In this document: positions 1 through 64,000 of the stretch, one piece after another | How the letters are laid out: every line of letters starts with the position of its first letter | Position numbering within the stretch: position 1 is the first letter of the stretch | Assembly (NCBI GenBank): GCA_046563655.1 | Contig: CM102288.1 | Span: forward strand, 372,001 to 436,000 | Direction: 5' to 3' | Source of the DNA: Yuukianura sp. NJ FZ-2021 | Lineage: Eukaryota | DNA length: 64,000 bases | Notes under the pieces: generated by a model | Seen by the model: only the letters and a program-made list of their open reading frames with translations | What the model was told of the DNA's origin: nothing | Databases searched by the model: none | Made by a program: the position numbers and the translations under genes

Positions 1-505
1 AACCCAGCAATTGCAACTGCTTCAGCTTTTCGCAATTTCTCTCACATTTCTCAAAATTTCTCAAATTTTTAAAGTTCTGTGCTTCTTTTCGTCAGTTGAA
101 ACATTTTGAACTGTGTTTACAGGAGGTTTTCAATTTTAGCTTTATAGTTCGGAGTTACTGATCATTTCTGTTCATTCAGAAAACTGATCATTTGGCTCGA
201 GTTTGATTTTGTCGCTTTTCTCTTCTCTGCTTACTATTTTGCTGTTGACCTTTTTGCTGTTGGTAGTTTACCGTTACGCCTGTGTCTCAGTTTTGTCTGT
301 GGCAACTTGTCAATTTGTCAAATATAAGCCATTTTTGTCTTCACTTTCTTTGACTACTCTGCCGTGCCGAAGCATTGATTTTTCGGAATTTTTACTTCAT
401 CATTCCAATTTCTCTTCAATGTTTCAGTTGTAAAATTGGATTTTCTTGTTTCTTAAAACTTAAAAAGAGAGTTTATCTAAGTTTTTTCTTCTCAAAATTT
501 TGTAG

Positions 506-3500
506 GTGAAGGAACCGGAGCCTGTTCAAGACGAAGCTGCTCGACGCGTTCAAGAATTTTTTAAAACTGTGGCTGGAGAAGACTTGGAAGTGGACTGGGC
601 TGAACTCAAAGAAGTTTTGGACTTGGCAATGAAAAGAGGTAATCTCATCAACTTTCTTCTTTTTTGAACTTTCTTCAGTAGCGCGCCTTTTTTACGTTTC
701 TCAAACCGTCGAAACTTGTAACGGTCCATCACTCATTCATAAGCACCGTTCAAGCGTCAGAGAGAAGCGCCGCTTCCTCCGAACCGTAAAAGTCACAAAG
801 TCAAAGTTACAAAGTTGGGAACTTTTGTAAATTTCCTGTTCCAACTTGAAATTGTCCCTCAGCAAAAGTTGAACTTTGCCGCCTTCCGTCCATTCCGCTC
901 CAACTGAGCCTTGAACAGAGAGATTCATCTTCATTTTCGCTGGAAGTGTCCAAGCTGCCCATTGCCTCCGATCACTCATGCCTGTCGGAGCAGGGAATTG
1001 GGCAGGGGTCAGAGGTCATAAGAAACTTCTTCTCGTGCCAATGTCCGGAACAGACCAATTTTTCACTCTGTCTGGTCATTCGCACTTTGGAAAAGAGTAA
1101 TCAGAAGTAAGCCTATTAGTCCCTGTCCCACCACACGCTTGGCACGAACCACAAACCCATAAAACCAATAAATCAAAACTAAAGTCAGGCTAAATCAATG
1201 AAAAAAAATAAGTCGAGATGCAAAATCGCAAACAGCAAATTGGTAAAAAAAAAAAGGAAAACCGAAATGCAACATTGCAAACACGGGAAATAGGTAAAAA
1301 AAAACTAATTGAAACATGAAATACTAACACTAAACGTAAAAAACCAGCCTAATACTAACTAGGGAGAAAAAGAACATACGAAAAAGCGAGAATTCCAGGA
1401 AGTGAAAAAAAAAAAATTTAAAATACGAAAATATATTTTTTTTTTCACAAAAACACTTCATGGTTGTAATGTTGGTTTGTTGACCAAGTTGTGTTGACCA
1501 TTTTGCTTCGCAGAGGTATCGAACCCTGGTACCCTGGCAAGGACATTAGCAACTTTATAAATGATGTGGCGGGAAAGGAAATGAAAGAATAGGAAATGAA
1601 CGTTATTTAGTGTGTGAGAAAACGGAGAAAGTGCGGTGAAAGGTGATAAGTAAATTCAATTTAAGTGTGGCTTCACTTCCACCGCCAATTTCGTTCTTAA
1701 GCAACGTTGTTATGCATTCCAACTAGAATTAGTTTTTATCGAAATGTTCTGCATATGCGCGTTGTCAGCCTACGGTTAGATTTTATGGGAGGAATTCGGA
1801 TCTTTGAGAAGCGATGTGGGGAAAGTGGTTAACACTTGATTAATTCCATCAAACAAATGTAGGTCGCCGTTCAAGTGTGAAAGTTCAGTTTCATCAAATG
1901 CAGGCCCAGAATCACAAGTATTCTTCACATTTTAGTATCTAACGCTACACTTCTGGAAAACCAAAAAAGATTTTTTACATTTTAGACAGAACACGCTTTT
2001 TGAAAAGCCTTTGAGTGCCACCGGAGAAACCGCATACGGTCTTTAATCATTCATGGACTTCAAAATTCGAATTTCAAATTCCAAATCAGAGATGAAAGCT
2101 TTTTCAAAAATCTATTCTGACTGAGTTTCTGTTCCTTTTCTTTATGAAAAGTGGAGAAAGTGCTTTCCATTTCATTGAATTGCGATGATTTTGACGGCTG
2201 ACCTCTTGACCTTCATTATTTCGGTTTTTTGTAGTGTATTTTGAAATTATAATTAATTTTTAATAAGTTATGTTTAAAATCTGTAATTTGCGGCTTGTTG
2301 TTTGTTACTTGTACTAAAATGTAATTCCGTGTATTTTGTTTGTTTTATGTTACGTTTTCCATTCCGTTCCTGTGATTTAGACGCACGTAAGTGAAAGTTA
2401 TTTGAAGTAATTAGTTCTTGAGAAAGAGAAAGTTTTGCTTTGAAATGAGAGTTGTGCTGCTTGGCTTAACTTTTGGAATTGGCTCTCCTAGTTTCCGCCT
2501 GGCAGCTGTTGCTTTTGTCTATAATTACTCTACCAAAACCTTTGCCAAAAAACTTACTCAAAAGAAATTTAAAAAGAAAACTTTCAGAGTTTGAGCATTT
2601 GAGGTGCCCATGAATCAAAAGTGTTTGCGAATCAAAGGAGAAGCTTGTTTCTGAACTTCCTTGGATTTAAGCCAAACACGAAATCCAAACTCCAACATTC
2701 AAAAGTAGTGAATGAACACCGCAGCAGGCGATAATGGTCAGAAATATTTGGTCAGAAGTGAAATGATCAGACGTGAAAAGGTCAGAATTCAAAAGATCTC
2801 AGGTTAGGTTTGGTTACATTCCTTCCTTTTCTGACCTTTTTTTTCTGATCATTTCACTTTCTGACCAAATCACATGGAACCATGAACGTTTCAGAAAACA
2901 AAAATTCGAAATTGAAATTGTAAGTTTTATGTGTAAGTCAAGTGTAACTTGAAATTTTGAAAACCAAAAAACTCGAAGCAGCTTCACTGTCACTATCTAC
3001 TGTGTACTTGGGTATACTTTACCTTATAGTCTTCCTTACAAAGCTTTCAATTTCAAATACTTTTTTTTAACCGACGTGGCTGTTGGTGAAAAGGTTGAAT
3101 TTCAACAATTTCGTTTTGTTTAGCTCCTTGTTTTCTTTTTTTTTTTAAATTGACTGTGATTGATTTCCATTTGAACAAATGCTGGTCCTTTTCATTTGGC
3201 CAAACGGAAATAGATGACTGTAGTCTTGTCTGTGGAAGTCCGAAGAAGTGACACACTGACAGTAATGAAACTGAATGGAAATTGGAACAGAGAAGCAGCT
3301 TTTCCATTTCCTGATTCTGGAAATAGACAAAAAAGAATTTGTGAAAGTAGGATCAAAGAGAAGGTTTGAGTGGAATACACAATGAACCCCCTAATCTTCA
3401 TCCACTTTACATAACATCACATAACAAAAACACCAAAGACTCTAAAAACTATACGAAAACATTTTCTCACCTTTGACACGCCAAATAAAACGCGTAATCT

Positions 3501-5239
3501 GTTACCACAAAATGTTCAGTTTACAGAAAGGAAATTTAGTTCCATTTTTACCCTAATATTTACAAATCCTACTTTGGAAACCTTAGAATTTCCAATTTCT
3601 CAGTTAAAATTTTAAATTTTAAGGAAATTTATATCTCCATTGTTTCCAAAGTTAAAAAAATTGGTCCAAGAGAATTGCAGAGCCTGTATTGGAAAAATCA
3701 AGAGAAAGTCAAAAATGGGAAATTCGTACTCAAATTCGAATGTTCCAAAATTTAATATCAAAATTTGAAACATGTTTGGAAAACTGGAACAAAATATAGC
3801 ATTTCCAATTCCAGAAATTTAAATTAAATTAATTTAAATTTCAAAATGGTTCTAATTTTGGATTTTCCGTTTTAATTACGAGTTGTCTGTTTAGCGTAGC
3901 GTGTTTAATTAAACCCATTTCCTAAATTGCATTTTGTAAATGTGTGGCAGGATGATGTTGGAGGTTGTTTTGACTTTTGTTGTGGCGATATGTGAAATGG
4001 GTTTGGTGAAAGCGGGAGAGTGAAAGTGAGCCAACATGGCTCTTCCTCCAATAATTTTGAGAGCAAAGCGGGTAACGGGTGGAAGGACGAGTACTTTTGG
4101 CACTCCGAATCCCAAATCGGCCCTGTTTTTGGCAAACTTCTACAATAGTTCTACAAATTCTCAAATTTCCTAACTTTCTCTCTCCTCAATGGGAGTAATA
4201 ACCATTCAGCAGAATCACCACAGCTCAAAACCTTGTTTTTAGAACAAAACCTCCCAATTCAAACTCCACTTTAACTTTCCCAAATCCTTTCATAAACAAA
4301 ACCAAAAACTTTTCTAAAAACCTAAAAAAACGATTTAGCTTTTCGTTTCTAGTGGCGGATCTTATAGGTGTGCGTGATGTAGCAACTAAACATTCACGTT
4401 TAGAGTATGCCTGAAAATGAAACTTTTCGAATCGGAATGAAAATTTATCAATTCAAAAAGTTTGTTCAAATTCAAAATTTTCAGAATTTTTGAAAAAAAG
4501 TGGAGATTTCATAACTTTCAAACAGACAGACGTAGTTAGATTGCTGGCAAACTGCTTCTACTTGGGGATGGGCGTGGGCTATTGCAGTTTACAACAAAAA
4601 GCAAAAACTAAAAACCAAATTATTTGAAATTTTGAAACTAATTGTCGAAATTTTGAAAAACAGAATTTGACTTTGCTGGATTTTCGAAAGAGGTGTGCCG
4701 GTCCATGATTTCTTTGATGGACGTCGATCGTTCAGGAAAACTCGGACTGGATGAATTCACCACTCTTTGGAAAAATGTCAGAACTTGGCAGGTAAAACGT
4801 TAAACCTGGAACAAAAATTATTTCAAAATTTCAGTTTTAACAACTATTTTTTAAAAAACAGAGAGTGTTCAAGATTTACGATGCAGACAAGTCCGGTCAC
4901 TTGAGTTCATTTGAGTTGCGTGGAGCTCTTCAATCTGCTGGATACACCGTAAATAACAAAGTACTGGAAGCACTTGTGCTGCGTTACGGAGACAAAGCAG
5001 GCCAGATTTGGTTTGACGACTTCATCATGTGCGCTGTCAAACTCAAGTCCATGATTGGTGAGTCTAACGAAATTTCAAAAATTTCATGAAATCCTACAAA
5101 ATCTTTGAAGTTTTGGAAAACTAAATGAAATTCTTCTCTCGTCTTACGTCTAGAAATCTTCAAAGAGAAGGATATTGATGGTAAGAATGTGGCTGAGTTT
5201 AGCCTGGAAGAATGGCTCCAGAAGACACTCTACTCCTAA
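506..5239 (+). CDS. Classical calpain (CalpA/CalpB-like), C-terminal penta-EF-hand domain; 5' part lies upstream of the window
   Basis: Phase-consistent GT-AG exons 506-638, 4664-4791, 4862-5057, 5154-5239 translate to [33 protein letters not shown] / [32 protein letters not shown] / [38 protein letters not shown] / [20 protein letters not shown], typical calpain domain IV. Confidence 0.95.
2381..2386 (+). CDS. Candidate 6-nt calpain microexon (ACGCAC)
   Basis: Long U-rich tract, then gatttag|ACGCAC|gtaagt. Frame-preserving in the phase-1 intron 639-4663 (KR-DAQ-FDF instead of KR-E-FDF). Confidence 0.6.
2746..2870. repeat. Imperfect inverted repeat, MITE/foldback-like remnant
   Basis: atttggtcagaagtgaaatgatcaga..aaaaggtcagaa (2746-2787) is near-complementary to ttctgacctttt..tctgatcatttcactttctgaccaaat (2829-2870), with an aggttaggtttggtta core between. 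Confidence 0.6.
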
Positions 5240-6178
5240 GAAGTCTTCTCCAGGAATTCTCCAGGAGCAAGAATGACCGGAAGGAACGAGAACTGGAGAA
5301 GATGAGGAGATTATGCAAATGAATTTCGTCGTAGCATCTTCAAAGATTCAATATTTAAAATGTTATACCTAGCAGCAGCCTTGTCAGGTTCCAGCATCTC
5401 TGCTTTTACAAAAAAGTAGCTTTTTCTGCTCAGAAAAAAAATTGGCTTTTTAAAAATTCCATCTTCAAAATCTTCCTCCTTCCAGCAAAGTTCTAAAAAA
5501 AGAGAGATATTATTAAAACTTTTGCATATTTTTGAGGTGCTAAAATTAAAGTGTATGTTACCTTCTAAGTTTTTCTTGTGTGTTTTAGAAAGTAATTTTA
5601 CGATCTGCTTAGGACATAAAAACTTGCCAATTTAAAAAAATGGAAGGGAGCTTGATATTGTTAGAACAAATTGCCAATTGTTGACACTTAAATGCTTCCC
5701 AGTTTAAAATTCAGATCACAAAAATGATCGTAAACTTGTTACAAAAGAAAACAAATGATGAAAAAAGAAAATTACAAGTGAAATTTTACTGCCAATTATA
5801 GCAATTAAGACTATGGATGCCTCTAGACTAATTACTGTCTATTACTGACTATTGCTAATTACAAAAATATAGGTTGGCTATTCTAATTAAATCCGTAAAT
5901 TCATGTGTGTAATGTCTGCGTAAAACTTTTTTCGGCGTACCTGCTACCGAATCAACATAATAAAAACAACCTGATTAGGACAATGTTAAAATTAATTAAT
6001 TACTAAAATTTCATATTTTGTCTTAAAGTAATTACTAACATTAACGTTTTGTCACGTTTTTCAGATCTGGCCCGGGCATGATATGGATTATCTTGCGAGG
6101 ACGCAAATGAATTGCACATTGATTTTTAAGTGGCGAGGCTAAAGATTCCGACCTTCAAAAAAATTTGAAAACGGATTT

Positions 6179-7161
6179 TCACGAACTCCTTGGTGGCCTC
6201 CGTACAAATTGTTTAGTTGGCACAACTGGTATTACAGCGTCACTGTTTGAGAATCAAAAGACTTCAATTTGAAACCAAGTTTAGACTTAAACTTAAGTTT
6301 GTGCTGTGAAGGCTTACGGATTGTTAATTCTAACGTGAAACAAAATATTGTGATCAATTCTCTCCAGCGGAATTTGGACAATTTTATCCATCACTGGAGC
6401 TGGAACTGGAGGAAGTTGAAGTTGACTGCCTGGCAACATCCAGAGACTTGGATCCTGGTACAAGTCAGACTCCATTTCTGTTTCTGGAACTTCTATTTTG
6501 ATGCAAGGTTCTTCTTTGCTGTTAGGAAGGCACATTGATTGAGGTGTCGAAGATGTTGGATTTAGCGGAAGCATAGATTTGTCCACCGAAGCCGACGTAG
6601 ATTCACTGGAGATGTTGGAAGAATTGTCCCGCAGGATCTGCACACGTCTAAGAAGGATATGAAACTCCAAAGGCCGGATCGTTCGTCCACGATACTTGAA
6701 CGAAGTTTTCAGTTTCGATGTCGCCTTCACTGTCGTCGAATTTGCGTAGGAGTCAATTTTTTTCAGTGAAATGACAACTTGTTTGGGACAAAGGATATCC
6801 GAAGGGAATAGCACTTCATCCGCTTCTTCTTCTGAAGGGTTTGAGCATGGTTGAGTTGTGATGAGTGGCGGTGCCAGTAATCTAAACCTAACCAAGTATG
6901 TCATTAACTTTTTGAAGATGAACACAAGTTGTAAAGTTATGTTTATGTGCTTTACTTCTGAGGAACATAAGGTGACGAGGCCGGCCAAAACAGGTTCGGT
7001 TCTTCCATCATCGGTTCTTGTTCCCTGAAATCAGATTAAAAATATTATATCATTATCCAGAAATATCATTTTCAGATTTATTAAACTTACTGTTCAATCT
7101 CCTCAACAGGCTCAATTTTTAAAACAACTTCCTCCTTTGACCTTGACATAGAAATTGCCAT
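6179..7161 (-). CDS. Hypothetical protein (~255 aa, low complexity, KIE-type motifs)
   Basis: Phase-consistent exons 7161-7091, 7024-6956, 6887-6318, 6242-6179: MAISMSRSKEEVVLKIEPVEEIEQ..IKIEVPETEMES..RRPPRSS*. Overlaps the 224-aa ORF; no recognisable family. Confidence 0.6.
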
Positions 7162-8399
7162 TTCCACTAAATTATGTGAGCAACAGCTGTTCTACTGTAA
7201 ACTAGTCCGTTGTTTACCAACCAACTAACTAATTACTTTGGTTCTCCAATCCATAGTGGATCAGTCGATGTGAAGAAGAAAGTGAGGAATTTGTGAGTTC
7301 GAATTGAATCTGCACGGTGCCCACCCAAGTAGTAATTTCAAGTCATTGCAGATAATTAGATTAAAAAAAAACTCAATTGTTAGTGAAAGTTAGAATAAAA
7401 AAAGAAAAGTGAAAGTTGTTTTCTTTTGGGAAAAGTTTAGTTTCTCCGTAATTTGAATTCAAGATTTTCCCGCGCCGCCTTATCTGTAAGCATTGATACC
7501 GTAAAACTTCATCCACTTGGCTCTAGGCTGTTAATCTGTTGTAATAATTTCAGAGTAAGGATTTCATAAACTCACATAACACTAATTAATATACCTTATG
7601 GAAATTACTTAATTGGTCTGTTAAGTATATTTAATTGTGGTGGTTAATAATTAACGGTATTTATTACTACAATAGCGACAAGGCGGGGGAGCGTATAGGC
7701 GTCAAGTGCCTCAGCGGGTGTTCACGGTAACGTTGGAATTTGATGAGTTTAGTGCGGAAGAAAGGCGCCAAAACAGCTGAGAACAATGACAGTTCTTTTG
7801 CTTTCCTTTTGTTTGTGCCTTCCTTTGTTCGGTCGTAGGCCGTCAGCCTGTCAATGTCCAGTGGACAGGACAGTGTCCAGTTAGTCCAATTCTGCACAGT
7901 TCTGGAGTAATCTAATAGAAACTTGGGACTGCTAACATACGAACGTAAGTTAAGTTGCACATCCTAAACAAAGTCCTTAGGTCATGGTCGGTCGGCTTGC
8001 TAACTTGTAAAGTTGTAGTGCATCAGGATCAGGGTGGTGATGTGACACTAATCATTTGTTCTAATTTCTGCTTAGGTGACACGGTGGTTATAGTACATGA
8101 TTTGAGTAGTATGCTGATTCGCTGATTGTTGCTGCGAATTACCCATACCCACTTTAATGAAAAACAATGGATGCCAGATGCCAGAAGTTATCAAGCGGCG
8201 ATTCCAGTTTTCCAGTGTACCCACTCTCGTCTCGATCGATTGATCGAGAACTGAAGATTCTTCGATGATTCTCGCCAATCGTCGTCTTGACGTTGGGACA
8301 AAGACGGGACGGAATGGAAGAAGTTTGTAAAACTCTAAAACCTATTTAGATTTACCTCCAACATAATTAACGTTTATGAAATGTTATTTTGATTTTCAG

Positions 8400-8559
8400 A
8401 AATCTTGTGCATCTGAAGACATTCAGTAAAAGAGTGGAGCAAGGATTGCATGAATGTCTCCACGATGACTCATCTTTCGACGTTTTCTTCAGTGACAAAA
8501 ACATCTAATTCAAAGGCTTCAGCGTTAAGAGAGGACGACGACACGACATTTACACAAAT
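8400..8559 (+). other. Upstream exon, probably of Tob; its ATG (8450) is in frame with the Tob CDS
   Basis: gattttcag| acceptor and |gtgagt donor. ORF MNVSTMTHLS..DDDTTFTQ ends in phase 2 and joins exon 18038 in frame. Confidence 0.55.
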
Positions 8560-8735
8560 GTGAGTCGTCTTACTTGTATTTACTACTCCTAGCAACCTAA
8601 CCTTGCGAAAACAGTGGAGTTTTTCTACCGAGCAATTAGCGAAAAAATCAACGTTTTTGCAAAAATCTCACATCGCCCCAACACCATTCCAAATTCTGTG
8701 AACAATATAATTACCAACGTATAAAATGTTTCAAA

Positions 8736-8755
8736 TTAGGTTAGGTTAGGTTAGG
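8736..8755 (+). repeat. (TTAGG)4 interstitial arthropod telomere-type repeat
   Basis: ttaggttaggttaggttagg read directly. Confidence 0.8.
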
Positions 8756-11700
8756 TTTTTTTTTAGTACGATCGTTAGTGATTTCATCTGTGTTTCAATA
8801 GAATTTGGAAGAGTGCATTTTGCACATTGGGCAACGATTTGAACATTTTCGCCAATCAGATTGAAAAATCTCAAACCAAAATAGATTCAAAGTCAATTTA
8901 GATTAGATTTTAAAACTCCTTATCATTTCCTCTTCAACTTTCGTAGATAAAAATTGTTTTTCTATTTTTCAAATTCTCATAGCCCTCATAAACATCGAAC
9001 ATTTCCAAATTGCAAATAATTTAGTCGCAGCAAGGACTATGTCAATTTTATTGTGAAATGCACTTTGAATTGGTGTGTTGTTTTCCTGAAAAGGAAAACA
9101 AGTTTAGTATTGAGAAATTACTTTGTTGGAGCTACTGCGTCGGCTCTTGTTATTTTTCAATTTTGTAATTGGAATTCTCGGAACGTTTTAAAACCAGATC
9201 CACAACCAGACCAGAAAAAAGTCGCAAGCTTTTGCAATTTTTTTCTAAAGTTTGTAAACTGGTTCCCTTCCATTTTCTGTTACGTCGATAGCTTTTAGAC
9301 TTTTGTTCATGCTTATGAATAACGCTAAATTTTTGTAGATTTGACCTGGTCTGCGTAGCGTTGGTGGGTGGTTTTATAGCTATAAAGATTATAAGTTATT
9401 TACGTAGGAAAATGGAACGACGTGACAAGCGACAGCCCTGCTGGAGGAAAAGTACAATCTAAAGCCCATTCCTCATCACGTACACTTAATGGTTTTGTAA
9501 AATTATGATGACACACGATTGCTCACGAGGAATTAAGCCATAATTCGGTTTCGGTGTCTGTCTGTGGTAGTAGTATTATGGTTATCGTTAATAATAGGGG
9601 TGAGGTAAAGCGAATTAATTGGCGTAATCTAACCTAATTCATTAACAACCGCCTTTCGTCAGACAAAAACAATCGTGTGCTCGAAATTTCCAGCGTCTTT
9701 GTATCGCTGAATGCTTCTTTGCCATCATACTTTACATTTTCGAAAAAAAAACGAAATAGAAATATGAAAAAACGTTTTTATTATTACTGTGAGAATACAA
9801 TACAGACACACACACAACGCCAAGATTTCGTTAGTATTGAAAAATGACGATAGCGATGGGTTCCTGCGTTATTATTGCAAACTAAAAAGATTTGCGGTGA
9901 ATATGGAAAGAATTTCCATTTTTACCTAGACTTTTATTTGCAAAATGGTTTCATATTTTTCATGTTACTAAAAATCATGGAGCAGAGCAGGGACGTGGAA
10001 CTCTGGAAATTTGCAAACGCCTCGTTTGCAAAATTGCGATTAATAGGAGATTAAAATGTCGTGTTTGACGTGATTGGCAATGTCCATCGTCGGTCCATGT
10101 GTCATTGCCATTTGGAGTAAAAAGTGACATGGCCTTATGTTTTTTAAGACTATCGCTGATCTCTAACTTCTAGCAACTTGAAGATGACAAAAAATTGACA
10201 GTTATGGACAGTACTGGACTTGGAAAGAGATGATCTTCTTTTTGGAAGTGACATAAAATGTGATGATGACGAACAACTAAAGACTAAAAAGTGGAACCAT
10301 ATGGACCATATTAGGTTTTTGTCAAGTTCTTTTTTGGGCTTCTCATTCACATGTGATCTCAAACCTTACCACTTTAGTACTATGCAAAAGCAGCATTGCA
10401 AAAACTACAACAAATTTACCATGTTTCCGCCCACTTTTAAGTTTTATCATTCGGGTGGTTCCAAAATCCAAATGTTTCAAATTTTTAACAAAAAATGACA
10501 GATCAGTATCAAACTTTTGTGTAAATTCCATTTTTTGCGCATCTGGGATTCTGCGAAGGTAGTGAAGGCGGATTTTCTTCCACTTTTGGCCTTATTTATT
10601 TATTTTTGCCAATTTTTTGCACAAACTTTTGTGCGAATTGTATGACGTGTTCGATCATTATTTTTTGAGAGAAAATGGGAAATTGAAGAATGAGAAAACG
10701 GAAAGGATTGACGTCATGCTCTTCCTTTCACTTCGCTTCTCTTTGATGCTTTTTGCAATTTCCTATTTGGAAATGTTGTTGGAAGGGCACGTAAAACATA
10801 TAGCAGCCAGCATCAGCGTCACAATCGCTGCGCACAGTGCCTTTCTTACTCTTTTTTCGCCTTGAACAGCCTCTGCAAATTAAGATGCGGTCTTTCATTC
10901 TCTTTTTCGCATTGCTTTTTTCTTATATAACAAGTAGAGACGCTTTTTGCAAAAAAAAGGTGCCAGTTCGACTCGAACTTGCTTTTGACTTTTGGATTCA
11001 CAATGGAGCAGCATGGAACTTTGTAGTTCGCAAATGTTAAAGTTGAACACCAAAAAAGTTGTGAAATGGAAATGGCAAAGTGACCTTGAACATTTTCTTA
11101 TTCACGGCACTCTCCCTGGTTAGCTTTTTAGTGCGGGGATAGTTTTAACATGAATTTGCACAAGACGCTTTCCGTTTTGCAAAATTGACTCTGCCTGGGC
11201 TTTGCTCAATTTTTTTGGCAATGTGCAATTTCCCCTCCAGCGGCTTTTTGGAGCTGATGAAGAGTTTGCGAAATTTGTAGGTGTTATTGTTGTGTTGCAA
11301 AAAAAGCACTTGAGATCTCGTGCTGGAATGGCAATGTTAATTTTCCATAACGTCATCCTCTTCTATACTACTTGAACAAGAGAATGTTATTTGAAAGTCA
11401 TTTGGAACTTTTCTGCTTTTTAGTAAAGTCGCAGTTTCATGTGCAAATTTGTGTTTTGAGGGAAAATTTGCAACAAAAGAGGCATATGCGGGTGGATTTG
11501 GTCAACTACCGTCTGTCTGCAACGCAAAATGCAACAATTTAATTTTGATAAAAAAGTTAAGCTCTAGCTGTAACTGGAAATCAGGAATCACGTACTTTTT
11601 GGAAAAAGTACAAAAAATGATGAGAACTCTATAAACTTTTTTGGAATTGACAGGGTTTGCAAAAAAAAATTGTATCTGGAAGGTATGGATGGCGTGATAG

Positions 11701-12155
11701 GCCAGTTTTAATGGAAAGGCGCAATTATAGTGATGACGATATTTTTTGCAACATTGCAAAAAAACGCCCTAATAATCTTCCAGCTCATTGAAAAATGTTA
11801 GTGTGGAGCTCTTTTCGCCGATTGATGTTTGCTTTCCACGGGACGACTCTGCTCTCGCAGAATTTATAAAATTAGTTTCGCAATTTAAAAATAGAACTCC
11901 TATTTTTCAAAATTTGCAATTTTCTTATTTTATGCTTTCGGAAACTTGAAAATTTGAGAAATGAATGAACCGGGAATTTCGTTGTTTTGCTCGCGGTTGT
12001 AAAAAGTTGCGATGAACATCATCAACCATTTTGAATTTTTTCCGTGAAAACCATGTCAGCAAATTTTTTTGAAATTTTGCTAACTACTACAACAAACTGA
12101 TGATTATGAATCATTTCAAAATTGTGATTGGATAAGGATGTAATAACTAATTGAA

Positions 12156-12184
12156 CTTTTCATTTTTTTCCTTTATAGGTGAGT
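12156..12184 (+). other. Candidate recursive splice site (zero-length exon AG|GT)
   Basis: aactaat branch-like motif, then cttttcatttttttcctttatag|gtgagt: a consensus acceptor abutting a consensus donor. Confidence 0.6.
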
Positions 12185-13397
12185 TGTACCTTAAACCAGG
12201 AGTATCATCATCATCAGTATCAGCAGTTTAGCATCAGGAGGAAGCTTTTTACAATTTGGAATATGAGTTGTACGCAGTTTATGCTGAATTGGTTTGTCAA
12301 TTTCCATGATTTGAACAACGTTCGTCCATCCTGAGTTGTGTGTACGTGTTCGTATGCAGCTTGCTACCAAGTGACTGGCTCACAATTAGAGGTGACCGTA
12401 TGACGTTCTTTTCACTCCGCTCTGACGACACAAACAACAAAAACTACTTTTTAGTACTATCCAGTTCTAGTCTAAAAGTCCAACGTAAAATAACATGCGT
12501 CCAAGAAGAAGGGGAGAAGATGATCTTTGTGCCCTCCACAAACTGATGGTGATGCTCTAGGTACTTTGAATTGCAAAAGTAGCAAAACTACTTTCCAGTA
12601 TCAATTGCCACGAACATATCTAGAAAGCAAAAACTTTGACGTCATGCACCCCTTTAAACTCTTACTTTTTCCTATATGATTTATACAGGTACTGAGCGCG
12701 TGAATTCTAACAAGATGCACGATTTTGAAATCGGAAAGATGTTTATCAAATCCAATTCTACCGAAATCCATTCAAAAAAGTTCGCAAAATAGGGAAAAAT
12801 GAAAGTTGCAGTTTTGAATGTTTACTTCACCTCTGGTAAGATTTAAAAAATTGGGTTTTCAAATTCGCACGAGTCGGTTTATGAAAAATTAATGAAGGTC
12901 ATTTGTGTTTTTTAGAGCAAAGGAAATTCCATTTTTGGAAGACAATTGGAGAAGTTCTGAAATGGGTTTTTATTTTTGAAAAAAGTGTGAATCCAATACA
13001 CTCATGTGGGACATTTGCCAATTCTACACCGTAACAATGTGTCCTCGGAATTTTTTGCAAATATTTGCAGAACCAAGTCTACCGGGTTCCAGTTTGGCAC
13101 GATCAATAGGAAAAGGAAGAATATCTAAATCGGTGGAAGTTCCCTGCTGAACGAAAGTAATGAAAATGGAATGAATTGTTAATTAAGAAAAGTGTCAAAA
13201 AGTAGTGCCAGGAGACAGGCGACGACTTTTTCCATCGGGTTTTTTCCAAATCCAATTTTGAAATGTAAGTTGAAAACTGAAAATGCTATGAGTATTGTTT
13301 CATATTCATAGTATAAATGTAAGAGTAAGGTGGGTGTTTGAAAAAAGTTCGGCCTTGTACTGATGTTGTTTTGATGGTTCTAAAATCTATTTTGTAG

Positions 13398-13768
13398 GTC
13401 TCGTCGCGATTTGGCAGTTCCAGCCGAAACCATGGAATGCTGACTTCACTGCGGCTTCAAGTGAAGTTGGGGGAACATTTTTGCAAGACTTTTCGCGAAT
13501 TCTGGAGGATGAGGAGGGGGAAAGGCGGAGGAGGATGGGTGGCGTTTGGCAAAAAAAGTCATGGAACCTCCAAGCTTCAAGTTGGATAGAAGAGGACTCT
13601 TTTTGAACAAAACTGAAACTCTGCTAACCCACACACCCATTTCTACTTTTCCATTCGGACCCGCGTGTGTGTGTGCTTGGACGAGTGTGTTTTCCTATCT
13701 CCAACATCTGGAAAAATAAGAAAACGATACGGTTTTCCTCAACAGACATTCTTTTCTACCTAATTTTG
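13398..13768 (+). other. Probable non-coding (5'UTR) exon of Tob
   Basis: ctattttgtag| acceptor and ttg|gtaagt donor; higher GC; not in frame with Tob. Confidence 0.4.
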
Positions 13769-16727
13769 GTAAGTACTGGCTCAACATTCAACAATTAGTT
13801 AGTTAATTGTTAAACTTTTAGTCTGCTCAGACTCAATTGTCCACAAAAGTCCATATTGTCATGTCAATCTAAATTCTCAGGCCATGCTTTTCTCCACGTC
13901 ACTCTGTCCTTCAGTCCAATTGCTCCCGTCAACATCCATGGACGATGGACGACATCGTCCATCGTCCATTGCTGCTTGTCGTCCACCGTCCACGTCCATT
14001 ATAATTGTTAAGGCCACTTTTTAACGATAGTTGAAGTTTAAACTCAAGTTGGTTCTTCTTTCACTTCCTTTTTGTCAGTTTTATTGTGGACAGCTATGGG
14101 GGGAGGTGGAATGTGAGCAGTAATTGATTAATTGTCATCCAGATTAGTTACTGAATGGGCAAGTAGTGCTGGAGGCCATCTTTTGGTATAAATAGACTCC
14201 ACTGTCATGTCTGTCCAATGTTTGCTTGCGTAGTAAGTTGGACCAAATGAAGTCCATTTTGGTTATGCCCGGCTGACTTAAGTTATAGCCTTCTCTCTGT
14301 TGGACATGGACAAGGAAAGTTGTTGCTTAATAGTCTTTTTAAGTTGTAATGGAAATGGCTTTAGAAGTAAGGCTACTTGGTGTTGGGTAATTGAGGAAGA
14401 TAGGAGGGGTTTTGGCAAAGGTGAGCCAGGGTTGACCTTGGACTCACATCATCTTCTCCCATGGACTATGGACATGACACGCTAATTGCCACTGGGAACA
14501 TCCCTCCCATGTCAATAACAATAGACTTTGAAGTAGTTTTAAGGAAAAGGTGGACAGGATTACGCAAGTGAGGTTGGCAAAATGGCAAACGAGGAAAGTG
14601 GATTCTTCCAGGATATTTCCCTTTAAATTGTTTTTCACAACTAACTTTTTGCTTGTGGGCACTATTCCGTGTTAATTAGGAGTAAAAACAGTGAGTAGGT
14701 GGCATTTAAATGGTGGTGTGATTTCAAACGCAAAATATTTAAGTTTAAACTTTACGTCAACTACCGAGAAAAAAAGAGCAAGCACATCGGAAAGTAAAAG
14801 TAAAAAGTTATGAGGGGGTAACCGCACCAAAAAAAAAAGTTTGCTCATGAGGGCTAAAAGTAGGCAAAAGAGAGTAAAAGTAAAAACTAAAAGTTTAGTC
14901 TCATGAGGGTGTGTAAAAGTTAGCTAAAATGTAATTTAGGACATAGGAATTATAGGAATTAACTAGTTAGACATTATCATTGTTAGATTAGTTTTTGCTG
15001 TGCCTCAAGAGTAGTACTCATAATGTGATTTTTTTAGAACGTATTTTAAGTATTTGCTTATTCTGAAACCCGTGACGGTATGTGATTGTGATGCATTTGT
15101 TGTACTGAAAAGGATGATGAGTATTTGATGACTTTGGGGGCAGGGGAAAGTTGAGTGGCAAAAGCAAGGAGTGGGGAGATTATGATTTTTTTAATAGAGT
15201 AAATAACTGTGTAGAAAAAGTTAATAGGTTTGCACTCAAACAGAAGTATTGAATTTCAAAATAGATTCGATTTTTGGACAAAATTGATTTGCTTTCGAGA
15301 AATATTTTGAGTAACCAATTTAGCATCACCTCAGCTGGCATTTATTAAAAATTTACAAAATGCCCAGTTTTTTAAACATGTTTTTGCTGCTGTATCGATT
15401 TTCATTTGTAAATCTAGACTTTATAAAGTATGTATTATTTACCGACACGCTTAATACTCTTCTGTGCTGATTGGGCTAGATGTAGAAATATTTGTTGTTG
15501 CTACAAATCTATTCTGGTAGGAGATCTGTACGTCTGTATGTTTCTGGTTTGCAAATTCTTTAGAAAACATATGGTTTGAGCTAGCATTTGAGCACTAATC
15601 ATGTTCAAATCAATGCATTTGTATATCTATCTTCAAGCGCTTGTTTAACTAGCGTCACCACTTTTACATTAGTCATTCGCTTTCGCTTCAAGTTCGATCG
15701 ATGTGACATGTAAAATTGTGGGGTAAATCAACGAACTCCAAGTGATAAGTTCAAGGTTAAAAATGAAACGGCGTAGATTTTTGCTTGATCCTGGATTTAT
15801 AGATTCTGCTAATACTAAACTCGTGACGTCTAAAAAGATCAGTTGAAAAGGTGTGCTGGAGACAAAATTGAATAGGAAAGATTCTAATGGTTATGTATTT
15901 TGTGTCGTCGTAAGATTAGTCCAACAATTACGTCGAAATCGCTGAACGATTTCGTCACTTTTGTTCAAGTCGAAAGTGCAACGCTGTGAATTCACCATAG
16001 AACGACATCATAGTTATGATGTCGTTAAGATGATTCAATTTTCATTTGAAAAACGTGTAGGTACTAGTTTTAGAAACGTTGTGAAATCTTAGGTGTTTTC
16101 TACATCTTTTAGTCGAAATAGATAGACTTAACGTAGTCATTTCGTGAATATCTGAAATAGAGTTATTTTTTTATAGACTGTGACCCGAATCGGGGTCAAT
16201 GGAAATCTAGATTGTTACAATTTCCCGGATTTTTTCTCTTCTTTCTACCATTTTCTCTATCTCAGTGAGATCATTTGTAAGATTTAGAATGGTGGTAAAA
16301 GTTTGAATTGAGAAAAAGGAAATTTGATCATGTCTCCAAATTTAACACAATTCGAAAAAAGAGAGGTTTTTTCATTTCTCCGAGTTAAAAAAGTGTATTT
16401 GAACAGAGCTGTTTGGCTGAATTCTTTTAAGCTCCTGTGCCAAAATCTCTTCTTTTTTCGGGACTTTGGAATGGAAAATGATGATGTGGGCTGTAGGGCG
16501 GAGGGGCTAAAATTAGGCCGATTTGATCTTCTCTTGTTTCGCGAAAAAAGGAGAGAGGATCCAGGTTGGCACGGTCCTGAGAAAGCGCTTTGGAGCCTTG
16601 GCTTTGACTCTAGACCAAGAAATCGATTGACCCAGTTTACTAAACATACTTTCAACATCATCTGGCTCAAAAGGAGCTAAAGGTATAGCACTAAAGTTTA
16701 AGCTAGAAGTGCTAGAATCACTCCTAG

Positions 16728-16790
16728 TGACGTCAAGGAAGGAAAGGGGGCGGGGTTTCTACTTCCCCCGGGGGTGGGGTGGGGAGGAAT
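16728..16790 (+). promoter_or_regulatory. GC-rich promoter-like island with full CRE and GC boxes
   Basis: TGACGTCA at 16728-16735 followed by ggggcgggg and ggggtggggtgggg, 1.3 kb upstream of the first Tob coding exon. Confidence 0.5.
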
Positions 16791-18041
16791 AAGAAACTAC
16801 CCGGGTAGTACGACTACTTTTTCGGAGAGTTTGTATGAAAGTCGGTCTTGCTAAAAAGTTGAGCCTTCGCCCACACGTTTCTCCAGACTGCGGCAAGTTC
16901 CTAGCTCTAGTCCCCTTTTTTTCATAGTAGACGCCCACACGGACAAACTGAGCGCCGTGAAACGCCGCCGCGGCGATGTTCAAAATATCACCCAAATCTT
17001 TCCAAGTTTTTTTTGCTAAAAAAGTTTTTCCGAAGGCCACTGAATTTGGAACATGTTGCAAAATATTTGGCGCACCCTGCTGGCCTCCCCTCCTTAACTC
17101 CCCTCCCTAGCAGCACATCACAATGGATTATACAAATAACAAAAACTGAAACAAAAATGTACACATCTAGCTGCCAGGTTTTTCGAAAAGTAGGAAGTTT
17201 TCGGTATTTTTGTAGATTTTAGATTTGGAGTCAAACATTTCATGTTTTCAAAAAAGAAACCCGGGTATGGGAAGTTTTTGAGAGAAAATGTTGGAACCCT
17301 GTGAGCAAAGAGTTTTGAGTTTTATGTCTGAAGGAGAAATGTAGGTGACCTCTATTTTTTTAAGCATCGGATCGATAAAACCGTATTTATATATGAACAG
17401 CATGTGGAAACTCGGTCGTTGAGACACAAAACTACTAAAAGTTGTATACTTAAATAAGTTCTGAGTTATTTCGAATTCTGCACGAGCCAAAAACAAATTT
17501 CCGCACTGTCGTCGTTTGTGACGGTGCAGAGTAGTGGTACGGTGACAGTTTTGGAATTTGACCTCGTTTGGGTCTAAAGGTCACCGAAACGAAAGCTTTT
17601 TCGGAGTCGAGCGGGAGGCGGAGCTTTTTCGGCTCTGAGGGAAGGCGGAGCAACTCTTTACTTGAAAATAGCTTTGTGAAACACAGTTTTTGTTCTATTG
17701 TGTACTTTTTGCAGTTCCTAATATGTTTCATAGAGGCATTTACGGATTGTTCTGTTCATCAAAAAGTGTCAGTTGTAGAAATTAATTAAAGTTGAATAAC
17801 TCTGGAGGAGGGGGCTTTGAGTCATTCTTGTGGTTTTTGCTAAAAACCACAGTTGTTGGACCGCAGGAGACAGGAACAGAGTGGAATTTACCAAAAGAAT
17901 TGACTATTTCTGGTGATAAGTTAAATAACAACATGGAATTTGCAGAATTTGGACAGAATTGTTGACTAAAAGAGGAAATTGCGGACTTTTCTTAGAAATG
18001 TTTGAATTAAAAAAGTAATGAATTTTTTGTTTTTCAGAATT

Positions 18042-19850
18042 ATGCATTTGGAAATTACGATAGCCCTAAACTACTTGCTACAAAACCTCTACAATAAATT
18101 GCCCCGCCGAAGAGTGAACCTGTTTGGGGAAGAGCTGCTCCATCAACTGAAACAAAAGTACAATAATCACTGGTACCCTGCAAACCCTGTCAAGGGCTCG
18201 GCCTACCGGTGCTTGAAGACTCCCACTGACCCTGTCATAAGTATTGCAGCCAATGAAGTCAACATTAATCTCAACGACAGTAAGACAACTTCACAAATCA
18301 CAAATTAAACTTAAGTTAATTAATTAATTAATTAAGTTTTTGTGATTTTCAGTCATTGAGAACTTGCCGACTGACCTCTGGATCTGGATTGACCCTGGAG
18401 TAAGTTCAAAACATCGATAAATAGCAAGCGCAGGCCTCAATTTCAATTTTGACTAGTTTTGCTGTAAATTTCAGCCATTTTGACTAGTTTTGCTGTAAAT
18501 TTCAGCCATTTTGACTAGTTTTGCTGTAAATTTCAGCCATTTTGACTAGTTTGCAGTAAATTTCAGCCATTTTGACTAGTTTGCATTAATAGTAATCAGG
18601 GATAAAAAGATTTTGAAAGTGGAAAAGTTCAAAATGGCTGAAGATTGATGACCAACTTTGTACTGAAATGCTGAAAGTACTTGCGAAATGACTAACGATG
18701 CAAAAAATGCTAGGTCAAAGTTCAAGTCTAAAGCTGTGGTTTAAATGCTTTGTGGATTTTACGCTGTACTCATAATCAGTACAGAGTTGGAGGTGATTTT
18801 GAGGGCATCAGAGAGAGATGTTCTCAAAAATTTGTTTTTTATTTAAATTTTTGCGCAAGTTTAATTTTTTTTTAATTTTTTTTTCTAATTTCTTGCATTT
18901 TTTATCTCTTAGGAGGTCAGCTACAGAATTGGCAACGGAGGTCAAGTGAAAATTCTGTGGAAGGGGAATGGTGACAACATTTGGGAGTCCATGCTGCATG
19001 CGGATCATGTGCTGGAGGATGACATTCTCTGTGACTCTGGTACTACATCACTTTGTTTGTCTTTGAAACAATTTAGTACAGACTTTTAAATGTTTTTGGA
19101 TAAGATATTAAGTTGATTTGGTTAATTATATTGTTTAATTGTGATTTGTTAATTTAGGGTTCTACCCACTCCAGCAGGCGATAGTAAGCTCAGCACTGCC
19201 GCAACAACCGCAAGCTCCAGCAATTCCATTGATTGCTCCGGCTCCGCAACAACAACAACAACCGCAAGTTGCGACGACAAAGGCACGACAGCCCAGCTTG
19301 ATGACGACAGGTACTTTTTCAGACAAAAAAACTGAAATTTTTGAAATTCATTTCGAAAATTTGAATTTCATTTTGAAATCTGTGTAAATCTAGCGGCCTT
19401 TGCCCAAACAAAGTTCGGTTCAACTAAACTGAAGACCAATAATAAGAGGATTAACTCATCCGGAGCAAGACAAAACATGAGTCCGACGGAGTTCAGTAAT
19501 TACATTAAGCAAAAGCAGTTGCAGCAGTTGGCACTCGGTAATCATCACACTTTTTAAAACTCGGAGAGTTCGGTTTTTTCCCGAGAGAAGCCGAATAATT
19601 TTAGACTTGAGCAGTATATTGATTTAGTTGATTTTGTAACTTTTTAGCGACTGCCGCTCCACCACCGCGCCCACGGTCACTCTCACCAAACGACTACTGG
19701 TCGCCGACCGGCCTCAGTTCAAACGGTAGTTCATTCAACATCAACAATCACTTTGACTACTACAGTCCGCTCTTTGACCCGTCGTCAGTCTGGGGAGCCA
19801 ACATGGGTCACCATGGCAACGCTCCAACGCCTGACCTCCTCGTCTCCTAA
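18042..19850 (+). CDS. Tob: Tob/BTG-family antiproliferative protein (CAF1-binding deadenylation adaptor)
   Basis: Exons 18042-18279, 18353-18399, 18913-19039, 19158-19310, 19394-19537, 19648-19850. MHLEITIALNYL..KLPRRRVNLFGEEL..HWYPANPVKGSAYRC (box A), LPTDLWIWIDPGEVSYRIG (box B), and the Tob-specific FAQTKFGSTKLK..MSPTEFSNYIKQ. Confidence 0.95.
18446..18585. repeat. 31-bp minisatellite, ~4.5 copies, Tob intron
   Basis: Unit attttgactagttttgctgtaaatttcagcc repeated head-to-tail. Confidence 0.95.
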
Positions 19851-22266
19851 ACATTTTAAAAAGTCTCACTACAAACTCGTCACTTTGGAAAAAAAGAACG
19901 TCTCCAAAGAATTTTAGTACACAGAGGAAAGCATTGTTAACATACGATTTAAGTACAGAAGCAGCGGGAAAGAAGAGCAGAAAACATAGATTTTTTACAA
20001 CAATTCGAAATTTAGTAACCCTTTTTTATTGTTGTTGTTATACTTTTACGTAAAAACATTTCTTTTTGTCAATTTTTGAAATTCGGTTTTTTAGAAAGTA
20101 CAGAGTGGCTCTCAAAATTTATGTTTTTACAAAAGCGGAAAGAAATTGTAATTTGGAAAAAAAGAGAGAACCTAGTCGACAAAGAGGGAAAGAAATAACT
20201 AGAGTTATTAATTGATTAAGTATTTCAATTTTTATTAATTAGTAGTAATAATAAGTTTTACTACAAAAAATCCAAAGAATCCTAATTTTTAATAATGCAA
20301 GGAGGGAAATTAGCGAAATTTTTTTCAAATCTTTATATTCGTAATTTTTTGTTATTTAAACAAGAACAATACGAAAGAAAAACACGATGGATGAGGGGTT
20401 TTTAGACTCTAAACGCTAAATTTTTTTGAAAAAGAAAATCGAGAAAAAAAACTTTACAAATTTTTATGTTTAGTACTACGTAGATGTGCGAAAAAATCCA
20501 AAACTTCGTGTTTTTAAGTTTTGTTCTTGTGTTTTGATACTTAATTTTTTTTTCTTGTCCTTTGTACCTGGTTCCAAAGAATTATAAAAAGAAAATACTA
20601 TTACAAAATACGAAAGGAAAAATGTAATTTTAACTTAGTAAAAACAATTACATTTAAAAAATGTTTTATTACATAAAAATACACGTCGTACGTAATATAG
20701 TTTTTATTTTATTACATAAAAACAAAAGATGGAATTCTAGTGATGATCGAAACATAAACAATTATATAATTATATCTTATGTACTGATGAGAGAAGAGAG
20801 AGCGACAGAGAAAGGAATTATATAATACATTTAATTATTATTGTAATTAACTAATACAAAACCGCCAGAAAACGTTGTTATTTTCTAAAAATCTTGTCAA
20901 AATTAGTTTAACACGAAAAAACCTTCGAGAGAAACAAACACGATGGAAGCTGGAATTGGAACGAAAAAAAAACTTTACTAAATTAGTAAAAAATTGTATC
21001 AAAATTAGGAAAATTTAAAAACCAGTTACACTAACTACTACTACAAACTCAAATACCAAAAGAAATAATCAAACCAAAAATTAATTGTGTAAATTAATTA
21101 ACAACTTATTCTGTGCTGTATGTAAACAGGGGATGGGGAGGTAATCATTTAAAATGTTTAGTTATTAAGGGGCGGGGTAAAAAAAACGCAAGGGGGGAAA
21201 ACTGAGGCTAAATTGTACCTAACTGGAGTGGAACAGAAACGTTGAAATAAGGCAAAGAGCTGAGGATTGTAAAATCAGTGCAAATCATGTGTAGTAGTAG
21301 TAAGAGAAAAAAAATCGTTTTTCGAAAATTTTATGAAAAAAATTGTAATCTCGGTAAATCGCTGTTCATCATCTCTTTGGGGGTTTTAACGTATTCATTG
21401 AGATTAAAAGTATGACTTTTTAAATTGTTTCTTCAGAAAACAATCATCAAGTTGTTTATTTCGAATTTAGTTTACTATTCTGTTGAACTTGCTATTTGTT
21501 TGCTTGAGTCAAGGTCAAGTGAGTTGTTTCTCGAAGGTCAAAGGTTACAAAAACAAAATTTGTGAAAACAAAATTGATCATTACGTCAGACGGAATTTTG
21601 AATTTGAAAAACTGTCCGATGATGCTCAGATGAATTTCACGCCTTTCCAGCATGATATGATAAAATTCAACAAAAAGGAAGATGTTTTATGTACTTTGCA
21701 ATTTTTAAGACATTTTTGAAGAGTTTTTTTTGCAATAACATATTTTCAAATTGAGATTTCAAAAAAATAACGAATTTGGATTGGGACGGGGCAACTGGAT
21801 ACCAGAGGGGGAAAACAGCGCAAATTTTTAAACTTGGGAATTCACGCTCCCCCTTCCAAATTCAAGAAAAAAAAACAAAGGAAAGGAATTTTATTTGTTT
21901 CTTTTTGGATAATCTGACTAAAAAGTTAAATCTGTCAATTCACACGTAAACGATTGATTTATCACCAAAGATAAGTTAATTAATCAACTTTTCAGAAGAA
22001 ATTAGTACATGAAGATTGAAGTAGCTAATTGCTGGAGGATAACGTAAGTATCTTTACTTCATCTTCTTCGTCCCTCCCTTAACAAACACTCAAAGTTTTT
22101 ACAACTGAACACTGAACTTGTTTTACTTCCAGGTCAACTAAAGGTCAAATATTCAAAGAATCCAACCCTGCTCTAACAAGATTTGCAACTGCTACTGCAC
22201 AGATCATTTGCTGTTGATATACGCCAACGACGTGAGGCATAGGAACAATGTCTTCTGTATTTTGAA

Positions 22267-23875
<1,609 letters not shown>

Positions 23876-26781
23876 ACTTTGGATTTTTCTTACTCTTATT
23901 CGTTCAACTTAAAATTTTTGTTGCTTTGTGTTTTAGTTGGAGTTTGAATTGAGCGGAGGATGTCAAGACTGATCTTTGGTGAGGATACTTGTGTTGCCAA
24001 TCTCTCTTTCTTCCTCTTCAAACAAAGGTGTAACTCTCTGGATGATGTATGTGGAAACTTACTACTATTAACCTACAGCAGCAGGATTAGATTTTATAAT
24101 GAACTACAATTTCAAAAAGAAGCAGGGAAGTGTAGGAATTTGGAGTTTAGCGTTACAAGTTTTTGCAAACTTTTAGATTGCAAACTTTTAGGAAGAAAAG
24201 AGGTGTTCCATTTGTATTATGTAAATTCTTTTGAAAATCGTGTTTTGCTGTCTTCATTTTTCAAAAATTGATAGGAACTTGTTAGAAAAGCTTTAGATTT
24301 AAAATGGAAGAAACCGAGCTAGAGATGTACAGAAAGTGAACAAATCGTCCCCACAAACTGTTTCTGTCCTATCATCATTTAGATATTATTTTCTACCAGT
24401 TTTGAATTAATTTAGATTCTAGATTGACTAGTGTCTGTCTTTGTTTTTGTTTGTGTTGTTAAATTTCTTGTTCCTAAAAAGCAAAACTTGCTTGAGGAGA
24501 TAAATGAAGAGATTTCTTGATTTTTTCCCGCCTGTAAATATGGCTTTATGCTTGAGAAACTAATTAAAATTGAGCATAAACTTGAAGTTTTTAGTTGACC
24601 TTGGAGTTACAGTTGACCTTTAAGTTTGATCCACTTTTACTCTCTGATTGTTGAGTAACTTTTGTAATTTAGGTATTAAACTGAATTTAATTGACATGAT
24701 TCATGGGATCATCAATTGTGAAAAGGTGAAAGGTCATCAATCACTCCTCTTCGTAATGTCATGAACTAACAACACATTTTTATGAGATCATCTTTCATGC
24801 AATTCAATCAGTCAAGTTGTTATGAGGCGTGGAAAATTCTGTTCATAACTTTAGGTCATATGTCAGGAGAGTCAGGAGCATAACAAATTGAAAACAAATT
24901 TTGAAAGATTTAAAAAAAAATCGGTTTTGTATTCTTGAATGCACGGCTCTTTCATAAACGATTTGATTTACTCTTCCATATTTGTTTTCTTTTGAAATTT
25001 TTGAACATTTTGAAGTTTGAAAAACTAGATTTCATAAGAGCATTTTTTTTAGCAAAGACAGAAAATTATGATATAGAAATTCGAGTGGAAGGAAATTAGC
25101 GAGATCTCGAACACACGAAATTCTCAACAAGTTCATCACGACTTTTGCGAATGTCGATTTAATGTGACTCCTATTGTTTGCATGAAAATCTCTTAACCAT
25201 AAATCAAGTTCAGTTCTAATTGTGATCAAAAGGTCAAGACTAACTTTTCAAAAAAAAAATTGGCTGTTTATTCATTTTACATCATTTTCTTGTATCTATG
25301 GACGAACTATAGAGTCAGCCGTGAGTAAGGAACTAAATATGACTCTCCAATTTATGAAAAGTTTCTTAAAACTTTTTGAGTAGCTTTAGGTGTTGACAAT
25401 GAAATTGAAATTAATGCTTTGAAAACTACAGCCACGCCCTCGTAGAAACTAAATCAACATTCCTGATTTTAAGGAATTACGAACCTCCTTTTTTGGAAAA
25501 AGGAGTTTGTTCCTCACAATGGTTTCTTAACTGGTGTAATTCGATCATCTCATTTGCCGACATGATTAAAAACTAGTTTTAAATTCAAGTTTTCCAAAAG
25601 TGTGACAATTTAGTCCTTCAAACAAACCGCTTCCAGACGTAAACAATTTTAAAAATGACTTCAGTCCTTCCTACACGACACGAACGCAAAACAAATCTTC
25701 AAAAAATAGAATCGGTATGAATTAAATGTCTAAAATTCAAAAAAATTGTTTCCAAAGCTAAACGAACCCGTATATACAAATGTGCAACATTTTTCTGAAA
25801 TGTTTTCAGTTTTTAATTTGTGCATACTTACATAATTATTGTTACCTTTCGGTTTTAATTTAGTAGGTCAATTACTATTGTAATTACAATCATCACCCAT
25901 TCACTTATTCTTGAAAGATGTAAATGTGTTATTAATTATGAAATTCATGAAAAGCATCAAGTTGAGAATAATTGTGGAGTGCATTGAGGAAAATGACAAT
26001 TGATGACAAGGTCAGGCGGAGTGACGACGTTGGTGTCCGGACTGTTGCAATATTGACAATGACAGGATGACGATGGAAGTGACAAGATGCAGGAGTTCTC
26101 AGTGTCAAGTTCCGCAAATTGAAATTTCCAAATGCCAACCTCCTAAGAGGTGTCAAGTTCTGCAAAAAAAATTGCAAAGTCATCCTTCAAAAAAAGTTAA
26201 AACGAAAGTTTTAAAAAGCTTCAGAATTCGCAAAACGCTAAAAAAATGTATGAAAATTAAACCAGGAGTAATTTTTGTTAGCATCAGTACAGGACTTTGC
26301 GTATTACAAAAAACAACAAAAGTGCTCTAATTTTTAATTTTTTGTGTTGATTTTTTATGAAGATGCAGAAAGTGAACGGCATTGAGAAGAGAATAATACA
26401 GGAATTACTGCTCTCTTCACACGTCTTACGTCGTCTTTTGAGTATTATTAAACTAGTTTATTTGAAATTGGACACTGGGAGGGGGTTGGTTGGAATTTGC
26501 ACATGCAAAAAATTGCAATCGCAAAATAAAGGAAATCTAACTGGCCAACAACGTCAGTTAACAGAATCGTAGGTTTAAAAATGAAGTTTATTTTATGAAT
26601 GAGGGGCCACCGTCAGTTAAGTACTAAAAAATTTGCAAATTTTGAAGGGGCCTGTACTGTGATTCCATTAAATTCCAGGGGTTGCAAAAAAATTAGCAAA
26701 CCCAACCCTAGCTCTCCTCCACTCTTGTTTTTAGATCCGCATTCGCCAAAAACTTGGCAATTTCTGGTTTGATAATTTTAG

Positions 26782-26789
26782 TATAAATA
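26782..26789 (+). promoter_or_regulatory. TATA box of the cuticular protein gene
   Basis: TATAAATA ~95 nt upstream of the ATG at 26877. Confidence 0.7.
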
Positions 26790-26876
26790 GGTCCCTTCGT
26801 GGGCAATAAAATTTAGATCACTTTTTAGCAATCTTTTAAAAAGTTGTAAACTCAAAGTGCAGTAAAGGAGGAAATC

Positions 26877-27482
26877 ATGCAATCTTTCAGCGTAAGTTTC
26901 CAATTTTTGTCACCAACAAACGTGAAATTTAGACAAACAAAGCCAAAATTGTTTTTGGAATATCTTTTGCAAAATCAAAATTTGGAAATTTTGAATTTGT
27001 GTTTTTCAGGTCATCGTTCTTATTGCCGTCGTTGGTGTGAGTCAGGCCGCTCCAGGCCTACTTTACGCCGCTCTCGGAGCGCCTGTCGCTGACACCAAAG
27101 TGTTTCGCGATTATCTCGGAAACCAGGCAACTTCTTACGCTTACCAAGATGGACACTCTTCAACAGTCGCTCTGTCCAGAAAGTAAAATCAAAAATTCAA
27201 ATTTCGAATAAGCAAAAGAAATTTTTCTGAATTTTCAAATTTTGACTTTTTAGCGACGTGAGCAAACACTTGGTAGCTGCTCCAGTCGCCGTTCCAGCTC
27301 CAGTAGCTTACGCTGCCGCTCCAGCTCCAATCGCTTATGCTGCCGCTCCAGCTCCAGTAGCCTACGCCGCTCCAGTCGCTCACCATGTTGCAGCGCCAGT
27401 ATATACTGCCAGTTCTTACCAGTACCACCATCGGGCTTACCCATCATACGCAGCATATGCTGCTCCAGCATACGTCTACTAA
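26877..27482 (+). CDS. Secreted Ala/Pro/Tyr-rich cuticular protein (AAPV/AAPA repeats, no R&R motif)
   Basis: Exons 26877-26891, 27010-27182, 27254-27482. Signal peptide MQSFSVIVLIAVVGVSQA, then repeated (V/I)AYAAAPAP and C-terminal YAAPAYVY*. Confidence 0.9.
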
Positions 27483-28093
27483 GCCCCCCCCCCCCATTTT
27501 CCAAGGTCACGTGACCTCTACTTAACCAAAGGCACTTGAAGATCTGATTACCTTTGACCCACAACTTCTCCTTGCATTGTTCTTTTTTCGTAAAAAAATA
27601 AACTACTGTATTTAATTTTTACATTGTTAAGAATTGGAGTAATAAAAGCGGAAAAGTTCAATGGGAATTCTCAGAGCAGAAATAATTTCCTGTGCAATTA
27701 TCACTTTTCAAAAGAAGGAAGATGGTAGTAAGTGCGTGGGATCCACTTGTTAATTGTAGAAGCCCCTCACTAAGGTCAAGGTCACTCTCAACACTCAACA
27801 ATAAAGTGGGTTGTAATGATGCGTTTTGTTTGTTTAGCACACACATTGTGTATTTATATTGTTGGCGTTAACAAATTTGGCAGTAATGTAACAGTAAATT
27901 TTTTTCATACGCACTGTGTAGCTTGATTGAAACTTTTATCGTGATGCTAAAAGATTTGAACTTCTTGAATTTCCAACTTAAACATAACGTGCGTAAAGGT
28001 AATTGTTGATTTAGCCTAAATTAAATTTTGGAACATATAAATGGTTGAGACGACTGCGTAAATGGAGTTTTACAGACATCAGCAGCGGTAACA

Positions 28094-30929
28094 ATGAATT
28101 GGGTCAAAGCGCTGACCATCTTCTGGTTTTTGGGCAGTAAGTTTTTGAGTCGTTATCTTATTATCCTGACTTTTTCCAAAAGTCCTTCTGTAGAAAGTTA
28201 GAAGGTGTGATGGTGTTTAAAAAAAACAATATTTTGGAATTTTTTAAATTTCCATAAAAAAGGAAAATGCACTGTAGTGAATTTGTTAGCCTAATCCTGA
28301 CTTTCTCCAAAAGTCCTTCTGTAGAAAGTTAGAAGGTGTGATGGTGTTTAAAAAAAACAATATTTTGGAATTTTTTAAATTTCCATAAAAAAGGAAAATG
28401 CACTGTAGTGAATTTGTTAGCCTAATCCTGACTTTTTCCAAAAGTCCTTCTGTAGAAAGTTAGAAGGTGTGATGATGTTTTCAAAAAGCAATATTTTGGA
28501 ATTTTTTAAATTTCCATAAAAAAGGAAAATGCACTTTAGTGAATTTGTTAGCCTAATCCTGACTTTCTTCAAAAGTCCTACTGTAGAAAGTTAGAAGGTG
28601 TGATGGGGTTTTCAAAAAACAATATTTTGGAATTTTCCAACTTTCTATAAAAAAGGAAAATGCACTTTAGTGAATTTGTTAGCCTAATCCTGACTTTTTC
28701 CAAAAGTCCTTCTGTAGAAAGTTAGAAGGTGTGATGATGTTTTCAAAAAGCAATATTTTGGAATTTTTTAAATTTCCATAAAAAAGGAAAATGCACTTTA
28801 GTGAATTTGTTAGCCTAATCCTGACTTTTTCCAAAAGTCCTTCTGTAGAAAGTTAGAAGGTGTGATGATGTTTTCAAAAAGCAATATTTTGGAATTTTTT
28901 AAATTTCCATAAAAAAGGAAAATGCACTTTAGTGAATTTGTTAGCCTAATCCTGACTTTTTCCAAAAGTCCTTCTGTAGAAAGTTAGAAGGTGTGATGAT
29001 GTTTTCAAAAAGCAATATTTTGGAATTTTTTAAATTTCCATAAAAAAGGAAAATGCACTGTGGTGAATTTGTTAGCCTAATCCTGACTTTTTCCAAAAGT
29101 CCTTCTGTAGAAAGTTAGAAGGTGTGATGATGTTTTCAAAAAGCAATATTTTGGAATTTTTTAAATTTCCATAAAAAAGGAAAATGCACTTTAGTGAATT
29201 TGTTAGCCTAATCCTGACTTTTTCCAAAAGTCCTTCTGTAGAAAGTTAGAAGGTGTGATGATGTTTTCAAAAAGCAATATTTTGGAATTTTTTAAATTTC
29301 CATAAAAAAGGAAAATGCACTGTGGTGAATTTGTTAGCCTAATCCTGACTTTTTCCAAAAGTCCTTCTGTAGAAAGTTAGAAGGTGTGATGATGTTTTCA
29401 AAAAGCAATATTTTGGAATTTTTTAAATTTCCATAAAAAAGGAAAATGCAATGTAGTGAATTTGTTAGCCTAATCCAGACTTTTTCCAAAAGTCCTTCTG
29501 TAGAAAGTTAGAAGGTGTGATGATGTTTTCAAAAAACAATATTTTGGGATTTTTAAATTTCTCATAAATTAGGAAAATACACTTCAGTGAATTTTTTTTT
29601 AACCCTACTGAAGTTTAAGCAAGGTTATGGAATTTGAGAATAATTGTGACAATGTTTTGTTTTTTTTTTTCAAGACGTGGAATGCAAATTGCATAAAAAC
29701 GGAAGTGAAGCTGTCTTGGCGGGTCCATTTTTGGGTTTGACGAATGAGTTGATTGATGAAACGTTGAAGTGGGTCAAAGTCAAGTACTTGTGTGGTTACG
29801 ATCCACTGGAGCTTCCACCCGTGACCCAGGATGACCTCAACGTCACCTACTCACTCACCATTTCTGATATTCGTATTGATGGACTGTCACATCTACTCCG
29901 ACTGGAAGATGTCGAAGTAGAGGTCAGCATTTCACAAAATATTTTTCACTCCGACCATCTTACGTAAACTTTTGAAAAAATTTCAAAATCTAAAATTGTG
30001 ACAACTTTTTTTGCTTTAGAAGTACGAGCGACACGATTCAAATGGAACGGAATTGGTATCGAGCTACGCCTTGTCGTCGACTTTAGGAATTCGAAACGTT
30101 GCACTCAAATTTCGAATTGAAATGCTCAAAATTTTGAGTTTGACGGTAGTAGATTTTGTTGCAAATGGATCCATTCCAGAAATTGACATTCCCATGCTAG
30201 CCCTGGTTGCTCCTGCGCAGAGACGCATTCAATTTGACAGCATCGGGATAGAAAATTTAGATAAATTAGAAATTGACATCAAAAGTGGCAATTTTCTGAC
30301 GTCCATTGGTGGATCCATTCCCTCTGTCCAAAACTACATCAAAAAACAAATCAAAGTAAGATTGCAACACTTGATACTTTGTTAAACTTTATTTTTTTTA
30401 AAATTACATTTTCAAAAATCAGGACTCTATTAAGGACAATCTGGAATCCAGGATCGGAGATGCCAAAACTTATTTGAACAACGCCGTGAATTCAGTTACT
30501 TCTTTTGAGACATCCAATCGCTGCGCCGCTGACAAATTTAACAGCACTTCAATTCGTCTCCCATCGACATCAGCGTCTGTTCCGCTATTTTTTCTAGCAC
30601 TAGGAAACGAACTTCCCGGGTCACCGAAAAGATTTAGTCTGGTTGTGAAGTACAGGTCAAAGGTCATCGGTTCCATTCCACTCCCGCCGGGTCAAGACCA
30701 AGATACTTCAGAAACCAAGGGCCTCTTTGGACACTTTGACCCTGACAGGAACGAATTTGTGCTAAATCTAAACGGGGTGTCTTATAAACACGTTAGTGAG
30801 AATAAGGTTGACCCCAGTTGGCCTTTGACCTCCAACAGGGAACGTGACATCTTTTGCCTCTATGCTCAAGATGACTCTACTTCTGACAAGATCAAGCTCA
30901 ATCCCTACATTACCAGAGTTGCTGAGTAA
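28094..30929 (+). CDS. Secreted group-7-allergen / TULIP (LBP-BPI/takeout-like) lipid-binding protein with C-terminal extension
   Basis: Exons 28094-28136, 29675-29922, 30020-30355, 30423-30929, all phase-consistent. Signal-like N-terminus; YDPLELP..ISDIRIDGLSHLLRLEDV resembles the Der p 7-family DP.K.P..NI.V.GL....R.GD pattern (family call by eye). Confidence 0.65.
28163..29593. repeat. 131-bp tandem repeat (satellite-like), ~11 copies, intron 1 of the TULIP-like gene
   Basis: Unit starts (atcctgactt..) at 28163, 28294, 28425, 28556, 28687, 28818, 28949, 29080, 29211, 29342, 29473; near-identical with no spacers. Confidence 0.98.
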
Positions 30930-31110
30930 CATGTAAAGTCAAAGACATTTTTGTTCTAAAAAAATTGTAGCATTTATTTTTAGTAGTTTCGTAGGAAAAC
31001 TGGAGGTTCTCTGAGAAAATATTTTCAAAAACGTTGAATCAAATCGGTTGAAAACGTACTAGTTTAATTAATATTAATTGTATTGCAGTCATTACGTTTT
31101 GGTGGTTTCA

Positions 31111-31611
31111 TTAACGTAATACGAAGTGCAGAAGTGGTACAGAGTCTGTGGGTGCATTGTTGACGACGTAGGTGACGGGCGCGTGATGACCTAGCGACCT
31201 GACCTTGCCGATGCGACCGCTTGAGGACCTGTTCGTTTATACAAAAATGTCCATCCAGACAATGAGAAAAGAATTGAATAGTACTACAAATATTTTACTA
31301 CGGAATAAATATTTTACGTTCTACGTCACGTGCCGAACGATCCGACGCTGGGGATAGTCGGCGAAGTAAGTAGAGCAAGCCAACTGTAAACAGAAGTAAA
31401 TGTGAGTGTAATCCTACTAAAGAGTGACTTCAATGACAGACAACAGAGGATAGTACAGCGTACATAAAATCGCGACGACAATGAGACCCATCAGAACACC
31501 CCCGGCGAAACGATCAAAAGAGTCGACATCAGTTTTACGTTGAAGTTCGACGACCACAGAAGAACCGTTTGCACAGTTTAGTGTGAACGTAACAATTTTT
31601 TCAGCAGACAT
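31111..31611 (-). CDS. Small single-pass membrane protein, unknown
   Basis: Exons 31611-31429, 31383-31325, 31228-31111: MSAEKIV..NGS..FAGGVLMGLIVVAILCTLYYPLLSVI (TM)..LHFVLR*. The first donor (gtcact) is weak and its intron only 45 nt. Confidence 0.5.
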
Positions 31612-32155
31612 TTTCAAACACCTCCTCGATTGGTTATTGATTTCAGAAACGATGTAAAGTAATCGTAGTATTTTGTAACAAGTCTTCTGCTGGAAATTTC
31701 ACGAAGTACATCTTATTTGCTCCCTTTGAAGAATCGGAGTGAGGCTTCGGGTAGGGTAGAGGGTGAAACTTGTTTACAAACAGCTTTTACCTTGCCAAAG
31801 ATGAGAGTTTTAAGGCTGCCTTTTTCTAAATTTTTGAGCTTTTTCAACCAAACATATTCGAAAGATTAGTAAATAGAATACTAATAGCTAAGGTCATTTA
31901 CGATTGTTTCTTCAAAACTTAGTTGCTATCCGAATTTTATCACCCCCATTTCACTCGCAGTGACGTCATTTACAGACTCATTCCTATTTCCTATACAAAT
32001 TCAAAAGAAAATAGGAAATCGTTAGAAGCGTAGAAAATTTATTGAAGTCTTTCGAATTTTTGTTAAAGAGTTGGAAGAGTTAACGGCAAACTGACTACCA
32101 ATTTTTACAAATGGTTTCAAGTGAATGATTTACCTTAAAATAGAAATAGTCCAAC

Positions 32156-35100
32156 CTATCCCAAGTTCTGACACTCGATCAAAAAGTTAAAATGACGAAG
32201 ATCATCCACGAATGCGTACAAGAGTATTGAAAACGTTGGCAAATCGATTCCTCCTTCGGGAATTGCTGAAGGAGCCCTCAGATCCTTAGTAGCAGAACGT
32301 TCCGATCTAAAATTGGCAGTTAAAGCATTCTTCTGTTCGATAGGAATACTTGGAAACGTAGTTTGAAAAAATTCGTCCAGAAATCTTGCGCAGAAGTGAT
32401 TGTAGTCCACTGATGCCAATTCATGCAATACTCGACACATTTCTTCACGGTAAAGGTCATGTGACTTTTGAACCAGAATGTGAAGGAAGACTCTCATAAA
32501 CTGGTGACACACATTTCCTGGAAGCTTGGAGTAAAAGTTGTGTTTCTCTTGTAGAATTGAAAGTGTGTTGAGATTGTAGCGAAATACTTCGAGATCTTGT
32601 TGCAGAAAGGAGTTTCCAATGCTTTGGATGATTTGATCCAATCGTTTTCTGATCATTTCCTGTTCAGCTTGAGCTTGTGGTGCAGGAGGAGACGCGACAG
32701 TTACTGCTGGAGTATGAAAAAAGTAGTTCCAGCGATAGTTGACAGTGTCTCGAATGAGGGCGAAGAATGGGATTTTGAGATCTGGAGTCGGCCGTTGCGA
32801 CAAGATTGGATAGATTTGGTCATAGCAGATTGAGAGCGTATCTCCAAGGAATTTCTTGAACGATGGAGATGGATCCTTCACAATGAACTGCAACATTCCT
32901 AGAAATCTAAAAATCAAAAACACAAAGTTAAAAAATATGGATGGAAAGATGGAAGTACTTTGGGAGTTTCCCACTCACTTTTCAATCACGACAGACGACG
33001 ATTCTGTTTCTTTGAGCAAGTCATTGATGATATTCGTACTTGAAAAGAGCGTCAGGAATCCATGGATTGTGCTTTCGAAAAACGGGGCTCCAGCTTGTTG
33101 TCGCAACACTTCCATTATTTTGGAAAATAAGCTCAAGATGGACTCAGATACTTCTGAAAAAGAAAATGAATTTTAAAAAAATTTTGAAAATCAACCTACC
33201 AATTTAAGTCTAAGATTAATCATGTTCTTACTAGGTTGACGAATGTAAGTGGCCGACAGAGAATGAAGAAACGGCACAACTTCCTTGAGGACATTCCAAC
33301 AGATTCTCTTTGAATTTGCATTTTCAGTGACTAGTAACTCCAGTTGATCTTGCAGAAGATTGAGATACACAATTACTGTCGCTGGATCAGCAACACTTCG
33401 TCCAAAATCTTCCAGGAGCAGTTTCATATAAGTTTCATAAAGATTCGTCCTTGTGTCCCATTCTTGCTGCGAAACACTTTGCCATGGTAGGAGTAGAACG
33501 GCACTCACTACTTTGTTCAAAATTCGGTAGATCTGGAAGTTACAAGATTAGGTCAATTATACACCAAAATTGCGGAATTTGAAAAACTTACTTCTGGAGT
33601 GGTCGTTTCCTTGAGCAAATGGATTTTCCGAATCAGCCCTTGAACAGAGCTGACTTGAAATACGAATTGTGTTCGGACAGAAGTGACCAGAGTTAGAAAA
33701 AAGTTCAAATTAGCAATGATAATTGAAGAGTCGATTTCTGCTTGGTGATCAAGCGTAAAGAACACAACTTCAGTCAGAATTCCAAGCAATTCGAAAAACA
33801 TTTGTTGGTCTTGCAAAGTTGATTCGCATAGGATTACTTCAGAATGAAACCTCTGGAGCCAGTATGTCCAGAGAGACACGGAAGAAATGATTTCACAGTT
33901 CCTGGAAAAAAAAAGTTCAAATCAACACAATAATCAGAATCACACTCTAACTTTTTTTTTTCGTTTTACATTTTGACAATAATGTCCGGATCTTTTACAA
34001 AGTAAAATCGTTGAGAGAAGTTGTACACTCCAACTAAACCCTGATACAGAGATTTCCCAAGCGTAACTTCCTGTGTGAACACTTCACTGTAAAAAACGTT
34101 GGCCATCCTATAATCAAAATAGTAAACACCAGTTTTCAATAATTTCCAGTAATGTTACAAGTTTGGAGCAATTTCAATTTGTACTTTACCTTCCAATGAT
34201 CTGCACCATAAAATGAAAATGTTCAATTTCCACTCTGTTGGTAATGTGCATCAATCGTTTGGATGTGGGGTCAAGCAGGGACTGGAGTGTAGCAAAAAAG
34301 CGACAGGACTCTGCCCATGTTGTCATCTGATTCAGAACACATGAAAACGTTAAGAAGATTTCAAAATGAATCCCTAACACTTTTGAATTGTACTTACAAG
34401 TGACTCCAGTGACTCGGTAGGCAACAACTCTCCTATTTTCACAAGAATGTCGATATTCCTAGCTAAACTAGGAGTTTCCACTTCATCATCCTGTAAAACA
34501 TAAAACAAAGTCAGATTTTGCCTTTTACAATCTAATAGCGTTCTTCCTTTCGAATTACCTCAACGTTTATGTACTCTTCTTCGGCAACTTGATACTTTGC
34601 TGTTGAGTGAGTGATACCATTGGCCAGAGCCAAAATCGGTTGTTTGTAAGTTTCAATATAGTCTTCTCTGTTCATCAGTTGGCTCACAATTGGCAATCGG
34701 GTACTAACGTGATCCAGAAGCCTTCCCCAAATGTCCAAACATTCATAGTAGAACGTAGTTTCCGTTTGACCAAACGTAAAAGGCAGAAGTAGAGAAAGGA
34801 AGGCCTTTGCATTTTGGTCATTGAACTGATTGAAGTGAGAGCCCGCAATCAGACACAAGAATTCAATTACTTTCTCCAAGTACCTGGAACAAAAAAAATA
34901 ATATGTAAATTCTGCACAGGATACTTAAGACGGAAGTGCTTACAAATGTGACAATGGAACGGTTGAGGAGCGATTAAGAATTTTGTTCAAAATCTCGATT
35001 CCAAAGTGGGTGACGCGGTGCATGTGCTTGGCAAATTCTTGAGGAATGTATTTCCGGTAGCAGATTTCGTTTAAAACACTGAGAGCCTTCATTGCATGAC

Positions 35101-36145
35101 TTAATTCCGGGGTCTAATTAAAATCAAAATAATTCAGTTAAGTTTCCAATTAAGTATTAGGTTCAACGGACATGCGTAACCTACGTATTCAATATTAGTG
35201 CCATTCTCAAAGTTAAGCACAGCATATTGGCAGAGAAGTTCCACAAAAGACTGTTGAAACGGAACTGTTTTGGGTTCTTGAGTTGCTTGTGACATATTTG
35301 GAAGTGACCCATCGAGTGTCACCCATGAAGTCAGATGAGCTGCGGCCTCTAATGCTAATGAAATGATTTCATCAACAGAATTGTTCTCAGAATGTGTCAC
35401 TCCACTTTGCTTGTGCTTAATCCCAGCATCCAGAATTGCTGAAAAAAAAAAACGATTGTGATTAGATGAAAAGACAAGACAGCATCTTGGGACAATTTTT
35501 AGTATGTTTCAACTCACCCTCCAAAGCACTGAACACGGTTGGGACTTGTTTTATAAGATTAATTTTCAGTTCTGTCTTTCGTTGGGTGCTCAGTTCGTCA
35601 GAAACGGAAGTCCATTCTTCTGAAATCGTCTTGATAAACCAAAGTCCAACTATCACCATCTCCTGAGACCTGGTTGCCTGGAAACCAAATGAAAGATTAG
35701 ATGAAGTACGGACGAAAGAAAAACGTTTGCATACCTCCAGAACATTAGAGAAGAAATCCGGTTGCTGTTGTGGCCAAGACAGCTTCCCAATGTCTGACAA
35801 TAATTTGATAACCTTATTTCTGATGAATGGAGGACACTTGACTGGAGAGGACAGTGATGATTTTTGTACGAGAAACGTCTGGAGAGCAGTCATAATTTCG
35901 GATTGATCTTGGTGTGACATCGAATACCACCGAGTTTTGATCGTATTCTCAAGTATAGATAGGCAGTACATGATAACAAATTCGCTGCCATCTGTTCGCA
36001 AACCGTAGAGAGCTTGTTTCCAAGATTCACGGTTTTTGAGAAACTGTGCCAAAACAATTTCTATCTCTCGTTTTCTATCGTTCGATGTCTGCGGAGCATA
36101 AAATTCTGATAGGCAACCTTCCAAACGTCGCTGGTTCTCCTCCAT
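32156..36145 (-). CDS. XPO6: Exportin-6 (importin-beta family nuclear actin exporter), multi-exon
   Basis: N-term MEENQRRLEGCLSEFYAPQTSNDRKREIEIVL..SWKQALYGL..YCLSILENTI..FIRNKVIKLLSDIGKLSWP; C-term FLQQDLEVFRYNL..LVQKSHDLYREE..ASVDY..DLPTF..FVDDLRHF. Both match exportin-6; intervening ORFs are bounded by GT-AG introns. Confidence 0.9.
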
Positions 36146-36199
36146 TTTTATGCTTCGACGTCCGTAGTGAGACGGGTATCGCAGAACTACCAAAAAGAC

Positions 36200-36620
36200 A
36201 TCAATGAACCATAAATTAGTTGTGCTAATTTAAACATAAAGTGAATTTTTTATTTCTTACCAATCAACGCAGAGTGAGAATGTGAATAATCCAAGATCAA
36301 ATACGATTTTCACACGAAGTATGTTGGTTGATTCAGATCCATTTTCCCCGAGAAACCCGAAATCTAATTGATTAATACGGAAACGATGGATATGATTGAA
36401 TTTGAAATTGAACAATCCATCAAATGAATGGATTCTCCTTAGGTAAATACTCAGCCAAAATCGGCAATATTCGCTCAAATACATTTACTACGCCTGCGTG
36501 TAGATTAAAAAGTGCCGATTTTTGGCACGCCTCAGCTGATTCGGACAAAAGTTTTGTTTTCATTTGATGTGCTAACAAAATTTTAAATTTGGAAGATTTG
36601 TTGAAGTTCTAATTTTTTTG
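36200..36620. promoter_or_regulatory. Bidirectional promoter / 5' leader region shared by XPO6 and NDUFA6
   Basis: Divergent start codons (36145 minus, 36629 plus) lie <0.5 kb apart. Confidence 0.6.
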
Positions 36621-36628
36621 TTAGAACA

Positions 36629-37161
36629 ATGTGTAATTCAAGCATTGTTAAATCAGCTGGACGTCAGGTCAAACCATTGTTGTCCCTGGATAGACAAGAA
36701 GCACGACGAAGGGTACTCAACCTGTACAGGGCCTGGTATCGTCAATTACCCTACATAGGTCAGGATTACTTTCCAAATCACTAATTGAATTAATCAATTA
36801 CTTTCAGCAATGGAATGTATTTAAATCCTTTCTTAACTTTTCAGCCTTTGAGTATGACATACCACAAAAGACTCCGGAGCTGCAAACAATTTTACGTCGC
36901 GAGTTTAACAAGAACAGAAAAGTTAACGACATCCGAGTCATTGACATGCTGGTTATCAAGGTAAGTCAATTCAACATTCTTAATTGATTACCGATTAAGT
37001 ATGAACTTGGCTTAACTGTGTTTGTTTTCAAGGGTCAAATGGAATTGAAAGAGACCGTGGAACACTGGAAACAGAAGAGTCACGTTATGAACTACATGAA
37101 GGAAACTGTTGAGCCTAAACCAGTTGGATTCCTGTCTAAATTCTTGGCTGGTCAACCTTAG
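36629..37161 (+). CDS. NDUFA6: NADH:ubiquinone oxidoreductase subunit A6 (B14, LYR-motif protein)
   Basis: Exons 36629-36758, 36845-36960, 37033-37161: [71 protein letters not shown]. Missed by the ORF track. Confidence 0.95.
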
Positions 37162-37817
37162 TGTTCAGAGTGAGTTCAAAATAATCGTTAGTAGTCCTAG
37201 ACAAGTTCAATTCAATTGTTCCAAAGTGAACTTAAACGAAGCCCTTCGAAAGATGTTCAGTTAGTGAAGCAGGACATGTTAAACCGCTTGTTACATAAAT
37301 CTCTTCAATCGTTCTAATAAATGAGCTACTTAAATCAGTCAGATTTTCAGATTGGACAATTGCACAGTAGTCTTTATTTGACATTTCAAACTTCACCTAT
37401 TTTTCAATTTTTAACTTTACATCCACACAAAAACCAAAACCTTAAGCGTTAATCCGAGTGGATTTAGCAGTAATGCACTTTGATGCTGACTAGATACCTC
37501 ATCCAGAGTCAGGTTCAATGACCTTGTGACCCTTCCTATTATAATTACACTAATTTCCAGATCAAGCTAGGCAAACAAAACTGAAGAGAAACTTTTCAAA
37601 GGTTACAACAAATCCTAAACTAAAACAGAAACTGATTTGAAGAAAAGAGAAAAAGATTTTGGCACAAGGAATTCACTCTCTTTGCATTTAGCTAAACTTT
37701 ATTTTAGAAGGGACAGATACAGAATTGTGTTTTTTACACAAGAGGAAACCAATAGATTTTTTCGAAATTTAACAAGTCCAATGACTAAAATTGAAATTTT
37801 GAAGAAGCGACTGTGGC

Positions 37818-40800
37818 TCAATTCCAGTAGTAGTCATCATCCATGAAGTAGTCGGCGGAGTACAGGGAAGGAAAGTCCATGGATTGGAACATCGGTGACC
37901 TCTGGTACGGTTCATGACGGGTCGAATTCTAAAAACAAACAGAAAAATCAACAGTCTTATCCAAAAACTTAGCTGCAATACTGCAAACTCCGAATTTTTT
38001 TTGATTAGTGACACCAAAAGCTGCTTTTAGTTTTTTGCTACTTCGTTTTAACGCTAAAAATCGCAAGTTTTAAGCAACAATTTGAAGTAAAATGAAAATT
38101 AAGAGTAAAAGCGAGAGTAAAGAAAGCAAAGCAAAGCACAATTTTGATTTGAAGGACAAGTTCCACAAAAAGCTGCTTACGTAAACATACATTTTTGTAA
38201 GTACAAATTCTATTCGAAGTCGAGGTGATTTTTAGCTGATTTGAAGGGCTACAAAGATTTTTAGAAAAGACGAATTTTTACAACTTTGAATTTGAGAGAG
38301 ACGACTTTCACTTTTGAACAGAAAAGAAAAATGAAATATAAAGAATGAATTAAATATATCAATAAAGTTATTTTAAATTATGAGTTTTCTTACAGCTTCA
38401 CTGACTCCGCGTGCAGCTGAAGTAGCACGTCCCCGAGCTCGTAATTTTGAAAGTGCCTGTTCCGCAATGTCCGCTCGTTCCTCTCCCTCTTCCAGCTCTG
38501 TTTGCGCTTTTCGGAATTTAGCCAAGTTGAGGGCAGCAATTTCCTCCTGGAACCAAAAAATATTTTAATTTTGACCAAAACTAAAACTTTACCTTTGACC
38601 TTCCACTTACAGCCTCCTCAATCTGCCTCTTGTAGCTCTTAATCTTATTCTGAAGCTTGTCGACCAGATCCTGCATTCTCTCGTGGTTCTTGTGATCCTC
38701 TTCAGCCTGGAACGTCAGTTCCTTGATACGGCGTTCTCCCTTGCGCAAGTTCTTCTGTGCATCGGCATGTCGTCGCTGTTCACCATCAAGTTCTTGCTCG
38801 ATCGCTCGAATGCGTTCTTCCAGCTTGGCAATCGTTCGACGACCGCCCTTCAGAGCCTCTCGCTCGGCTTCGTCCAGTCGAACTTGCAATTCCTTCATCT
38901 GGGCTTCAATGGCCTTTCGCATCTTCTCTTGTGCCTGGGCATGTTCCTGCTCAGCTCGTAACTCTGAAAGATGATTTAAAAAAGTTTTAAAAAAAAATTT
39001 GAAACTTGAAAATATGAACTTACCGTCAGCCAGTCGCGCAGCGTCGATCATTGCCTTCTTGGCCTTCTCTTCCGAGTTTCTGGCTTCGTTCACAATTTCC
39101 TCGAGGTCGGACTGCAAAATTCAGGAAATTAAGTTACTACTAATGTAATTAATCGATTAATAACAAAATTTTTGAAGTTTTCAATTAACTATTTACCTGT
39201 AAAGTTTGAAGTTCGCCTTCCAGCTTCCTCTTGGCAGCAGCCAGCGATCCAGCCTGAGCACTCAGTTCGTTGATCTGCTCGTGGGAGTCGGTAAGTTCAG
39301 CTTCGGCAGCACGGCGAGCCTTGTCAGCTTGCTCCAACAAAGTTCTGGACTCTTCAAGCTCATTGGCCAAGGCATTAGCTCGTCGCTCAGCCAATTGGAG
39401 TTGTTCTCTCGTTTCGTCCCGAGCTCGCTGTTCATCTTCCAACTGAGCCTGAATCTCCTTCAACTGTTGTTGGTATCTCTTGATGCTCTTCTGGGCCTCA
39501 GCATTAGCTTTGTTCGAATGGTCAAGGGCCACTTCCAGTTCATTAATGTCCGATTCAAGCTTCTTCTTCATGCGGAGTGCCTCGGCCTTTCCTTTGGCCT
39601 CTGCTTCCAAACTGGCTTGCATGGAGTCAAGGGCTCTCTGGTGATTCTTACGCGTGTTCTCAAACTCCTCCTCCTTCTCTTGGATACGACGATCAATTTC
39701 TTGGCGAACCTGAGACAATTCCAATTGGCCACGCAGAACTTTGTTCTCTTCTTGCTCAAGAGCGCTTTCAGCTTCCTCAAGAGCGGCTTGCAGCTCTTCC
39801 TTCTCAACTTCCAGTCGCTTCCTGGCCTTCTCCATCTCGTGGATGCTGCGACCTCCTTCACCGATTTGGTCCATGAGCTAAACAAATATTATTTTATTTA
39901 TAAATTATAATATATAATATAGAAATAATAGAATGTAGAGTAACTAACGTCTTTGATCTCATCTGCCAAGTTCTTGTTCTCGCGTCGGACAGAGTCGAGT
40001 TGTTCTTGACCTTCTTCGAAGACGGCCTTGAGTCGGAACAGTTCGGTGGAGTAGTTTCGGCATTCCTTCTGAGAAGCATCCAATTCACCAGCCAATTCGT
40101 CAACCTTCTGCTTCCATTCTGCAACGATCTTGTCAAAGTACTTCTGTTTCTTCTCAAGCTGAGCTGCAAGGGTCTGGGCTCTCTCAACCTCGAGCTGCAT
40201 GTCTTCCAGCTCCGTGGACAATCGCTGTTTGGTCTTCTCCAGCGCAAGGACTTTCTGGTTCAGCGATTCGATCGTCTCTTCTGCCTCGGTCAACCGAGCT
40301 TGCAGTTTTCGTCTGACATTGGAAAAAATGAAATAATTCTCATTAAATTCTCAGAAAAAAAAATCAGTTTTGATAAATTTTGAAAAACTTACTTCGATTC
40401 CTCCAGCTCTTCGACACGCTGGATGCCTTCGACTTCGTACTTGGTTCTCCACATTTGAGCGTCAGCGTTAGCCTTGGTGAGTTGTCGCTGCAGATCAGCT
40501 TTGGATTCAGACTCTTCGTCCAATTGTTCTCGGAGACCGTCCAAATCGTGCTCAACGTTTCGGAATTTACCGAGCAGACTTGCTCTCTCCCTGGCTTCTT
40601 CATCAGCAACTCGCTTCGTATCTTCCAACTGAGTAGCCAGAGTTACTTTCAATTTGTTCAATTGCGAAATCTGGCTCTCTGCATCTTCCAATTGGCGTGA
40701 GAGATCTCCATTCTCGGCTTCAAGTTTCTTCTTGCCAGAATCCATGTCACTGAGCGTGCGTGAAGCATCTTCATACTTGTGCTGAATCTCTCCGAGGTCA

Positions 40801-43800
40801 TACTGGAGACTCTTGTTCTGTTTTTCTTGTCCAGCCTTCTCATTGGTCAAATGATCCATAGCAGCTCGGATGTCATTCAATTCACCAGCCATTTGAGTTC
40901 GGTCTTTCTCTGCCTTGGCTTTCATCTTATTCAGAGTGTCAATTTGTTCAGCCATCTCTGCAACGGCGTCATTATGCTTCTTTCGGATGTTGGCCATGGC
41001 AGCTTCATGTTGAATGTTGGATTCCTCCACATCACGACGCAGTTTGGATAGTTCCACTTCCCGCTTCTTGTTGAGTTCAATTTGGGCAGCAGTGGCTCCG
41101 CCAGCTTCTTCAAGTCGCTCGTTGAGCTCTTCAAGCTCTCGCGAAAGATCAGCTTTTTGCTTCTCCGCTTTGGCTCTCGCCTGTCGTTCAGCCTCCAATT
41201 CCTCCTCCAATTCTTCAATTCGAGCCTGGTCAGAATATTTAACATTACTTAATCTTAAGCGAAACGTTGTAATAAGTTTCGTAAAATCATCAGTTTTCGA
41301 GAAAAAGTAGCGAAAATTTTGGAGCAACATAAATTTAAATTTCACAATTTCAGTCGTCTCAAAAAAACAATTACCTGCAACTCCTTGACTTGTTTCTGAA
41401 GTTTTCCAACTTGAGACTGCTCTTCTTCCAATTTGGAAGTGAGAGAAACAATTTCTTTGTCTTTTCGCGTAATTGTTTGTTCCAACTCCTTTTTGTTTCT
41501 CTCAAGATCAGAAACTGCTTCTTGGGTCAACTTGAGGTCACCTTCAATCTTCCTCTTGGATTTTTCAATATCACCTCGCAGCTTCTTCTCCCGCTCCAAA
41601 GAATCTTCGAGTTCATCCAGCGTCTGCTCAAGCTTCGCTTTCACTTTGTTCAAATGGTTCACTTTGTCTTCCGCCGCCTAAAAGAAATCCGTTTTCAAAA
41701 ATGTTCAAAAAACTTTTAGAAGTTTGAGTTTCTTGTTGATGTTTTACCTGTAAATCTTCAGCAGTCTTCTGATTGATCTCGGACATGTGCTTCTTCTCCT
41801 TGTTCAACTTGTTGATCAATTCATCTTGTCTAGCAATTTCATCATTCAAAGTGCGAATTTGATGATCTTTGGTAGCCTTGTCGGAATCCAGTTTGTTCAA
41901 AGACAATTCCAAATCTTCAGCATCTTTACGCAGTCCAGCCAACTCTTGCTCCATTTTCTTCTTTGACTGAAACAATTGGTTTCGCGCATCTTCCTCCGCC
42001 TGTAGTCGCTCTTGTGTATCCTGAAATAAACCAATTTTCATAAAAAATGGCAAAATTTTCCAAAATTGGGGAAGATTCTATTGTCAGAAAACTTATTTTC
42101 CTTTGATAATGTTTCCGAATTCAGAAAAAGTGAAAATGAAAAGTCTCCGGAATTTCAATTTTTGTCATTTGTCAACAATGACACGCTTCACACTTTCTCC
42201 AAACTTTCACTTTTGGTCAAAAGTGTCATTCAAGATCAATTTTTTCTTTTTTTCATTAAGTATTATTAGGTTTCCTTTTGATGAAATTTTATTCAAAAAA
42301 CGGAAAAAAAAAGAAAACGTGAGGAGACATTACCTCTCTGTTAAGATTAATTACATTTTCCAAACTTTCTCAAGTCAAAACCCTCTCAGAATAGAAATCA
42401 TGTCTTATTTTTTTTTTTAAAGTTGTGTTCTATTGAACTGTTAGTACAGTTCTGCAGCTGTTGGACACAAGATTAATGACGGAAGCTCCTACACTTACGC
42501 CCACAAAAGTATGAAGAGAAGCCTTCTTTTAAGAGACTAGACACCTAAAAACATATTTCTGTCGTCTATGACGCAGTTCGAGGCAGCTCTTCCTGCAGTT
42601 ACACCTTTCTCAACAAGTCAATCTCTCACATAAGGCTAAACATATTTACAAAAATTGGCACTTTCCAAGTCCTCGCCAAATTTTTGACACCTGAAATTAC
42701 CTGCAAAAAAAAGCTTTTTAGGGGTGAAAGTCCGACTTTCACCCCTAAAAAGCTTCTTTGCAGGAATTCCATAAAATTCTAAAGGGATTCCAAATCTGTA
42801 TGATGAAAAAAAGCTTCAAAAAACAAAAAACAAATAAAAAGTAATGCGAACTTTAAAATTTCAGTTCAATATTTCAAGTTCAACTTGTGATGTATCAAGG
42901 TTTGAGTTCCATAAATCTACTCTACAAAAAGTTTAACTTTTCAAAATTTTTGCAAATGTTTTCAACCAGCGGCACAGCGTGCAACGAAAAATTTTGGCTT
43001 CCGAAGTTTGGGCACAAAATTTTAAGTTTATAAGATTAAATTAAATGGAAATGAAAATTAATTTAAAAAAGAAAGGACTTACAGAAAGTTGAGATTCCAA
43101 GTCAGCTTTTTGCGTAGAAAGTTTAGAAATTTTCTCTTGGATGTCTCCCATGGCTCCTTTCTCCTGCTCCAATTGTGCTGCCAATGCATTCTTCTCCTCC
43201 AAAATTTTAGCACTCTTTTCCTGGATCTCCTTCTTGAGTGCCTCTTCCTTGGCGTAAGCCTCCTCAGCTTTCACTGCTTTCTCCTCCAATTTCTGTTTAA
43301 CCAAATCAACTTTATCCAAGTACTCCAAACCTCCACTCCCACTCAACTCAGCCACTTCACTCATTTCCAAAATCAATCAATTAACACTTAAGATTCTTAA
43401 GATTGAGCAATTAACACCTCTGCCTAGCCTCAATTCACACCTCTCCACTCCACCCTTCAAACCTATCGCCTAACCTAAAGCTACGCTCAAAGTGCCAATT
43501 TGTTCTAAAAACTGGAGCGTCGGTGTATCGCTTGTCAGATGACGCCTGCGCAGATATTTTGAAAATATGTTGCACAGTTTGTAAAACTCCTACATATGAT
43601 CACACACCTCAAGTTGTTCGGTTGTTCTACAAACCTTTTTCTAAACAAGTTTTAGAACGGCGGTGAAGGTGGTCCGCCTCCACCTTGCAACAGCATTTCT
43701 TTGAATTCCAAGATATTTTGGGGCGTGCTAAGCTATAAAGAGGGCGGAAACTGAAGATGAAATCACTGTTGAGAGAGGAAGGTGAAAAAATGGGAAGATG

Positions 43801-46800
43801 CGAATCTGAGGATTTTTAGAAAAAAGGAAAAAAGTATTTTTAAAATTTATGTGACATTTCCTTCATGTCTTCCCATTTTGAACACTTTGGTATTAAACAG
43901 TTCCTGGGTGGTGGGTTCATCAATAATGTTAGCAGAGCAGATGGAACTTCTAGCACAGACTTGGCACTCGTCTCTGTTCAAACAACATTTTTTGAACAAA
44001 AAAGAGGCAGAGTGAGACAGTTGAAAGAAAAAGTAGCATGTCTAATTCTGTTTTTTGGAGGAAAAAAGAGGTGAATTGGGCAGGTGGAGGACGGCAGTGA
44101 TGAACGCGTTTTGAAATTATTTTAAAAATACAAATTATTTAAAATAGAAATTTTAAAAATTGTCTACAAAAAGTTAATCTACAAAATATGTTTTTAAATT
44201 TTTTGCAGAAATGCTTTCTCCAAGATTTCAATTTTCAGCAATCATTCAGATTTCAAAAATAATTTTTCATTTTTTCCCCTTACCCTCATTTCATCTTCAA
44301 TCTTGGAAGCACTGAGAAGTGGTCTGACTTTCTGCCACAATTTGAACCACGACCACGTTCGGAGTTTCAAGTAGCCTCTCAAGCTGCGCTGAATTACTTG
44401 GAGAGCAATTCTGTACGAAATAATATATTATAATATATTTTATTTAATATATAATTAAAAAGTTGACGAACCGTTGATCTTGGAGACGCTTGTACTCCTT
44501 GAGGGTCAAGTAGTTGCGAATATTGGCTTGGAGCCATGTGAAGATCTGAGTGAGACGCTCGTCACGAACTTCTTCAAGTTGACCCAAAACTCCGGCACGG
44601 AAGAACACCTAAGCAAAAGGTCAAAGGTCAACACACTCCCACATTCTTAAAAGAGGCACTCAATCCATGCAAATACAAGCATTGTCAAGCATCCTTGACA
44701 ATTTAAAAAAAAAACTTACTGAAAAAAAAAACACAGCAGAAACGCAAAATCATAAATAAAAAAAATATCAGAGAAAGTCAAGAGAGAAAGCTCCAAGACC
44801 AACTTTTTCTAAATTGAAAATCAAATTAATTTTTTTTTTCAAAATCTGAAATTTTTTAGTAAAAGCGAAAAAAACACACTAAGAAGAGCAATTGTATAAA
44901 ATTGCCTTTGTGTTTCCCAGTCTGTATTGGTCATGTTCGAGGTTGATTGTTTCCAAAATGATTTTGGCAACTTCCTTCTCATCAGCAACTCCTTTAGCTT
45001 CTTTAGAAGCCAAGATTTTGTACCTTCAAGGGACACAAGGGATCATCACACATGACAAAACAAAACAAATTTTCAAAATTGAAAATTTTGAATCAAAAAA
45101 TTTTGAATTCAACTATTTTTTGAATTCCTAAAAACAGCAATCAAGTGTCGCAAAACTTGCGACATAAGAACAACACATTTCCTCAGTGCTTGAATTTCTC
45201 AAGTTTTTGGTTCGGAAAGACAGGACAAGAAAAAATCGGGGTTAAACCCGTTTTTTTTTTCAACCAAGAAAAAATTACAGAAAAACTCCGATTTTTTTTT
45301 TTGAAAGGGAAACGTGCCTTGGTGTGACCCAATCGAAATTTGTCTGCTTCCAATTCAATGGCATCAAAGCAAACTTGAGCCATTTTCTTGTCCTCTGTCT
45401 CTGCCTTCATTTTCTCAGGTGCTAAAATTAGATACCTTCAACCAAACCAACAAAAATTGGAAATTTTCGAATTTTCAATTTTTTGAATTAAATTACGAAT
45501 TTTCAAATTTCATGGTAGGTATTTTAAGCACTTCTCCAAGAGCATTACAGTGCATTGAATTAACTGTTTCTTTTTGCTACGCCCTTCAGTCTGCTTCGTT
45601 TTAATTAAAATGGCAGTTAAGTTTAGGAATTAAAAGTGAAAATTAAAATTTAGTAAATGTAGTTTTTCCTTACCTGTGTTTGAAGTCAGTGTAGACCATT
45701 CGGTTGGGAAATCCTTTGCGACAAATACGAATTCCTTCAAGTACACCGTTGCAAGTGAGCTGGTGCATCACCAAGTGGGAATCAATCAAACCTTGCAACA
45801 CAAAATTAAAACTTCCAATTAGAACAATTTTTAAACTAAATTTTTCCACAAAAATTGGTTTTTAACACAAATTGAATTTTGAAAGTGTGACTTACCGGCT
45901 GTTTTCAATTCATTAGGAATGATACAACGGATGAAATGAGGTGAAGTAGCTTGGAGAGTTGTCATCAAGTTGTTCAATTGTTCCTAAAACAGGATCAAAA
46001 ATTAGCAACTTTTTACAGAAAACTCAAAAAAAAAAATGCATCCGAAACATCAAACACTGAAAACAGTTATTTCGTCAATACATTAGTGTGAGATCATACA
46101 AAAATTAAAACACTGCGTCTGCCGCATAGTGTTAAACAAAAGCTAAGTTAATTGAAGTTAGTTATTATTAAATTCTTCACCTTGATCGTCCAATGTGAAG
46201 CTCAAAATTATTTGCGAAAATCTCAACTAAAAAATGAGGTCTGAAGAATTTTGTCTCCTTTTGTCCAAGTATTTTGGATTTTCAGATTTTCAAAATCTCA
46301 AATTCTTTCAAAAAAGTTTACTTGAAAGTAACAAGACCAAGGCAATAACGTTGTGCCCGGTAGAATGAAAATTGGGATTTGTTCCCTTCAAAACGACTTG
46401 TATGAAATGAATATGTACAAAGGTCAAAGGTCACGGAAAAGCATTCCTTGATTTACAAATCCAATGAAACAACGTTTTTGGACACTTTTAGTTTTTTTTA
46501 AGTTGTACCCGGTAGGATGAAGAGACTGTGGCAAAGCCTGAGCCCTTCTTTGCTCGTCCACCTGAATCAATTGTTTGTGTGTTAATTAAAGTCAAAAACT
46601 TAATTAAACTTAAAAATTCAATTAACATTTAACCCAGCCCATGAATTTTTAACATCGTGGACATGAATGAAACTCAACTGAAATCTGAAATGTAATTACC
46701 GAGAAACTTTTGCTTTAGGCTATTGCAACATTCGTTAGGAGGCTGAGAAGCAAGGCATTACGAAAATTCTGTTTTAAAAACGCGTTGTACTTTTTCAAAA

Positions 46801-49800
46801 AAAATTACCCTGTAGAGGGCTGATACTGTTTGAAATGCTGAGCCTTTGGCACGTTTTCCACCTTTTTTCAAAACAAACTCAATTAATTAAAAAAAAAAAT
46901 TCAAAAACCTCCACTAAAAATTTGAAAAATGGAGTGCCTCGCTGCCTGAAACAAAAAGTGAAGGTAAGGCCCAAGTTGACGAAACTTAGAAAAGGTAAAC
47001 TGCAAATCCGCGATTGCAGAATATGTGAATGACCCAGGTCAACAAGGTCATTGACCTCGTGACCTTTTGACCTCGACATACCTTTGCCACCACCGTCGTC
47101 CTTGCCACCGGACTGTCCAGGATGATCAATGAAGATTTCCTTGAGGAGTGCATTGTCGCCCTTCTTGAACTGGTCAACGACAGTGTCGTTGAGGGGGTCC
47201 TTGTTCTTTTCCAGCCAGTTCGAGATGTTGTACGGAACCTAAACACAGCAAAGGTCAGAGGTCAAAGGTCACAACATTTAAAAAAAACTTTAAAACTTAC
47301 AGTTCCAGCGTAGTGAACACAAGCAAAGTGAGCCTCAGCACATCCTGGTTTGGCGGGTTTCGGTTTCTGGAAGTTCGGTGACTTGCCCAAGTGATTGTTC
47401 TTCAACTTTTCAGCGAAAGTCTGGTCAGTGGCTTTGGGAAACATAGATTCTTCTTCAAGGATGGAGAAGATACCCATGGGCTGTGTTTCAAAATTTTGAA
47501 AAAATGAAAAATTTCATTTGAACCAATATATTGGTTCAAATATTGCAATATTATGAAAAAACTGACCTTCTCCATAAGTTCAATACAAGCTTGCAAGTCC
47601 ATGCCGAAATCCATGAAGACCCAGTCAATACCTTCTCGCTTGTACTCTTCTTGCTCCAGAACGAACATGTGATGGTTGAAAAATTGTTGAAGTTTTTCAT
47701 TAGTAAAGTTGATACACAGTTGTTCAAAACCGTTGAACTGCAAATCAAAAATAACGTTTCAAAAATCCAGTTGTGAGAAGAAAAACAAGTTTTTTTTTGA
47801 AAACTTACATCAAAAATTTCAAATCCAGCAATATCCAGGACCCCAATAAAGTGTTGTCGTTTTTGCTTTGTGTCAAGAGTTTCGTTGGCCTTCTTGACGA
47901 GCCACTTGAACAGTCGGTCGAACATGCCCTTGCCCAAGGCACCAACGGAGTATGCGCACTACACAACCAGAATCGCATTATTTAAAAAAAATGTCCCATT
48001 TTTAACATTTTTGAAAATTTTGAAAATGTCGTAAAGTTTACCTGGTCCTTGTTTCGTCCTTGCGTCACAAATTCGTTACCGACTTTGATTCTCGGTTTGA
48101 GCAAATTTTTGAATAGATCCTCTGGGACAACTCCCAAAAGCTTTCCAACGCGCTCACCTTCCTAAAAACAAAACACATTTTTTAAAATTTGGAAAAATGT
48201 AAAATATGAACTTTTTTTTTTGAAATTCGTAAATTTTGGAAAACTTACCGCGGTACCGTCAGCTTCTGCCTGTTCTTCTCTTCCCCTTTGCTTGAACTTC
48301 ATACCACCCATGTGCATAACCGCAGCCGTGATCTTGTAGATGTCCGCCTTCTCTTGCTTTGAAAATCCCAAAATGTCAAAGGCTTCCTGATTTTTTTAGA
48401 AAAACAAAGTTAAAATTTAAATTTAATTACTAGGAGTAGGCAACAATTGAGAGCAATTCAAGCCAGAAAATCAAACACGACTTGAAAACGATAACTTGGG
48501 TTAGCTCAAATAATCAAAACAGCGTTTTTGTTGAAAATTGTAACTGGCGCTGTGTTTAAGCAACGAAAATTGTGCTGCGCAGTGTTTTCATCAAGCGTCC
48601 AAACTTACATCAGTGACCACAAACTCTTCCCCGTCATCAACTCCAGGAATGGTCGTTTTTCCTTGGGACACGAAGTAGTAGTCATTGATGTTGTTGCTCA
48701 GCAAGCACATTTCTGTGTAATTCCAAATTAATTCAACACAATTCAAAACACACACTCTTAATTAATTCAACTGAAACAGATTAGAATCACGCGATTACTA
48801 TCGTTCTAAAAATCTAAAAATCAAGACTAAACACACTGACGACCGATTTTCAAAATCTGCAATGGTCGTGCTTGTCAATTCAAACAAAACCAAAATGGGA
48901 GAAATCGAACTCGGGAAAGCGAAACCACTTTTTCGTTTCTGGGTTACTCACATCCGTAGCAACAAATTCTTCACCATCATCGACTCCAGGGATGGACGTT
49001 TTTCCTTGGGACACGTAGTAGTAGTCTGTGATGTTGTTACTCAACAGACACATCTCTGAGGTTGGCACAAACAAACGTTGAACAAACGTATTTCAAAACT
49101 TTATAAACGTTTTACCCTAACTGGAACCTAGTTTAACTATGACTGGCTACAAGTATCACAGTTTAGTATAAGTGCACTTGAGTTCTTACCCTTGACACCC
49201 TTGACGGCTCCTGACATGATCTGGTAGAAGATGTGGTAAGAACGTTCTAGCGGCTGTTGAGAAATGACACGAGCCTTCTCCAGCAGATCTACGTATTACA
49301 AAACGTTCAAAGTACGATCAAAAATGTTACGTTTGTGAATACCAACATAAAATTTTAGCAAAGGTTTCTTACAAGTCTCAATGTCAGCTCCAGCCAATTT
49401 TCCAGTCATACCAAAATGGATACGGATGAATTTACCCTATACGAGAGGAAACATCGATCAGCCACATACAAGCTGTTTGACATGACGGATCAAATCAATC
49501 AAATGCTTGAATCAAAACTTACAAAACGGGACGAGTTGTCGTTACGTGTTGTTTTGGCGTTACCGAAGGCTTCCAGAACAGGCTACAAAGAACAAAATAA
49601 CGGTAAATTTAGTAACGTTCTTTCATCAGTAAAAACGATCGGCCAACGCAAGACTTTTATGGAATGTATCAAATCATGTAAACTTACGTTGGTCTGGACG
49701 ACTTGATCTTCCAAGGAACCCTACAAAAAGCATTGGTATCGTTTTAGTTACAGAAATTAATCAGTAATTGACTTAAAAGTTAAAAAAATCACCTTTCCGG

Positions 49801-52800
49801 ACTCATCTTTCTTTCCACTGGCGCCGACCGAAGCGAAGTACGCAATTACCTTCTTCGTGTTTTCAGTTTTCCCAGCTCCAGATTCACCTCTGTCATAGAG
49901 TAAACAATTTTAATTAAACTTTGTCCAATCAACTTCATCAAACAGATTGTTAATTAATTTAATTAGCGGCAAACTAAATTTTACGACTCAATTCTCCATT
50001 TTCTAAAATCCTTTGTTTATTTTACAAGTCTCACTTTTTGAAAAGGGCGGGAAATTGCACTGCTAAATTCAAATTTCGCGCCCTGAATTCAAATTTTTCC
50101 TTCCTGCGTTTTGATTGGCTGACCGTTGGGCTTGCGCTTTACATTTGTTGTTACTGTCATTTTTTTCTTCCTTTGTTCTTGTTTTCATTTTTTTTTATTG
50201 TGCTTTGTTTTCATTTGGACAGTTGGGATTTTCAAGTTTGTATTCGTTTCAGTGCTGCTTGTTTTACGTTAACAGGGGTCATAATTAGTGTTAAAATTCA
50301 AAAACTGGTAAGTTTATGTGTTACTTACGTGATCAACATGGACTGGTTCTCGTGATCTGAAAGATTTCAAACACAGTTACGTCAATCATCAGTCATCAAC
50401 TCATCAACTAAAGGGCTGTTGCAGGAATGGATCACCTTGTCTAACGTAGTAAGTAAGGTGTGACGAAGACGATTGATGATTCGAGAGCTACGCTAACGCA
50501 TTGATATTGATTGACATTTGTGTTTTGTCGTCGTGTCATAATGGACACGCCTCTCTTTGTCCTGGCTTCCTTAACTCCTTCCTTTCGTCTAACAATTCTA
50601 CCCTGTCATGAAAGCTAACGATTCTTAGTCATTGACAGCAGGAATTCGGAGGATATATCGTTGTATGAAACGGGCAGAGTGAAAACGTATTAAAAACGTT
50701 TTGTAAATCAGTGTCAAATGTTTTACTAAAAGAATATCGTTTTCTAGGCTGCTGTAGCTGAAATACCCGGGATTCATGAAGGATTCTTCTGTTATGAAAT
50801 GAGAATATGCGGATTTTGGCATGGAATCAGTGCATTAGAGTTGCAAACTCCATTTTCCCTTGAGATTAGAAGTAACGATGAGCCAGAGACTGGATCCCTT
50901 CAGTTTCCGTATGTCTCTACTGCTCAATAACTGAATATCTGCGTATCTTGGAGGGATAGACTTCATTCAACAAGGAAGGAATGCTAATACGGATTTTCTT
51001 TTTTTCTGGATTGAAATCCGAATTCGGAGATTGAAATTTACTTTGCTCTTTAATACCCGGTCGTTTCCGTAATGCTCGTGGTGCTAACTTACGCTCTCAG
51101 TGCGTCTAGCTGGGTGCTGTGAAGCAGTTGAAGAAGAATGGAGATGGCAAAGTGCCAAAAGCGAAATCAAAAGGAGTGAGCACCACGATTTATTTTGGGA
51201 AACAGCATAGCCATTTATGGACACGTGCCCTATCTTCTCTACTTTCTTTTTTAAAATCCTCATGTTCAAATGGACTAATCTGTAAACTAAACTTCCAAAA
51301 GTTCTGCACGACCAACTTAAGTTAAAGGGAACCGTGGGAGGCTAAAAGTACAAACAAAACAAACGAACGGAAAATGAAATGCGAACTCAAATTAATTCAA
51401 TCGTTTTTCTAAATTAGGATTTATGTTTTGTCATGTTCAAAACCTAGGTTTTAAAAATTCTGGGAATTTTAGACTCTGGTTGCGCATTGCTTGATTCCTG
51501 ATGTTTCTGGTTTATGTTTTTGCCAAGAACTTTAACAAATTTTGACTAAATTCCTCTACTGTTTAGAATTTAATCACAATATTCACCTGAAATTTATTTT
51601 GAAATTGTATACTTTTTTGTTTTTCAGATTTCAAAAAAGGTGCCATTTGAAAAAATACTGCGTCCTTCTATGTTCTGTTCACCGTGTTCCAGCTCCGCTC
51701 CTTCTGTCAAACCGCTTACATGAAGTATTGAATGCAAGTTGAACTTGGGCTACAACTACGGGTAACTGAACTTCAAAATTTATCTAGAAATGTATCTTTG
51801 CATTTGAAATTATCTCAACTTATCCTGCTGTTATCCCCAAGGTGTGAAAATTCGGGGGAAATTCTTGTTAGCTCTTCCGCCTGTGACATGTCTGATATGA
51901 GGCGAGATGATTAATGTTTTAAGTGTGAAATGTGTGGGTGTGTCACTGTCATCACTGTTGGCTGTAGATAGTGTTATAAAGTGTTAATTTCTTAATCAAA
52001 TTGTGTCACTTACTCGTAAGCATGTCAGAGTAGGCTCCATCAGAAATTGCAAAAAGATGCGGCGGAACTTCATTTCGCCTGCGTCCCTTGTAGATTTGGA
52101 TCACACGGTTCGTGTAGATGGGGTAACGCTTGTACGGATTGATAGCGACGCAGAACAAGCCAGAGTAGGTCTACGAATTCAATTTTCAAAATCATATTAA
52201 CTTTTTTCTCAAAATTTTGAGCTAAAACAATTTTGGACCAGTTTTTTTCAAGTTTGCATAATGATTTTGTAAAAACTTTTTTCATGTTTTTTTTTCTGAG
52301 GTAGATGATTAATCGGATCTCAAAATCGGATCGATTACTCTAAAGTCTGAAACAACTTTTTCCTGTTGCTGGATTTTAAAAACCGGGTAACGAGAAAATT
52401 CGGGAGAATTTGAGCTGTGACGAAAATAGTTGGCTAGGGATTCTGTTCCTCCAAGGCTATACATAGACACTCATTTATTTCTCATAGTCTTTTTTAAAAA
52501 AAGTTCCTCCGTCTTTGTTCTAAAAAGTCTAGAGTCAACATTTTCAAAATGAGAAACAGGAATAGAAATTTCTGTTACACTCGGTTTCATAGAATGTTGA
52601 AATTATTAAACTTTTGAGAGCCTTTTACTAAAAAGTTTTAAATAGACAAACTCATTTTGCAAACTTTCAAAAACTATAAAGACAAAAGAGGTCAAAGAGT
52701 ACAGTACTCAATTAATTGGAAATTAAGAGCATTATTGCATAATAACTCTGGAAAAACTTTGATGCAGTTTCAACATTTCTGTTCCAAAATTATCCAGAGG

Positions 52801-54268
52801 TGAAATTTTAAAACAAATATTTGAAAGGAAGTGAAAGATTCTTTGAACTTTTTTGTCCTCTCATCATAGATCCTTTTTTTTTCATAGTATTTCTATAATA
52901 CAAAAATGTTTAGGATTTCAAAATCTGGGTTTTGAAATTGACCCATCAAGGTTAGGGTTAACTTTTTGAAGTAAATAACCTAAAGTAATCGAACTTCGAC
53001 AACGAAGACGACATTGCTATGTACACAGTACACATCAAGTGATTTTTCCAAAAACCAATTCAAAATACTACAAAAACCGGTGTCTCTTTAGTTGACACTT
53101 TGATGATTTGTGCTTATAAGGACCGTTCTGTAGGCCAAAGCATTACAAAAGCCGTGCAAAAAGTTTCAGAAAAAGTTGAAAATGTTAGATTTATTAGTTA
53201 GTTGTGTTGGTTTTGATCATGTTGAGAAGGTAATTTGGAAAACAAAATGAAAATGCTGAGGAATTTTTAAATTTTAAATTAAATTATTATAATGTTAATG
53301 TTAGTTTTTGTGCTTAGGGTGTCACGGTTTTGTATTAGCCCAACGTTAGTGTTTGAAAAACGGGAAATGCAAATAGGAAAACAAAAAAAAAGTTTTTGAA
53401 AAGTGTGAAATTTAAAAAATAATAGAATGCTTAGCTGCGTTGCGGCTCCTGCGGTGTTAACTTACGTAGATTAGTTTTGTGTAATAACGTTGTTTCAAGT
53501 TATGAAGTACGGAAGCATCATTGAGGTAGGTGAGGTTGCTCATATCCTCACATTTTTCGTACTTCGGTGGATTCACTTGTGATACCAGTTCTTTCTTATA
53601 CGTCTTCTCCTGTTGAAGGTCAAAAGGTCAAAAATAGAAACAAGAGGTCAACTCACGTAGATTAGCCTAGCGTAGTAACGCTGTTTGAGATTGTGCAACA
53701 CCGAGGCGTCGCTCAAGTACGTCATGTCAGCCATGTCCTCAATTTTCTCAAATTTAGGCGGATTCACTTGGGCTAGCAAATCCTTCTTTACGGTCTTCTC
53801 CTACATTCCACCACGTTCAAAGTTTCAAAAATCCATTTCAAAAATATCAAAAAATCAAAATTTTTAAAATGAACCCGGAACTGGAACTTCAAAATCAATT
53901 AAAAATTGAGCAAAAATCCAAAGAGAAAAAAGTAAACGGCGGATAAATATCGCACTAATTCATATAAGTATAGATAATGCACCATGAAATCTCAAATTAT
54001 GAAACTTTTTAATTTTTTTTTTGAAATTTTTTTTTTTTAGAAATTTTTGAAATTTTCGTACCTCTCCGCCGGGAATTCCGACGGTGACGAGATCTCCCTT
54101 CGTTCCTCGAATTTCTCCGAGGACGAATCCTTCCTTGTCGTCCGGAACCCAGCAAGCTTTCTTGGCATCGTACGGCTTCGTCTGGTCAATCCGCTTCTGT
54201 TCCAACGACACGAACAGGTATTCCGTCGGATCCGGATCCGGACCGACCGACTTCTTCTCTATGACCAT
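37818..54268 (-). CDS. Mhc: Muscle myosin II heavy chain, complete gene with mutually exclusive exon clusters
   Basis: ATG 54268 ([19 protein letters not shown]). Constitutive exons 54268-54062, 52170-52014, 50356-50329, 49889-49793 (GESGAGKT), 49720-49688, 49582-49523 (NDNSSRF), 49436-49373, 49288-49190, 48386-48249, 48161-48042, 47958-47809 (DIAGFE), 47737-47567, 47480-47301, 47238-47082, 45983-45896, 45791-45674, 44608-44472, 44410-44284, 43292-43083, 42020-41748, 41677-41375, 41225-40393, 40312-39949, 39877-39197, 39111-39024, 38963-38611, 38546-38394, 37928-37818. Phases checked. Confidence 0.98.
38181..38248 (-). CDS. Mhc: Mhc cassette tailpiece exon (alternative C-terminus [12 protein letters not shown])
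   Basis: tctttgtag| acceptor, in-frame TAG at 38212-38210, |gtaagc donor. Positionally analogous to Drosophila exon 18. Confidence 0.8.
42700..42764. repeat. Near-perfect palindrome/hairpin in an Mhc rod intron
   Basis: aagctttttaggggtgaaagtc-c-gactttcacccctaaaaagctt (22-bp perfect arms), extended by cctgcaaa..tttgcagg. Confidence 0.9.
43293..43364 (-). CDS. Candidate unique N-terminus of a headless myosin-rod isoform
   Basis: Intronic ATG at 43364 gives [24 protein letters not shown], contiguous and in frame with the rod exon starting KLEEKAVK. Confidence 0.6.
44906..45023 (-). CDS. Mhc: Mhc converter exon variant b (mutually exclusive)
   Basis: 118 nt, [39 protein letters not shown]; ttgaag acceptor and GC donor (aag|gcaatt). 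Confidence 0.93.
45318..45435 (-). CDS. Mhc: Mhc converter exon variant a (mutually exclusive)
   Basis: 118 nt, [39 protein letters not shown]; ttgaag acceptor and GC donor (aag|gcacgt). Confidence 0.93.
46357..46385 (-). CDS. Mhc: Candidate third, shortened Mhc loop-2 exon ([10 protein letters not shown])
   Basis: 29 nt, correct phase 1->0, ttgaag acceptor, GC donor. Its 3' end plus donor (tcattctaccgg|gcacaac) is a 17/19 copy of variant b (tcatcctaccgg|gtacaac). Confidence 0.5.
46509..46561 (-). CDS. Mhc: Mhc loop-2 exon variant b
   Basis: 53 nt, [18 protein letters not shown]; ttcag| acceptor and |gtacaa donor. Confidence 0.93.
46809..46861 (-). CDS. Mhc: Mhc loop-2 exon variant a
   Basis: 53 nt, [18 protein letters not shown]; aaaag| acceptor and |gtaatt donor. 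Confidence 0.93.
48609..48712 (-). CDS. Mhc: Mhc exon-7-type variant b
   Basis: 104 nt, [35 protein letters not shown]. Confidence 0.95.
48952..49055 (-). CDS. Mhc: Mhc exon-7-type variant a
   Basis: 104 nt, [35 protein letters not shown]. Confidence 0.95.
53466..53609 (-). CDS. Mhc: Mhc exon-3-type variant b
   Basis: 144 nt, [48 protein letters not shown]. Confidence 0.95.
53657..53800 (-). CDS. Mhc: Mhc exon-3-type variant a
   Basis: 144 nt, [48 protein letters not shown]. Confidence 0.95.
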
Positions 54269-55069
54269 AGTGTTGGTGGGTTCAAGTGGGGCGGTGGCTC
54301 AGGTCACTTGGTGGGGCACAACGATTGAGAGCGACAGACAGAAAGTGAACAGCACTCGAGGGAAATTTGAACAGCCCTGGAGCTTTCCTTGAGAAAGAAC
54401 AAACAGAATTTGAAATTAAGATTAAGGAGAATCCGCTTTTAGACCAGCCGCAACCATGAGATTACACTTCCTCAGTTTTTAAAAAAGAGACGCTTTGAGT
54501 TGAGCCCAGGGATGGTGCGAAGTGCTAAAGCTAAAAATACACTTCCGCAAAATGAATTCCTTTTCACTTTCAAATGAAATTTCAAAAAAAAAATCTTAGT
54601 TTTTTTTTCTTTCTCTGTTGCCGGCTAAATTTTTCTAATTTTTCAGGAAAAAAATGAGTTTATCGTGGGAAGTTCAGGAGAAATTTTGATTGTGAAAAAT
54701 TGGAATATGAAGAAATTCCCCACTTCAAGTTTCTTCTCAAAGATTTTCAGATTTTCAATTTTTAGTTTTTGGAAAAGTTAAGTGTTAAACTAAACTGAAT
54801 TTTGAAAATACGCAATTTCAGGGAATTTGAAAGTTTATGGATTTAGATTTTTAGATTGTCGGATTTCGCGAATTAGGTCTTCCGGGACCTCTGATTTCCT
54901 TGAAGCTCGTAAAATTTTGGAATTTTAATTTCCGTTTTAAAAAAACTGAAACACCAAAACCACTTGCGGAATTTTTAAAAAACTTTTGAAGAAAGCGTGC
55001 TGGGCTGATCTCAAAACCAAGATGGCTGCTGACGCTTTAACTAAAGACTAGAACTTAGGTAGTACTTAC

Positions 55070-55130
55070 TGGATCGAAAGCTGTTCTGAGACTCAGAACG
55101 GAAGTGAAAACGGATTTTAACAGTTCGTCT
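55070..55130 (-). other. Mhc: Probable non-coding first exon of Mhc (5' limit uncertain)
   Basis: Minus-strand donor cca|gtaagt at 55069, with matching acceptor ttctttctcaag| at 54387 upstream of the ATG. Confidence 0.55.
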
Positions 55131-55769
55131 CTTCAAAGTTTTTAGAATTTTTCCATTTGAGCTCCTAGTTCTAAAAACCGAAGTTGGACGAACCTGCCGA
55201 ACAGTGTAGGAGAGTTTAAAATTGGTTAGTGGAATCTCGTCATTCTTCTAAAACCCAAAGGTTTGAGCCTGTATACAATTTCTACGGAGACTTCGGGCCA
55301 TTTTTGGGACAATCGGCACTCTGCCAAGAAACTAAAAGTATTCTAGCCTCCTAGAATTCTTAGACCTTAGAACTTTAGAACCGCAGGAAGCAGAGTTAGC
55401 AGCAAGGTTTTAAAACCAGAAAGTGACTTGATATATTCCCTTCTCGTTAGATAATGTTCGCTACTAGAAAAGAAATAATTTAGGACGCACGTCTTCTACA
55501 TTTCCAACGAAAACGAAAAAAAAGAGAAGTTTTTAGTTTTTACACCTCCCAGCTCCCTCGAGTCGCGTCGCCTTTCAGGAATTCGGTTCTCTATTTTCGG
55601 TCTCAGGAGATTCGGTCTCTGGATCTCCTTGAGCTTTTGGCTTTTCTTTTATTATACTTTTCATAAAGTAGTTTTAGACTTTACAAACTTCCGTTCATTC
55701 TCTCTTTTTGTTGATGCAGTTTATGAAACTGAAAAACTGTTTTTTCTGTTTTTTCAGCACATTTTGAAA

Positions 55770-58700
55770 ATGGACGTTTCGTCAACTCCGTCTGACGGAT
55801 CGTCGTCGTCTTTTCCGCTCAAAATTGAGCTGGACCAAGATCAATCATTTTCACTTCCAGGAACGCAAGAAACACTTTGGTCAATGCCATGCTCTGCAGT
55901 TAGCTCAGTTTTGATGAGAGTTCTGGATACACAAGAAATATTATCGCAAGTGGATTGTTTCAGGAAACTGACAGAGTGGATGCGCATGTCTGCAGAACCG
56001 AGCGCAGACGCTGAAGCGTCCCAGCGATCCGAAGTTTCCGGAACGGAGCATGTTAGGACCGAAATCGTCTCGAATTTGAAAGAAATTGTTCCGGAAATGA
56101 CACAAATTTTTAATGAAACAGAAAGCGACAATGAGGATTCACTACTCACCGTTTTAGGTAAAAAAAATTTTGCGAAAAACTTTTTTTTTGAAGAATTTTT
56201 GACAAATCGCTGTTTTTTGTAATGAGGCGCTGATTTGAACGTTTGGTTGCTCAGATTTTTGTCACGTTCTGTATGGAGACGTGACCGCCGTGACGAAGAC
56301 GCTTTACTTGTACCATGGAGCTGGAACGGCTTTCTTTGCTTCCTTTCGTACTTTGCTGGATCGTGGTCGTTTGTGTGTTAAGGTACTTTTGTCTCCAAAG
56401 GAAAACTAAATTCAATTAGTTAATTGAATTGCAATTAAACAACTATTTAATGGCTTTTGAATTGTGTTTTTAGGAACAGACGCTCAAAGTTATACTCCAA
56501 ATGGTTCAAACGTACCACAAAAATGGAAAGTTCGAGTCAACCGAATCTCCACCAATTCTTGAGTTTATTCTGAGTGCTGACTTGGACAGTTATTTCATCA
56601 ACTGTCTCCACTTGAACCAAAAACCAATGTTCAAGTATAAAAAAACTCGATTTTCATAAAATTCATAAAATTTCGAAAATTTACTAGCAATAAGTTTGTT
56701 CCTATTTTGCAGTGATGTGATTGAGATCTTCCAAATCCTGCTGGGCATTCCTAGTTTTCCAAAAGACAGAATCCAGACTACGCTGGACCGAAGTCTGCGT
56801 GTAGCTCATCTCATAATTACTGAAGATGGAGTCGACAGAGACAAATTCTTTCATTTTGTGTGGAAGGCTTTTGAAACATGGTAAAAGTACTAAAAGAAGG
56901 CAACTTCAGTACTTTTTACTACAATATTTGATGTTTGCACTTAATTTGATGACATTTTTTGATGTTTTCCCAGGGATCCTGTCCTGCCTCTGCCTTTTGA
57001 AGTTCGGATAATGGCGCTCTTTGAATCTCTGCTCTTCAGAACTTCGACTGAACCGGAAGATCAAATATGTGTCCACTTTGCACAATTTGTGAACATCGTG
57101 ATTAAAAGTGATGACATTCTGAGGCGAGTGAGAGAACAAGGGTCGCTGGACTTGTTCATCAAGCTACTCAAAATTCAAAAGATACGAGAAGCCTTTGGTA
57201 AAATTCAATTTCTGAAACGTAAAAGCTGATGAAGTTTGTGAATTGGGATTACGAAATATCTTTTTCTTTCATTTTAGCTTCAATCCTCCTCGAGAGCAAC
57301 GAATTCGTAAAATTTTTGGACGAAAGTTTAATATTTTCGGACGCTTTGACTGAGGAAGTGCCTTTAGAAGAATTCGAAATTGCAATTTGCCTAATGGAAA
57401 TCGCCAGGATTGGAAATTACACCGGAAATGAAATGATAGTAAGGAAAGACTTTTACAAAGTTCTGCTTTTGGAAAATATTAAGGTCTCGTTAGATAATTT
57501 CAAAAAAAGTGTAGAATAGCAAACTCGGTTTGTAACTTTACAGGTAAGCAAATGGCAAAATTTTAGGATTGTTAGGTTAGGCTATTACCTAAGAATGTGA
57601 ATTTTTTTTTTTCGAATTTTGAGAAATCTTAATTTAATTTTTTATTTATGAATTGGAGGGTGAAAATGAAAATGGAGTTGACGATTTTAGTTTTTATGTT
57701 GATCATGATTTGAGAATTGTGTTTATAATCCAAAATTGTACGAAAGCAGTGTTAAGCAGGGGATAAACAAGTGAAAAGCTGTTTGAAATCCTGTTGTTTC
57801 TCATTAGAAGAGGATAGGATGGTTTGTTTAATTTCCCTAATGGGGATTGGGTTCCAGTTAGGTTAGATTTTGTTCTGTTTACATTAGGTAACATGAGAAA
57901 GTGAGTTAAGCATATGCACAGTTCGACACACACAGTTAGCCTTCCTTCCTCAACAGTTGTAATAACCAAATGTAAAATTTATGAGGTGAGGAGAAAGGAG
58001 AGTGAAAGCAGAGATTCCGTTCAACCGTGCTCCTTTTTCTTAACTACTCCCGTGGTTTGTTTACTCAAGAACAAAAGTTGGATTTTATGATGATGATTCA
58101 GTGCTTGGAAGTCTTAATTTAAATTCTAACTTTCTCCCGGAGAAAGTTGAGGAAGTCCATTATGAACCTATCAATAATTCACGGCAGGGAACAGGAACTC
58201 TGGACCTCCTCAGAGTCTTTCGGTTTCCAGTTCTTACAACTTTCTTTAAGAATCTTTAATCTTGTCGTAGTTTTAAAATAAACTTGGAAAACAAAAGTTT
58301 CAGTTTCAGCCTGGTTTTTGAAACTTTTCAAAAGAATTTTTTTGGTTTTTAAAGAAAACTTTGTTTTAAGAAATGCAGTTCCGCGGAGACTGTAAAGTTT
58401 CTAAACGGTGTGGTTTAGCCCTGTTTTAAATTTAAAGGGAAATTGTTACAGAAAACTGTAGAGATGAGGGAGGTACTTGTGAGAGCAAATGTAAATCACC
58501 TGAGGACGTAATGTTGTGGTGTTTCGAATTTGTAAAATTTCAGAAAAAGGAAATTTTCGAAATTTTAAAAAAGTTTTCATATTTAATTTTGGTTTGTATT
58601 TCAGTGTACAGAAAGGATCCAGTTGGACTTGAGTCAACTTGCAGTTTTTTTGATGGATTTACCTTTGACCTGCTTGAAACACACGCTACCGCCTGTACTT

Positions 58701-61700
58701 GCCTTCTTCACTGCAAATCTGAAAGATAATTTCCAGAATCCTCTTGTCAAAGTGAGTTAAAACTTCAATTGCGTGAAATTTAGTTTATAAGTTTACATAA
58801 ATTATAACAAAATAGTTCAAAAAATTTATGTTACTTAAATTTTCTAGGTCATGGGATTAGAAACGCCGAATGGAAAGCGTATGATTTCCGATGCCATGAA
58901 CCAAATTGAAATCGTTCTTCAGAATTTTGGATTCCGTACTTCCGTAAGGCTAAATTTTTCTTAACTTTCTCTTTTTGCGATTGTACGATTTTTGGTTCCG
59001 TTTTCCCCTTGAATTTGATGTTCTTTGGCTCCAATTTTTGTTTTGAATTTTCGCCTCTTCTGTTCAATTTCAATTTCTTGTAAAAGTTATCTTCATGCGT
59101 TGGTGCGTTTTTCGAAGGCTGTTTTGGCTCTCTCTTTTTTTGGTTTCAGTATTTTTTTTTGGTTTCGTTTTGGCTTTTCACTTTTTGTTTATCGTCCATG
59201 CTCCGTCATTGACAGATCCAGAAGGAGAAGAGGACTTTGGTTGAGTGACCTACTGGTCTTGTGTTGAACTGTCTCCAGAACAAGTGATTTATGACACGGT
59301 AGCTCCATTGTGAACACCTTCTCTCCTGCTGAGCATGATTCATTGCATCTTCCCTCCGTGGTGAAAGGAACAGGGAAAACTTTCTCCATTTTACTTTTAC
59401 TTTTTGCACGTTCCCGCTTTTTACAACTGTCAGCACCACCACCACCTTCCAGGAGTAATTTAAGCCACACTTTAAATTATACCTCACCCACTTTCTCCCT
59501 TGTTTTATCCTTTCTCCACACAAAATGGGTTTTCCCAACACAATTTGACATAAGAACGGAGTCAAAAAAAGTTTCAACCTAGAACTAGAATTGAAGCTTT
59601 GTCAAAGTACAAGAGCGGTCAAAGTTTTTAGAATTATGGACTTCGGAGTAAGAGTGCCAGAAGTTTCGTTTTAACTGTTGTGTACAAAAGCCAGTTTTTT
59701 GGTTCATGCTGTACATCTCGTTTTGTTTTATGAAGGTCCCCAGCACTGGTTAATGTTGATTCTTTTCAAAATCCTTGTTCTGTTTTACTTTTTTACTTTT
59801 TTTTTGAGAGTGAAAGTGCGTGTAAGTGCCAAAACTTTTTATGATTTCTGTGCCGGTTGCTGGTTTGAACGGCGGAATGTTGAAAACTGGACAAAATGGC
59901 CGGGGTTTTATTTGTTTTCATTAATTAATGACTGGAATTTATGACAGGGCAGCTCAGTTGGTAACCTAATAGGTTATGTTAGACTAGCCTAACTTAGGTT
60001 ATGATGGAGCTTCTGCGGCAGCCATTATGGAAAGGCCTTTTGAACTTATTTGGTTCGTGTTTGGAAACGATGAGAGACTTGGGCAGTACTTTAATGACTC
60101 TTTCCTCTGTCGTTTTGTTACTGTCATGAATAATTTATGGTTCGTGTGAGAGCTACTACGGTCGTTTTAATACTAAACCACTGCATTTCCATTTGATTTT
60201 CACTCTAAAATGACTCAATGAGCAAAGGTCATTAGGGCAAATTGGGGTCACAGGAGTTAACAGAATGCAAAGCCGATTTCTGCAGAGGATTTGAAATTTT
60301 GAAATTTCTTGAGTAAAAAAATCTTTTGTTTTGTGGTTTCAGTTGACAGAGGATGAAGATGAAATGATGTGGGAGACTTTAGTGGAAATTCAGAATTTTG
60401 CGGTAAGGCAACGCCAACTGGCAGCGGAAGAAAAGGAGACGACGATTCCAAATTTTTTTGAAAATTATTTTGGAAAATTGTCTACTCAGTACTTTCTCCA
60501 TTCCTTTTTGAGCTATACGACAGCTTTAAAAGCTCCTGCTACCAGTTTCGTCTACTTGCACTTCTACATTGAACTTCTTACTCAAAACAAGGTAAGACCA
60601 CCAAACATCTATTATACTAATGAGAATGTGTAATTCCACGATTGCGAAATTTTTTTTTCGATCAATGCGGATTGTCCAAAAAATTGCTTAAAAAATTTTA
60701 TTTGTGGATCCGAAAAATCTTGGGTCCGGTTTGCAACTTTTCAGAAAAGATTTTTTTGGTGAGAATGTTTTGCCTTTAGCATGTTTTGTAGTGTTTTTGA
60801 ACTTTTCGAAAATGAAGTGAAGGAGGTGGGATTCAAATTCAAAAACCTTATTAGTAATTGGAAAGTTGTTTGAAGTCAAACTCCAAAAGTTACAGTCCAT
60901 ACAGGATCATTTTGCATCAAAACTTTCACTTTTTGTGAAGTTTCACCTTCCACCTTTCAAACTTTTTAGCCTATTCACCAACATTTCCAACTTTGAAGTT
61001 AAAATTACATTATGGCATAAACAAAACAAAGTGAAAGTCAAAACTAAGAAATTTCATTTTCTGTGGTACTTTTGACTTTGACTTTTCTGAAGTTATACTA
61101 AACTTTGAACCTGCTTGGACTGTATTACATTTATCATGGGTTTCTCCTAGTCCCGGAACTTTTTTAATTTTTATATACTAACTCTGCATGCCCTCATCTT
61201 GCTTTTGGCTGTTCCCTTTTAATAATTAAGATACTTTTAAGGACTACTGAATCTGAAAGAAATTTTAAAACTTAAGAAAGTAGATTTTAAAAGTTAGAAT
61301 TTTGGATGGTTTTTAAGCCTTTGGAGCTTTTCTGCCTTTTAAGCAGACCTTTCAGCCTCACTCCCCCTTTTATTAATTAATCACACTCAAATTAATTGAA
61401 AATGGAAACTTTTTAATTATGTTGTTTAGAACAAATCATGAACACGCTGAACAGCTAAGGCTTCATTTCCTAACTTGCATATTTACTTCCTCCATGCGGT
61501 AAAACCTTGTTGAACTTTTTTAAGTGAAAGTTGAAACCATTTTTTCGTTTTGTCAACAATTTGCTGAAGGGAGAACCTGAGAATGGTTGAATCGACTGTT
61601 TTTTGCTTAGACGCAATTGAAGTTGAGCGTTTTACGTTTGAACTAATTGAATGTCGCTTGCTTTGGTTTAGAATTGACGTTGAATGTCTTACTGCAACTA

Positions 61701-63159
61701 TTTCAAGTTGTAATTTTCTCAGTAGAGACGTTAGATTTGTAATTTGTAAATGCTAAAGTAAATTGAAGTCTTCCGTGCAGGAGTTTTTTAGAAAGCGTTT
61801 TAGAAATCAGAATTGTTTGAGAATTGAGGAAACCAGGTGAGAAATTAGTGTTTCGTTTCATTAACTTTGACACGCAGCAGTTAATTAGAGGGAGAAAGCA
61901 CGTAGCGTTCGTTTCGGCTGTTAAACTGTCTTTGTTTTGAAGTTAATGAAACAAAGCTAGGTTTAATTAACCAAACCTTGTTGTTTAACAGAAGGAAGAC
62001 CAAAGGAAGAAGGTCAAAGGTCAGCTAAGACAGATTACTCTAAAAGTCCAACTATAATAGGATAAATTCCTTCTAGGAGACTTACATGTGAACTTGAGGT
62101 TTACTTTGACAAGACCGGAACTGTTGTGCTCCTCTTCAGAGATTCAATTGTGTAAAGGAAGAAAGCTTTTGGTCTTTGGGTTCTCATTGGAAGGAAACAT
62201 ACAAAATGCATTAGAAACTCAATTCCCGTAAGACTTCAATGGAAGCTGGATACGGAAGACATTTTAAGGTTAGGTTGAAACCTAATGGGTTCTGCAGTAT
62301 ACTGTGCCAAATTAGGTTTTTGAGCCCCCGGAGGCTCTACACTGATTTTTAAAACAGGAAAATTAGGTTGGAGGAAGGAAAAGAAGAGAAAGCTTTTCAT
62401 TTTCTCTTACTTTAAAAAATTGTTTAAAAGAAAATAAGAAGGAAGGAAACCATTTGCCATTGCTAATGATTGTGTTCCGGGAACGCCGTGCTTCTTAGCC
62501 TTAACTCAACCTAGCATTTGTTAGGGTATGTGAATGTTAGGTTTTGGTTTGAGTGGGATTGACGCTTTAAAAGGAACTTGACTTTTAATGAAGAATGAGA
62601 AAGGCTTGGAGGCATTGAATGACGCAGAGGGGAAAAACAATGGAAATTCAATTTCAAATTTTGGAGAAAGTGGGCTGCTGGAGTCAGTTAATGAAAAATT
62701 CAGCGACGTGAGTTATGCATGCTGCTGCTTTGGGCTCTGCTTTGAGTTAACATGAATTGAAAGAGATTGACACTGGAGAAAGTTAGAGTTATGCTCAAGT
62801 TAGGGTGAGGCTATTTCTGAACATTTGGTCAACAACAATTTCGTCAAAACAAAACGTTTCGTAGAGTTGAATAGGTTATGTTTACATGATGGGTTTGGTT
62901 TGTGTTATGTTTTGGTAAAATTGAGTAGTAGGATGGGACGTGTGGTCTAATTTCAATGTTTTTGTGTGTACAGAAGTCGTGTAACGACGAAGGAGGGCTG
63001 GAAGGTCTGGATCGTCTCCAGGGAAAAGCGAAGACCAATTTTGTGAAATTCGTTTGTCAGTGGCTCAAAGACGCTGAATCGCTTCCTGTAGGCAGCTCCA
63101 GTGCAAATGCAGAGAAAAGAACCCAGTTGGCTACTTATATCAACAACTTACATTTTTAA
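55770..63159 (+). CDS. Uncharacterised predominantly helical (ARM/HEAT-like?) protein, ~630 aa
   Basis: Phase-consistent open exons 55770-56157, 56255-56382, 56474-56634, 56713-56880, 56974-57197, 57278-57483, 58605-58751, 58848-58943, 60343-60591, 62974-63159. Leu/Phe-rich amphipathic pattern; no family recognised. Confidence 0.7.
57526..57549 (+). other. Candidate recursive splice site AG|GTAAGC
   Basis: cggtttgtaactttacag|gtaagc lies 60 nt after the weak donor aag|gtctcg (57483/57484). Confidence 0.6.
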
Positions 63160-64000
63160 CAAGTCCAGTTTACTACATTTCATTTTTCAAAAAAGTACTT
63201 TTCCAGTGTTTACTTTAAAAGCAAAGTTGTTGAGCAATTTGTTGTAGAAAATTGTTCGTGTTACTTTCTTTTTACTTTAGAAAGAGAAAGTTTAGGTAAA
63301 AAAAGTTAGGATGTGGAAATTTGTTAGGTGAAAGTTAAGGCTTAGCTGGAGAAAGACTAAAGTAAGTTGATTTCTCTGGAGACAAAGTCAATTCTCTAGA
63401 TAGCTTCATTAGATTTCACTTGAAATGTAATAGTTTATTTATATTTTAATATTTGATGTATTTTTAATATGATTTATTATAAAAATGTAAGATTTAATTT
63501 GGATTTGGAATGGATTCCCAGTTGAGTAGCGGAAATGAAAAGCCTTTCTAATCTTAATTAACTTCGTGTTTTCTGAAGAAGGAAACTGCGGAAATTGAAT
63601 GTCAAAACTGCGAGGATATCCTCGTCATGCTTTTTAGTAAAACTAGAATTAGAATTGCAACAAAAAAGTTGACGAGCGTGAACAGTTCATAATAGCTCTT
63701 TTTCGTCTTTGAAACGATCACTTTGTAATAGTGTTCGCCGTGTGAACGTTTATTACGCGAAAAATTGCTTTTTTTTTCATTTTCATTTCATCATAGCGGA
63801 AACTAACACGTTTTGAAAAAAAAATCTTCTACGTAATTCGGAGCGACGCGGGAGAACTTTGAAGAAACTCAGAAGTGAAAACTTAGAACTTTGGTAAGTT
63901 CTTTGAAACTGAAAAATTCTTTTGAAGGTTGATTTTTTGGAAAAGAGAAAGTTTATTGGACTGAAGGCACCATTAGCACAAGAGATTGATTGAAAGGCTT

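Follow-up and report, generated by a model that had tools for sequence, protein, structure and literature searches.

A probable alternative coding start in the head/rod intron of an arthropod-type muscle myosin heavy chain gene, predicting a headless myosin with a lineage-specific leader

Whether the intron between the head and the rod of a muscle myosin heavy chain gene also holds the start of a second, headless product is the question raised by this locus. The window, i.e., the whole 64-kb stretch of DNA that was analyzed, carries an arthropod-type muscle myosin heavy chain (Mhc) gene on its minus strand. Myosin_N, Myosin_head, and Myosin_tail_1 were all detected in this gene by domain search, the last on the rod with E = 6.7e-47, which places it in class II muscle myosins, and the best PDB matches of its product were insect and tarantula muscle myosins. 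The 1948-aa relative P0001 was collinear with the gene by tblastn, with its residues 1-1935 distributed over positions 54268-38406. The last head/neck exon (44284..44410, minus strand) ends in ...IEDEMR and is followed by its GT donor (44283-44282). The first rod exon, R1 (43083..43292, minus strand), comprises 70 codons of S2 ending in ...ESQLS between the acceptor aaacag and the donor gtaagt, and aligned with residues 849-918 of PDB 8u95_A, ‘Myosin heavy chain, isoform U’. The head/rod intron between these exons (43293..44283, minus strand), estimated at about 1 kb in the earlier note, measured 991 nt and is in phase 0 at both ends. The rod exons after R1 span 38373..42020 on the same strand and are located at 42020-41748, 41677-41375, 41225-40393, 40312-39949, 39877-39197, 39111-39024, 38963-38611, and 38546-38373.

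The open frame that the earlier note had described at the end of this intron was present, running from an ATG directly into R1 with no gap. This leader (43293..43364, minus strand) consists of 24 intronic codons in frame with R1 at 43292, and its ATG at 43364-43362 has a purine at -3. An in-frame TGA (43377..43379, minus strand) closes the frame five codons upstream, so that no ATG of this open frame precedes 43364. If transcription began within the intron, the 72 nt before R1 would become coding and the exon at 44284..44410 would be left out. Joining the leader and R1 to the remaining rod exons (nine exons in total) gave 1116 codons with zero internal stops, a mass of 128 kDa, and a pI of 5.15, with the C-terminal end modelled by read-through, where a downstream tailpiece exon is possible instead. 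The predicted product contains the complete rod and neither the motor nor the IQ region.

The 72 nt before R1 are probably a conserved alternative coding start, from which an Mrp-type headless myosin of ~1116 aa with a lineage-specific leader would be made. Its transcript would start at a putative promoter within the head/rod intron of the muscle Mhc gene, and translation would begin at ATG 43364. The resulting protein (~1116 aa, 128 kDa) would carry an acidic leader of 24 residues in front of the complete S2 and LMM rod and would lack both the motor and the light-chain-binding neck, an arrangement as in Drosophila Mrp. In an AF2 model (8-row alignment, mean pLDDT 89), a helix spanned residues 12 to 93, running unbroken from the leader (residues 12-24) into the rod, and confidence was low for residues 1-11. 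The variable, Gly/Ser/acidic N-terminal half of the leader (residues 1-11) is probably disordered, and the conserved C-terminal half is predicted to extend the S2 helix. Through its rod, the headless protein may enter thick filaments by co-assembly and reduce their head density, as is reportedly the case for Drosophila Mrp in the work of Standiford in 1997 and Polyak in 2003.

The sequences establish the identity of the gene and the frame, show that one relative has kept the start, the frame, and leader residues, and show that acidic M-started extensions recur widely at the R1 acceptor only. A leader frame broken in relatives had been named beforehand as evidence against the headless product, and in P0004, the closest relative found, the frame was unbroken. 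The Met is also retained there, as are most leader residues including an 11-residue stretch, with one 3-codon indel; the leader of P0004 forms the first 27 residues of the fragment, compared to 24 in the window. The local alignment score of the two leaders was 66; shuffles averaged 17.1 (sd 3.9) and 0 of 1000 reached 66, while 0 of 300 shuffles reached the window-P0004 value when the best score against all 100 leaders was taken. For P0005, P0020, P0011, P0030, P0017, and P0012, the score with the window leader was reached by 77, 52, 203, 298, 350, and 499 of 1000 shuffles, respectively. Among the leaders compared, significant similarity to the window leader is thereby limited, on sequence scores, to P0004. 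Leaders of other pairs also resembled each other: P0004 and P0011 (3 of 1000 shuffles), P0004 and P0020 (4 of 1000), and P0011-P0030, P0030-P0017, P0030-P0020, and P0030-P0012 (0 of 1000 each), the taxa in these transitive pairs having R1 identities to the window of 49-69%.

An unlikely alternative, though the one that survives best, is a conserved non-coding element at the acceptor, such as a splicing enhancer, a branch-site region, or a transcriptional enhancer, with an incidental ATG and frame and no rod-only protein. The best-conserved part of the leader adjoins the acceptor, and its G-rich, C-poor composition extends upstream beyond the stop codon, where the sequence is clearly non-coding. 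By itself, the leader ORF is not beyond chance inside the window, as 6 of 69 other acceptor/frame combinations of the Mhc gene had an extension that begins with ATG and spans 24 codons or more, and 8 of 69 control combinations had a frame open for at least 28 codons, some of them extending into upstream exons. The codon-usage LLR of the leader (+5.9) was intermediate between the intron mean of -13.6 and the exon mean of +13.0 and was reached by 13.9% of stop-free intron windows, and all leader-bearing relatives are genomic ORF calls only. Against such an element, P0004 retains the Met and the frame despite its 3-codon indel, and a purine-rich tract stands where a normal 3' splice-site signal would be rich in pyrimidines. 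The absence of a pyrimidine tract at the R1 acceptor, claimed in the earlier note, was borne out by a longest pyrimidine run of 3. The pyrimidine content in the 20 nt before the NAG was 0.40, joint lowest among the 24 acceptors of the Mhc gene, which had a mean of 0.59 (sd 0.11). This low content is expected if coding constrains the sequence; on the proposed reading, a constitutive acceptor can do without a pyrimidine tract because the sequence would have a second, coding role. An Rfam search of 42000-45500 returned no match above noise in the head/rod intron, only a sub-threshold snoR125 (E 0.76), and no repeat family accounting for the leader was found.

Less probable again is a chance ORF at an ordinary intron end, with the match in P0004 due to recent common ancestry and no selection. 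Frames of equal length in the 6 of 69 controls are consistent with this, and P0160, apparently from the same contig as P0004, was 97% identical to the window over the second rod exon, R2, so that the organism of P0004 may be fairly close. The median 5' extension and the median 3' read-through among the matches listed were also equal at 27 aa, and extension length was discarded as a test. However, the window and P0004 differ at 21% of R1 residues (79% identity), and the intron-derived flanks of P0160 (LISISITQ; VGPHIPSQQTQ...) were by eye unlike those of the window. The read-through of P0004 past R1 stops after two codons, while the window reads on.

An alternative 3' splice site joining part of the leader to the ...IEDEMR exon, which would add residues to full-length myosin where head and rod meet, is highly improbable: with both intron ends in phase 0, an in-frame AG within the leader would keep the frame and GAG codons supply AG at codon boundaries, but the TGA at 43379-43377 restricts usable sites to purine-rich leader sites, none with a pyrimidine tract, the full-length relatives P0001 and P0003 carry no insertion at this junction, leaders of the lengths found in relatives, often Pro-rich, would break the coiled coil, and the conserved initiating Met would be left unexplained.

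The case for the headless product had also been built on promoter-like sequence upstream of the leader, and this argument failed. The GC-richer stretch does exist, with a GC content of 0.42-0.435 over 43300-43800 compared to 0.22-0.36 elsewhere in the head/rod and neighbouring introns. The E-boxes (cagatg at 43536 and 43938, catatg at 43593) are present, but their frequency is at chance, with 5 CANNTG in the head/rod intron against 3.2 ± 1.7 in shuffles. Similarly, the NRF-1/EWG-like cgcctgcgca is present at 43543 but offers only a TGCGCA half-site, and the NRF-1 12-mer consensus had no match at 43543 with up to 2 mismatches allowed. The MEF2 consensus occurred 0 times in the head/rod intron and 13 times in the whole window (11.2 expected), and a scan for Inr, TATA, DPE, and DRE consensus strings found no TATA box or DPE in the intron. 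The sole exact Inr consensus there, TCAGTT (43749..43754, minus strand), is located 388 nt upstream of the ATG without a TATA or DPE partner, and any transcript begun at it would contain upstream ATGs at 43696 and 43595. A 228-nt stretch free of ATG (43365..43592, minus strand), whose coding strand is rich in G and poor in C, adjoins the leader ATG. From its own composition, 5.3 ATGs were expected and 0 observed, and ATG-to-ATG gaps of at least 228 nt made up 45 of 879 on the minus strand (5.1%), which is modestly unusual. This stretch, which includes an Inr-like CCAGTT (43515) with A+1 at 43513 and without a DPE, is a candidate 5' UTR or proximal promoter.

M-started extensions of at least 6 aa ending in ...Q at the R1 acceptor were found in 100 of 157 R1-homologous fragments among the matches listed, a set that comprised the best 150 of 155 matches at E ≤ 1e-3 plus fragments from other searches, and in which the ‘M’ at the start of gene-caller fragments may represent GTG or TTG. 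These acidic extensions, the Mrp architecture, and the conserved frame and Met in P0004 favor the rod-only protein with a 24-aa leader that the earlier note had put forward, while the promoter motifs do not. Leader lengths ranged from 6 to 157 aa among the matches listed, often with Pro-rich sequence. A net negative charge was seen in 88 of 95 distinct leaders and in 8 of 95 downstream intron read-throughs among the matches listed. In the same matches, D+E accounted for 20.3% of leader residues and 5.1% of the 3' read-throughs of the same fragments, and F+I+L+Y+W+C for 15.7 and 39%, respectively. What the 95 listed leaders have in common is protein-like (acidic, hydrophilic, and M-started) with no fixed nucleotide motif, which argues against a non-coding element. 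The N-terminal motifs kept within leader sub-families (MGDT..., MGE.D..., and MA..HVSEWDG...) point the same way, since they occur at varying distances from the acceptor and therefore require in-frame indels.

The control exon R2 bears on the chance reading, as 57 of its 82 matches had no usable upstream start, beginning inside the exon or differing in structure. The ...Q boundary was found in 21 of 82 matches, and 13 of these 21 carried extensions of at least 6 aa, which were hydrophobic and not acidic (D+E 6.9%, net negative in 4 of 13). As judged from these sequences, R2 shows no acidic extensions comparable to those at R1, and the recurrence is specific to the R1 acceptor. All 100 leader-bearing fragments among the matches listed run past the donor (VS, VR, and similar) and are therefore genomic ORF calls, not mRNAs; a transcript-derived relative with the leader spliced to R2 did not occur among the R1 matches listed. 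In 47 fragments whose flanks reached at least 20 aa on either side, a length-matched test set the 18 aa before the acceptor against the 18 aa beyond the donor and gave no extra conservation on the leader side below 80% exon identity. At 70-80% identity, scores of at least 25 were reached by 5 (leader) and 7 (post-donor) of 368 pairs. Single-linkage clustering of leaders at scores of at least 35 placed 56 sequences in one group, which was rejected as a sign of homology because the group is probably inflated by low-complexity Pro/Ala/Glu content. More tentatively, and at a little under an even chance, the acidic-leader headless myosin may be no peculiarity of flies but an old product made widely from arthropod muscle Mhc genes. 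Nearly every sampled gene with the head/rod intron would then have an M-started, net-negative, and fast-evolving extension, with the lineage of the window carrying a compact form of 24-27 aa whose C-terminal half extends the S2 helix.

To our knowledge, Mrp has been characterized in Drosophila only, and its physiological function is not yet well understood. The leader of Drosophila Mrp is about 77 aa long. The proposed product is like it in being a muscle Mhc gene product with the whole rod, no head, and a start at the same exon, and fragments with an 8u95-type R1 (for example, P0072, P0074, and P0103) bear long Pro/Ala/Glu-rich extensions at the same acceptor. Unlike the Drosophila leader, that of the window has 24 aa and is Gly/Ser/acidic with a helical conserved half, not Pro/Ala-rich. 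Shuffle comparison detected no sequence similarity between it and the Pro/Ala-rich leaders of the 8u95-type fragments, and N-terminal homology to Drosophila Mrp was not found. Promoter, expression, and filament incorporation have been demonstrated for Drosophila Mrp and are predicted for the window product.

In the literature searched, Mrp outside flies was discussed only by Kollmar & Hatje 2014 (PMC3912159). In that paper, the alternative start of Drosophila Mrp extends, on its 5' side, the first exon that follows the motor and the light-chain-binding region, and Mrp-type N-termini are described as not conserved even between Drosophila and mosquitoes and judged not reliably predictable. Extensions of 16 aa in Tribolium and 101 aa in Dendroctonus are reported there (PMC3912159), which correspond to the window leader in position and in kind of genomic-sequence prediction. 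They differ from it in that the window leader is conserved in a relative and its class is consistently acidic and specific to R1. Because acidic leaders recur widely, the 2014 view of these N-termini as unconserved and unpredictable needs qualification. If the wider reading is true, the leader sequence drifts while its existence, frame, and charge persist, the published view needs revision, and arthropods in general would tune their muscles by thick-filament ‘dilution’ with rod-only myosin. A conserved leader in another lineage provides concrete targets in the N-terminal peptide, the ATG, and the intronic region upstream. Together with a signature (acidic, M-started, specific to the R1 acceptor) common to ~100 divergent loci among the matches listed, these offer a test of headless myosin as a general regulator of thick-filament head density in the muscles of arthropods.

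Catchin, or myorod (Yamada et al. 2000, cited in PMC3912159), is likewise a headless muscle Mhc product with a unique N-terminus, and is located on thick filaments (PMC12040844). The earlier note had treated it as analogous, but the position differs: according to PMC3912159, catchin starts ~260 residues further into the rod than Mrp and therefore joins the rod much further downstream than the window leader. Its long N-terminal exon is spliced well inside the rod, whereas the window leader is contiguous with R1 at the equivalent of 8u95 residue 849. Stand-alone rod-only genes include Lottia Mhc8 (PMC3912159) and the shrimp ‘headless myosin’ LvMYH4 (PMC6537884). Both encode a thick-filament-type rod without a motor, and as separate genes they differ from the internal start inside a full-length Mhc gene that is predicted in the window.

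The minus strand of the window carries a class II muscle myosin heavy chain gene (Mhc). Residues 1-1935 of the full-length relative P0001 (1948 aa) were matched by tblastn from 54268 down to 38406, and Myosin_N, Myosin_head, and Myosin_tail_1 were detected by Pfam in the tested Mhc exons. With P0001 as query, tblastn also identified paired alternative exons at three sites of this strand, 53466-53800, 48597-49059, and 44897-45437, where both members of each tandem pair matched one P0001 stretch (residues 71-118, 296-362, and 726-792, respectively). These pairs resemble the clusters of mutually exclusive exons typical of arthropod Mhc genes. The last neck exon has its 3' end at 44284 (...KIEDEMR) and is followed, again on the minus strand, by the head/rod intron of 991 nt (44283-43293) and the first rod exon, R1 (43292-43083). 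The best PDB alignment of R1 was to residues 849-918 of 8u95_A, “Myosin heavy chain, isoform U”, followed by Lethocerus-type and tarantula myosins.

The finding is real as sequence. The leader described by the earlier note exists as a 24-codon frame at the 3' end of the intron (43364-43293, minus strand), which opens with ATG 43364, is contiguous with R1, and is closed by a TGA at 43379-43377, five codons 5' of the ATG. The acceptor without a pyrimidine tract and the raised GC were likewise confirmed: pyrimidine content was 0.40, joint lowest among 24 Mhc acceptors (mean 0.59, sd 0.11), and GC was 0.42-0.435 across 43300-43800, with other intron sequence lower. Taken from the window alone, the features of the leader are not beyond chance. 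ATG-started extensions of at least 24 codons occurred in 6 of 69 other acceptor/frame combinations of Mhc. The 228 nt directly 5' of the leader ATG are ATG-free where composition predicts about 5.3, and gaps of at least this length account for 5.1% of ATG gaps on the same strand. The codon-usage log-likelihood was +5.9 for the leader, -13.6 for introns, and +13.0 for exons, and 13.9% of stop-free intron windows reach the score of the leader. A tract rich in G and poor in C, with GGAGTGGAG-like repeats (43365-43480, minus strand; plus-strand GC skew -0.6 to -0.69), extends from 5' of the TGA as far as the first leader half. Owing to this overlap, low-complexity sequence may be the origin of the leader's N-terminal half.

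Two lines of sequence comparison support a coding leader: its conservation in a single relative and a signature found across the whole class of leaders. The relative, P0004, is a 99-aa fragment recovered by word-index search with leader plus R1 as query; it starts with a 27-residue leader followed by an R1 of 79% identity to that of the window. The two leaders aligned with a score of 66 (shuffle mean 17.1, sd 3.9), which was reached by none of 1000 shuffles and by none of 300 shuffles compared against all leaders. The Met residues are aligned, and the sole gap amounts to three codons. P0160, a fragment from the same source and probably the same contig as P0004, served as neutral control. Over the second rod exon, R2, P0160 and the window share 97% identity. 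The intron-derived flanks of P0160, judged by eye, are unlike those of the window. The read-through of P0004 past R1 halts after two codons, whereas that of the window continues open. Conservation between the window and the genome of P0004 thus shows at the leader and is absent from the other intron flanks compared. Further leaders were linked to P0004 by pairs in which few shuffles scored as high, with 3 of 1000 for P0004-P0011, 4 of 1000 for P0004-P0020, and 0 of 1000 each for P0011-P0030, P0030-P0017, P0030-P0020, and P0030-P0012. Compared directly with these linked leaders, the window leader showed no significant similarity (52 to 499 of 1000 shuffles as high).

An exhaustive HMMER search for R1 homologues yielded 155 matches at E ≤ 1e-3, the best 150 of which entered the analysis; together with fragments found earlier, this gave 157 proteins, none longer than 500 aa, for classification. 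Among the matches listed, 100 of the 157 had an M-started extension of at least 6 aa that ended in ...Q exactly at the R1 acceptor (6-157 aa, median 27), where the gene-caller “M” is possibly GTG or TTG. The intron was absent at the start of R1, with contiguous neck sequence, in 27; a start within the exon or another exon structure was found in 20, and 10 belonged to another class. The 95 distinct leaders among the matches listed were acidic, with D+E at 20.3% versus 5.1% in the 3' read-throughs of the same fragments, F+I+L+Y+W+C at 15.7 versus 39%, and a net negative charge in 88 versus 8 of 95, respectively. N-terminal motifs (MGDT..., MGE.D..., and MA..HVSEWDG...) are kept within sub-families at varying distance from the acceptor, which requires in-frame indels. 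R2 was used as negative control exon with 82 matches, of which 57 begin within the exon or have another structure and 21 show the ...Q boundary. The 13 of these 21 that are extended by at least 6 aa were hydrophobic (D+E 6.9%, F+I+L+Y+W+C 40.6%), and 4 of the 13 were net negative. The contrast between R1 and R2 is large, despite differing search engines that limit the comparison. In P0054, P0111, P0114, and P0131, the intron apparently lies about 9 residues deeper in the rod exon (...FQ then EIEEA...), and their upstream extensions resemble ordinary, non-acidic hydrophobic intron translation, as an informal and unquantified control.

Other results cut the other way. Leaders were no longer than 3' read-throughs, with medians of 27 aa for both among the matches listed. 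When 18 aa before the acceptor were compared with 18 aa after the donor, no excess similarity was found below 80% exon identity; at 70-80%, 5 versus 7 of 368 pairs scored at least 25. This fits the statement of Kollmar & Hatje, in a passage of PMC3912159, that Mrp-type N-termini (Mrp, the Drosophila myosin rod protein, a headless Mhc product) are poorly conserved. With full-length leaders, high-scoring pairs numbered 80 versus 1 for read-throughs, of 1094 at 70-80% exon identity, an excess partly due to leaders that are longer and of low complexity. Since all 100 fragments with a leader among the matches listed read through the donor, none is a transcript.

The leader most likely belongs to an Mrp-type isoform, for which transcription would start inside the head/rod intron and translation at ATG 43364, giving a product of the leader plus the entire rod. 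Nine exons joined by coordinates gave 1116 stop-free codons (128 kDa, pI 5.15), in which the C-terminal end is a read-through model. In the last rod exon, a GTAAGA donor-like site lies within 38373-38400 (minus strand), shortly before the read-through stop (...SEA|gtaaga), and P0001 ends in a different 13-aa tail, which suggests an alternative C-terminal tailpiece exon farther downstream. In an AF2 model (8-row alignment A1, mean pLDDT 89), residues 12-93 form a single helix and confidence is low for residues 1-11; on this model S2 would be lengthened by the conserved leader half and capped by the variable half as a flexible acidic segment. By analogy with Drosophila, the rod would co-assemble into thick filaments and lower their head density.

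The promoter argument of the earlier note, built on E-boxes, an NRF-1-like site, and promoter-like sequence, fails. CANNTG occurred five times in the head/rod intron versus 3.2 ± 1.7 in shuffles. The sequence cgcctgcgca is present at 43543, but provides the TGCGCA half-site only, as the NRF-1 12-mer consensus was unmatched there with up to two mismatches allowed. The motif scan of the intron found no MEF2 consensus and two Inr-like sites, an exact TCAGTT at 43754 and CCAGTT at 43515, neither accompanied by a TATA or DPE.

The predicted rod-only product would fall in a known kind, Mrp. In the literature searched for “myosin rod protein” outside Drosophila, PMC3912159 alone was found to treat the subject. 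For Drosophila Mrp it describes an alternative start that lengthens, on the 5' side, the first exon past the motor and light-chain-binding region. Its relevant passages also give two beetles possible extensions at the same place, 16 and 101 residues long, and hold that Mrp-type N-termini are unconserved and such isoforms not reliably predictable without mRNA data. They also place the rod junction of catchin, the molluscan rod-only product, about 260 residues further on, behind a long conserved N-terminal exon, which makes catchin analogous to the putative window product, not equivalent. Stand-alone rod-only genes occur in Lottia (PMC3912159) and shrimp (PMC6537884).

A 20-nt inverted repeat of 85% complementarity (44268-44287 and 43773-43792) would allow the region around the 5' splice site of the head/rod intron to pair with intron sequence 475 nt farther downstream; a rough estimate puts the chance expectation at about one pair of this kind in 3.5 kb. 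The R1/R2 intron contains a near-perfect palindromic hairpin at 42694-42772, with arms at 42707-42732 and 42734-42759 that are 96% complementary. Its 86-nt fold reached -51.3 kcal/mol (z -10.2), and none of 200 shuffles was as stable. Vertebrate mir-208 and mir-499 are located in myosin heavy chain introns. Both strands of the hairpin matched several miRNA families in Rfam, always below threshold; mir-208 ranked first with 27 bits (E 0.0033) against a gathering score of 56.4. A perfect stem, however, resembles a palindromic repeat or MITE more closely than a miRNA precursor. A neighbouring gene lies downstream of Mhc on the minus strand, at 32159-36229, where the ORF at 35465-36229 matches Pfam Xpo1 (exportin 1-like) with an E of 1.7e-10. 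No Pfam match was obtained for other long ORFs of the window, among them a possible C2H2 zinc-finger region (22.4-23.3 kb, plus strand).

What the first reader, a model, noticed from the sequence alone, without database searches (positions are those of the whole stretch)
46350..46861. Loop-2 (actin-binding) exon cluster with a cryptic, shortened third member
Seen: two 53-nt variants plus a 29-nt in-phase exon [10 protein letters not shown] whose 3' end is a duplicate of variant b. Knowledge: loop-2 length and positive charge set actin affinity and ATPase rate; Drosophila Mhc has no loop-2 cluster. Inference: variant c removes 8 residues and most Lys/Arg, giving a kinetically distinct motor. 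It may instead be a decaying duplicate, since it also erodes the conserved TVS helix start.
Basis: partly seen in the sequence, partly recalled or inferred. Interest (0 to 1): 0.75.

Follow-up and report, generated by a model that had tools for sequence, protein, structure and literature searches.

The report
Myosin loop-2 exons plus dead copy
Two alternative exons for the actin-binding loop of an arthropod muscle myosin gene are real and of a long-known kind, while the proposed short third exon looks more like a leftover partial copy than a working exon.

Summary
The window holds an arthropod muscle myosin heavy chain gene on the minus strand (54271-38412; 31 exons). Exons a (46861-46809) and b (46561-46509) are two 53-nt, same-phase, homologous alternatives for the end of loop 2. 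They are the published 'cluster-8' of mutually exclusive exons, described as the oldest cluster in bilaterian Mhc genes (PMC3912159). Both types occur in Daphnia, beetles and moths and in five relatives' genomic contigs.

Candidate c (46385-46357) is there as described: AG acceptor, 29 nt, in phase, open, with 18 of 20 bases matching b's 3' end. The donor is GC, not GT. It scores below all 34 real donors of the gene. Two better GT donors 7 and 35 nt downstream would shift the frame. Candidate c is not an exon in the closest relative's contig. No c-type isoform appears in 106 proteins or 37 read-through loci. It replaces a TVS motif kept in 105 of 106 proteins.

Verdict: known exon pair plus a probable pseudo-exon. 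A working third exon is not excluded (about 0.12).

The parts
47082..47238 (-). Constitutive exon before the cluster (…[15 protein letters not shown]). It ends in phase 1; donor AAG|GTATGT.
46809..46861 (-). Cluster-8 exon a, 53 nt, [18 protein letters not shown], donor GTAATT (FQTVSAL type)
   Evidence: the same type is seen in Daphnia, Tribolium, Lepidoptera and Folsomia proteins and in genomic loci
46509..46561 (-). Cluster-8 exon b, 53 nt, [18 protein letters not shown], donor GTACAA (the weakest real donor of the gene, 2.44 bits)
   Evidence: an identical peptide is in the relative's transcript L007/P0241
46357..46385 (-). Candidate c, 29 nt, in phase, [10 protein letters not shown], acceptor TTTTGAAG|G, donor G|GCACAA. 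Probable pseudo-exon.
46350..46369 (-). The only part of c that resembles b: 20 bases, 18 identical to 46502-46521 (13 exonic, 7 intronic)
   Evidence: (D4)
46418..46455 (-). Intronic block conserved with the relative's contig L009 (TAAATCAAGG…TGACCTTTGACCTTTG), 53-91 nt after b's donor and 33-70 nt before c's acceptor. Branch-point-like TGAC repeats.
   Evidence: (score 32; 0 of 300 shuffles reach it)
46322..46356 (-). Stretch after c holding two GT donors, AAC|GTTATT after 46350 and CAA|GTAAAC after 46322. Both score about 3.1 bits against 0.97 for c's GC donor, and both would shift the frame.
45896..45983 (-). Constitutive exon after the cluster ([30 protein letters not shown])

Best explanation
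The locus is the loop-2 cluster ('cluster-8') of mutually exclusive exons of an arthropod muscle myosin heavy chain gene. It has the usual two working members, a and b. Each is 53 nt, enters in phase 1 and leaves in phase 0. It follows by arithmetic (inference) that taking both or neither shifts the frame, so only one-exon mRNAs are productive. The two differ in the order of the basic residues and in the first turn of the helix after loop 2 (FQTVSAL against FATVSSS). This gives two actin-interface versions of the motor. Candidate c is most likely not a third working member. It is a pseudo-exon: a 20-base copy of b's last 13 exon bases and first 7 intron bases, lying 152 nt downstream, which happens to sit 16 bases after an in-phase AG. 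Its GC donor is very weak, and stronger frame-shifting GT donors lie just beyond it. If its acceptor is ever used, most products should therefore be out of frame and lost. Shown: the anatomy, the homology, the splice-site scores, and the lack of conservation and of c-type isoforms elsewhere. Inferred: that c is not spliced in this animal. No RNA of it could be examined.
For: A spliced protein-to-DNA alignment gives 31 exons and 30 introns; b is chosen and the flanking phases fit. Exon a has the same length, phase and AG/GT borders. Both types occur in named species: Daphnia carinata P0065 and P0063, Tribolium madens P0112 and P0089. Both exons lie in tandem in 5 genomic contigs of relatives, L002, L009, L031, L037 and L049. 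[quoted passage not shown] It is the middle one of five exons between clusters 7 and 10, as here. For c: likeness to b is confined to 20 bases. The BLOSUM62 score of c against b is 0.14 of b's self-score, against 0.62 for a with b. Donor CGGGCACAAC scores 0.97 bits, below all 34 real donors (lowest 2.44); 15% of 758 intronic GT/GC decoys score as well. GT donors after 46350 and 46322 score 3.16 and 3.08, and both shift the frame. In the closest genomic relative, L009 (exons 82.5-93% identical), the aligned place has TGATG instead of TGAAG, CGG|AC instead of CGG|GC, and a TGA in phase after the nearest AG. The local alignment of the c stretch is not significant: 75 of 1000 shuffles reach it. 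No blastn match to c was found in any of the 80 loci. No third in-phase exon ending in [YFH][RK] was found in 18 genomic loci, where all cluster-8 exons end at GT. The c 29-mer has 0 exact matches in metagenome contigs. The span DHPG…EQLxxLM is 36-43 residues in 104 of 106 parseable proteins, and c would give 32. None of the 106, and none of the 37 loci that read through, is c-like. TVS or TVC is kept in 105 of 106; the exception is a gene model lacking six residues, and a second model of the same species (Nymphon striatum, P0044) has them.
Against: Candidate c is in phase, open, and the best-scoring of the 12 in-phase open AG..GY candidates in these introns. Its acceptor (5.74 bits) beats 21 of 34 real acceptors, and only 6.5% of 464 decoy AGs do as well. 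Its TTGAAG|G form is the same as at both converter-cluster exons. A TGACCTTTGACC branch-point-like motif lies 37-48 nt upstream, as it does before the acceptors of exons 47238 and 44608. That block is the only intronic stretch significantly conserved with L009. GC donors are in real use in this gene: both converter exons, AAG|GCACGT and AAG|GCAATT. In relatives, 14 of 21 genomic converter exon ends are GC, or 12 of 19 if the duplicate pair L018/L019 counts once. Exons of 28 and 33 nt exist in this gene, so size is no bar. The 20-base patch is still 90% like b while its flanks are unalignable, which could mean constraint. The transcripts I saw are from other species, and assembled contigs drop rare isoforms.
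Confidence: 0.6

Rival explanations
1. Candidate c is a genuine third mutually exclusive exon, spliced AG…GC like the converter exons of this gene. It makes a myosin whose loop 2 is 8 residues shorter and lacks the RAKK basic patch. That motor would have weaker actin affinity and different kinetics in some muscle or stage.
For: It is in phase and open, with a good acceptor. The acceptor is TTGAAG|G and the donor GC, as at the two converter exons. A branch-point-like motif and a conserved block lie upstream. Microexons exist in the gene. It is the best of the 12 in-phase open candidates.
Against: The donor lacks the consensus bases that the GC donors in use have at +5 and +6 (GCACGT, GCAATT, GCATGT, GCTAGT against GCACAA). 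It scores below all 34 real donors. Competing frame-shifting GT donors lie beside it. It is not an exon in L009. No third member was found in 18 genomic loci. No c-type isoform was found in 106 proteins or 37 loci. It replaces F-x-T-V-S, kept in 105 of 106 proteins. Its similarity to b is 0.14 of the self-score.
Confidence: 0.12
2. The c region is a non-coding splicing element: a conserved branch site with a decoy 3' splice site downstream of b. It would take part in the choice between a and b, or give unproductive, frame-shifted transcripts that lower output. The b-like patch would be kept for that role, not for its codons.
For: The only intronic block conserved between the window and L009 lies here, at the same distance from b's donor (offset 53-91 against 61-97). 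In L009 it is followed by a long pyrimidine tract and CAG|G, with a stop in phase right after it. In the window the block can pair with the start of the first intron, 47075-47036 (-30.9 kcal/mol; 30 shuffles mean -22.6, sd 2.2, best -27.2).
Against: The pairing partner is not conserved: in L009 the best duplex is within the shuffle range (-33.1; shuffles mean -27.1, best -37.0). TGACCTTTGACC-like motifs are common in the window (14 matches against 0.29 expected), so sense and antisense copies may pair by chance. The b and c patches have no better-than-shuffle partner. Only one relative could be compared. No RNA data.
Confidence: 0.2

Closest known systems
Cluster-8 (loop-2) mutually exclusive exons of bilaterian muscle Mhc genes (Kollmar and Hatje 2014, PMC3912159; passages and section 11 read)
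   Same: Same place in the gene: the middle of five exons between the relay and converter clusters. Same coded part: the end of loop 2 and the start of the next helix. Two homologous variants of equal length and phase.
   Different: Here a b-like 20-base fragment with an in-phase AG lies downstream of b. In the passages I read, cluster-8 is described with two exons wherever a number is given. The paper's Figure S2 could not be seen.
Drosophila melanogaster Mhc
   Same: Same gene family. The same logic of several exon clusters tuning one motor gene.
   Different: In Diptera the five exons are fused, so cluster-8 is missing. The window's gene keeps the unfused, older structure.
Converter-cluster (cluster-10) exons of the same gene and of relatives
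   Same: GC-AG introns and TTGAAG|G acceptors, as proposed for c.
   Different: Their GC donors have AAG before and mostly G and T at +5 and +6. They are conserved between the window and L009 (GCACGT, GCAATT in both) and code for recognisable converter sequence. Candidate c has none of these.
Solved insect myosin structures nearest in sequence: 7KOG (entry title: Myosin heavy chain isoform Mhc_X1), 5W1A and 8EXW (muscle Mhc)
   Same: The b-type loop-2 end, [21 protein letters not shown], aligns residue for residue with the relative's b-type transcript.
   Different: No solved or listed sequence has a c-like short form. The alignment says nothing about order or disorder.

Membership tests
Muscle Mhc cluster-8 exon (for a and b) | Lies between the exon ending …DHPGQSGG…GGK and the exon starting EQLNxLM, entering in phase 1 and leaving in phase 0 | tested here: met
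   Spliced alignment and reading of the sequence
Muscle Mhc cluster-8 exon (for a and b) | About 53 nt, coding G-basic-G-x-F-x-T-V-S-x-x-Y-R/K | tested here: met
   Both are 53 nt with the motif. Relatives' exons are mostly 53 nt; clearly bounded ones are 50-59 nt, and a few have ambiguous or longer acceptors.
Muscle Mhc cluster-8 exon (for a and b) | Both variants found in mature transcripts | tested here: inconclusive
   Both types occur in other species' transcripts and gene models (6 a-type and 20 b-type of the 37 read-through loci; Daphnia and Tribolium models).
Mutually exclusive exon by the criteria of Pillmann et al. 2011 (PMC3228551, passages) (for c) | Compatible splice-site pattern and the same reading frame | tested here: met
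   AG…GC, phase 1 to 0, no stop. GC-AG is among the patterns that paper allows.
Mutually exclusive exon by the criteria of Pillmann et al. 2011 (for c) | About the same length as its partners | tested here: inconclusive
Mutually exclusive exon by the criteria of Pillmann et al. 2011 (for c) | Sequence similarity of the coded peptides (a 15% minimal score is named in the paper) | tested here: not met
   c against b scores 13 of 90, or 0.14, by my own BLOSUM62 end-free alignment, which may differ from the paper's scoring. a against b is 0.62. c is not found by a tblastn self-search at E up to 5.
Working exon in general (for c) | Conserved as an exon in relatives | tested here: not met
   L009 lacks the AG and the GY at the aligned places and has a stop. 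No third member was found in 18 genomic loci. Only one close relative was available.
Working exon in general (for c) | Junction reads or a peptide | not testable with these tools
There are no proteome data.

The most novel reading that the evidence does not exclude
Candidate c is a lineage-specific third member of the ancient loop-2 cluster, spliced through a GC donor like the converter exons. It would give a myosin with an 8-residue shorter, charge-poor loop 2 and an altered helix start. This would be the first three-member cluster-8 among the cases described in the text I read, and a natural experiment on loop-2 length and charge.
Probability: 0.12. Interest if true: 0.6.

Novelty: new member of a known kind. 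Interest (0 to 1): 0.25.

Why it matters
As it stands, this is one more arthropod Mhc gene with the published loop-2 exon pair. The closest named relative in my searches is the springtail Folsomia candida, at 78% over 1732 aligned residues. It is useful for annotation: both a and b should be modelled, and c should not be added without RNA support. If c were spliced, it would be a rare natural loop-2 truncation that removes most of the basic patch, and it would bear on how loop-2 length and charge set actin affinity. The side observations may be of more general use for gene prediction in this group of animals. These are the conserved GC donors of the converter exons and a TGAC-repeat motif before acceptors.

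Tried and rejected
Steps that failed or gave nothing:
So the two RNA runs that hold 0.22 and 0.20 of the sampled words were never laid and say nothing here.
- Exact search for the c 29-mer in metagenome contigs found 0 matches.
- The window's own genome is not held.
- Earlier findings of the scan returned nothing by place, words or sequence.
- Three protein searches found no protein of this species (best 94% over part of the upstream exon; 86%). The only 100% match was over the 30-residue downstream exon, in the relative P0241. Isoform evidence therefore comes from other species only.
- Cluster members of Folsomia and of the L007 relative show only a- or b-type.
- RNA pairing of the b and c patches with the rest of the pre-mRNA is no better than shuffles.
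- The pairing of the conserved block in L009 is within the shuffle range.
- A complementarity of the block with the downstream acceptor in L009 (pair I1) is not kept in the window (read).
- Rfam gave only one sub-threshold chance match.
- A literature search for non-consensus donors in Drosophila Mhc exon 11 listed nothing relevant. My memory of such a report (Standiford and co-workers) is recall only.
They may show cluster-8 member counts that I could not check.
- No structure prediction of a c-isoform was run. The isoform exists only as a joined sequence, which I could not hand in.

Readings considered and dropped:
- A 53-nt version of c (46385-46333, GT donor) has a donor score of -0.33 and no likeness to a or b.
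- A 53-nt version ending at c's donor is not preceded by AG.
Full report
WHAT IS THERE

- Full-length crustacean and insect Mhc proteins map from 54268 to about 38385 (tblastn).
- A spliced protein-to-DNA alignment with the protein of a relative's transcript (L007) gives 31 exons and 30 introns between 54271 and 38412.
- The animal is not named. The closest named protein in my searches is Mhc of the springtail Folsomia candida, at 78% over 1732 aligned residues. An unnamed transcript (L007/P0241) reaches 83%.
- No protein of the species itself is in the protein collection.

THE OBSERVATION

The upstream exon 47238-47082 ends after one base of a codon. Three stretches follow, and the next exon is 45983-45896:
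- Exon a, 46861-46809: 53 nt, AG before, GTAATT after.
- Exon b, 46561-46509: 53 nt, AG before, GTACAA after.
- Candidate c, 46385-46357: 29 nt, AG before, open in the right phase, coding [10 protein letters not shown].

The b-like 3' end of c is real.
- It matches b at 18 of 20 bases.
- In the whole 64-kb window, b's 20-mer at up to three mismatches finds only b and c, and no shuffle gives a match.

- The bases after c are GC, not GT.
- Seven of the 20 shared bases are intronic.
- The remaining 16 bases of c and both flanks show no likeness to a or b. A protein-level self-search that recovers the a/b pair and three other exon pairs does not find c.

Being in phase and open is not rare. Of 170 AG..GY pairs in these three introns, 12 are in phase and open; c scores best among them.

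THE a/b PAIR IS A KNOWN, OLD CLUSTER

Kollmar and Hatje (PMC3912159; I read matching passages and the whole of section 11) number it cluster-8.
- They place its origin in the last common bilaterian Mhc gene.
- It is the middle of five exons between the relay and converter clusters of the ancient insect gene. The window has that same layout.
- It is missing in Diptera because the five exons are fused there.

My own data agree.
- Both types occur in Daphnia carinata and Tribolium madens gene models.
- Of the 37 loci that read straight through loop 2, 6 are a-type, 20 are b-type and 11 are other types.
- Both exons lie in tandem in five relatives' genomic contigs.
- Because each exon is 53 nt, taking both or neither shifts the frame. 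That is arithmetic. That such mRNAs are then degraded is inference.

FOR c AS A WORKING EXON
- Its acceptor scores 5.74 bits on a matrix built from the gene's own 34 sites. That is better than 21 of them and matched by only 6.5% of 464 intronic AGs.
- The form TTGAAG|G is also used by both converter-cluster exons.
- A GC donor is not disqualifying here. Both converter exons of this gene end AAG|GC. So do 14 of 21 converter exon ends in relatives' genomic contigs, or 12 of 19 if the duplicate pair L018/L019 counts once.
- Exons of 28 and 33 nt exist in the gene.
- A TGACCTTTGACC motif lies 37-48 nt before c's acceptor. The same motif sits just before the acceptors of exons 47238 and 44608, and it is strongly enriched in the window: 14 matches against 0.29 expected. 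It looks like a branch site plus pyrimidine tract.
- The block that holds this motif (46455-46418) is the only intronic stretch that aligns with the closest relative's contig L009 above all 300 shuffles.

AGAINST c
- The donor CGG|GCACAA scores 0.97 bits, below all 34 real donors. 15% of 758 intronic GT/GC sites do as well.
- It lacks the AAG before and the G and T at +5 and +6 that the GC donors in use mostly have.
- Two GT donors, 7 and 35 nt further on, score 3.16 and 3.08, and both would shift the frame.
- L009 has exons 82.5-93% identical to the window's. At the aligned place it has no AG, it has A at donor position +1, and it has a TGA in phase after the nearest upstream AG.
- Taken alone, the c stretch does not align with L009 better than chance: 75 of 1000 shuffles reach its score.
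- None of the 80 related loci matches c by blastn.
- None of the 18 genomic loci has a third in-phase exon of this kind, and every cluster-8 exon there ends at GT.
- The c 29-mer has no exact match in the metagenome collection.
- The span from DHPG to EQLxxLM is 36-43 residues in 104 of 106 parseable proteins, and 36-45 in the 37 read-through loci. Candidate c would give 32, and none is c-like.
- TVS or TVC is kept in 105 of 106 proteins; c replaces it.
- The similarity of c to b is 0.14 of b's self-score, against 0.62 for a with b.

RNA EVIDENCE

This would decide the matter, and I could not get it.
- Two metatranscriptome runs hold about a fifth of the sampled words of the gene.
- All transcript evidence above is therefore from other species. 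A lineage-specific or rare isoform would escape it.

READING AND ODDS
- Most likely (0.6): the cluster has its usual two members, and c is a pseudo-exon. It is a short copy of b's exon-intron border that happens to follow an in-phase AG. If it is ever spliced, it mostly gives frame-shifted products.
- Second (0.2): the region is a non-coding splicing element. The conserved branch-site block, a strong acceptor with an immediate stop in L009, and a possible pairing with the start of the first intron in the window point that way. But the pairing is not conserved, and the motif is common in the window.
- Third (0.12): c is a real third exon giving a short, charge-poor loop 2.

LIMITS
- Only one close genomic relative could be compared.
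- Figure S2 of PMC3912159, with all the gene structures, could not be seen. I cannot say that a three-member cluster-8 has never been drawn.
- The splice matrices rest on 34 sites.
- My memory of non-consensus donors in Drosophila Mhc exon 11 is recall. The search listed nothing on it.

Noticed in passing
window 45318-45435 and 44906-45023 (minus strand); L009 near 4145 and 4603: Both alternative converter-cluster exons use GC donors (AAG|GCACGT, AAG|GCAATT) and TTGAAG|G acceptors. The same two GC donors are in L009. Of 21 genomic converter exon ends in relatives' loci, 14 are GC (12 of 19 without the duplicate pair L018/L019). GC-AG looks like a conserved trait of this exon cluster.
   Followed up: partly
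window, 14 sites, e.g. 44619-44630, 46422-46433, 47253-47271, 30655-30666, 62012-62023: TGACCTTTGACC with up to one mismatch occurs 14 times against 0.29 expected, 10 of them on the minus strand. Several lie 10-45 nt before acceptor-like AGs, also outside the myosin gene. It is probably a branch-site and pyrimidine-tract motif of this genome. On the other strand it reads AGGTCAAAGGTCA, which I recall as the direct-repeat type of nuclear-receptor site.
   Followed up: partly
window 47029-47073 (minus strand), just after the donor of exon 47238-47082: There is a cluster of AGGTCA half-sites, including the perfect palindrome AGGTCAATGACCT (47057-47045). It can pair with the conserved block at 46418-46455 (-30.9 kcal/mol, beyond 30 shuffles). 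It is not present in L009's first intron.
   Followed up: partly
window 53657-53800 / 53466-53609; 48952-49055 / 48609-48712: There are two further two-member clusters of alternative exons in the motor domain, one at the N-terminal SH3-to-motor transition and one later in the motor domain (matching residues ~295-335 of relatives' Mhc proteins). Together with the loop-2 and converter clusters that makes four pairs. The relay exon 47567-47737 has no second copy in the window.
   Followed up: partly
window 50329-50356 and 49688-49720 (minus strand): The spliced alignment predicts microexons of 28 and 33 nt in the head region.
   Followed up: no
L040, L075 and L080 (related loci): In some relatives the exon after loop 2 (EQLNKLMTTL…[11 protein letters not shown]) is present in two tandem copies, which is a cluster the window's gene lacks. 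Daphnia carinata isoforms also differ in this exon.
   Followed up: no
window 35462-36229 (minus strand) and 55479-56222 (plus strand): Long open frames lie outside the myosin gene (255 and 247 residues in the stop-to-stop list). They were not examined.
   Followed up: no
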